NCBI GenBank assembly: GCA_049324215.1
Contig: JBMOLC010000040.1
Span: 1 to 31,453 of the forward strand
Length of the DNA stretch: 31,453 nucleotides
Source of the DNA: Patescibacteria group bacterium
GTDB lineage: Bacteria > Patescibacteriota > Microgenomatia > UBA8517
Reading direction: 5' to 3'
The position numbers and the translations under genes were made by a program. Every line of letters begins with the position of its first letter. Within the stretch, counting starts at the first letter, position 1. Below the pieces are notes generated by a model. That model ran no database searches, had not been told where the DNA came from, and was given only the letters and a program-made list of their open reading frames with translations. Below are positions 1 through 31,453 of this stretch, piece by piece.

Positions 1-1
1 A

Positions 2-415
2 ACAGTAGCCTTCGGCTTAGGAAGTTTTGTGTTGCCCTTTAGTCTCCCATTTTTCAAATATAACCCCGAACCAGTATCACTTCCAACCCCCGATCCATGG
101 CGAGAAACTGGTTTTACGGGTACTTTGCAATATAGCTCCCAAACGGGGAAGTTCTATCTTCTTACCACTTCCTCAGAAGCCATCACTCTTGAGGTGCCAG
201 CCAACGTCAATCTGGAAAACTCTGTCGGTAAAAGAATCTTTGCTGCAGGAAGGTACAACAAAACAACCAGGATTCTCATTGTCTCAGACACCAAAGACCT
301 TGAAGTACTTCCAAAAAATCCGGTGCCGATCCCTACAACTTCAGCCTCACCCTCTCCAATATCCACCATTATTCCTTCCCCAGGGGCCAGCCCTTCGGCC
401 TCTCCAGAACAATAA
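2..415 (+). CDS. Hypothetical membrane-anchored protein with Pro/Ser/Thr-rich tail, 5'-partial
   Basis: Frame is open from base 2 (TVAFGLGSFVLPFSLPFF, hydrophobic), so the gene starts left of the window; ends in PIPTTSASPSPISTIIPSPGASPSASPEQ. Confidence 0.7.
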   Translation, partial: TVAFGLGSFVLPFSLPFFKYNPEPVSLPTPDPWRETGFTGTLQYSSQTGKFYLLTTSSEAITLEVPANVNLENSVGKRIFAAGRYNKTTRILIVSDTKDLEVLPKNPVPIPTTSASPSPISTIIPSPGASPSASPEQ

Positions 416-594
416 TCGCCTTTCTAAAATGCCAGTATTCGTTTTATTTCCCCAGATTGCTTTTTCTTCTTTTTTTGCGGCGGAGGGTGGAGACGAAAGC
501 CGCGTGATGAATTTACACAATAAGCCACCTAAACAAAATCAGGAACTGCCCTGATAATTTTCTTTACCAATCAATTGTACTTTCTTTTCTGAGA

Positions 595-1605
595 TCATGG
601 ATGATGGATTACAATACTGCCTGCTTCAATTGCATCTGTAGCATTTGCATCATCACTTTCACCCATCTGGTTATCGTAAATTACTTCGTTCGTGCTCTTA
701 TTCCAAATCTTAATTCTAAATCTGTCAACTCCTCCCCCACCGCCTATCTGACCATCAACAGCAGTCAACATGAAGGCATAATCTCCATTTCCATTGATTG
801 TACCTGATCCTTTATATTTTGCATTAGGACCTGCCACAACTAACCAATCATAACTAGTACTATGGAAGGTAAAGCTTGCTACCTTGAACTGAAACTCTGT
901 CTGACCAGTAGGAAGATTTGCCCCCTTTTGATATTTAGATACAAACCCAAAGTTAGCTTTACCTGTTAAGGTTGTATTGGTTACATAGGCTCCCGCAGGA
1001 GAATCAATCCAACCACCTCCCGTAACAAAACCTCCTTCTGGGTCATAGATAACCACAAATTGAAATACAGATTCACCAGATGCTCCATCATCATCGGTCA
1101 CAATAAGCTTAACTGTGTAGACGCCTGGTATTGTGTAAATATGGCTTCCGCTCGCACTTCCAGAGCCGTTGGTCTCTGTTACAGTTCCAGCTGAGGTACT
1201 TGAATCTCCCCAATCCCAGACTGCGGTATGAGTATCGGGTATGCCCACGTCGGTAAAGCTTGCGCTTGTAGTCAGGGATACATTTACTTGATTCGGGTCT
1301 GTCGGAGCGGTAATTGCTCCAACTACTGGCGCTACATTGACAATACTTACCACAGACTGAGCAGTGGCAGTAAGACCACCTTCGTCAGTCACTTGTACTG
1401 TAATTATCCTAGAACTCGGTCCATCAAGACCGGCGGCAGAGAAAATTACAGTTTGTCCTTGAGTTTCAAAACTTCCGTTATTATCCAAATCCCATGTATA
1501 TGTTAAAGACCCATTTTCAGGATCACTCCCAGTTGCCGTCACCTGCACAGACCCGCCTTCATCCACCTGATATGGTCCACCCCCATCGACGTTTGGTGGA
1601 CTGTT
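595..1605 (-). repeat. Paralogous block, copy 1 (PKD-PKD-C-terminal domain); partner 5392..6399
   Basis: Translations align without gaps from N(S/T)PP.V..GGPY.V.EGGS to the stop; DNA is diverged except for the 284-nt tract. Confidence 0.95.
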
Positions 1606-2655
1606 TGGAATCCTCGGTTGTATGGCGATACCCTGAGGAAGTTGTCCAACACCAATCGAAGATATTAATTGAAATGTTGAACTATCAAAGACCTCAACTT
1701 TATTTGTAATATAACGACTTGTATACACTTTTGAATCATCGGGGGTAACAGCAACACCCCAATAGTCAGTCGTTTCCCCTCTAAATCTTAAGTTTGACAC
1801 CGTCTGAACTTGTTTCGTGACAGTATTATATACCGACAAGACTGTAGTACCAGAAATATATGCTTTTGTACCATTAGAGTTTAACGATATATATAACGAC
1901 GAAGATTCCGGCACTGATATTTCACGGATCACAGTATTCGTCACATTATTTATTTCCCATAAACGACCACCATAAGTGCTTTCACCAACTACGTATGAAG
2001 TCTCTCCATTGGGGCTAACCGCCACCCCTCTTACACTCAGTCCAAGTGGAATGGGAATTGTAATAAGAAGTTGATTTATTAATGTATTCGAAGTAGTATC
2101 TATTGTAAAAAAATTAGCAAGTGGGTTATTCCTCGTATCTGTTTGGTCGGTAAAATAAACTCTCGAACCATCTGGGCTTACGGCGATTCCCCAGCCATTC
2201 GTACTTCCCGTATGAGTTGATATTGTAGCAATTTTCGATTTTGAGGCAACATCAATAACTTTAACCTCATCTCCATCAACAACATAAATACGCTGACTAT
2301 CCGGCGAAAAAGCTAAGTTTCTTCCACCTATTGCGAGATTGCTTACACTATCGTTTCGGGTGTCGATAATTGATATGCTAGTATCATTCCCCGAAGCGAT
2401 ATATCTTCCGTCGGGACTTGCTGCCATACCACCCCACCCCCCTCCTATATGCGGAAGAGTACCGACTGGAATAATACTACTAACTTCGTTTGTATCACTA
2501 TTGATTTTCGAGACTGTCCAATCACCTCTGTTCGCCACATAAACTGAAATTGTTTCAGAAGCTGCAATAACGTTTTCGGTTAAAATAGTAGCTAGAATTG
2601 GGTTAAGAAAGAGGAAGACAAGCAAAACAATAAAAAATATTTTTCTAATCACCAT
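595..2655 (-). CDS. Secreted YVTN-type beta-propeller protein with PKD-like domains and conserved C-terminal domain (putative adhesin A)
   Basis: Hydrophobic N-terminus MVIRKIFFIVLLVFLFL; repeats such as VYVAN..TVSKIN, AVSPDGSRVY, AVTPDDSKVY; PKD motifs YTWDLDNNG and WDWGDS..H.YT.PGVYTVKL.VTDDDG. Start moved from 2691 to ATG 2655 because TACAAT lies 6 nt upstream. Confidence 0.85.
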   Translation of the reverse strand: MVIRKIFFIVLLVFLFLNPILATILTENVIAASETISVYVANRGDWTVSKINSDTNEVSSIIPVGTLPHIGGGWGGMAASPDGRYIASGNDTSISIIDTRNDSVSNLAIGGRNLAFSPDSQRIYVVDGDEVKVIDVASKSKIATISTHTGSTNGWGIAVSPDGSRVYFTDQTDTRNNPLANFFTIDTTSNTLINQLLITIPIPLGLSVRGVAVSPNGETSYVVGESTYGGRLWEINNVTNTVIREISVPESSSLYISLNSNGTKAYISGTTVLSVYNTVTKQVQTVSNLRFRGETTDYWGVAVTPDDSKVYTSRYITNKVEVFDSSTFQLISSIGVGQLPQGIAIQPRIPNSPPNVDGGGPYQVDEGGSVQVTATGSDPENGSLTYTWDLDNNGSFETQGQTVIFSAAGLDGPSSRIITVQVTDEGGLTATAQSVVSIVNVAPVVGAITAPTDPNQVNVSLTTSASFTDVGIPDTHTAVWDWGDSSTSAGTVTETNGSGSASGSHIYTIPGVYTVKLIVTDDDGASGESVFQFVVIYDPEGGFVTGGGWIDSPAGAYVTNTTLTGKANFGFVSKYQKGANLPTGQTEFQFKVASFTFHSTSYDWLVVAGPNAKYKGSGTINGNGDYAFMLTAVDGQIGGGGGVDRFRIKIWNKSTNEVIYDNQMGESDDANATDAIEAGSIVIHHP
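620..903. repeat. 284-nt perfect direct repeat, copy 1; partner 5414..5697
   Basis: Base-by-base reading found no mismatch; first flanking mismatches are g619/a5413 and a904/g5698. Confidence 0.93.
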
Positions 2656-2661
2656 GGATCC

Positions 2662-2691
2662 ATTGTAGAATACCTGTCTCTTTATTGCCAA
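2662..2691 (-). promoter_or_regulatory. Putative sigma70 promoter of adhesin A (leaderless)
   Basis: TTGGCA (2691-2686), 18-nt spacer, TACAAT (2667-2662), 6 nt, ATG 2655. Confidence 0.55.
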
Positions 2692-2703
2692 ACAGGAATT
2701 CCG

Positions 2704-4422
2704 CTATTGGTTTTTGATCTGATTTAACTTTTGAACTACCTCAACGTTGTTGGGACTGATAGTTAACGCCCTAGTCCACATCAATTCTGCATTTTCGTAA
2801 TCACCCTTAAGAAAAAAAACATCGCCCATTTGGGAGTAAACCTTCCAAGAATTGGGTAATATGCTCGATAAGCGATATAGGTATCCTAGTGCTTTGTTAT
2901 AATCTTTTCGACCTGCATAAATAGAGGCTAATTCTGTGTAAGCAGTAACAAAGTTTTTATTGGCTGCAATCTCAAAATACTTAATAGCGTTCTCATAATC
3001 CTTGTTATTCTTATAAAGTAGTCCAAGGTTAAAATAAGCGTTTGGCGGAAACGGGTTAAGAGTAATCGAGGTGTTAAACTCTCGAACGGCTTCCTCAGTG
3101 TTGCCCAAGGTTACATATTCGACTCCCAATTCAAGGTGGATTTTGTAATTAGAAGGATCATATTTTAAAATTTGCTTAAAAAAAGTTATCGGATTACCCC
3201 ACATGAAGTTTCTTTTTATTGATAATAATGAGAGGAAGACCAGATATATTATAAGCAAAGATATTAACGCCTTTTTAAAAAAGCCATTTTCCAGAAAATT
3301 GAAAAGTTCCCCAAATAAAGACGCACAGGCGATAAAAAATCCTATTAAGCCTAAATAAAGCCATCTTAAACCAATAATAAAATTAAGAGGGATGAATATA
3401 TTGCTGACAGGAATAAGAGAAATTAAGAACCACGTAAGGCCGAAAGAAATAATTCTTTTCTTTTTCCAGAACTTTATTATTGTGAACAAGAAAAGAGACA
3501 ATATGACTGCAGAAATTAAAACGCGTGGGTCACTTATCGAATCGTCCAAAATGGTCTCTGTTCGATAGTGAAGATCTAAAGGGAAAATTAATGTCTCTAC
3601 ATACACATAAAATGCTTTCAGAAACATAACAGACCTTGAAAGAATGGAGCTTTTGTAAATATCTGCGTTACCCGAAACTGTTAGCCAATTCTTCGAATTT
3701 ATCAGCTGTATAAATCCATAAGTAAAAGTTATTAGAAAGTAGGGGAGGGTGATAAATAAGAATCTCTTGGTTGAGATTTTGGATATTTTCTCTTCTAGAA
3801 AGCTGAAGAAAAAAAGTGACACCAATACGGGAAAGATTATTGCGGTTTCTTTTGATAATAAACCTCCAGTAAAAGAAATGATAGAAAATGCGTAAAATCT
3901 ATTTTTTTTATTTTTCTCTTTACTGACATAAGACTTTTCCAAAAACCAAATAGATAATAACAGAGATAAGACTAGGAAAAGATCTCCTCTTCCCGAAATG
4001 TAAGAAACGGCCTCTGTCTGTATCGGGTGAATAATAAAAAACAAAGATGCTAAAAAACAAATAAATTTATTTGGGGTTAGTCTCTGTCCAATCTTGTAAA
4101 CTAAGACCCCCGAAGTAATATGAATTAAGAGATTTATTAAATGAAAACCAAATGGGTTCAATCCCCAAAAATGATAGTCCAGCGAATAAGATATAAGAAG
4201 AAGTGGTCTATACCAACCAATTAACAAATTACTTCCGACAGGTCCCTTAATAGAAAAGAATTGCGAAAAATTCCAAGTCTTTATAAGAGGATTGTCAACA
4301 ATGATAATGTAGTCATCCCATATAAAAGGGTTCCATAAACTATTAAGGTAAAGAACGAAACCAATACATATAATTAAAATTATGTACTTACGATCGGTGA
4401 TTCTTCTAACAAATTCTCCCAT
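2704..4422 (-). CDS. TMTC-like GT-C membrane glycosyltransferase with C-terminal TPRs (copy 1)
   Basis: WDD..IIVDN loop, YRPL, HPIQTEAV, SKET motifs, many TM helices, TPR region (AYFNLGLLY, VYSQMGDVF..KGDYENA). Confidence 0.8.
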   Translation of the reverse strand: MGEFVRRITDRKYIILIICIGFVLYLNSLWNPFIWDDYIIIVDNPLIKTWNFSQFFSIKGPVGSNLLIGWYRPLLLISYSLDYHFWGLNPFGFHLINLLIHITSGVLVYKIGQRLTPNKFICFLASLFFIIHPIQTEAVSYISGRGDLFLVLSLLLSIWFLEKSYVSKEKNKKNRFYAFSIISFTGGLLSKETAIIFPVLVSLFFFSFLEEKISKISTKRFLFITLPYFLITFTYGFIQLINSKNWLTVSGNADIYKSSILSRSVMFLKAFYVYVETLIFPLDLHYRTETILDDSISDPRVLISAVILSLFLFTIIKFWKKKRIISFGLTWFLISLIPVSNIFIPLNFIIGLRWLYLGLIGFFIACASLFGELFNFLENGFFKKALISLLIIYLVFLSLLSIKRNFMWGNPITFFKQILKYDPSNYKIHLELGVEYVTLGNTEEAVREFNTSITLNPFPPNAYFNLGLLYKNNKDYENAIKYFEIAANKNFVTAYTELASIYAGRKDYNKALGYLYRLSSILPNSWKVYSQMGDVFFLKGDYENAELMWTRALTISPNNVEVVQKLNQIKNQ

Positions 4423-4430
4423 TATGTGGA

Positions 4431-4436
4431 ATTATA
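4431..4436 (-). promoter_or_regulatory. -10 box upstream of GT-C copy 1
   Basis: TATAAT 8 nt before ATG 4422. Confidence 0.5.
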
Positions 4437-4580
4437 TAGATTTTGAAGAAAAACTCTAAACTTAGCAAATAATAGCACGCTGGAAGTTAAGGTGTCATAC
4501 CTAAAAGTAAAGTTATCAAAAAGGCTTTTGAAAAATATGCGAAAGGATCAGACCAATCTGCAAATTCTTATTAACTCCCT

Positions 4581-5228
4581 CTAAAAAGCTTCCAAAGGTA
4601 GGCTTCTACAAAGTTTGTAAATGGTTATCACTAGTACGGCGGTGGTTGCTAGCCACCAAAACCAAGCAAAGGGTGGGGTTAGAGAGTCTGTCCCTACAAA
4701 ACGACTGTGGATACCGATCAAAATAAATGTCAAATAATTCAAGATGTGGAATTTTCTCCAGTGGACCCTCAACCAACTCGATGTCCGAAACTTTGCTGCA
4801 ACAACTGCCAAGGTAACTAGCCAAAAAGAAACTCTACCCAACGTATAAAGTGGTTCTTGTCTATTGGAGCAGAGAACACAAAAGTCTGTAAAAACATAAA
4901 AGGGGTCGAAACCTTTACCCACCTTGAAATTAAAAAGCACAAAGAGAAAAGGATGAAGGATTATTAACGCATAGGCGACTGCCCCTTCGGTTACGTGGAA
5001 TTTGAATACCCAGGCACCCAGTTTTTCTATCCATTTGTCCATAAAAGCCCCGAAAATTATCTGCCAAAAAAGTAGGGTGAAAGCCAAAAGGCCGGCTATT
5101 CTTTGGAGGACGTTAAGGGTAGCGTTTGCTTTTATGAAGGCAAGGCTTAGGGGTGTTACCTTAAAAACCGTTAGAGGAATAACTAGCAGAGAAACTGTCC
5201 AGATCAAAAAGAAGAGAACTTTTTTCAT
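4581..5228 (-). CDS. Ferric reductase-like (MsrQ-like) transmembrane heme protein
   Basis: About six TM segments with four His in heme-ligand context (FKFH, ILHP, WRKFHILNY, GIHS). ORF-track start 5270 overlaps the tRNA, so start set at MKK (5228). Confidence 0.75.
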   Translation of the reverse strand: MKKVLFFLIWTVSLLVIPLTVFKVTPLSLAFIKANATLNVLQRIAGLLAFTLLFWQIIFGAFMDKWIEKLGAWVFKFHVTEGAVAYALIILHPFLFVLFNFKVGKGFDPFYVFTDFCVLCSNRQEPLYTLGRVSFWLVTLAVVAAKFRTSSWLRVHWRKFHILNYLTFILIGIHSRFVGTDSLTPPFAWFWWLATTAVLVITIYKLCRSLPLEAF

Positions 5229-5234
5229 CTTGTG

Positions 5235-5308
5235 TGGTCGCGCCAGGGATCGAACCTGGGACCTTCGCAATGTGAATGCGACGCTCTAACCAGCTGAGCT
5301 ACGCGACC
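5235..5308 (-). tRNA. tRNA-Val(CAC), CCA not encoded
   Basis: Acceptor GGTCGCG/CGCGACC plus discriminator A; D arm TAGCTCAGCTGGTTAGAGC; anticodon arm TCGCA-TTCACAT-TGCGA; T arm CCAGG-TTCGATC-CCTGG. Confidence 0.97.
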
Positions 5309-5321
5309 CGGTTGAATAGAT

Positions 5322-5330
5322 ATTATAACA
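5322..5330 (-). promoter_or_regulatory. Extended -10 promoter of tRNA-Val
   Basis: TGtTATAAT ending 13 nt before the mature tRNA 5' end. Confidence 0.7.
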
Positions 5331-5391
5331 TCTTGTCTTTTTTCACTTACAGTGAAGTTTGTTATCAAAACAACTGAAGAGAATTTTAAAA

Positions 5392-6399
5392 TTATTGGTG
5401 AATTACAATGCTACCTGCTTCAATTGCATCTGTAGCATTTGCATCATCACTTTCACCCATCTGGTTATCGTAAATTACTTCGTTCGTGCTCTTATTCCAA
5501 ATCTTAATTCTAAATCTGTCAACTCCTCCCCCACCGCCTATCTGACCATCAACAGCAGTCAACATGAAGGCATAATCTCCATTTCCATTGATTGTACCTG
5601 ATCCTTTATATTTTGCATTAGGACCTGCCACAACTAACCAATCATAACTAGTACTATGGAAGGTAAAGCTTGCTACCTTGAACTGAAACTCTGTCTGGCC
5701 AGTAGGAACGTTTGCTCCATGTTGATATTTAGATATAAACCCAAAGTTGGCTCTACCTGTAAGCGAGGGGTCGGAAGCATAGGCTCCGATTGGTGAATCT
5801 ATCCAGCCACCTCCCGTAACAAAGCCTCTATTAGGATCATAAACAACCACAAACTGGAACACGGATTCACCTGAACCTCCATCGTCGTCGACCACTGTAA
5901 GCCTAACTGTATAGACACCCGGTGCTGTGTATGCATGGTTCCCAGCTACACTTCCTGAGCCATTTATTTCTGTTACGGTTCCTATAGAGCTGGTCGTATC
6001 TCCCCAGTCCCAAACTGCGGTATGGGTATCTGGAGTGCTAGGATCAGTGAAGTTAGCGCTAGTATTGATAGACATGTTTACTTGATCAGGATCAACGGGG
6101 GCAGTAATTGCTCCAACTATGGGCGCTACATTAACCACATTAACTGTTGCCTGAGCAGAAGCAGTAAGACTACCTTCGTCGGTAACCTGTACCGCAATTG
6201 TTCGGGAACTTGGACCGTCAAGGCCGGCTGCCGAGAATGTTGCGGTTTGACCGGCTGTTTCAAAACTACCATTATTGTCCAAATCCCAAGCATAGCTAAG
6301 AGGTCCATTCTCCGGATCATTTCCTGCTGCAGTTACCTGCGTCGAACCGCCTTCGTTTACGTTGTACGGCCCCCCAGCGCTAACTGTTGGGGGTGTATT
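5392..6399 (-). repeat. Paralogous block, copy 2
   Basis: Collinear with 595..1605 in translation; one codon shorter at the C-terminus. Confidence 0.95.
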
Positions 6400-7404
6400 T
6401 AGAGATTCCCCAATTGCAAAAGGCGATAGCGTCGGGGATAAACCGGTTATTATGTTGTTCACCGTATCTACTGAAACTGTGATATTCTGCCAAGTCGTAC
6501 CATCCCAATGAAAAAGCTTTAAATTCGATTCTTTCCCTTTTACGTCTGCATCGTTGTATGTAAAACTAACGGTGACCGGGCCTGTGTAGGTTGCAGTAGT
6601 AGTTAACTCATAATAAGTGCCTAAAAACCTGTACTGGGAAGGTGGCTGTCCACCTTGAGGGTTGGTGGTTGTAGTCACAGTCATGAATCCAGGCGTGGTC
6701 ACTTCTGGAAAAGTAACCGCAATTCCGGCTAATGAAACAGTCACATTTTGCCCACTTGGTACGCTCACCGAAGTAGTCGATAAATCTATAACTTGTCCCG
6801 CAACAACTGCAATAGACAAAATTCCCATGTTTAAGTAATCTCCGGTTACCATATGTACACGATAATTTCCGGGAAGAAGAGGTATGCTAAACGTGCCATC
6901 TCCGTTAAGGTAGTAGAAAGGGTTGCCGGCAAAAGAACACGGATCTGTTTCCAATGGGCCGCAGATTTCAACAATTCCCCAGCTGGGTACTCCATTAATC
7001 TTGATATTTCCCTTAACCAAGCCAGTTGCTTCCGATACGTCGAAATTGAAATTACTAACTGTTTGTCCTTCTGTTATGGTCACTGTTTGGCTACCAAGGA
7101 CAAAACTTGGTCCACCCTGCGGGTTAGTTGATGCAGTAACGGTGTAAGTATCAGGGGGGAGCGTAAATCCGGTATTAAAATCCACACCAACAATCTGCTT
7201 GTTAAAGCCGGTCGTATTGCCATGGAAATCAACCTTTACGTACTGGGTAAACTGTCCATACCAATATTCTGTCCCCCAAGTGACCGTGCCCGAGATCGAA
7301 CCTAGATCACCTGAAAATTGAGCATGTGCCGGGTTTGAAAAAAGAAGGCTAATCAGAAACAGGAAGGTGATTAATGCTAAACTCTTGATTATTCTCAACA
7401 ACAT
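5392..7404 (-). CDS. Secreted beta-sandwich/PKD domain protein with conserved C-terminal domain (putative adhesin B)
   Basis: Signal peptide MLLRIIKSLALITFLFLISLLFSNPAHA/Q; Thr/Gly-rich beta domains (GSISGTVT, YTVTAS, domain ending LSPFAI); same PKD and C-terminal block as 595..1605. Start moved from 7446 to ATG 7404. Confidence 0.85.
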   Translation of the reverse strand: MLLRIIKSLALITFLFLISLLFSNPAHAQFSGDLGSISGTVTWGTEYWYGQFTQYVKVDFHGNTTGFNKQIVGVDFNTGFTLPPDTYTVTASTNPQGGPSFVLGSQTVTITEGQTVSNFNFDVSEATGLVKGNIKINGVPSWGIVEICGPLETDPCSFAGNPFYYLNGDGTFSIPLLPGNYRVHMVTGDYLNMGILSIAVVAGQVIDLSTTSVSVPSGQNVTVSLAGIAVTFPEVTTPGFMTVTTTTNPQGGQPPSQYRFLGTYYELTTTATYTGPVTVSFTYNDADVKGKESNLKLFHWDGTTWQNITVSVDTVNNIITGLSPTLSPFAIGESLNTPPTVSAGGPYNVNEGGSTQVTAAGNDPENGPLSYAWDLDNNGSFETAGQTATFSAAGLDGPSSRTIAVQVTDEGSLTASAQATVNVVNVAPIVGAITAPVDPDQVNMSINTSANFTDPSTPDTHTAVWDWGDTTSSIGTVTEINGSGSVAGNHAYTAPGVYTVRLTVVDDDGGSGESVFQFVVVYDPNRGFVTGGGWIDSPIGAYASDPSLTGRANFGFISKYQHGANVPTGQTEFQFKVASFTFHSTSYDWLVVAGPNAKYKGSGTINGNGDYAFMLTAVDGQIGGGGGVDRFRIKIWNKSTNEVIYDNQMGESDDANATDAIEAGSIVIHQ
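5414..5697. repeat. 284-nt perfect direct repeat, copy 2
   Basis: Identical to 620..903 by direct reading. Confidence 0.93.
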
Positions 7405-7511
7405 AACGTGTAAATTATTACTATTCCTTATTGCTCTATTTGTCAAGACTTATCAACATTGATTTCCTTAAATTTGTTTCCTCAAAAAATCAATTGATTC
7501 TGCCTTTAATA

Positions 7512-9233
7512 TTATTTCACTGTTTCGTATTTTAGCTTTAAGGGTTGGTTTTTCATTATGGTGTTATAGACAAAACTGACCTGAGAACTTTGATCATATT
7601 TATAGGCTTGTCTAATTGCGATCTTGGCATTTTCGATATTGTTATCGCTATACTCAAGAATGGCTAAAAAGAGCCAGAGTCGTGAACTCTGAGGAAACTT
7701 CTGAAGAGCAGATTTTATAAAATTTATATTCTCCTCTGCTTCCCCATAAACAAGCGACAGGCCAGCTAAATTCTCATATACCAAATAGTAGTCTCCAAAT
7801 TGCAAAGCCTTAAGATAAGACTCTTTTGCCTTTTGGTAGTCGCCCATGTCTAAAAATATTATTCCTAAATTTATATAATTAGTTACATAAGGATAAAGCT
7901 CAATTGATTTTTCAGCATAAATCTTCGCCTCTTGAAAATTGCCACTATCTATAAGCACTTTTGCAATTAGATTCTCTAAGGCAAAAGACTCCGGAGAAAC
8001 TTTTATATCATGAGTTGCTAATGAAAATTCATTCCTCCAGTCAAAACTTCTAATAAATGTTCTAGTTGAAAACAAAAGTATGATTGCTATAAATACCACC
8101 AGTAGGCGCTCTCTTTTAATTTTTGAAGGAAGCATTTCCAAAAAAACTCCTATCATTCCAAGTAAGCCGACTATAGGAAAGTAGAACCATCTTTCAGCTA
8201 CTGTCGCATCTAAAGGTATAATTTGCAGGTGGAGAAGTAGGCCTGAAATAAACCACACACAAAAGAATAAATAGGATTTAAAGTATTTCTCTTCTGATCT
8301 CTTAAATAGAATGTGGGCAAAAAAAACTAGCACTATTGTGATCAAAATAAGTATTGTGAGGGGAAGGAAAAACTGGTTAAAATTAACCTGTTTAATAACC
8401 CAATGATACGATGAAGCAAGGTTCAGTGGAAAAACAAATGTCTTCAAATAGAAAAAAATCATTGCGGGCATGTTTAGAATTCTCCCCATTAAATTGATGG
8501 ATGTTATGGGGGCATTAAGGGGATTTGTTGAAATACCGACGGCATTTATTCGTAGCAACGAGTAAAGTATCACTCCCGATATTGAGAGACCAAGAACCGG
8601 CAAAAAATATTTCCTAATAAAAATAAAGGCGTACGTAATAGACATCAACAAAAAAAGGATTCCTGTTTCCTTAGAGAGTAAAGACAAGAACATTAATAAG
8701 CCCGCAAAACCCAATTGACCGAAAGATCTAAATCTTGAAAGAAGCACCATCGCTGTGATACCAAAAAAGAAAAATAAAACCTCTTGGGTTGAAGAGATAT
8801 TAAAAACCGCTTCGCTGTTAATCGGATGAACTAGAAAGATGAGCGATATAAATAAAGAGGTGGAGGAACTAAAAAATCTCTTGTATAACAAAAAAAGAAT
8901 ACAGGTGTTGAGAATATGAAGAATAACCTGAACCAGATGAAAAAAGAAAGGGTTAGGACCAAAAAGGGTATAAATAAAAGAAAAAAGTGTATTTAGAAGG
9001 GGCTTATAATAAACTCCTCCTTGTTGAGCTCCATAGTTAAAAAACGTGCTTCCCCCAAAAAAGGTTGAAATATTTTTAATCGAATGGACGAAAATGTTGT
9101 CTACTATTTGCGAATTATCATCCCCGACAAAATTATTGAAAAGACCATTAAAAAAAACTATTGTTCCAAGAATGATAATAATAAAGATTGCCTTTTTTGA
9201 GGTCAGGTAGGCAGGAAGGTTCTTAATAGGCAT
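7512..9233 (-). CDS. TMTC-like GT-C membrane glycosyltransferase with C-terminal TPRs (copy 2)
   Basis: GDD..QIVDN, YYKPL, HPINSEAV, SKET, ERWFYFP motifs and TPRs (NYINLGII, VYENLAG). Start at ATG 9233 gives 573 aa, matching the 572-aa paralogue. Confidence 0.8.
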   Translation of the reverse strand: MPIKNLPAYLTSKKAIFIIIILGTIVFFNGLFNNFVGDDNSQIVDNIFVHSIKNISTFFGGSTFFNYGAQQGGVYYKPLLNTLFSFIYTLFGPNPFFFHLVQVILHILNTCILFLLYKRFFSSSTSLFISLIFLVHPINSEAVFNISSTQEVLFFFFGITAMVLLSRFRSFGQLGFAGLLMFLSLLSKETGILFLLMSITYAFIFIRKYFLPVLGLSISGVILYSLLRINAVGISTNPLNAPITSINLMGRILNMPAMIFFYLKTFVFPLNLASSYHWVIKQVNFNQFFLPLTILILITIVLVFFAHILFKRSEEKYFKSYLFFCVWFISGLLLHLQIIPLDATVAERWFYFPIVGLLGMIGVFLEMLPSKIKRERLLVVFIAIILLFSTRTFIRSFDWRNEFSLATHDIKVSPESFALENLIAKVLIDSGNFQEAKIYAEKSIELYPYVTNYINLGIIFLDMGDYQKAKESYLKALQFGDYYLVYENLAGLSLVYGEAEENINFIKSALQKFPQSSRLWLFLAILEYSDNNIENAKIAIRQAYKYDQSSQVSFVYNTIMKNQPLKLKYETVK

Positions 9234-9246
9234 AACACTACCGATT

Positions 9247-9255
9247 ATTATACCA
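9247..9255 (-). promoter_or_regulatory. Extended -10 promoter of GT-C copy 2
   Basis: TGgTATAAT, 13 nt before ATG 9233; divergent from the guaB promoter. Confidence 0.6.
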
Positions 9256-9275
9256 AGGTAAACCAAGAGATGTAG

Positions 9276-9304
9276 TTGACAAAAGTTTTCACAACGGCTA
9301 GAGT
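9276..9304 (+). promoter_or_regulatory. sigma70 promoter of the IMPDH/GMPR gene
   Basis: TTGACA (9276-9281), 17 nt, TAGAGT (9299-9304). Confidence 0.75.
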
Positions 9305-9323
9305 GAAGCGTAATGATTCATGT

Positions 9324-9343
9324 CCTGCCAGTAGGCGGGCGGG
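9324..9343. repeat. Degenerate copy of the 20-bp palindromic element
   Basis: CCTGCCAGTAGGCGGGCGGG matches CCTGCCTGCCGGCAGGCAGG (14929..14948) at 15 of 20 positions without gaps. Confidence 0.55.
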
Positions 9344-9355
9344 CATTACCTCTGA

Positions 9356-10435
9356 ATGAATCAGAAAATTGAAGTTGGTCTCTCCTACGACGACGTTTTA
9401 TTAGTACCTGGCTACTCCGAGGTAGACTCCCGCCAAGACGTAAACCTGACAACCTATTTAACTCCTCGACTTACCTTGAAACTCCCGCTTATTAGCGCCA
9501 ATATGACGGATGTTACCGGAGTGGAAATGGCCGTAACTTTGGGCAAGCTGGGTGCTCTCGGTGTCCTTCCTCGCTTTATGTCTGCCGAAGATGAAGCCGA
9601 TATGGTTGCCAAGGTTAAAAAGGAAGGAGTGATAGTCGCCGCCGCGGTGGGCTTAAGAAACGGAATGTTTGCAAGGGCAGAAAACCTGGTAAAGGCAGGG
9701 GCGGAAATTCTTTTTCTGGATGTTGCTCACGGTCACATGCGACAAGCCATCGAAGCCACGAGAAATTTAAGACAAAAGTTTGGGAAATTTGTGGACATCG
9801 TTTCCGGAAATGTTGCTACTTACGAGGGCGCGAGTGACCTTTTTAAGGCGGGAGCTGACTGCGTTAAGGTCGGAGTTGGGCCCGGCTCTATTTGCATTAC
9901 CAGAATCGAAACAGGATTTGGTGTGCCCCAACTTACGGCAGTTATGGAGGGCGTAAAAGCCGCAAGGCGCCATAAAAAAACAATTATCGCGGACGGGGGT
10001 ACCAAAAATTCCGGCGATGTGGTCAAGGCACTGGCAGCCGGCGCTGCCGCCGTCATGGCAGGCAGTCAGTTTGCCGGGACGGAGGAAGCGCCAGGACAAA
10101 AGGTAGAAATCAAGGGAAAAGTCTATAAGAAATATTACGCTTCTACGTCTTTCTTGGAAAAGAAAAACCACTTAAAGAAAAATGGAGAAGAGCTTCCTGA
10201 AAATTATGTCAAACACATCGAAGGGGTAGAAAGCGTGACCCCTTACAAGGGCGCGGTAAAGGAAGTAATCGAACGGATGGCGGCCAATATCCGTTCTGGC
10301 TTTTCTTACTGCGGCGCTCACAATATCCAAGAACTTTGGGAAAAGGCGAGGTTTATTAGAATCACGCCCCAAGGTCTAAAAGAAAGTGGTGCCCACGATG
10401 TTTTCGTCAAAGAAGACGGCTGGCACAAAAAATAA
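9356..10435 (+). CDS. guaB: IMP dehydrogenase / GMP reductase family protein, no CBS domains
   Basis: [21 protein letters not shown], catalytic [27 protein letters not shown] versus GMPR activity not resolvable here. Confidence 0.85.
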
Positions 10436-10443
10436 AAACTTCA

Positions 10444-10449
10444 TATAAT
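10444..10449 (+). promoter_or_regulatory. -10 box upstream of lepB (leaderless)
   Basis: TATAAT 6 nt before ATG 10456. Confidence 0.55.
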
Positions 10450-10455
10450 AAACTT

Positions 10456-11016
10456 ATGTTGTTAAAGCGTCTCGGCGCGTTTTTTTTGGACATAATCGAG
10501 GTCATCGTCTTTGCGGTTGCCATTTTCCTTTTTGTTTACCTTCTAATTTTACAACCCCACAAAATTAAAGGGGCCTCGATGGACCCCAACTTTCCGGACG
10601 GAGAATACCTCTTGACCGACAAAGTCTCATATCGCTTTGGCGAACCCAAAAGAGGCGACGTGATTGTTTTTAAAGCCCCCACCAACGACGGAGAAGAATT
10701 TATAAAAAGGATAATTGGGCTACCGTCAGAAACGGTCAAACTCGAAAACAGCAAAATCTACATCAACGGGAAGGCTCTGGAGGAGCCTTACATTAAATCC
10801 GGGGTTTTTACCTCTGGAGGCAGTTTTTTGGCCGAGGGCAAGAGCGTAACCGTTCCGGAAGATGAATACCTGGTTCTGGGGGATAACCGTCCCCATTCGT
10901 CGGACTCCCGGGCCTGGGGTTTTGTCCCCAAAAAGAAAATAACTGGTCGGGCTTGGCTTATCTATTGGCCCCCCAAAAAGGCCGGCCTAGTTGCCAAAGC
11001 CAAATATAACCTCTAA
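10456..11016 (+). CDS. lepB: Signal peptidase I
   Basis: N-terminal TM helix, catalytic GASMDPN (Ser) and FIKRIIG (Lys), GDNR..S.DSR.WG box. Confidence 0.96.
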   Translation: MLLKRLGAFFLDIIEVIVFAVAIFLFVYLLILQPHKIKGASMDPNFPDGEYLLTDKVSYRFGEPKRGDVIVFKAPTNDGEEFIKRIIGLPSETVKLENSKIYINGKALEEPYIKSGVFTSGGSFLAEGKSVTVPEDEYLVLGDNRPHSSDSRAWGFVPKKKITGRAWLIYWPPKKAGLVAKAKYNL

Positions 11017-11017
11017 T

Positions 11018-11863
11018 TTATGCAGTGACGGCCTTATATACTTTCTGGAGTCTATCTTCGGTCTCTTCTAAGCCGCCTTTAAAAATCAGGGTAACTCGCG
11101 TTTCGCGTCTGGAGCGCACCAGCTTGACCTGGGTCTTACGGGTGTCGTCGTTGATGCCGACATTTAAGGTGTCCTCCATTTCTTTCTGCATGCGATCAAG
11201 CTCCTCGGATACGACCCTGAGAAGATCTTTCCTCACTCCTCTTTTATCCATCGGCTGCTTGCTCTTGGCCTTCATTCTTCGGGCCAGCTCCTCAGCCCTT
11301 CTCACCGAACCGCTTTCTCTCAGGATTATTTTGTAGGCTTCGACCATCAGGGACTGGTCGTCAATCGCTGCCAGCGCCCGGGCGTGCCCCTCGGAAATAA
11401 GCCCCGATAAAAGTCCATCTTTGAGGGCGTCCGGTAAAGAAAGGAGGCGGATTGAATTTGAGACGTAGGCCACGGATTTACCAATTCTGACCGCAATCTC
11501 GCTGGTCGTTAAACCAAACTCATTCATTAAGCGTTCAAAGCCCTTGGCCCTATCAAGTGGATTTAGGTCAACCCTTTGCACATTCTCTACAAGGGCCATC
11601 TCGAGCATCCCTTTGGGAGAGGTTTCTCTAATAATTGCGGGGATATGCGTCATGCCGGCAAGTTTTGCCGCCCTCCAGCGACGCTCTCCAGCGATTATCT
11701 GGAAACCCGCAGGCGTCTTGGCAATAACCAAAGGCTCAAGTACCCCGTGTTCTCTGATTGAGTCCACTAGGTCGACCAAGCTCTCGGGGGTGATTGCACC
11801 CCGCGGTTGAAGGGGGTTGGGTTGGAGCTCGTTGATCGCAATTTGGACAACTTCTTCTGCCAT
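11018..11863 (-). CDS. parB: ParB/Spo0J chromosome partitioning protein
   Basis: PNPLQPR, GVLEPL, IIAGERRWRAA, ALVENVQR.DLNP, HTH region, ISEGHARAL. No parA next to it. Confidence 0.95.
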   Translation of the reverse strand: MAEEVVQIAINELQPNPLQPRGAITPESLVDLVDSIREHGVLEPLVIAKTPAGFQIIAGERRWRAAKLAGMTHIPAIIRETSPKGMLEMALVENVQRVDLNPLDRAKGFERLMNEFGLTTSEIAVRIGKSVAYVSNSIRLLSLPDALKDGLLSGLISEGHARALAAIDDQSLMVEAYKIILRESGSVRRAEELARRMKAKSKQPMDKRGVRKDLLRVVSEELDRMQKEMEDTLNVGINDDTRKTQVKLVRSRRETRVTLIFKGGLEETEDRLQKVYKAVTA

Positions 11864-11864
11864 C

Positions 11865-12116
11865 TTATTTGGAAACCACTGAAACGTATTTCTTGCCTAA
11901 TTTCTGGCCAAATTTAACTAATCCGCCAGTAGCGGCATACAGCGTGTGGTCGCGGCCGATTTTCACACCATTTCCGCCTTTAATCTTGGTTCCCCGCTGG
12001 CGAACCAAAATCATCCCAGCTGAAACTTTTGCCCCTGCTGAGACTTTGACACCCAACCTTTTTCCTGAAGGTCTGACGTGTTGGGCTGTTTTTCCGCCTG
12101 CTTTTTTCTTTGCCAT
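11865..12116 (-). CDS. rpmA: 50S ribosomal protein L27
   Basis: KKAGG, KRLGVK, ILVRQRGTK, GRDHTLYA. Confidence 0.97.
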   Translation of the reverse strand: MAKKKAGGKTAQHVRPSGKRLGVKVSAGAKVSAGMILVRQRGTKIKGGNGVKIGRDHTLYAATGGLVKFGQKLGKKYVSVVSK

Positions 12117-12127
12117 AACGCTAAGGC

Positions 12128-12156
12128 ACTATAGATTATATTTTCACAGCTGTCAA
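12128..12156 (-). promoter_or_regulatory. sigma70 promoter of rpmA-parB
   Basis: TTGACA (12156-12151), 17 nt, TATAGT (12133-12128), 11 nt, ATG 12116. Confidence 0.75.
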
Positions 12157-12190
12157 GAGATTAGAAGGTTATAGTCTGATATCCTTTTAT

Positions 12191-12499
12191 TTACTTGAGG
12201 GAAATTTTCTCGACCAGAAGCCTGCTAAAGTAAGGTCTAAAACCCTTCTTCTTTCGATATCTTGACTTGGCTTTGTACCTCACTACGTCTATCTTTTCCC
12301 CTTTTTCCTCTTGCCTAATAACTTTCAAGCCGATGGCTACGTCCGCAAGTTTTGGTTTACCAATTTTTATTTTGTCGCCATCAACGGCTAATAAAACTTC
12401 GGGTTCTAATTTCTTGGAGTTCAACTTTTCTACCAAAAATTCCTCTTTTTCGGAAACCTTGTATTGGCGACCATTGATCCTAACGACTGCGTATTTCAT
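12191..12499 (-). CDS. rplU: 50S ribosomal protein L21
   Basis: MKYAVV...GRQYKV, KGEKIDVVRYKAKSRYRKKKGFR; upstream of rpmA. Confidence 0.96.
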   Translation of the reverse strand: MKYAVVRINGRQYKVSEKEEFLVEKLNSKKLEPEVLLAVDGDKIKIGKPKLADVAIGLKVIRQEEKGEKIDVVRYKAKSRYRKKKGFRPYFSRLLVEKISLK

Positions 12500-12511
12500 G
12501 ACGGAGCTATT

Positions 12512-13564
12512 CTAACTTTTTCGGGCACCGATTGCAATTGCCAGACCAATGAAAGTTGCCAGTAAGGAAGAGCCCCCTGTCGAAACTAAAGGAAAGGGGA
12601 CTCCGCTAATGGGGGCAAGTCCCAAGTTCATACCAACGTGGACAAATATTTGCACCAGAAGGGTTAGGCTAAATCCGGAAAGATAAGCTCTAGCAGCGGG
12701 GGAAGTTGCTTTCTCCATAAAAGACGTGAGCCTGAAAAGAAGAAAAAAACTCATCAAGAGTAAAAGTCCGGCTCCCACAAATCCCAACTCTTCCGCAATT
12801 GAGGCAAAAATAAAGTCGGTATGTCTTTCCGGTAAAAATGCTAGTTGTGTTTGCACCCCTCTCCCCAATCCCCTACCCAAAAGTTTTCCGCTCCCGACCG
12901 AAATCATCGACTGGATTGCATTGTAGCCAGCGCCATACGGGTCCTTGCTCGGATTTAAAAATGAAAGAATCCTTGTCTTCTGGTAAGGCGCTAGAATCTG
13001 CCAGATAAGGGGCAGAAGTACGGCCCCCACCAGTACTCCGTACAAAAAAAGCTTTTTTCTGATGTTAACCGCAAGCAGAACGCCGATAAATCCTACTAGG
13101 GTAAGAACCGCAACCCCCAAAGAAGGCTGAATAAGGATCAGAATAAAGGGAATGGTTAGAAGTCCGATGGCATTAAAAAACCTTTTGAGGGTAATTTCTT
13201 TGGCGGTTAAATACCAGGCAAAGAAAACCAGTAAAAAGGGTCTGACTATCTCTGCCGGTTGGATGGTCAGGGCACCCAAAGGAATCCATCTGATGGCACC
13301 TCTTGTTACCTGCCCGATAAGAAGAGGAATAATAAGAAAAATTATGCTCCCGATATAGAAAAACTTGGAAAAAAGAGAAATGACTTCAAAATCGGTTTGA
13401 ATTAGAAAGAAAAAAACGACTATTGCCAAGAAAAGATACAAAAAATAAACAGGAAATAATGAGGGTGCAATCGAGCGCAGTGTAATTATCCCCAGAAGAA
13501 CTAAAAATGCCATTCCAAAAACCAAGGGTAAGTCAAAGGCAGGGGGTCTGTAGAGTTTTTGCAT
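12512..13564 (-). CDS. rodA: SEDS family rod shape-determining protein RodA
   Basis: GAIRWI, IQPAE, QPSLG, GAGYNAIQS.I.VGSG, LPERHTDFIF, P.SGVPFPLVSTGGSS. Confidence 0.9.
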   Translation of the reverse strand: MQKLYRPPAFDLPLVFGMAFLVLLGIITLRSIAPSLFPVYFLYLFLAIVVFFFLIQTDFEVISLFSKFFYIGSIIFLIIPLLIGQVTRGAIRWIPLGALTIQPAEIVRPFLLVFFAWYLTAKEITLKRFFNAIGLLTIPFILILIQPSLGVAVLTLVGFIGVLLAVNIRKKLFLYGVLVGAVLLPLIWQILAPYQKTRILSFLNPSKDPYGAGYNAIQSMISVGSGKLLGRGLGRGVQTQLAFLPERHTDFIFASIAEELGFVGAGLLLLMSFFLLFRLTSFMEKATSPAARAYLSGFSLTLLVQIFVHVGMNLGLAPISGVPFPLVSTGGSSLLATFIGLAIAIGARKS

Positions 13565-16465
13565 CTAAGAAGGAGCTACCTTAAACTCCCCAAGAGAAAT
13601 TTTTTCAGCCACGGTTTTTGCTTTAACTCGAGAAAGAAGTTTTTTGTCGGAAGGTAGCCAGGGAGAAGAAACAGAAATCTTCTGACTAAGCGTCATCCCC
13701 AATTTTCTTCTTTCCTCCTGGATTTGTCTAATTAATTCCCGGACCCTGGCTTCTTCTTCTAGTTTAGGTGTAATTTTAAAATCAAATTCTTCCTTTTTGC
13801 CTCCCCAGACAACTTTCTTAACGTTTATTTCGTCCTGCAAAAGCTCTTCAATTCCGGACGAAAGTTTTTCTTCCTTGGTGGTAAAGGCGGCAAGGGGGGT
13901 TCTTACCGGAACTTTCTTTTCTTTCCTTATGGCATGGGCCCTCTCAACTATTCTTCTAACAGCCTCTATATCACTTTTTAGTTTTTCGTCTACTTCCCCC
14001 GCCTTCGGCCAGTCGCTTAAATGAACAGACTCTTCTTTGGTTAGGTTCGTGTAAATGATTTCAGCTAAGAAGGGTGTAAAGGGAGCCAGCAACTTGCAAA
14101 GAGTAGATAGCACATGGTTCATGGTTTCATAAAAAGCACTTTTGTCCTTCTCGCTTTCGGCTGCAGGGCCAACCCTGTCTCGGGAGCGCCGGATATACCA
14201 GAGGGATAAATCGTCAACAAATGTTTCAATTTCGCTGCTGGCATTATATGCGTCGTAATCCTTCAAAGATTCCTCTACGCTTTTTATTGTTTGGTTGAGC
14301 CTACTGACTATCCACTTATCAAGGATGTCTAAAGAGTTCTTAGTATTTCTCCCCGGTTTCCAACCGTCAATATTGGCATAGGAAACAAAAAAGTTATAGA
14401 CATTCCAGAGTTTGAGGTGAAACCTTCTTCTGGTTTCGTCTGCGAGGTGATATCCAAAAAGCAGGTTTTCGGAGGGGTTTTGCCGGGCGTACATCCAGCG
14501 CATGACGTCAACCCCGATTTTGTCCGCTCCCTCGTTAAACTCGATGGCATTCCCCCAGGACTTGTGCATGGGCCTACCGTCCTCACCCAGGAGTGTTGCA
14601 AACCCGAGTACCGTCTTAAAAGGTTCTCTATTCTCAAGAACTGTACTCATGGCGAGAAGGGAATAAAACCAGTTTTTGAATTGCCCCGGGAAACTCTCGG
14701 TAATAAAATCTGCCGGATACCACTTCTCAAATTCGGCCCGATCGGTTAAGTATAAGGGCGCGCTTTTGTTGTCCGAAGAAATCGTTGAAAAAGAAACTAT
14801 GCCCGCATCTAGCCAGGGATTGCCCACATCGGGAATTCTCTTCATAACCTGCCCACACTTAGAACATTTGATTTTAATCTCATCAATCCAGGGTCGATGG
14901 GGAGAGTTTCCCTCAAACTTCTCCCAACCCTGCCTGCCGGCAGGCAGGCTCAAAGCTTTTTCTTTGAGTTCTTCTTTTCCGCCGATTACCTCAAAGTGTC
15001 CGCACTCTTTACATTCCCAAATAGGAAGAGCTAGTCCCCAGTACCTTTTCTTTGAGATTAACCAGTCGTGCATGTTGGCAAGCCAATCAAGTTCACGCTT
15101 TAAGCCAAACTTGGGGATCCAGTTAATCTTCCTGGCTACCTTCTTAAGAGGTTCCCTTAAAGGGTCCATGGCGATGTACCACTCGTCGACCACCCTCCAA
15201 ACAAGTTCTGTTTTACAACGCCAACAAGCCGGATAGCGGTGGGTATAGGGGGTTATGTCGAAAAAATATTTTCCACCGTCTTTATTTTTCAAAAAATTAA
15301 CGATAATCTCGGGATGTTCTTTGGCATTTTTGCCCGAAAATTCACCCAAATCCGAAATATAAGTCGCTTCCTCGTCAATGAGTTCAATTACGGGTAAGTT
15401 TAGTTTTTTACCTAACTGAAAGTCTTCGGTTCCTGCTCCCGGGGCAACGTGCACTAGGCCCGTCCCCTCCTCTTCTGAAACCGGTAAAATCTTCTCATCT
15501 GTGGCAACCACTACGTGTTCGTATTTACCAAGAGAACTTTTAACCCTGGGAAGAAAATCAAAGGCAGATGTATATTTAAGTCCTACCAATTCTTCACCCT
15601 TAATCTTCTTTTCGATTTTGAGATTCAGTCTTTTGGCTGCATACTCATTTAAGTAATAAATATTCCCTTTAACCTCACCCCTAGCGGCAACATAATCTCT
15701 GTCGGCGGCAATTGCCACGGCAACGTTCCCGGGAAGGGTCCAGGGGGTGGTAGTCCAAACCAGAAGATATGCGTTTTTCCTGCCAACAATTGGGTACTCA
15801 ACATAAACAGAATCGTGGGTTGCCTCTTTATAGTCCTCGGTCAGCATCTCGTGCTGGGAAATGGCTGTACCGCAGCGGGGACACCAGGGGACTGAGTCGC
15901 GTCCTTTATAAATAAGTCCCTTTTCGTGGCATTTTTTGAGAAAGTGCCAAATCATGTAGTTATTTTCATCCGATAAGGTGTAATAAGAATTATCCCAATC
16001 CATGAAGTAACCTAGCCTTTTTGATTGTTCGGTTTGAATGGAAGCATACTTCTTGACTCTTTCCTTACAAAGTTCAACAAACTTGGCAATCGAAGCTTTT
16101 TTGTCCCCGGGAACAAGGTTCTCGATGTCTTTTTTACTCTTTAAACCAAGTTCTTTTTCAACTTCAACCTCAACCCAAAGACCCTGACAGTCAAAACCGT
16201 TTTGAAATCTCTGTTGGTAGCCTTGCAGGTTATAAAATCTCTGCCACAAGTCTTTATAGGTTCTTCCCCAGGCATGGTGTACTCCCATGGGATTATTTGC
16301 AGTAATCGGGCCATCAAGAAAAGAAAAGTATTTGGAAGAGTTTCTATTTTTCTGAAGATATTTTTTAACAAGACCGCTCTCGTACCAAGAAGAAAGAAGT
16401 CCTTTTTCTAAAGAAGGAAAATCGGGTTTGGGGTCAACAGAATCAAAAAAAGGCTTTTTAGCCAT
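13565..16465 (-). CDS. ileS: Isoleucine--tRNA ligase, type 2-like
   Basis: FLDGP.TAN, GFDCQGLWVE, LVWTTTPWTLPGN, GTGLVH.APG, DWLISKKRYWG, WYIRRSR; signatures read GVHH and PMHKS. Confidence 0.97.
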   Translation of the reverse strand: MAKKPFFDSVDPKPDFPSLEKGLLSSWYESGLVKKYLQKNRNSSKYFSFLDGPITANNPMGVHHAWGRTYKDLWQRFYNLQGYQQRFQNGFDCQGLWVEVEVEKELGLKSKKDIENLVPGDKKASIAKFVELCKERVKKYASIQTEQSKRLGYFMDWDNSYYTLSDENNYMIWHFLKKCHEKGLIYKGRDSVPWCPRCGTAISQHEMLTEDYKEATHDSVYVEYPIVGRKNAYLLVWTTTPWTLPGNVAVAIAADRDYVAARGEVKGNIYYLNEYAAKRLNLKIEKKIKGEELVGLKYTSAFDFLPRVKSSLGKYEHVVVATDEKILPVSEEEGTGLVHVAPGAGTEDFQLGKKLNLPVIELIDEEATYISDLGEFSGKNAKEHPEIIVNFLKNKDGGKYFFDITPYTHRYPACWRCKTELVWRVVDEWYIAMDPLREPLKKVARKINWIPKFGLKRELDWLANMHDWLISKKRYWGLALPIWECKECGHFEVIGGKEELKEKALSLPAGRQGWEKFEGNSPHRPWIDEIKIKCSKCGQVMKRIPDVGNPWLDAGIVSFSTISSDNKSAPLYLTDRAEFEKWYPADFITESFPGQFKNWFYSLLAMSTVLENREPFKTVLGFATLLGEDGRPMHKSWGNAIEFNEGADKIGVDVMRWMYARQNPSENLLFGYHLADETRRRFHLKLWNVYNFFVSYANIDGWKPGRNTKNSLDILDKWIVSRLNQTIKSVEESLKDYDAYNASSEIETFVDDLSLWYIRRSRDRVGPAAESEKDKSAFYETMNHVLSTLCKLLAPFTPFLAEIIYTNLTKEESVHLSDWPKAGEVDEKLKSDIEAVRRIVERAHAIRKEKKVPVRTPLAAFTTKEEKLSSGIEELLQDEINVKKVVWGGKKEEFDFKITPKLEEEARVRELIRQIQEERRKLGMTLSQKISVSSPWLPSDKKLLSRVKAKTVAEKISLGEFKVAPS
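14929..14948. repeat. Perfect 20-bp palindrome within ileS
   Basis: CCTGCCTGCC-GGCAGGCAGG is its own reverse complement; reads (S)LPAGRQ(G) in the ileS frame. Confidence 0.95.
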
Positions 16466-16475
16466 CCTGAGGTTA

Positions 16476-16481
16476 ATTCTA
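16476..16481 (-). promoter_or_regulatory. -10 box upstream of ileS
   Basis: TAGAAT 10 nt before ATG 16465. Confidence 0.45.
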
Positions 16482-18272
16482 CTATAGATTCATAACCTTT
16501 TGTAACATAAGCTCGAAATCTTTATAAGGACTTCTAATAAGTTTAGGTCTATACTTATTAAGATCTCTAATGAAATCCAAAATTTCTCCCAGAGTGCAAA
16601 TTCTAGGCACATTATTAGGCAACCTTAGATTTCTAATTTCATCCCAAATATATTCTGGGTGTGAAGTACAGACAATTGGTAATAAGTATTTATATCGACG
16701 AGGTAAGGTGAGGTCTTTACTGTTCTTGGTTATATGTTTACCAATTTCATCTATCTCTTTTAACCACCCTTTACATTGCTGCCACCGTCCGTAATATTCC
16801 TGGCCACTCCCTTCGATATATTTTTCATTAAGATAATAAGCTTTACAACTTATTGCAAAAAGGAACTCATCCTTTCCAACACAAACGTCGATATCAGTCT
16901 CCTTCTTACTTCCATCGGTGTGTAACTTCTTCCCAATCTTCCAAATTTGCTCAACTCCCGGAAGCCCTATTAATCTATTGTTTACCCCAATTTGAAAATC
17001 ATCGCCTTTTAATTTACCGAAACTTCCACCTTTTTTTATTGGCCTCCATAGATTTTTCAAGAAGTTAACCGTTGTATTAAATGCCAGAAATACGACATCT
17101 TGTGTCTCAATGTTCAGCAAATAAGACACTGGACTTAGTGTTCTGAGATTAATCTTTCCAGCATCGTTTTCGTTAAGAGAAATAAAGTCAAATATGTCTA
17201 CACCTTTCTTTTCCCACCATTTACTAGTAAGCGATTCAAGTATAATTATTGGTCCGTTAGTATCCCCAAAATCTTTCCACGATTGGTTTAATAAATTTGT
17301 ATAAGTCTGGGGCGCATATGCAGAAATATATTTAAGAAATCTTTCCTTTGTCGTAAAGTCGTAACCGAGACCATATGGATATACATTTTCATCGTTTTGT
17401 TGAAGTGTTCTGAAGGAACATAAAATGAATGCAATAATATCTTCTATGTGAACTTCATTATTAAACTTGGACTGTAACTCGCTACGAAGCAGGAAAAGGG
17501 ATCCATAAACAGGGATTGCATCAATCCAGAAAGTTAAATGGGGAATGCTTTTTAAGTTCTCAACTTTCCTCCAGTTAATCTGAACTAACGGTATCCCAAT
17601 TAAAGAATTCCGCAGCGGAATTAAAGGACTGTATCCTCCAAGTTCTGAAAGAAAGTTCCTTTTTGTTTCTTTAATACTCCTGTCATCAAATTCATGGCTA
17701 GCTTTTTTTAAATATTCCGAGGGAATTGCTCGAATGAACATACGTTTCGTGAAATCAACCTTGAGGTGGGCACCCTTCTCGACAAGGCGTAACTGCTTCT
17801 GCCCTTCAAAAAGAAGGTTTACCGCTTCCTCAAACGCAAAAACATTCTTTATGATCTCTGGCTTCTTTATAAAACCCAATAACGTCCCCGGCTCATGCGT
17901 ATATTCCTCTGGCGTAAACGAATATTTATGATTGGAAACCGCAGAATATTTCATGGCAGCAAGTATAGCTAGAACAAATTTCTGTTGGGCATCTCCGATA
18001 AAATGGCTATGGACGGGGAGCAATGGAAATGGAGGAATTATGTGGTGTAAAGCTATAAGTAATCCGAAGTGATTAAATTGTGATGCTATTAACTTCAATT
18101 CTCCCTCCACCACATCCTGGAATCTGTTGACAATATCGGACGCAAACCCTCCGGTTATTGGGAACGTTGTATCTATTTTCCTAACAGACCGTCTAAACTT
18201 CTTTCCAATCCTGGTATGAATTTCCTCCATCGCCATGGGATAAACATCGTTGGCTATCCGAAAAACATGCAT
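16482..18272 (-). CDS. Hypothetical 596-aa protein with probable C-terminal PD-(D/E)XK-like nuclease domain
   Basis: Long AT-rich ORF; C-terminal G.DFQ...ETDIDV...LFAISCK resembles restriction-nuclease motifs I-III with E replaced by S. N-terminal 420 aa not recognised. Confidence 0.6.
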   Translation of the reverse strand: MHVFRIANDVYPMAMEEIHTRIGKKFRRSVRKIDTTFPITGGFASDIVNRFQDVVEGELKLIASQFNHFGLLIALHHIIPPFPLLPVHSHFIGDAQQKFVLAILAAMKYSAVSNHKYSFTPEEYTHEPGTLLGFIKKPEIIKNVFAFEEAVNLLFEGQKQLRLVEKGAHLKVDFTKRMFIRAIPSEYLKKASHEFDDRSIKETKRNFLSELGGYSPLIPLRNSLIGIPLVQINWRKVENLKSIPHLTFWIDAIPVYGSLFLLRSELQSKFNNEVHIEDIIAFILCSFRTLQQNDENVYPYGLGYDFTTKERFLKYISAYAPQTYTNLLNQSWKDFGDTNGPIIILESLTSKWWEKKGVDIFDFISLNENDAGKINLRTLSPVSYLLNIETQDVVFLAFNTTVNFLKNLWRPIKKGGSFGKLKGDDFQIGVNNRLIGLPGVEQIWKIGKKLHTDGSKKETDIDVCVGKDEFLFAISCKAYYLNEKYIEGSGQEYYGRWQQCKGWLKEIDEIGKHITKNSKDLTLPRRYKYLLPIVCTSHPEYIWDEIRNLRLPNNVPRICTLGEILDFIRDLNKYRPKLIRSPYKDFELMLQKVMNL

Positions 18273-18292
18273 GAAAAGAAAGTAGAAAAATA

Positions 18293-19153
18293 CTACTCTA
18301 GACCAAAGTCTTTCTTCAGTCCCGCTTCTCTCGTCAGAGATTCATAAAGATCTTGAACTTTATCGGTAGAAACAACATGAATATGAGGGGTAAGTTCATG
18401 GAATGTACCGGAAAGTAATTCTTGAACCTTTGGCATACTTCCTTTGTCAACGATAATAAAAGGTTCGCTATTCCAAAGATCGAAGGCGTGTTTTAATTTC
18501 GCCAGTGCCTGATGAGGATTCCCTCCAATTTGCACCTCAAAAGCTTTCGAGGGAACACCCCTTACAACCTTTCTCCAGGTGACATCTAACCTCTCCCCGT
18601 CAATTGGATATTCCTTCTCGCTCATCAATTTTTCCATTTGTCCGATTTCTGCCAGTTTGTCTTTTATCTGATCGTGCAAAGATTGTCCGGTCTTTTCGGC
18701 TGGTTTTTCCTTGACTAAATCGGGGCTTTCCAGTCGGAGATTAAATTTATCTGAGACTCGACTAATCAGTTCAGTTATAACCTCTTGCCGGGCTGTCGTA
18801 TTAACGCCAGCCTGCAGGCTAAGGGGTAGGTCAACAACAGAAACTGCTTCTGAATGCCACTTTTCTGGAGGCAAAACCCCTAAAATTTGAAAATCGAAAC
18901 GGTAAGGGTAAATTACCCTTTTCTCTCGAATTTCGTCAGGCCATAGGGGCCTGTCCTGTTTAAACTTTGACTCGAGTTTTCCGACACCTATAACCCCTTT
19001 TGAAGGAGACTTTGCATAAAAAAGAAGAAGGTCTCCCTTCTGAAGTTTTTGCCATCGTTTTACCAACCCTCACTCGCGAACCCCCCAAACGTTTCCACTA
19101 TTAAAAGCCGTCTCCCAATTTTCTTCGTTACCCGTAAGAATCCAAAGCTTCAT
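18293..19153 (-). pseudogene. EVE (PUA-like) domain plus PD-(D/E)XK-like nuclease, with in-frame TGA at 19070-19072
   Basis: Translation from ATG 19153: MKLWILTGNEENWETAFNSGNVWGVRE*GLVKRWQKLQKGDLLLFY. The first 27 aa are the typical EVE first strand and Trp motifs, in frame with ORF 18293..19066. C-terminus has RLDV...AFEVQ. Pseudogene versus readthrough unresolved. Confidence 0.75.
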
Positions 19154-19159
19154 TTGCCC

Positions 19160-19169
19160 TATTTTAGCA
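19160..19169 (-). promoter_or_regulatory. Extended -10 TGCTAAAATA before EVE gene
   Basis: TAAAAT ends 7 nt before ATG 19153. Confidence 0.65.
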
Positions 19170-19177
19170 CCAAATAT

Positions 19178-19516
19178 TTACTTATGGGCAAAACGGAAGG
19201 TCCCCGTGCGGCCGCGTTCGGTGGTTACTTCTATTTCGTATGATTCTCCTTTGGAGAGTACTTTTACCACTTCGGGCTTTTCAGTAGGCACGACAACTCT
19301 TTCTTCTCCCCTCGTCCCAAGATCATAATCAATACCTGATTTAGAGCGATAGATAATGGTGAAGGAGTCATCGGGGCTACACTCAAACAGATAAACCTCT
19401 CTCCCTCCTTTAGAAACATCAGTGAAAGAGCCGGGCGCCTCACCCGAATTTAACTGGCGCAATCTCACCCATTCTTCCCGGCCTTGAAGTCTAAATTCTA
19501 CTTCGCACGGAGCCAT
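19178..19516 (-). CDS. Hypothetical 112-aa protein
   Basis: Fills the gap between neighbours, same strand, own extended -10; no motif recognised. Confidence 0.7.
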   Translation of the reverse strand: MAPCEVEFRLQGREEWVRLRQLNSGEAPGSFTDVSKGGREVYLFECSPDDSFTIIYRSKSGIDYDLGTRGEERVVVPTEKPEVVKVLSKGESYEIEVTTERGRTGTFRFAHK

Positions 19517-19523
19517 AATGGCG

Positions 19524-20600
19524 CTATTTTAGCATCTCCAGAGCTTGTTTGGCTTTCTCGAGGTTTTTGTTGTAGAGAACGGCTTTTTCGAATTCCACCT
19601 TGGCTTTTTCTTTTTCTCCTTGGGTTAGAAGAATTTCTCCCCGAATGATGTAAAGCTCCGAAAAAGCCCGATTGCCTCCGTTTAAAAGTCTATCGGTTAT
19701 TTCAAAGACTCTTTGGTAATTTTTTAGTTTCTGATAAGCAAGTATGGGTTCGATTTGGTACCAAAGCATTCTTCTCGGGAGTCTTGCCTCTACCTCTGCA
19801 AAAGCTTGAACCGATTTTTGGTAGTCTCCGAGATGGTAGGCTGCGGTTGAGATATTAAACTCTGGATAAACATTCTCCCCATCCAACTGTTTTTCCTTTT
19901 CGGCTCGCGCCAGAGCGTTTTTCCAGGAGAGGCTTTCGTCCCACTCCTCTCCCACAATTGCCACTACTTTTTCTTCCATCGCGGGGGTATAAACAATGAT
20001 GTAAGCGTAGTTAAAAGGCTGCCACAGGGATAAAAAATCAAAATAGGAAATTCTTTTATCCGGTCCGTGGTAGGAATCGTCCTGAATTATGACTCTTTTT
20101 TCTTCATCAAAACCCCTGACTATTCTAAAGTGGCCAATATCTTCCCCGACCCTGAGCCAGGTTTTGACAACGACTGGAATTCCGTTGGCGGTAAAGCGCT
20201 TAAGAAGCTCAATATCGCCGTTGACTCGGCTTAAGGCTTGATATCCGTACTTCTGGGCCCAGTCGGCAAATTCGGAGGTAAAAATGGTTTTGTCGTCATC
20301 GTCTCCCGTGGGATTTTGGTAAGGTCGCATCGCATCTGCCAGCTCCTTCTGGGAAACGTTTGTGCCGTACCAAGAAAGAATCATGGAAAGGGTGGCCGGG
20401 CCACAATTATTAAACGTCTGATAAACGTGGCGGGGACTATTAAGAAGGGCATAAGAAGAATTTTGACTGATTTCCTCCCTTGAATTTTGGCTAAACTTTG
20501 TTTCAAGAGGCGGCTGGGGGCGAGAGAAATAAAGAAAAACAGTAGCTCCAGCAAGAATGATGAGGGCCAGACCCAGAAGGAGAACTTTTTTCTTATCCAC
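19524..20600 (-). CDS. Membrane-anchored C39-like cysteine peptidase with C-terminal TPR
   Basis: N-terminal TM helix; YQTFNNCGPAT (Cys), GHFRIVRGFD (His), IIQDDSY (Asp); TPR-like end. Start moved to GTG 20600, 8 nt after an extended -10. Confidence 0.8.
   Translation of the reverse strand: MDKKKVLLLGLALIILAGATVFLYFSRPQPPLETKFSQNSREEISQNSSYALLNSPRHVYQTFNNCGPATLSMILSWYGTNVSQKELADAMRPYQNPTGDDDDKTIFTSEFADWAQKYGYQALSRVNGDIELLKRFTANGIPVVVKTWLRVGEDIGHFRIVRGFDEEKRVIIQDDSYHGPDKRISYFDFLSLWQPFNYAYIIVYTPAMEEKVVAIVGEEWDESLSWKNALARAEKEKQLDGENVYPEFNISTAAYHLGDYQKSVQAFAEVEARLPRRMLWYQIEPILAYQKLKNYQRVFEITDRLLNGGNRAFSELYIIRGEILLTQGEKEKAKVEFEKAVLYNKNLEKAKQALEMLK
19525..19534 (-). promoter_or_regulatory. Extended -10 TGCTAAAATA before 112-aa gene
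   Basis: TAAAAT ends 9 nt before ATG 19516; overlaps the last codons (MLK-stop) of the C39 gene. Confidence 0.6.
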
Positions 20601-20607
20601 TCTGGCG

Positions 20608-20617
20608 TATTTTAGCA
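20608..20617 (-). promoter_or_regulatory. Extended -10 TGCTAAAATA before C39 gene
   Basis: TAAAAT ends 8 nt before GTG 20600. Confidence 0.6.
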
Positions 20618-20618
20618 C

Positions 20619-20903
20619 CTAACGAGCGTTCCATCGATTAAAAAGTTTCCGGAGTTCTATCTTGGCTTCTTGCAAGATCTTTTTCCTTTGGGGTTTTAGA
20701 TTTTTTCCGGCCCGGTTGATGTAAAAATTGAGCATGCTCATGGCTGAAGCAAAAGGGCCGGCTTTACGCCTGATGCTATCCTCGACAGAACGCTTCAGAG
20801 ACGCGGCAATCCTCTTGGGATCGTCCCAGGTAAAGACCCCTTCTTCCAAATCAAGGGCAAAGGAAGTCTCGGTTACTCTTCTCGACCACTTTTTCTCTCC
20901 CAT
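20619..20903 (-). CDS. DUF3175-like small basic protein
   Basis: KKWS..VTETS.ALDLE.GVF..DDP..IA.SLKRS...SAMSMLNFYINRAGKNL. Start set at ATG 20903, downstream of the ftsZ stop. Confidence 0.75.
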   Translation of the reverse strand: MGEKKWSRRVTETSFALDLEEGVFTWDDPKRIAASLKRSVEDSIRRKAGPFASAMSMLNFYINRAGKNLKPQRKKILQEAKIELRKLFNRWNAR

Positions 20904-20913
20904 CTCCAAAAGT

Positions 20914-22056
20914 CTAGTGCCTGCGGAGGAAGGCGGGAATTTCGAATTTTTCTCCAAAAATATCTTCTTGCGGCCCTTCCTCCTCTGGAGGCTCCAGTCT
21001 CTCCGGCTCTTCCTCCTCTTTTTCCTTTTTTGGTGGCTCGCTAATTACACCTTGAATTGTGGGAGCTGCTGTCTTGGCGATACCTGCAAGCCTGGCCCTG
21101 GTCTCGTCAAAGCCCGTGGCAATGACCGTTATTCTTACCTGGTCGACGAGGTCGTCTTTGATGACGGCACCAAAAATGATGTTTGCGTCGGGATCTGCCG
21201 AAGAGGAAATAATTCGGGCTGCTTCATCAACCTCAAACATCGTTAGGTCGCTTCCTCCCGCAATGTTGAAAAGAACCCCTCTTGCTCCTTCGATTGAAAG
21301 GTCAAGTAAGGGTGAAGAAACTGCTGCACGGGCAGCCATTTGGGCCCGATTCTCTCCCACACCGGTTCCTATCCCTAGAAGTGCGGTTCCCGCATCCTGC
21401 ATAATGGCTTTGACGTCGGCAAAGTCAACGTTAACCAGTCCTGCGGTCGTAATGATGTCTGCAATTCCTCCAACCGCTTGCCCGAGGACGGCGTCAACGA
21501 CCCTAAAGGCTTCGAGTAAGGTCATTTTCCTATCGATTACATCCATTAAGCGTTGGTTGGGAATAACAATTAGGGTGTCTACCTCTTGTCTGAGATTTTC
21601 GATGCCATCGTCGGCAATAACTGCCCTTCTTGTTCCTTCAAAAGCAAAGGGTTTGGTGACAATGGCAACCGTTAGGGCTCCAGCTTCCTTGGCGAGTTTC
21701 GCAATTACCGGCGAGGCTCCGGTTCCTGTTCCACCCCCCATACCTGCTGTCAAAAATACCATGTCGCTATCTATAAGAAGCTCTTTTATTTTCTCGGTCG
21801 ATTCCTCGGCCGCCTGAATTCCCAGGTCCGGATTTCCTCCGACCCCGAGTCCTTTGGTTATCTTTTCTCCGATCTGAAGCTTGGTGGGGGCTTTATTGGC
21901 CAGAAGTACTTGGGCGTCGGTATTGATGGCGATAAACTCCACGCCGTTGATATTGTCTCCCTCGATCATCGAGGAAATTGCATTTCCTCCACCCCCGCCG
22001 ATACCAATAACTTTTATTTTGGCAATTCTGGCAGAGTCAGGTTTAACTAGCGCCAT
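20914..22056 (-). CDS. ftsZ: Cell division protein FtsZ
   Basis: GIGGGGGNA, tubulin signature GMGGGTGTG, NVDFADV, C-terminal EIPAFLRR. Confidence 0.99.
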   Translation of the reverse strand: MALVKPDSARIAKIKVIGIGGGGGNAISSMIEGDNINGVEFIAINTDAQVLLANKAPTKLQIGEKITKGLGVGGNPDLGIQAAEESTEKIKELLIDSDMVFLTAGMGGGTGTGASPVIAKLAKEAGALTVAIVTKPFAFEGTRRAVIADDGIENLRQEVDTLIVIPNQRLMDVIDRKMTLLEAFRVVDAVLGQAVGGIADIITTAGLVNVDFADVKAIMQDAGTALLGIGTGVGENRAQMAARAAVSSPLLDLSIEGARGVLFNIAGGSDLTMFEVDEAARIISSSADPDANIIFGAVIKDDLVDQVRITVIATGFDETRARLAGIAKTAAPTIQGVISEPPKKEKEEEEPERLEPPEEEGPQEDIFGEKFEIPAFLRRH

Positions 22057-22113
22057 AACTTATTTGTAGAGGGATTTTAACGCGCCCTAACAATTAACGC
22101 AAGTCCCCCTCTT

Positions 22114-23367
22114 TTAGGGCAGGAGGTTTTTAAGGGTCTCTATTATTTTTCCAATCGTTCCCGAGGCAGGAAGTTTGATATTTCTGAGTGCTCCTTCTTG
22201 GGGAAGATTGATGCTGGCTCCATAAAGAATTAGCCCGACGGGGGTGGCAAAGGCAGGTACGATGATATCGTCGATTAAGCCGCCTATCCCCCGGGGTTTC
22301 CCGATTCTGACCGGTAAGGAAATCATTCTCTTTGCGGAGTCGACTGCCCCCACCGTCTCGGCTCCTCCGCCGGTGATAATTACTCCGGAAGGGACCCGAT
22401 TGGCAATCCCTTCTTTTTCCAGTTCAATCCTGACCATGGTAAAAATTTCATTTAAGCGGGGTCTAACTATCCCCTCGACCAAAGTCTTTTTAGATACCCT
22501 TTTATTGTCCGTCGCCCCCATGTCGGCGATGTCCATGAGGTCGCTTTCCTCTTCCTTCTTCTTGGTTGCCGAGAGAGCCATTTTTATCTGTTCGGCCGAC
22601 TCCAAAGATACCCTCAAGCCAATGGCCAGGTCGTTGGTCACGTTTCTAGCGCCGATGGGGATGACACCGGAGTAAGCTAGGCCCCCTTCGATAAAGGCCG
22701 TAATGGCCGTCGTCCCACCACCGATATCGACAACGACACAACCCAATTCTTTCTCGGTTGAGGATAAGACCGCATTGGCAGAAGCCAAACCGTTAAAAAC
22801 CAAGTCTTCGATGGCCACACCGACTTCGTTCAGGGCTTTACCTAAGTTTTTGATTGCCGCTCCCGCCGCCGTAATGATGTGGGTTTCAACTTCGAGTCTG
22901 ACTCCGCTCATTCCCACGGGGTCTTTAACGCCGGCTTCACCGTCGACGATAAATTCTCTGGGAATAACATGGATTACTTCTCGAGATTGGGGAAGAGAAA
23001 TGGCGCTGGCCGCCTCAATCACCCTTTCAACGTCATCGGGGATAATCTCACCGTCGGGGTCGGAGACAGCCACCACGCCGTGCGAATTTTGCGAATGGAT
23101 GTGGGCTCCCCCGACGCCAACGAAGGCGCGGTCAATATTGTAGCCCGCCATTCTCTCCGCCGCCTCAACCGAGGCAATGGTGGCCTCAACCGCCTCCTCG
23201 ATGTCCACGATCTGCCCCTTTCTGATGCCTTTTGCAGGAACCGAAGAGACGCCAACGATATTCACGCTGGTCTCAAAAGTGGTGGGGTCGACACTAACCT
23301 GGGATACGAGGGTCGCAATTTTTGAGGAACCGAGCTCGACTGCCGCAATGATTCTGGTTTTGGCCAT
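22114..23367 (-). CDS. ftsA: Cell division protein FtsA
   Basis: ELGSSKI, GIRKGQIVDIEEA, VVDIGGGTT, ITGGGA. Confidence 0.97.
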   Translation of the reverse strand: MAKTRIIAAVELGSSKIATLVSQVSVDPTTFETSVNIVGVSSVPAKGIRKGQIVDIEEAVEATIASVEAAERMAGYNIDRAFVGVGGAHIHSQNSHGVVAVSDPDGEIIPDDVERVIEAASAISLPQSREVIHVIPREFIVDGEAGVKDPVGMSGVRLEVETHIITAAGAAIKNLGKALNEVGVAIEDLVFNGLASANAVLSSTEKELGCVVVDIGGGTTAITAFIEGGLAYSGVIPIGARNVTNDLAIGLRVSLESAEQIKMALSATKKKEEESDLMDIADMGATDNKRVSKKTLVEGIVRPRLNEIFTMVRIELEKEGIANRVPSGVIITGGGAETVGAVDSAKRMISLPVRIGKPRGIGGLIDDIIVPAFATPVGLILYGASINLPQEGALRNIKLPASGTIGKIIETLKNLLP

Positions 23368-23373
23368 AAATAT

Positions 23374-24072
23374 TTATCTTAAGACCGGATTTTTAAAGCG
23401 CAAATCGATTTCGCTGACGCTTGCGCCATTTACTATTCTAGTGTCTTTAGATTTGTCGTTCAACCTCCCAATGATTAGCCTTAATGCACCCAAAAGAATT
23501 TCCCTGTCTCCCGCAAGCGGAAATATTACACGTCTCCCCTCGAGAGAATCAACTACCAGTAAGCTGTCTTTTATCTTTCCTTCCCTGAGTTGATACTGCA
23601 GGAAGAGATCATAGACAAGGTTGAGGCCGAAAAAGATTTTGTCACTGACCCTTTCTCCAACCCCGGGAATTTTCTCGTCTATCTCCAGAAACGGCAAAGA
23701 CGAATCTTTTTCAATTTTGAGGACCGTCCCTTCTTGACCAACCAGTCCGAAAACTGCGGTGTCTTTCTCTTTAACCGCAAACTTGGGCTTTTTCTCAAGA
23801 ATGTCGACCTTGAGAATGGCGGGGATCTTAAACTGCAGAGAAAAATCAGTCACCGAGGTTTCAGCTCCTAAAACCTCGGTGACTTGTTTTTTGGCCTCTT
23901 TTAGATTTTTGCCTTCAAACCCTCTGAGCTTCCCCTCTAAAGAATTCGAACACGGCCCGAATTGGCTTTTACAGGCGATGCTCGTCACCCGAATAAGACA
24001 AGGGAGATAAATAACTAAAAAGACAACTAAGGCTATAAATAGCAGAGGCAAAACAAACTTTAAATACTTCAC
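23374..24072 (-). CDS. ftsQ: FtsQ/DivIB-like cell division protein
   Basis: Single N-terminal TM, position between murG and ftsA, C-terminal IDLRFKNPV. GTG 24072 overlaps the murG stop (GTGA). Confidence 0.8.
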   Translation of the reverse strand: MKYLKFVLPLLFIALVVFLVIYLPCLIRVTSIACKSQFGPCSNSLEGKLRGFEGKNLKEAKKQVTEVLGAETSVTDFSLQFKIPAILKVDILEKKPKFAVKEKDTAVFGLVGQEGTVLKIEKDSSLPFLEIDEKIPGVGERVSDKIFFGLNLVYDLFLQYQLREGKIKDSLLVVDSLEGRRVIFPLAGDREILLGALRLIIGRLNDKSKDTRIVNGASVSEIDLRFKNPVLR

Positions 24073-25172
24073 GTCAGATACTCCCGGCAAAGATTAACCA
24101 ACTTTTTGGCTGCCCCCAGGTCCGGGCTAGCCACACCTTGCACCCCTTTAACCATTTCGGCCCAATTTTCGATTAAGCCGGCAGTTTCGGCAAGAAGCTT
24201 CTCGGAATTCAAAGCTTGCTGGGGTAAAACCTTGGCAATTCCTGACTCCGCCGCGAAAGTAGCGTTCTTAGTCTGCTCATCAAGGTAGCTAAAAGGCAGG
24301 GGAATAAGAAGAGCCGGCCGTTTGACTACCAAGACCTCACTCACCGTATTTGCCCCGGCTCTAGCAATGACAATGTCTGCCTTCGCATATGTTTCCGCCA
24401 TCTGGTCCGGGTCGATATTGGCAAAGACCTTGTAGTTAGGCTTAAGCTTTTGAGGCAGTTTTTCTTCTCTTTGTCTAAATTTCTCAAAGTCCAGCTCTCC
24501 GGTCAAATGAATTACTCGATACCTAGCTAGGAGTTTCTCCAGTATTTCATTAATGAGGTTATTGATGGTTAAAGAACCTCGGGAGCCACCGCTAATTAAA
24601 ATCGTCGGCGGATTGCCGAGCTCACTTTTGGCTTTGACTCGTACGATAGGAGCGAGAATAGGATTCCCGACGACCACGCATTTATCTTTTGGGAAATACT
24701 TGAGGCTACTTTCTCGAGCTAAGGCAATTTTGCGAGCGAAGAAGGCAGAGAGCCGATTGGCGCGTCCCGCTGCTGCGGTCTGCTCGTGGAGAATGACGGG
24801 AATTCCTAAAATTGCCCCCACCAAAACCACGGGGAAGGCGGCAAAGCCCCCGAAAGAGACTACCAGCTTGGGCTTGATCTTAACTAGAAGATAGAAAGCG
24901 TGCAAGATTCCAACGGGGATTTTTAAAAAAGAAGGAATCGCGTAAGGGGTAAAGCGTCGCTGAATTCTGCCGGTAAAAACCGGGTAAAATACCACTCCTT
25001 CTTTTGGCAGAAATTTTGATTCCAGCGTATCAACATTTTTTCCTTCGACTGCTCTTTGGGCTCCCAACCAAAAGAGGGCGAGCTTTGGATACTTCTTTTT
25101 AAATTCCTGGATAAAAGCTAGGGCCGTGGTCCCGGCGTGCCCACCCGTCAAGACAATGTTACTTTTTTTCAT
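24069..25172 (-). CDS. murG: MurG glycosyltransferase
   Basis: TGGHAGT, SFGGF, LHEQ, VGNP, GGSRGS, ARAGANT, LIPLP....EQ..NA. Confidence 0.96.
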   Translation of the reverse strand: MKKSNIVLTGGHAGTTALAFIQEFKKKYPKLALFWLGAQRAVEGKNVDTLESKFLPKEGVVFYPVFTGRIQRRFTPYAIPSFLKIPVGILHAFYLLVKIKPKLVVSFGGFAAFPVVLVGAILGIPVILHEQTAAAGRANRLSAFFARKIALARESSLKYFPKDKCVVVGNPILAPIVRVKAKSELGNPPTILISGGSRGSLTINNLINEILEKLLARYRVIHLTGELDFEKFRQREEKLPQKLKPNYKVFANIDPDQMAETYAKADIVIARAGANTVSEVLVVKRPALLIPLPFSYLDEQTKNATFAAESGIAKVLPQQALNSEKLLAETAGLIENWAEMVKGVQGVASPDLGAAKKLVNLCREYLT

Positions 25173-26256
25173 GGACTCCCCTTGAGATACTTAAAAGTAT
25201 ACCGCAAGCAACTAGAACCATGGTCAGGGCACTGCCTCCGTAAGAAAAAAATGGCAAAGGGACACCCGTTAAGGGCACGAGGGCGACCATGGAGGCGATG
25301 TTGAGAAAAGTCTGACCCCCGATCCAGGTAGCAATGCCAATAGTTAGAACCTGCGCGAATCTATCCGAGACCGAGAAAGCAATTTTGAGGGCGCGGAGGA
25401 TAAAAAAGACGAAAAGACAGATCAATAAAAATGCTCCGATAAAACCTATTTCTTCGGCGATAATGGCAAAGATGGAATCGGTAGCTGCCTCCGGCAAAAA
25501 AAGAAATTTCTGACGCGACTGGCCTAGCCCGACACCAAAAAGCCCCCCCGAACCCAAAGCCAGAAGAATTTGCCGGAGATGGTAATCGCGGCCCAAGGGA
25601 TCCTCCTGCTGGGCCAAAAAGGTCAGCAGTCGATTTCGTCTGTAATCCGAGGTCACAATCGCCAGAAAGCCGATGCCTATTCCCACCAGTCCACCCATCA
25701 GGATGTAGACAAGGTTTAGTCCGGAAACAAAAATCTGCGCAAACCCGATGGCCAAAATCACCAGAGTCGTACCCAAATCAGGTTGAAGCATGACCAGAGC
25801 TGCCACTACCCCTAACGGGAGAAAAAAAGAAAAAGGGCCTTTAGATTTGGCAGCTACCTTGGCCAGATAGACGGCCAGGGCTAACTTGACAAACTCTGAA
25901 GGCTGGATCGAAATGGGGCCAAGAATTAACCAGCGACGGGCGCCCAAAAACTTGGTTCCAACCCCGGGCACAAGGACCAGAAGAAGTAGGACCAGGCTGG
26001 CTACAAAAAGGGGTGTGGCTATTTTTTGCCAAAAGACGGGGCTAACTCTGGCGACAATAAACATTAAAACTATTCCCAATAAGCCCCAGACTGCCTGCTG
26101 TTTGACAAAATAAAACTTGTCTTGAAATAAATTTAGCGCCTGGGGAGCCGAGGCATCTGCCACCGCAATTAGCCCCAAAGAAGTCAGAACAAAAACTACA
26201 TACAGAAGTTTTCTGTCAATGGTTTTACTCTGCTTTTTAAGCTTAATTCTACCCAC
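25159..26256 (-). CDS. ftsW: SEDS family peptidoglycan polymerase FtsW
   Basis: GARRW, QPSEFVK, QPDLGT, LPEAATDSIFAII.EE.G, P.TGVPLPFFSYGGS. Start set at GTG 26256 just after the mraY stop. Confidence 0.95.
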   Translation of the reverse strand: MGRIKLKKQSKTIDRKLLYVVFVLTSLGLIAVADASAPQALNLFQDKFYFVKQQAVWGLLGIVLMFIVARVSPVFWQKIATPLFVASLVLLLLVLVPGVGTKFLGARRWLILGPISIQPSEFVKLALAVYLAKVAAKSKGPFSFFLPLGVVAALVMLQPDLGTTLVILAIGFAQIFVSGLNLVYILMGGLVGIGIGFLAIVTSDYRRNRLLTFLAQQEDPLGRDYHLRQILLALGSGGLFGVGLGQSRQKFLFLPEAATDSIFAIIAEEIGFIGAFLLICLFVFFILRALKIAFSVSDRFAQVLTIGIATWIGGQTFLNIASMVALVPLTGVPLPFFSYGGSALTMVLVACGILLSISRGVHEKK

Positions 26257-26257
26257 A

Positions 26258-27313
26258 TTAGATTGTAGCCAGCCAAAGACCAAAAATTGCAAGTATTATT
26301 CCCGCCAGCCAGGCTCGGGTGACTATTTTGGGTTCCTCCCAACCAATCGCCAAAAGACCATGGTGAATGGGTGCGAGCGGGAAAATTGGCCTTTTTAATA
26401 TCCTCCAGCCGAGAATCTGGATAGCGGAAGAAACGACCTCGATCACAAAAATCCCGCCGATAACCACCAGGGCCACAATGCTCCCGGTTAAAAGCCCGAT
26501 CACGGCGAGCATTGCCCCAAACGATAAAGCACCAGCGTCTCCCAAAAAAATTCTGGCTGGGTAGACATTGAAATAGAGAAAAGAAATTATCGCGCCGAGC
26601 CACAAAGCAATAAAAATCGAAAGGGGAGTATCAAGACTCCCGGCGGCAATGACGCCGAAGGCGAGAAGACAAATCATGAGAAGTCCAGAGGCTAAGCCAT
26701 CAAGACCGTCGGTAATATTAAACGCGTTGGCAAATGAAACGATGACAAAAGCGGCGAAAGGGATATACCAATTGCCGAGGTTGACGGTCAAACCAATAAG
26801 GGGAATATGGAGAATATAGAGATTTAAGTTGGTCTTAATTAGATAAGCGATAACAAAAGCCAAAACCCATTGGAGAATAAACTTTTGCCCCCTAGCCAGG
26901 CCAAAAGCCAGACCGATTACTCCTCGGGTGGGTCGACCGAAGATTTTTATCAAATCGTCGAATAGTCCCAGGAGTGCAAAAGAAAGAAAAGTAAAAAAGA
27001 TGATAAAGAGTTCTTTTTTGAGACTATAAGCCGACTCGATGAATACGCCGGCGTAGCTGGCTATAGGGAAAAGAATGGCAAATAGAATTGAAACGATGAG
27101 AATTACCAATATTCCCCCACCCACCGGCGTTCCCGCTTTAATATCGTGCAGCCGATCAAAAAGCGGGACCTTGCCGGACCTTGGAGCTTCTTTTCTGCGG
27201 GTTATTCTCAACTTGTAAAGAAGGTCGATGAAGGGAACGACGAAAATACTGGTAATCAAGAAGGAAAAAATGATTAGACCCAAGGCCAAGGGCAGTAAAT
27301 TTGGCGTACCCAT
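26258..27313 (-). CDS. mraY: Phospho-N-acetylmuramoyl-pentapeptide transferase
   Basis: K.GTP.GGG, LGLFDD, NAFNITDGLDGLA, FNVYPARIFLGDAG, APIHH. Confidence 0.96.
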   Translation of the reverse strand: MGTPNLLPLALGLIIFSFLITSIFVVPFIDLLYKLRITRRKEAPRSGKVPLFDRLHDIKAGTPVGGGILVILIVSILFAILFPIASYAGVFIESAYSLKKELFIIFFTFLSFALLGLFDDLIKIFGRPTRGVIGLAFGLARGQKFILQWVLAFVIAYLIKTNLNLYILHIPLIGLTVNLGNWYIPFAAFVIVSFANAFNITDGLDGLASGLLMICLLAFGVIAAGSLDTPLSIFIALWLGAIISFLYFNVYPARIFLGDAGALSFGAMLAVIGLLTGSIVALVVIGGIFVIEVVSSAIQILGWRILKRPIFPLAPIHHGLLAIGWEEPKIVTRAWLAGIILAIFGLWLATI

Positions 27314-27323
27314 ACTTATCCTG

Positions 27324-27329
27324 ATTATA
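27324..27329 (-). promoter_or_regulatory. -10 box upstream of mraY
   Basis: TATAAT 10 nt before ATG 27313. Confidence 0.5.
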
Positions 27330-27345
27330 GCGAAATGCAGGCCGA

Positions 27346-28374
27346 CTATAAACGCCTAAAAATTCTGCGCAGAGTTTCAAATATGTAAGTAAGCCAATAT
27401 TTCCAGGAAATCGGCAAATCGTGTGCATGAAGCCAATCAACCCGTTCCCCACCGAAACCTTTTTTAAAAAGAGTCACTCCTGCAAATCTGTGGCGTGGGC
27501 TATCGGTGGGAGCAATTCCCCAAAAGTTATAATAACGACATCCTCTTTTTTTTGCCGTTTCGATGATACGCCACTGCAGAACACAAGAAAAGGGGATGAC
27601 CGGGTAAGCGCTGGTTGATGCACTGTGGTGATAGTAGGCGTATTTTCCATAAAAAATGATAATTGCGCTAGCTAAGTATCGCGAACCCTTTCTACAAAGA
27701 AAATTTTCAGCTTGCCCGTCTTTACCGAAGGTTTCAAGCTGGGCTCTAAAAAGCTTTTCTGGAAACCCGACAAATTTATGTCTCTTAACGGTTTCTTTTT
27801 GTAGTTTTGCTAAAATCCTTGCCGACTCCGGGTCCTTGGTTGACTCTACAACCAATTTCATTCCCAAACCTTTGCGGATAAGGTATCTCGTTGTCTTCCG
27901 CATTCCAGCCAGAAGCACCCCGTCTTCCGGAGAAATATCCAAAACCCATGTATTCTCAGCATGAAGGTGCATCGGGGACGAAATAAAACCCAAATTCGAC
28001 AAAAGCTCTCTATTTTTTGGTTTGTCTAGCAGTTCGGGTCGAATTCTAATAAACCAAACCCTTTCTTGTTTACCAAGAATTTTTATCGACTTTACAAAGT
28101 AATTTATTACTCTTCTGTCATCCCAATTGATAATCGGTCCCGCAGGAATCAATAAGTGTGGGCCTCTTTTTGCCTCTTCTTTTATTGCGAGGTATATTCC
28201 CTCTAGAACCGATGTTTGTTTATTGTAAATTCCCACTCGAAAAATTTTCCTTCCCATCAATCGGTTGGTTTCTCCCCAATTCCAAGATTGGAGAAAGGAC
28301 TGTGGGTTTCGCGACAAGAGAAAATCTTCCCAAATTTTCTTGTCTGTAACTATCTTTTCCTCAAAGTCTCCCAT
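27346..28374 (-). CDS. FemAB/FemX-family peptidoglycan bridge aminoacyltransferase
   Basis: FLQSWNWG, GPI, MRKTTRYLIRK, YYHHSAS, LQWRII..AKKRGCRYYNFWGI, GVTLFKKGFGG. Confidence 0.88.
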   Translation of the reverse strand: MGDFEEKIVTDKKIWEDFLLSRNPQSFLQSWNWGETNRLMGRKIFRVGIYNKQTSVLEGIYLAIKEEAKRGPHLLIPAGPIINWDDRRVINYFVKSIKILGKQERVWFIRIRPELLDKPKNRELLSNLGFISSPMHLHAENTWVLDISPEDGVLLAGMRKTTRYLIRKGLGMKLVVESTKDPESARILAKLQKETVKRHKFVGFPEKLFRAQLETFGKDGQAENFLCRKGSRYLASAIIIFYGKYAYYHHSASTSAYPVIPFSCVLQWRIIETAKKRGCRYYNFWGIAPTDSPRHRFAGVTLFKKGFGGERVDWLHAHDLPISWKYWLTYIFETLRRIFRRL

Positions 28375-29594
28375 TCTTTTAATAAAAAAATTACATCCTG
28401 GGCTTCTTTTTCGGATAGGGCTGGATAGGTAGGCAAGTTTAAAATCATTTCCGAATATTCCTCTGCGTTAGGGCAAGATCCTTTTGTGTAAAAGACTTTT
28501 TTCAGATTTTTACAAGGAGGAATAATCCCTTTATACCAATCACCCAGAAGTATCCCTTCATTTTTTGCATACAAAAAGATTTCTTTCGAATTAGGATGTC
28601 TAACAGGAAATCTCAACCATAACGATCTAGGCTCTTCTGAAGGCAAGACAAAATCTAAATTTCTAAGCTCTTTTAAATATAGGGAGGCTATTTTTTGTCG
28701 ATGCTTGTTGTATTTTTCTAATTTCTTCAACTGATTCAGGGCGAGCAACGCTAAACCTCCAGGAAATTTTAGAGGAAAAAACTGGGGTTGCTGACCAATT
28801 TTTTCTTTTTTATAAACCGCTTTAGAAAGTAAACCCGCTCTTTGCAACAAATATAAAAATATTTTACCCAGAACTAAGTTGTAGGTAGGGAGAATTAAGC
28901 TCATGGCAACGGGGTGAAATAACTGTTGGAATATCCAAAATGCTGAGGGCTCTGCAATCTTAGCAACTATCCTTTTAATACGCCTATAATCTACTTCATT
29001 CGAACAAAGTATAACTCCGCCAAAAATTGACGACAAAATCTTATCTCTCCCAAAGCTAAAGAAAGAGATGTCTCCAAAAGTTCCCGCCTTCCAGCCATTC
29101 ACACTAAGTCCTAGAGCGTGTGCGCAATCCTCAATTAATGTAAGACCGCTCTTCTTGGCAATCTGCTTTATTGCGTTGACATTTGCGGCAATACCAAATG
29201 TATGTTGGATAATAACAGCTTTCGTTTGTCGCCCCAGCTTTCTTTTGAGATCGCGGGGGTCTAAATTATAGGAATCGTCGATATCGATGTATTTTGGTCT
29301 AGCCCCTGTCCAAATGACGGAATTCGGTACTGCAACGCAGGTAAAAGCTTGAATTGCTACCTCATCGCCCTTTCCCACCCCTAAAGCTTTAAGAATAAGG
29401 TACAAAGCACTCCTCCCACTATTAAGAGCAATAGCCCTATATCTTGCCCCAAACTTAGCCGCGAATTCTTTCTCGAATAGTTTTACATATTCACTGTTTC
29501 TCCACCGCCAAGGTGAAAAAAGTAACTTCCATGCCAATCGAATATCGTCTTTTTCAGTATTGGGGGAAAGAGAAATAGCGATGGGCCTACGCAT
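28350..29594 (-). CDS. DegT/DnrJ/EryC1/StrS family PLP-dependent aminotransferase
   Basis: NSGRSAL, FTCVAVPNSV, QHTFG, IEDCAH, SFGRDK (PLP Lys) followed by GG, LNLPTYP. ATG 29594 preferred over TTG 29609. Confidence 0.9.
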   Translation of the reverse strand: MRRPIAISLSPNTEKDDIRLAWKLLFSPWRWRNSEYVKLFEKEFAAKFGARYRAIALNSGRSALYLILKALGVGKGDEVAIQAFTCVAVPNSVIWTGARPKYIDIDDSYNLDPRDLKRKLGRQTKAVIIQHTFGIAANVNAIKQIAKKSGLTLIEDCAHALGLSVNGWKAGTFGDISFFSFGRDKILSSIFGGVILCSNEVDYRRIKRIVAKIAEPSAFWIFQQLFHPVAMSLILPTYNLVLGKIFLYLLQRAGLLSKAVYKKEKIGQQPQFFPLKFPGGLALLALNQLKKLEKYNKHRQKIASLYLKELRNLDFVLPSEEPRSLWLRFPVRHPNSKEIFLYAKNEGILLGDWYKGIIPPCKNLKKVFYTKGSCPNAEEYSEMILNLPTYPALSEKEAQDVIFLLKEWETLRKR

Positions 29595-31188
29595 TTTTAT
29601 TTTTTTCAATTAGTTCATTTATAAGGCTGGGTATTTTACCTTCCAAGAGTAAAACCGCTCTTTTTTCAAGAACTTCCTCTATTCTTTTTATCGCTTGCCC
29701 AGGGTTATTAATAACGGAAATCTGCAAATCTTTCTGTTTTCCCAGCCCCGCCAGAATATCTTCATAGGGATCCTCATCTAAGAGGATGATTTCATCAACT
29801 CTTTTTGACATCAGCTTGCCAAGGTCTCTATGTATTCTGCTAGAATCTCTGCCCAGTTCTATTACTCCTGCGGTAACAATTACTTTTATTCTATCTTTAA
29901 AGAAATCAAGATACTTCACTGCCGCTGCAAAACTCTTGGGAGAAGCATTAAAACTATCGTCTATGATGATTGCTCCCTTTACATTTGAAATCTCCATTCT
30001 TTTTTCAATTCGGGGAAGATTTTTGCATCCCTCTTTTATCTCTTTCCAAGAAATATTAAATTGTCTGGCAATCATGATAGCTGCTGTCAAGTTCTCAACA
30101 AAATGTTCTCCCAAAAGGGGAGTGATAATTTTATATTTTGATTCTCCATCATCGATTATAAAATGGATCTCTCCGGCCCGCGATGAAACTATTTTAGAGA
30201 CGAATATATCTTTCTCTGCTTGGCCATAAACATTGTATCCCATTAGCCTTAGTCTCCCCGAACGCATTTTGGCTTTGTCATAGAGTTTTCGACAGTAAAC
30301 GTTAGAAAGATTGAAAACCGCAATCCCCGTTGGAGGTAATGCCTCTATTAGTTCAAACTTTGTGTCCAGTATATTCTGCAATGAACCAAATAAAGAAATA
30401 TGCTGCGGCTCGATGCCTGTTAGCACACCTATATCTGGATTAACAATTTCTGCCAATGATTTTATTTCACCTTTCCTATAAGCTCCCATCTCAACGACGA
30501 AAAAGTCCGTATCTTCAGGAATTATTATGGCGGTCCTGGCGAGCGCAAATTCTGTATTTTGACTGCCCTCTGTCTTAGCCACGTTGAATCTTAAGGACAG
30601 GAGATGGGCGATAAATTCTTTGGTGCTTGTTTTACCATAACTACCAGTCACCCCTATCACAATCGGTTTTATTTTGAGCAGCCGCTGTCTTGCTTTCTTT
30701 ATTTCGGCAGCCCTAATATAGCGCGAAACTAAACTTGTCCATCCGACCCCAATAATAAAACCTAAAATGAGAGCCAACTCTGACAATAAAAACGCTTCCA
30801 AAAGACTTTGAAAATAAATAGTTCCTGTAAATATCCCAAATAAAACCAGAAACCAAGATGTTGAAAATATATTGATGGCTCTTTGGGTAAAAACTGGCTT
30901 TCTAAGTTGGCGCCTTAGGGCTTCTCTAAGAGAAGCAATGTCCGTAAAAACTAAGACTAATAAGGTAAGGGAGGGGATGGATAAGAACATAGCGATAAAT
31001 ATTGACAGGAGCTTAAGAAGGATAAAGTGTATGCCTAAATTTCTTCTCCCTGTTTTCGTAGAAAGAAAAACTTTAATTCTGTCTAGGCGATATTCCTTAA
31101 CTTGCCACCAATAAATCCATCCTAATAGCTGATGTATCGCCTGCGGCAGCCAAAGTAAACCAATAACTAATAGGTTTCTGTAAACCAT
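29587..31188 (-). CDS. murF: MurF-like Mur ligase with N-terminal transmembrane segments
   Basis: P-loop GVTGSYGKTSTKE, VEMGAY, PQHISLFG, ENLTAA, IIDDSFNASP, GVIELG; about 160 hydrophobic residues precede the catalytic core. Confidence 0.8.
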   Translation of the reverse strand: MVYRNLLVIGLLWLPQAIHQLLGWIYWWQVKEYRLDRIKVFLSTKTGRRNLGIHFILLKLLSIFIAMFLSIPSLTLLVLVFTDIASLREALRRQLRKPVFTQRAINIFSTSWFLVLFGIFTGTIYFQSLLEAFLLSELALILGFIIGVGWTSLVSRYIRAAEIKKARQRLLKIKPIVIGVTGSYGKTSTKEFIAHLLSLRFNVAKTEGSQNTEFALARTAIIIPEDTDFFVVEMGAYRKGEIKSLAEIVNPDIGVLTGIEPQHISLFGSLQNILDTKFELIEALPPTGIAVFNLSNVYCRKLYDKAKMRSGRLRLMGYNVYGQAEKDIFVSKIVSSRAGEIHFIIDDGESKYKIITPLLGEHFVENLTAAIMIARQFNISWKEIKEGCKNLPRIEKRMEISNVKGAIIIDDSFNASPKSFAAAVKYLDFFKDRIKVIVTAGVIELGRDSSRIHRDLGKLMSKRVDEIILLDEDPYEDILAGLGKQKDLQISVINNPGQAIKRIEEVLEKRAVLLLEGKIPSLINELIEKNKNA

Positions 31189-31453
31189 TTATCTATTTCC
31201 TGAGCAAGGGTAACCGGTCTGGTATAAGGAAGTTTGTGACCTTCCTCTTCAAAAAGAACGAGCTTCGCCTGTGGCTTCTCTCTCTTAATATAATAAGCAT
31301 CCGTACTAGGTGTCATTTTATCTTTCTTGCCCCAGAGAACCAAAACCGGAACCTTTATATATTTCACTAATAGTCTTAGGTCCTCTGATATCACGCTCCT
31401 AAATGTTTTCTTCATGGTTTCCTCTAACCTTTCATAATCATGCTCCCTGGACA
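31167..31453 (-). CDS. Alpha/beta hydrolase, C-terminal part, 5'-partial
   Basis: Frame stays open to the window edge (SREHDYERLEETMKKTF...); VLVLWGKKD..TP (Asp) and EEGHKLP (His). Confidence 0.8.
   Translation of the reverse strand, partial: SREHDYERLEETMKKTFRSVISEDLRLLVKYIKVPVLVLWGKKDKMTPSTDAYYIKREKPQAKLVLFEEEGHKLPYTRPVTLAQEIDKWFTETY

Follow-up and report, generated by a model that had tools for sequence, protein, structure and literature searches.

What is a perfect 20-bp palindrome doing inside the only isoleucyl-tRNA synthetase gene of an ultra-small CPR bacterium, and how did it come to be there? The initial annotation had proposed, from the sequence alone, that the palindrome was inserted in frame within an essential gene and that it represents a very small mobile or self-propagating element tolerated in protein loops. 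We therefore compared the gene with its orthologues, searched the 704-kb assembly, related genomes and public sequences for further copies, and examined the junctions and neighbouring genes. Coordinates refer to the window, the whole 31,453-nt stretch of DNA that was analysed.

An in-frame palindromic insertion within ileS

The palindrome CCTGCCTGCCGGCAGGCAGG lies within an intact open reading frame of 966 amino acids, where the local reading is ...EKALS-LPAGRQ-GWEKFEGNSPHRPW (Table 1). The frame is the only IleRS match in the assembly, and its best solved relative is Thermus thermophilus IleRS (1ILE, E 4e-46). By chance 0.01 such matches are expected per window, even when three mismatches are allowed. 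The palindrome folds at -8 kcal/mol as DNA, and the 50-nt mRNA stretch around it folds at -20.9 kcal/mol with the 8-bp hairpin at its centre. No Rfam match was found around the site.

Table 1. Features of the window bearing on the ileS palindrome
Position	Strand	Feature
14929..14948	.	20-bp perfect palindrome, with an 8-bp stem and a CCGG loop when single-stranded; one solo copy of a dispersed repeat family
14930..14947	-	Net 18-nt insertion relative to orthologues; ileS codons 507-512, read as LPAGRQ
13565..16465	-	Host gene ileS (966 aa)
9324..9343	.	15/20 match to the palindrome; not accepted as a copy

All 29 orthologues from related genomes lack exactly these six residues, as do 118 of the 119 best homologues drawn from 5.8 billion proteins. 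In a codon alignment with six orthologues the closest one reads AGC|GGG where this gene reads AGC, 18 nt, GGT, and removal of the 18 nt restores the orthologue length exactly. The copy sits in an indel-rich stretch between the two zinc-binding cysteine pairs. An AlphaFold2 model of IleRS residues 440-620, built with 22 sequences, was poor (mean pLDDT 59.5) and only suggests that the insert lies in a coil (pLDDT below 50).

The observation of a palindrome inserted in frame in ileS was thus confirmed. Two side observations of the initial annotation did not hold up. The 15/20 match proposed as a second copy is not itself palindromic (12/20 self-complementary) and falls in a mismatch class with 8 hits in the genome against about 1.7 in shuffled sequence, so it cannot be told from chance. 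A 9/10 half-site, also claimed within the window, is expected about twice per window by chance.

Copy number and distribution

In the whole assembly the inner 18-mer occurs five times exactly, once with one mismatch and once with two, while the reversed control sequence gave no hit. It is the most over-represented 14- to 16-mer of the genome. The seven copies lie in ileS, pheS, trxB, topA and tsaD and at two intergenic sites. All five coding copies, plus one in an upstream open frame, are read as LPAGRQ, and in related genomes 27 of 34 copies inside genes are in this phase, far more than in the other two phases. The suggestion of the initial annotation that LPAGRQ-like peptides recur in CPR proteins is therefore real.

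The gene tsaD is assembled both with and without the palindrome. One contig (C7) carries a palindrome-free tsaD 5' end, another (C1) starts in the palindrome, and the two are identical for the 126 nt that follow, which is the pattern of a graph branch. The filled allele differs from the empty one by more than a simple insertion, since 26 nt replace 2 nt. No empty alleles of ileS, pheS, trxB or topA were found elsewhere in the assembly.

The same 20-mer occurs in 16 of 41 related genomes, across at least four families, at 1-14 copies per genome. It was found in at least 120 stretches in genomes of at least nine phyla, including four cultured isolates, and in 35 viral-contig stretches, some with 3-6 copies. 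A 77%-identical IleRS (P0032) carries the exact 18-mer at the same codon boundary with different flanks, and the pheS site is filled in three genomes and holds other inserts in three more. A sequencing or assembly artefact, such as an adapter or a fold-back chimera, could be suspected because one copy starts a contig (C1) and another lies 104 nt from a contig end (C44). However, the sequence is present in assemblies from many laboratories, including cultured isolates and closed chromosomes, shows a strong reading-phase bias, occupies the same site in orthologous genes of different genera, and lies in the interior of long contigs such as this 31-kb window. We consider an artefact highly improbable.

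A role useful to the cell (terminator, RNA stability element, uptake or recombination signal), with accumulation by selection rather than by mobility, would be compatible with the C44 copy, which lies between two genes and is followed by a run of seven T, like a terminator. Uptake sequences in other bacteria also show reading-frame preferences in genes. Against this, copies are discrete insertions relative to orthologues rather than products of point mutation, their distribution among close relatives is patchy (25 of 41 lack it), copy number is low, the identity across phyla does not fit a species-specific signal, and Rfam gave no match. This explanation appears unlikely.

Junctions of the inserted copies

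The flanks of 164 unique copies were unrelated and random beyond position +-11. A search for target duplications of 2-5 nt at the 18-, 20- and 22-mer boundaries was negative, with only a weak excess of a shared single base (65 against 41 expected). At 19 of 163 sites the flanks match a tRNA gene once the 20-mer is removed; in most of these the match runs across the junction, some at 100% identity to the neighbouring intact tRNA, indicating precise 20-bp insertions. There is no single insertion position, as junctions fall at tRNA positions around 11-13, 21-25, 45, 56 and 71. Within genes the net insert is 18 nt in ileS, 21 nt in pheS and trxB, and 24 nt in topA and tsaD, so either the junctions are not uniform or alignments in loops are ambiguous.

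The initial annotation had also invoked a REP-like element, with a RAYT/TnpA(Y1)-type or other nuclease as a possible partner. A short hairpin-forming repeat present in many copies and inserted without target duplication would fit, and REPs inside genes are documented (PMC3733652). However, GTAG and CGTC tag motifs, in either orientation, occur beside the copies at about background level. A search with Y1_Tnp (PF01797) found nothing in this genome at E<=1, whereas control genomes gave matches, and no Y1-transposase-like cluster appeared among the 15 most recurrent, unannotated clusters of ORFs within 400 nt of 195 copies. Movement by a RAYT or IS200-IS605 type Y1 transposase is therefore very unlikely.

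A small GIY-YIG gene adjacent to some copies

ORFs within 400 nt of 195 sites were clustered without prior assumptions. The only recurrent non-host family was a small GIY-YIG nuclease of about 80 amino acids, found at seven loci in relatives and other phyla (designated L075, L076, L083, L148, L171, L188 and L289). All seven share the motif KSGxG(R/K)E. The gene is nested in tRNA genes, with the palindrome 14-25 nt (up to about 75 nt in one tandem case) upstream of its start, inside a displaced stub of the tRNA. Five of the seven proteins have ATG-defined lengths of only 79-88 aa, leaving no room for a second domain, while the L171 copy is fused in a 350-aa ORF. Pfam identified only PF01541, the nearest solved proteins are the UPF0213 proteins BH0048 and EF2693 (E 3e-8), and NCBIfam gave nothing above cut-off, with a TIGR01453 match covering only about 30-40 N-terminal residues. 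In the 41 relatives the motif pattern hits five places, three of which are exactly the three palindrome-adjacent nucleases, out of about 190 GIY-YIG matches. The three GIY-YIG genes of the genome under study lack the motif and carry other hairpins.

Only about 4% of copies (7/195) lie near the nuclease, and 13 of the 16 palindrome-bearing genomes sampled, including this one, show no KSGxGRE nuclease. In an even sample of 401 genomes of the phylum, scanned for the full palindrome-plus-nuclease arrangement rather than for either part alone, only one has it. The number of GIY-YIG genes per genome does not separate palindrome-bearing from palindrome-free relatives well (means 5.9 against 3.8).

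These observations leave open a possible, less likely alternative in which the palindrome is a real mobile or self-propagating hairpin but spreads by host processes or an unidentified enzyme (e.g. template switching at stalled forks, or capture of self-annealing oligonucleotides at breaks), the GIY-YIG cassette being only one lineage that happens to carry it. About 96% of copies have no cognate nuclease nearby, the filled/empty polymorphism occurs in a genome without it, the variable insert lengths suit imprecise repair, and a second, unrelated mini-palindrome family behaves similarly in this genome. On the other hand, exact 20-nt identity across at least nine phyla is hard to keep without a sequence-specific protein, and the association is specific to one nuclease subtype (3 of 3 against none of roughly 187 others). 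Moreover, in the cassettes the palindrome lies inside host-derived tRNA stubs that differ from case to case (Leu, Asp, Lys), so it appears anew with each integration rather than being inherited as a passenger.

A proposed miniature mobile hairpin

Taken together, the results lead us to suggest, as somewhat more likely than not, that the palindrome in ileS is a solo ("orphan") copy of a miniature mobile DNA hairpin whose unit is the 20-mer itself. The interpretation of the initial annotation was supported: the tests it had set, namely a length difference from orthologues at this site and over-representation in the genome, came out in its favour, although a RAYT/Y1 partner and the additional matches in the window were not supported. 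What the analysis shows directly is the clean 20-bp insertion without target duplication in non-coding tRNA-derived DNA, the restriction of copies within genes to net lengths that are a multiple of three, their predominant LPAGRQ phase, the position of the ileS copy in an intact frame, activity or recent activity in this population as judged from the two assembled forms of tsaD, the crossing of phylum boundaries, and the proximity of copies to one GIY-YIG subtype with a C-terminal Y-x-KSGxGRE motif. By contrast, we infer that selection removes frame-breaking copies and copies in the two cysteine-containing phases, that the ileS copy is tolerated and the enzyme still works, that the nuclease recognises and nicks the hairpin in single-stranded DNA, as Ssn nucleases do with their hairpin repeats, and that hairpin copies are then placed at new sites by repair or replication. 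The link to the nuclease is by association only, without biochemical evidence for any step, and because GIY-YIG enzymes cut but are not known to rejoin DNA, a copy mechanism is missing. In this view the seven copies of the genome studied here persist without their presumed enzyme.

If this reading is right, the element is among the smallest mobile DNA units known, remaining letter-perfect across distant phyla and repeatedly editing essential, highly conserved proteins (IleRS, PheRS, topoisomerase I, TsaD and thioredoxin reductase) without breaking them. It would offer natural markers of insertion-tolerant loops in essential proteins and a source of strain-level variation in reduced CPR genomes, and it suggests an enzyme-hairpin pair that could extend the recently found Ssn class of site-specific single-strand nucleases. 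For annotation, LPAGRQ-type inserts should be recognised as element scars rather than lineage-specific protein features. A more far-reaching possibility, which we regard as tentative and unlikely on present evidence, is that the 20-mer is the terminal recognition hairpin of a new kind of minimal mobile element with the ~80-aa KSGxGRE nuclease as its only protein, acting as a GIY-YIG counterpart of the REP-RAYT pair. Such an element would live in tRNA genes, shed solo hairpins genome-wide, move between phyla (perhaps on phages) and write a six-residue peptide into essential proteins.

Relation to described elements

We found no published description of this element: literature searches with the 18-mer and with LPAGRQ returned no paper, and a keyword search on palindromic in-frame insertions in CPR gave only unrelated papers. 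The closest precedent is provided by the Ssn GIY-YIG nucleases, which cut ssDNA next to their own NTS/SRM hairpin repeats (Chenal et al., Nat Commun 2025, PMC11893778). There too a small single-domain GIY-YIG gene sits next to a hairpin-forming repeat that is also scattered through the genome as many solo copies and is proposed to be the enzyme's specific ssDNA site. The repeat described here is a perfect palindrome of 20 nt, unrelated in sequence to the NTS/SRM consensus (CGTCATTCCC...GGGAATC). It lies only upstream of the gene, inside a tRNA stub, rather than on both sides, and the cassette is nested in tRNA genes. Copies number 1-14 rather than hundreds, many are in frame inside essential genes, and the identical sequence spans many phyla.

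REP/REPIN elements with RAYT transposases (Di Nocera et al. 2013, PMC3733652; Bertels & Rainey 2011, PMC3116915) are likewise short palindromic dispersed repeats with no target duplication, some of them inside genes, and have a dedicated enzyme gene flanked by the repeat. In addition to lacking the tag and the transposase, the present element is not mainly extragenic in this genome and is not species-specific. The small dispersed repeats (SDR) of cyanobacteria (Elhai et al., Genome Res 2008, cited in PMC3116915) are reportedly very small palindromic units of about 20-30 nt inserted precisely into genes, RNA genes and spacers, with no known transposase. They have different sequences and a different host group, and no nuclease partner or tRNA-nested cassette is reported to have been described for them.

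Free-standing GIY-YIG homing endonucleases (phage T4 Seg proteins, I-TevI) also place a GIY-YIG catalytic domain in a selfish cassette lodged at tRNA genes, which restores the interrupted gene. The nucleases considered here are 79-89 aa and have no separate DNA-binding domain of the kind that gives homing endonucleases a long recognition site, and homing endonucleases are not known to scatter a 20-bp hairpin across the genome. Finally, Rickettsia palindromic elements (RPE) are also inserted in frame into protein-coding genes, adding a tolerated peptide. RPEs are roughly 100-150 bp and confined to Rickettsia, whereas the unit found here is 20 bp, its host is a CPR bacterium, and its copies occur across phyla.

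The palindrome is an insertion in ileS

The 20-mer CCTGCCTGCCGGCAGGCAGG lies within a 966-aa open reading frame and is read ...KALS-LPAGRQ-GWEKF.... The frame was identified as isoleucyl-tRNA synthetase (IleRS): its best solved relative is the T. thermophilus enzyme 1ILE (E 4e-46), database homologues are named isoleucine--tRNA ligase of Woesebacteria and other Microgenomates, and it is the only IleRS match in the assembly. A match to the 20-mer, even allowing 3 mismatches, is expected 0.01 times per window. The initial annotation, which described a perfect palindrome inserted in frame in this gene, was correct in its central observation. However, its second copy, a 15/20 match, is not palindromic and falls in a mismatch class only mildly enriched in the genome (8 against about 1.7 in shuffles), so we do not count it, and the 9/10 half-site that it listed is expected by chance.

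To test whether the palindrome is an insertion, IleRS sequences from 29 related genomes were aligned, and every orthologue has a gap of exactly six columns at LPAGRQ. At the DNA level this gene reads AGC + 18 nt + GGT TGG, while the closest orthologue (88% identical over the 181-aa query stretch) reads AGC GGG TGG. Among the 119 best homologues out of 5.8 billion proteins, 118 are empty. The one exception (P0032), which is 77% identical over the same stretch and comes from an unrelated ENA contig, carries the exact 18-mer at the same codon boundary (GGC + 18 nt + GGT TGG) with different neighbouring codons. The same site has therefore been hit at least twice, indicating either that the site is preferred or that very few sites in IleRS tolerate the insert. 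The site aligns to an indel-rich stretch between the two zinc-binding cysteine pairs of 1ILE, and a low-quality AlphaFold2 fragment model (mean pLDDT 59.5) places it in a predicted coil between two short helices.

Coordinates of the features described. C numbers are contigs of this genome; L numbers are extracted sequence stretches.
Feature	Location	Strand
20-mer palindrome in ileS	window 14929-14948	
ileS open reading frame (966 aa)	window 13565..16465	minus
15/20 match, not counted as a copy	window 9324-9343	
Second mini-palindrome family, 23S rRNA region of C38	L005:966-982 and 1085-1101	
Second mini-palindrome family, other listed copies	L007:1904-1920; L003:2498-2514; L039:1705-1721	
GIY-YIG ORF (89 aa) within the 23S rRNA gene	L005:1501-1767 (C38:10908-11174)	
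Two further GIY-YIG cassettes (C11 and C18)	L006:1459-1710 and L007:1474-1707	
pheS site (14-nt palindrome in relative G029)	L237, same site as L003:1501-1518	
Fpg/Nei-like site in relatives G005, G022 and G011	L071, L072, L084	
Split tRNA stub beside tRNA-Val, no nuclease ORF between	L141:3628-3647, tRNA-Val at 3711	
Split tRNA stub beside tRNA-Leu, no nuclease ORF between	L115:4462-4481, tRNA-Leu at 4364-4445	
20-nt GC-rich word	C1:1024, C23:10771, C26:4563, C36:4422	
tRNA with anticodon CTA	C14:9648-9721	

A repeat family in housekeeping genes

The 704-kb assembly (47 contigs, 98.7% complete) contains five exact copies of the inner 18-mer, one copy with 1 mismatch and one with 2, whereas the reversed control gives none. 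It is the most over-represented 14- to 16-mer of the genome, and the flanks of the copies are unrelated. Five copies lie in housekeeping genes and all are read as LPAGRQ. The remaining two are intergenic: one lies between a pyrophosphatase-like gene and a gyrA-like gene (both named from the translated sequence alone) and is followed by seven T, while the other lies in the centre of a longer imperfect hairpin upstream of a gene.

Net length of the insert in the five genes that carry the palindrome.
Gene	Net insert relative to orthologues
ileS	+6 aa (18 nt)
pheS	+7 aa (21 nt)
trxB	+7 aa (21 nt)
topA (C-terminal zinc-finger region)	+8 aa (24 nt)
tsaD (N-terminus)	24 nt (filled against empty contig)

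The tsaD copy appears to be polymorphic. Contig C1 begins 4 nt before a palindrome, inside tsaD, while the 5' end of contig C7 holds the same tsaD N-terminus without the palindrome, and the two contigs are identical for exactly the 126 nt that follow. This is the signature of two paths joining at one node of an assembly graph, so on the evidence of the assembly both a filled and an empty form were present in the sample. The filled form differs by 26 nt replacing 2 nt, which is not a simple insertion.

The palindrome is found in many phyla

The exact 18-mer occurs in 16 of 41 related genomes, across at least four families of the class, at 1-14 copies each, and the reversed control is 0 throughout. 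The exact 20-mer was found in at least 120 stretches of the species-representative genome collection. By record titles these include Patescibacteria, Bacteroidota, Omnitrophota, Planctomycetota, Gammaproteobacteria, Bdellovibrionales, Thermodesulfovibrionales, Thermodesulfobacteriota and Chloroflexi, with cultured isolates among them (Winogradskyella echinorum, Flagellimonas yonaguniensis, Longitalea luteola and a Flavivirga strain). It is also present in 35 stretches of IMG/VR viral contigs, one contig holding six copies. This distribution rules out a study-specific artefact.

Outside CPR most copies are in non-coding DNA, with the three phases equally frequent (21/23/27), although copies in clear genes favour the LPAGRQ phase there too (8 of 12). 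In the relatives, 27 of 34 copies in long ORFs read LPAGRQ, 6 read PACRQAG and 1 reads CLPAGR. Three of the PACRQAG cases (relatives G005, G022 and G011) are one orthologous site in what looks, from the sequence alone, like the C-terminal zinc finger of an Fpg/Nei-like protein, where a cysteine of the insert falls next to the cysteines of the finger.

Anatomy of the insertion

Over 164 unique exact copies, the base on each side of the 18-mer is always C...G, indicating that the unit is the 20-mer (for the 115 loci retrieved with the 20-mer pattern this holds by construction). The next position avoids A, and beyond it the flanks are random. Neither a target duplication of 2 nt or more nor a GTAG/CGTC tag was detected. 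In 19 of 163 sites the two flanks, joined after removal of the 20-mer, match a tRNA gene; in most the match runs across the junction, and several are 100% identical to the intact tRNA next door. These are precise 20-bp insertions into displaced tRNA fragments. Inside genes the net length is instead 18, 21 or 24 nt, so the junctions vary or were adjusted, and only in-frame outcomes are seen.

The pheS gene looks like a hot spot. Three genomes of two families carry the palindrome at one site, while 24 are empty. At this site the relative G029 carries a different perfect 14-nt palindrome, CCGCCAGCTGGCGG, read PPAGG, and two others (G020 and G013) carry other inserts of similar length.

A miniature GIY-YIG nuclease is associated with the palindrome

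A search for Y1 transposases found none in this genome. It encodes three ~80-aa GIY-YIG ORFs, none of them near the palindrome. One sits inside what reads as the 5' part of the 23S rRNA gene, downstream of tRNA-Ala, one lies directly after tRNA-Gln and one after a tRNA 3' stub; the latter two are each preceded by their own hairpin, different from the LPAGRQ palindrome.

Elsewhere the picture differs. When ORFs within 400 nt of 195 copies were clustered without prior assumptions, the only recurrent non-host family was a small GIY-YIG protein (7 loci). In three relatives the layout is a tRNA 5' stub with the 20-mer inserted, then 14-75 nt, then the nuclease ORF, then the intact tRNA (Leu, Asp, Leu). 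At two further loci, palindrome-split tRNA 5' stubs lie directly beside the intact tRNA (Val, Leu) with no nuclease ORF between them, and these may be ORF-less derivatives of the cassette. The seven palindrome-adjacent nucleases share a C-terminal motif, Y-x-KSGxG(R/K)E, which the three nucleases of this genome lack. A DNA pattern for the motif hits only five places in the 41 relatives, and three of these are exactly the three palindrome-adjacent nucleases, out of roughly 190 GIY-YIG matches in those genomes. The pattern has no hit in this genome, leaving its copies as orphans, and in an even sample of 401 genomes of the phylum the full arrangement occurs once. The palindrome is therefore tied, by association, to one nuclease subtype, but most palindrome copies, and most genomes that carry them, lack that nuclease.

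Mechanism and relation to known elements

Taken together, the results show a discrete insertion belonging to a multi-copy family with unrelated flanks, identical across phyla, with a filled/empty polymorphism, a phase bias in genes and a clade-specific link to a miniature GIY-YIG cassette in tRNA genes. How the element moves is our inference. By analogy with Ssn nucleases, which cut ssDNA beside their own hairpin repeats (PMC11893778), we suggest that the nuclease recognises the hairpin in single-stranded DNA, that repair or replication then places copies at new sites, and that selection keeps only in-frame copies, mostly in the LPAGRQ phase, in tolerant loops. Alternatively, and this is the main rival, the hairpin could spread by host processes or an unknown enzyme, with the cassette merely carrying it. 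Against this alternative, the palindrome sits inside host-derived tRNA stubs that differ from cassette to cassette, from which we infer that it is made anew at each integration.

The behaviour resembles that of REP/RAYT elements, Ssn/SRM, Rickettsia palindromic elements (RPE) and cyanobacterial small dispersed repeats. It fails defining features of REP (tag, RAYT) and of RPE (size, lineage), and its sequence is unrelated to SRM. A literature search found no paper containing the sequence or the peptide. We consider this a real and biologically interesting feature, an instance of an apparently undescribed miniature mobile palindrome. The insertion itself is well supported. The proposal of the initial annotation, a very small mobile or REP-like palindrome tolerated in protein loops, is supported, although the tag and the RAYT transposase of REP elements are missing, and the mechanism is supported only by association.

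Other repeats and RNA genes in this genome

A second mini-palindrome family, CCCCGATT(T/C)AATCGGGG, has nine copies in this genome. Copies lie in the rRNA-operon contig C38, including two in the 23S 5' region (as read from the sequence), while others sit next to a GIY-YIG cassette, directly after the trxB stop, and in frame inside two long ORFs, where the palindrome reads PDLIG or PDSIG. A 20-nt GC-rich word of unknown nature, GACCCGGGGGAAGGTGGCGA, occurs four times, with about 15 nt of similar sequence on each side. Finally, ARAGORN calls a tRNA with anticodon CTA (labelled tRNA-Pyl) inside a cluster of ordinary tRNA genes, which could be an amber-suppressor-like tRNA.

Follow-up and report, generated by a model that had tools for sequence, protein, structure and literature searches.

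Single-chain type IV-like enzymes, in which an EVE/PUA reader is joined to a PD-(D/E)xK nuclease domain, have been covered by a census (Bell, Wolf and Koonin 2020; PMC7641849) and by a screen (Lutz et al. 2019; PMC6765204). [quoted passage not shown] 2026; PMC13601566). The C-terminal PD-(D/E)xK core of SeUpx contains D1161, E1176 and K1178, and the substitution E1176A abolishes Upx defence. Upx protection against phages is triggered by a phage protein (terminase or gp16).

The locus considered here lies between ftsZ and ileS on a 31,453-nucleotide stretch of DNA from a Patescibacteria group bacterium (contig JBMOLC010000040.1; hereafter the window, meaning this stretch at its full length). 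A preliminary description had tentatively combined three genes of this locus, encoding a 112-aa protein, an EVE-nuclease and a 596-aa protein, into a single modification-dependent defence system. It is considered probable, with good though incomplete confidence, that the ftsZ-ileS interval is instead a hypervariable spot with five unrelated accessory genes, among them two independent single-gene nuclease systems, and that there is no module.

The interval between ftsZ and ileS

The host genome is small (704 kb) and is represented by a metagenome-type assembly of 47 contigs. In the window, ftsZ and ileS are separated by 4.4 kb containing five accessory genes (Table 1), and the window's ftsZ shares 71-83% identity with its counterparts in 24 relatives. 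The three genes of interest (19516-16482) are tightly spaced and all on the minus strand, as first described, with intergenic gaps of 24 nt (112-aa/EVE) and 20 nt (EVE/596-aa).

Table 1. Positions of genes and sequence features in and around the ftsZ-ileS interval of the window
Feature	Position	Strand	Description
ftsZ	20914..22056	-	380-aa ORF; conserved left border of variable site
DUF3175 protein	20619..20957	-	Pfam DUF3175 E 1.7e-40; island cargo
C39-like cysteine peptidase with TPR repeats	19524..20618	-	Pfam Peptidase_C39_2 E 1.3e-19 and TPR_2; island cargo
112-aa gene	19516-19178	-	lineage-specific ORF
EVE-nuclease gene	ATG 19153 to TAG 18293	-	EVE domain and predicted restriction-endonuclease-like domain; in-frame TGA
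In-frame TGA, codon 28 of EVE gene	19070-19072	-	stands in place of invariant Gly codon
596-aa gene	18272-16482	-	ORF; C-terminal PD-(D/E)xK nuclease fold
ileS	13565..16465	-	966-aa ORF; conserved right border of variable site
TGCTAAAATA boxes	19160-19169 (EVE); 19525-19534 (112-aa); 20608-20617 (C39)	-	exact 10-mer match

The borders of the interval are stable and its contents are not. Next after ftsZ comes ileS in 17 of 18 relatives, at a spacing of 73 nt to 7.3 kb, and the gene order in these 17 runs from ftsZ to ileS, a 350-aa gene, rplU and parB. The cargo found there includes a ResIII helicase, an ASCH protein together with PDDEXK_1, PDDEXK_1 alone and a Y1 (IS200-type) transposase. Both cargo and length differ among the 17 relatives, which marks the ftsZ-ileS junction as a hypervariable hotspot of insertion. 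The DUF3175 gene was not found at this site in any of 18 relatives, and the C39 peptidase gene is reduced to a remnant in a close relative (L006; EVE 90% and ftsZ 92% identical to those of the window). The earlier contrast of a setting amid essential genes with one on a mobile element needs correcting in view of the variability of the junction and of the nuclease, helicase and transposase cargo that relatives carry there. No convincing integrase, tRNA gene or flanking repeats marking a mobile element were found around the window's island.

An exact 10-mer, TGCTAAAATA, which resembles an extended -10 box, lies 6-8 nt ahead of the starts of three genes, EVE, 112-aa and C39, and at no other place in the window (three found, 0.14 expected), and transcription from these boxes would be leaderless. 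The true start of the C39 peptidase is probably the GTG at 20600, 7 nt past the 10-mer. On the minus strand, a consensus scan of the 20 nt from the EVE stop to the 596-aa start detected no promoter-like or terminator-like site, in agreement with the earlier remark that the last gene has no obvious promoter of its own. Co-transcription of the EVE and 596-aa genes is therefore plausible, and a local functional link between them may exist as far as the sequence goes. The 596-aa gene may be expressed by read-through from the EVE promoter, though solely owing to its landing place.

Distribution of the three gene families

Co-occurrence was assessed with BLAST and HMMER, which reach only partners recognisable by sequence, and on this basis the three families travel separately. 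Among 85 EVE-nuclease loci from many phyla, tblastn located the 596-aa gene at none and the 112-aa gene at one, that of L006, at the same site. Neither the EVE nor the 112-aa gene was found beside 596-aa homologues (six loci). In 60 relatives, the EVE-nuclease is present in one, the 596-aa gene in none and the 112-aa gene in three, never together, and 400 sampled genomes of the phylum contain the EVE-nuclease once and the 596-aa family not at all. Across unrelated genomes the genes were not found adjacent, the sole case of conserved adjacency being the 112-aa and EVE genes of L006.

These counts bear most directly on the proposal of a single system, in which the EVE protein would sense modified phage DNA, the 596-aa protein would be a second effector, the 112-aa protein might or might not take part, and all would be expressed from one transcription unit. 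Tight spacing and common orientation, the bare gap between the EVE and 596-aa genes and the presence of nuclease-type domains in both of their products are consistent with this proposal. However, besides the lack of co-occurrence in every sample, the 112-aa and EVE genes are retained in L006 but different genes follow EVE there, the EVE-nuclease family is uniform in length and solitary across phyla, and the EVE and 112-aa genes have separate promoter-like boxes. The genes also differ in base composition: the 596-aa gene has a GC content of 0.37 (GC3 0.35), against 0.43-0.48 for its neighbours, which would fit separate acquisition as a stand-alone gene. The single-system proposal is accordingly given very little credence and, as the families travel separately, the module should be dropped as a candidate.

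The 112-aa gene had been called an orphan, which is nearly right, given that it has very few matches; still, two other database proteins match it, as do three proteins in the 60 relatives, weakly or moderately. It has no family in Pfam, NCBIfam or PADLOC, and its Atlas matches score only 0.57 and were discarded as noise. Recognisable homologues are P0277 (71% identity), P0278 (54%) and the L006 protein (53%), along with those of G042, G016 and G050. Comparison with the homologue in L102 gives dN/dS of ~0.23, which indicates a real coding gene. It is probably a fast-evolving, lineage-specific gene with its own promoter.

A narrower pairing, in which the 112-aa protein would regulate, inhibit or confer immunity to the EVE-nuclease, draws on the evidence that the 112-aa gene is coding and under selection, and on the retention of the 112-aa/EVE pair in both the window and L006, at gaps of 24-26 nt. 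The two genomes are close relatives that share the site, so that the pair amounts to one observation, and the other 84 EVE-nuclease loci are without the 112-aa gene. Homologues of the 112-aa gene also occur without EVE: before radC in L102 (71% identical), past rpoC-rpsL-rpsG in G042 and elsewhere in G016. The EVE clades closest to this one have a different conserved neighbour, a downstream 71-aa gene, and in the window each member of the pair has its own promoter-like box. Such a two-gene lineage module is consequently judged improbable, if marginally less so than the three-gene system.

The EVE-nuclease gene

The middle gene had been described as an EVE reader-nuclease, and the domain analysis supports this call, which corresponds to a known type IV-like architecture. 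Read through the TGA, it scores 29.7 bits against Pfam EVE (cut-off 23). The EVE domain spans residues 1-~140 and is followed at residues ~155-286 by a predicted restriction-endonuclease-like domain. The EVE part matches PH1033 (profile E 1.5e-5) and, by Foldseek, 2hd9 (E 6.9e-6), then YTH and ASCH folds. In the C-terminal half, the AF2 model shows a helix/three-strand/helix/strand order, at a pLDDT there of only 45-85, and E181, D190 and E206-x-Q208 are invariant in the homologue alignment. The gene product is thus predicted to be a one-polypeptide type IV-like enzyme with a putative modification-dependent role in defence. Its EVE/PUA-like N-terminal pocket would bind a modified base, and the C-terminal domain would cut the bound nucleic acid.

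The reading frame is interrupted by a single in-frame TGA at codon 28 and is not an intact ORF. All 14 aligned EVE homologues have glycine at this position, and the closest relative has GGA, a single-base difference. The longest ORF past the TGA lacks residues 1-29, and without them the protein falls to 18.1 bits, below the Pfam cut-off; the segment lost comprises the reader's first two strands and first helix, with nine invariant residues. In the present assembly, the change from GGA to TGA at the invariant Gly28 would switch the enzyme off. Two forms of recoding were considered and rejected. An alternative genetic code (table 25, TGA = Gly) does not fit, as every other long gene is intact under table 11 and TGA ends three of the window's 27 genes; selenocysteine does not fit either, the aligned residue being an invariant Gly and not Cys.

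Comparison of the EVE gene with that of L006 gives pN 0.057 and pS 0.80, with pS saturated, which indicates strong purifying selection. Given this constraint on the rest of the gene, the GGA-to-TGA break is either recent or an assembly error. The stop may have arisen in sequencing or assembly, or may be a variant carried by a minority of the population, such that the EVE-nuclease is intact in most cells: it is one base off GGA, the remaining gene is undamaged and the source is a metagenome-type assembly. Yet there is no mark of error anywhere in the sequence, and loss of type IV enzymes through point mutation is common. The genome also encodes an N6/N4 DNA methyltransferase, which could make the EVE enzyme self-toxic. 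An error or minority variant at this codon is accordingly possible but rather doubtful.

The 596-aa protein and comparison with known systems

The 596-aa protein had been called nuclease-like, a label that holds for its C-terminal ~180 residues. In the AF2 model of the protein (pLDDT 91, pTM 0.92), a large helical and alpha/beta region spans residues 1-~410, and residues ~417-596 are predicted to adopt a PD-(D/E)xK fold of the Can2/NERD kind, in which D460, D462 and S475-C-K477 are present. The family profile aligns with the Can2 nuclease domain (E 2.8e-5) over a G-x-x-F-E...D...E-C-K core. Pfam NERD is reached by 10 of 42 aligned family members and some match the PADLOC CARF_PDDEXK models; the window's own protein has no Pfam match and is under the NERD and CARF_PDDEXK thresholds. 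The family comprises ~200 clusters at 50% identity, mostly of 570-650 aa and many with an N-terminal SEC-C zinc motif. PADLOC PDC-S12 and E2 matches in relatives cover only this ~20-residue motif and were dismissed as showing no family kinship. Homologues L002-L004 adjoin a five-tRNA gene cluster, and L005 and L091 have other neighbours.

In Foldseek searches, Upx (9wuf) is the best and sole significant structural match of the model (E 2.9e-5, probability 1.0, but TM 0.24 and rmsd 17 A). Atlas neighbours of the protein include PF28173 Upx-like (TM 0.57 over 448 residues). By sequence, neither PADLOC nor PDB searches link the protein to Upx, and a viral structure library returned nothing at E <= 0.001. 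The N-terminal region is probably a sensor or regulator of the C-terminal nuclease, as in single-protein Upx. Two of the four usual catalytic residues are replaced (Q427 for Glu, S475 for Glu), and throughout the subclade, down to 24% identity, S-x-K is kept with D-x-D, a pattern that argues for function. It can tentatively be suggested that the family consists of half-size Upx relatives acting as stand-alone anti-phage sensor-nucleases, that the window's subclade has a variant D-x-D...S-x-K site, and that ftsZ-ileS is a dedicated defence hotspot in this ultra-small bacterial order.

Both nuclease genes could instead lie outside defence. The EVE-nuclease would then be a conserved housekeeping enzyme whose substrate is modified RNA or DNA, and the 596-aa protein would be a relic without catalytic activity. 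The EVE-nuclease family has ~600 full-length homologues of uniform ~285 aa in bacteria and archaea; the protein of this bacterium is 47-51% identical to those of archaea, and the JGI label is 'predicted RNA-binding protein'. In Dehalococcoidia, the gene adjoins secA and prs in conserved synteny and looks vertically inherited, which would also fit a housekeeping role. For the 596-aa protein, the subclade lacks the ExK Glu that is essential in Upx. Against this, both genes are very patchily distributed in the 400 genomes of the phylum, and the EVE-nuclease elsewhere adjoins PDC-M33ABC, PDC-M41A with a GHKL ATPase, or a DNA methylase and Vsr. Further nucleases and a helicase occupy the window's hotspot site in relatives, and the conserved residues of the 596-aa subclade speak against a relic. 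A role outside defence is therefore considered unlikely, and two independent nuclease systems in a variable interval remain the preferred reading.

The main value of the analysis is corrective, in that three genes packed closely together in a compact genome do not amount to evidence of a system. That a reduced genome of 0.7 Mb still keeps a nuclease-type turnover hotspot between essential genes is relevant to annotation. The 596-aa family is widespread, unannotated and confidently foldable, with a recently solved structure as its sole significant structural relative, and offers a modest lead that could be included at little cost in a screen for single-gene defence.

Among described systems, Upx shares with the 596-aa protein a stand-alone gene and a layout in which an extensive non-catalytic region precedes a PD-(D/E)xK core placed at the very C-terminal end. 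The window's protein is only half as long (596 vs ~1270 aa), short of the three-domain size of Upx. Of the Upx core, D462 and K477 are present, with D460 as an extra acidic residue, whereas the essential ExK Glu (E1176 in SeUpx) corresponds to S475 and the helix Glu to Gln. The Can2 nuclease domain shares the core aligned by the family profile, and NERD is matched by part of the family; unlike Can2/Card1, the 596-aa protein is without a CARF domain and CRISPR context.

The EVE-nuclease resembles EVE/PUA type IV-like enzymes in its N-terminal EVE domain of PH1033-like fold, its predicted C-terminal alpha/beta domain of restriction-endonuclease-like type, in which acidic residues are conserved, and its occurrence as a solitary gene of patchy distribution, often beside other defence genes. 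It differs in that its nuclease half has no sequence match in Pfam or PDB and carries E-x-Q, not E-x-K. By language-model and structure leads only, this half is nearest NmeDI_C-type domains, and its Atlas neighbours bear NmeDI_C, Mrr_cat or PDDEXK_3. The window's family is also unusually conserved, and the window copy is broken by the stop.

At the level of the neighbourhood, the closest comparison is with defence islands and hotspots between core genes. The window's island differs from these in having no integrase, tRNA gene or flanking repeats and in belonging to a host with a reduced genome of ~0.7 Mb; such islands are less often described in reduced genomes. The ftsZ-ileS site shares with them conserved borders and variable cargo: nucleases are frequent in it, and a helicase, a transposase and a PUA-like reader also occur. 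The window's neighbourhood looks like a defence island, and the local biology is ordinary defence-island biology.

Accessory genes at the ftsZ-ileS junction

The window is contig C40 of a 704-kb source genome (47 contigs, 98.7% complete), and its region between ftsZ and ileS appears to be a defence-island-like hotspot, not a three-gene modification-dependent module. It holds a small lineage-specific gene alongside two single-gene candidates for nucleases, which are unrelated to each other and one of which is broken at present. In a survey downstream of ftsZ (loci L103-L120 of relatives G001-G045), 17 of the 18 relatives examined show ftsZ and then ileS, a 350-aa gene, rplU and parB, with ftsZ-ileS distances of 73 nt to 7.3 kb. 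Relatives do carry other cargo at this site, a possibility raised in the preliminary description, and its contents differ each time: a ResIII helicase, an ASCH/DUF3850 reader with a PDDEXK_1 nuclease, a PDDEXK_1 nuclease alone, an IS200-type Y1 transposase or glycosyltransferase-like ORFs (judged by eye). None of the five cargo genes of the window recurs at the junction in the relatives examined. The variable distance and differing cargo thus point to a recurring insertion hotspot for accessory genes in this order; the description of the three genes as lying among essential genes is accurate in that ftsZ and ileS flank them, but only as hotspot cargo. The island of the window shows neither an integrase or tRNA gene nor any convincing flanking repeat. 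At L006, the locus of a close relative, all that is left of the C39-like peptidase is a remnant of ~60 codons between ftsZ and a 111-aa gene, which shows cargo decay and turnover even where the ftsZ proteins are 92% identical.

Coordinates of features in the window, the source genome and related loci
Feature	Position	Strand
ftsA	23367-22114	minus
ftsZ	22056-20914	minus
DUF3175 gene	20957-20619	minus
C39-like peptidase with TPR repeats	20618-19524	minus
112-aa gene	19516-19178	minus
EVE gene	19153-18293	minus
596-aa gene	18272-16482	minus
ileS	16465-13565	minus
Extended -10-like box	19160-19169	minus
Extended -10-like box	19525-19534	minus
Extended -10-like box	20608-20617	minus
N6/N4 methyltransferase-Mrr-like fusion	G000:C38:8735-9490 (locus L123:1003-2322)	minus
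C39-like peptidase remnant	L006:2231-2317	
tRNA-gene neighbourhood of 596-aa homologue	L002:1-1700	
71-aa gene 3' of EVE gene	L007:6990-7202	
71-aa gene 3' of EVE gene	L010:6951-7163	
71-aa gene 3' of EVE gene	L101:3649-3861	

Distribution and transcription of the three genes

The three genes are co-oriented and closely packed as first described, with gaps of exactly 24 and 20 nt. The proposal that they form one system was not borne out by sequence-similarity searches, in which the families do not travel together. Among 85 EVE-nuclease loci, the 596-aa gene is found in none and the 112-aa gene in L006 only, which has the same ftsA-ftsZ flank and different genes after EVE. Relatives of the 596-aa gene stand alone, beside five tRNA genes and an ORF resembling, by eye, a homing endonuclease (L002-L004) or in other contexts (L005, L091), and relatives of the 112-aa gene occur without EVE after rpoC-rpsL-rpsG (G042), before radC (L102) and elsewhere (G016). 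Across 60 related genomes, the EVE-nuclease was found once, the 112-aa gene three times and the 596-aa gene not at all, never together in one genome; a sample of 400 genomes from the phylum gave one match to the EVE-nuclease profile and none to the 596-aa family profile. Clustering of EVE neighbours yielded no common partner, only lineage synteny (e.g. with secA, prs and valS in Dehalococcoidia), and elsewhere the EVE-nuclease adjoins differing candidate systems, namely PDC-M33ABC with a methylase-Vsr pair and PDC-M41A with a GHKL ATPase.

The 112-aa protein has no family in Pfam, NCBIfam or PADLOC, and its Atlas matches were dismissed as noise. Its few homologues are the database proteins P0277 (71%) and P0278 (54%), the L006 protein (53%) and those of three of the 60 relatives (G042, G016, G050). 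The gene is coding (dN/dS about 0.23 against L102) and evolves much faster than its neighbours.

The window has three copies of the exact 10-mer TGCTAAAATA, a TGn plus -10-like hexamer, against 0.14 expected by chance. All three lie 6-8 nt upstream of the starts of consecutive accessory genes (EVE, 112-aa and C39), and the copy before the EVE gene is conserved in L006. This placement suggests that each of the three genes has its own promoter and a leaderless mRNA, and that the C39 peptidase starts at GTG 20600, not 20618. The 596-aa gene, as first described, has no obvious promoter of its own: no TGCTAAAATA box precedes it, and a scan between it and the EVE gene found no terminator; read-through from EVE is plausible because neither element precedes it. 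Such read-through reflects where the 596-aa gene landed, not joint working with EVE, and neither it nor tight packing implies a functional link. GC is 0.37 and GC3 0.35 in the 596-aa gene vs 0.43-0.48 in its neighbours, which fits separate acquisition.

The in-frame TGA of the EVE gene

The EVE gene contains, as noted earlier, a single in-frame TGA (codon 28, 19070-19072). Glycine occupies this position in all 14 aligned homologues, and the closest (P0007, 90% identical) has GGA. Recoding was ruled out, since TGA serves as a stop codon in this genome and translation with table 11 leaves the other genes intact. Compared with L006, synonymous sites are saturated (pS 0.80), and pN is 0.057, a constraint close to that on ftsZ (pN 0.041), though slightly weaker. 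Because the gene is nearly as constrained as ftsZ, the TGA is probably a very recent break, a population variant or an error. A product restarted past it would be missing the first two strands and the first helix of the reader, where nine invariant residues lie, and would score under the Pfam EVE cut-off. No C5-cytosine methylase was found in the source genome, where the sole clear DNA methyltransferase found is of N6/N4 type, fused to a Mrr_cat/NA-iREase1-type domain; a clash between this enzyme and a modification reader is one possible reason for inactivation of EVE.

Predicted nucleases and related systems

The 286-aa read-through product of the EVE gene passes the Pfam EVE cut-off (29.7 vs 23 bits). 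The family profile retrieves PH1033, an EVE/PUA-like protein (E 1.5e-5), which is also the first structural match of the N-terminal half of the AF2 model, followed by YTH and ASCH folds. Approximately 600 database proteins, nearly all of 280-300 aa, match along the entire length; they span many bacterial phyla and archaea, with archaeal members still 47-51% identical. The C-terminal ~135 residues have no sequence match in Pfam or PDB; they are modelled as helix, three strands, helix and strand, with invariant E181, D190 and E206-x-Q208. As a lead only, the nearest language-model and structure neighbours of this domain carry NmeDI_C, Mrr_cat or PDDEXK_3, some with Mrr_N in place of EVE. The EVE-PD-(D/E)xK architecture is catalogued among putative type IV restriction enzymes (PMC7641849, PMC6765204); the EVE gene of the window would share it, and its product would belong to this already known kind of putative enzyme.

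Directly 3' of EVE, the clades nearest to that of the window (64-77% identity) encode a conserved helical protein of 71 aa (50-69% identity), which seems to travel with EVE; the modules beyond vary (PDC-M33ABC; GHKL ATPase with PDC-M41A; 206-aa and 744-aa genes). The 71-aa gene is absent from the window and L006. Conserved synteny in Dehalococcoidia (L019 and about 15-19 other loci, with prs as a PRPP-synthetase-like gene) suggests vertical inheritance, leaving room for a possible non-defence role.

The 596-aa protein has no match in Pfam or NCBIfam, and PADLOC gives a single weak match (REase_II, E 0.015). Searching 5.8 billion proteins by word index returned four relatives (50-59% identity), and exhaustive HMMER against 1.8 billion representatives returned 207, mostly of 570-650 aa, with similarity mainly confined to the last ~200 residues. 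This C-terminal core (G-x-x-F-E ... (E/D)-x-D ... E-C-K) aligns through the family profile with the Can2 nuclease domain (E 2.8e-5), and 10 of 42 members reach Pfam NERD. In the window's protein the helix Glu is replaced by Gln, and its subclade has D460-x-D462 ... S475-C-K477; because this motif is kept down to 24% identity, the site of this predicted nuclease appears to be a conserved variant, not simple decay. A SEC-C zinc-binding motif stands at the N-terminus of 19 of 42 members (alignment A2), the window's protein being without it, and is the sole cause of spurious PADLOC matches to PDC-S12 and E2 (CBASS) among relatives. At L002, a 57%-identical homologue lies right after five tRNA genes (Leu, Val, Phe, Gly, Gln), separated from them by a 227-aa ORF with a homing-endonuclease look by eye and a faint Pfam HTH_23 match, a typical integration neighbourhood.

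The family is an uncharacterised group that offers a modest lead. AF2 folds the 596-aa protein with high confidence (pLDDT 91, pTM 0.92). The model has no match among viral structures, and in the PDB it significantly matches Upx alone (9wuf; E 2.9e-5, probability 1.0), with a TM of only 0.24. Independently of this Foldseek match, Atlas neighbours carry Pfam 'Upx-like', as a lead. On these grounds the protein is probably Upx-related, as a candidate only. Upx provides defence as a single protein, which combines a large sensor region with a PD-(D/E)xK core at the C-terminus and is switched on by phage terminase or gp16 (PMC13099982, PMC13601566). The 596-aa protein is half as long, and would most likely work in the general manner of Upx, an N-terminal regulatory or sensor region controlling the C-terminal nuclease.
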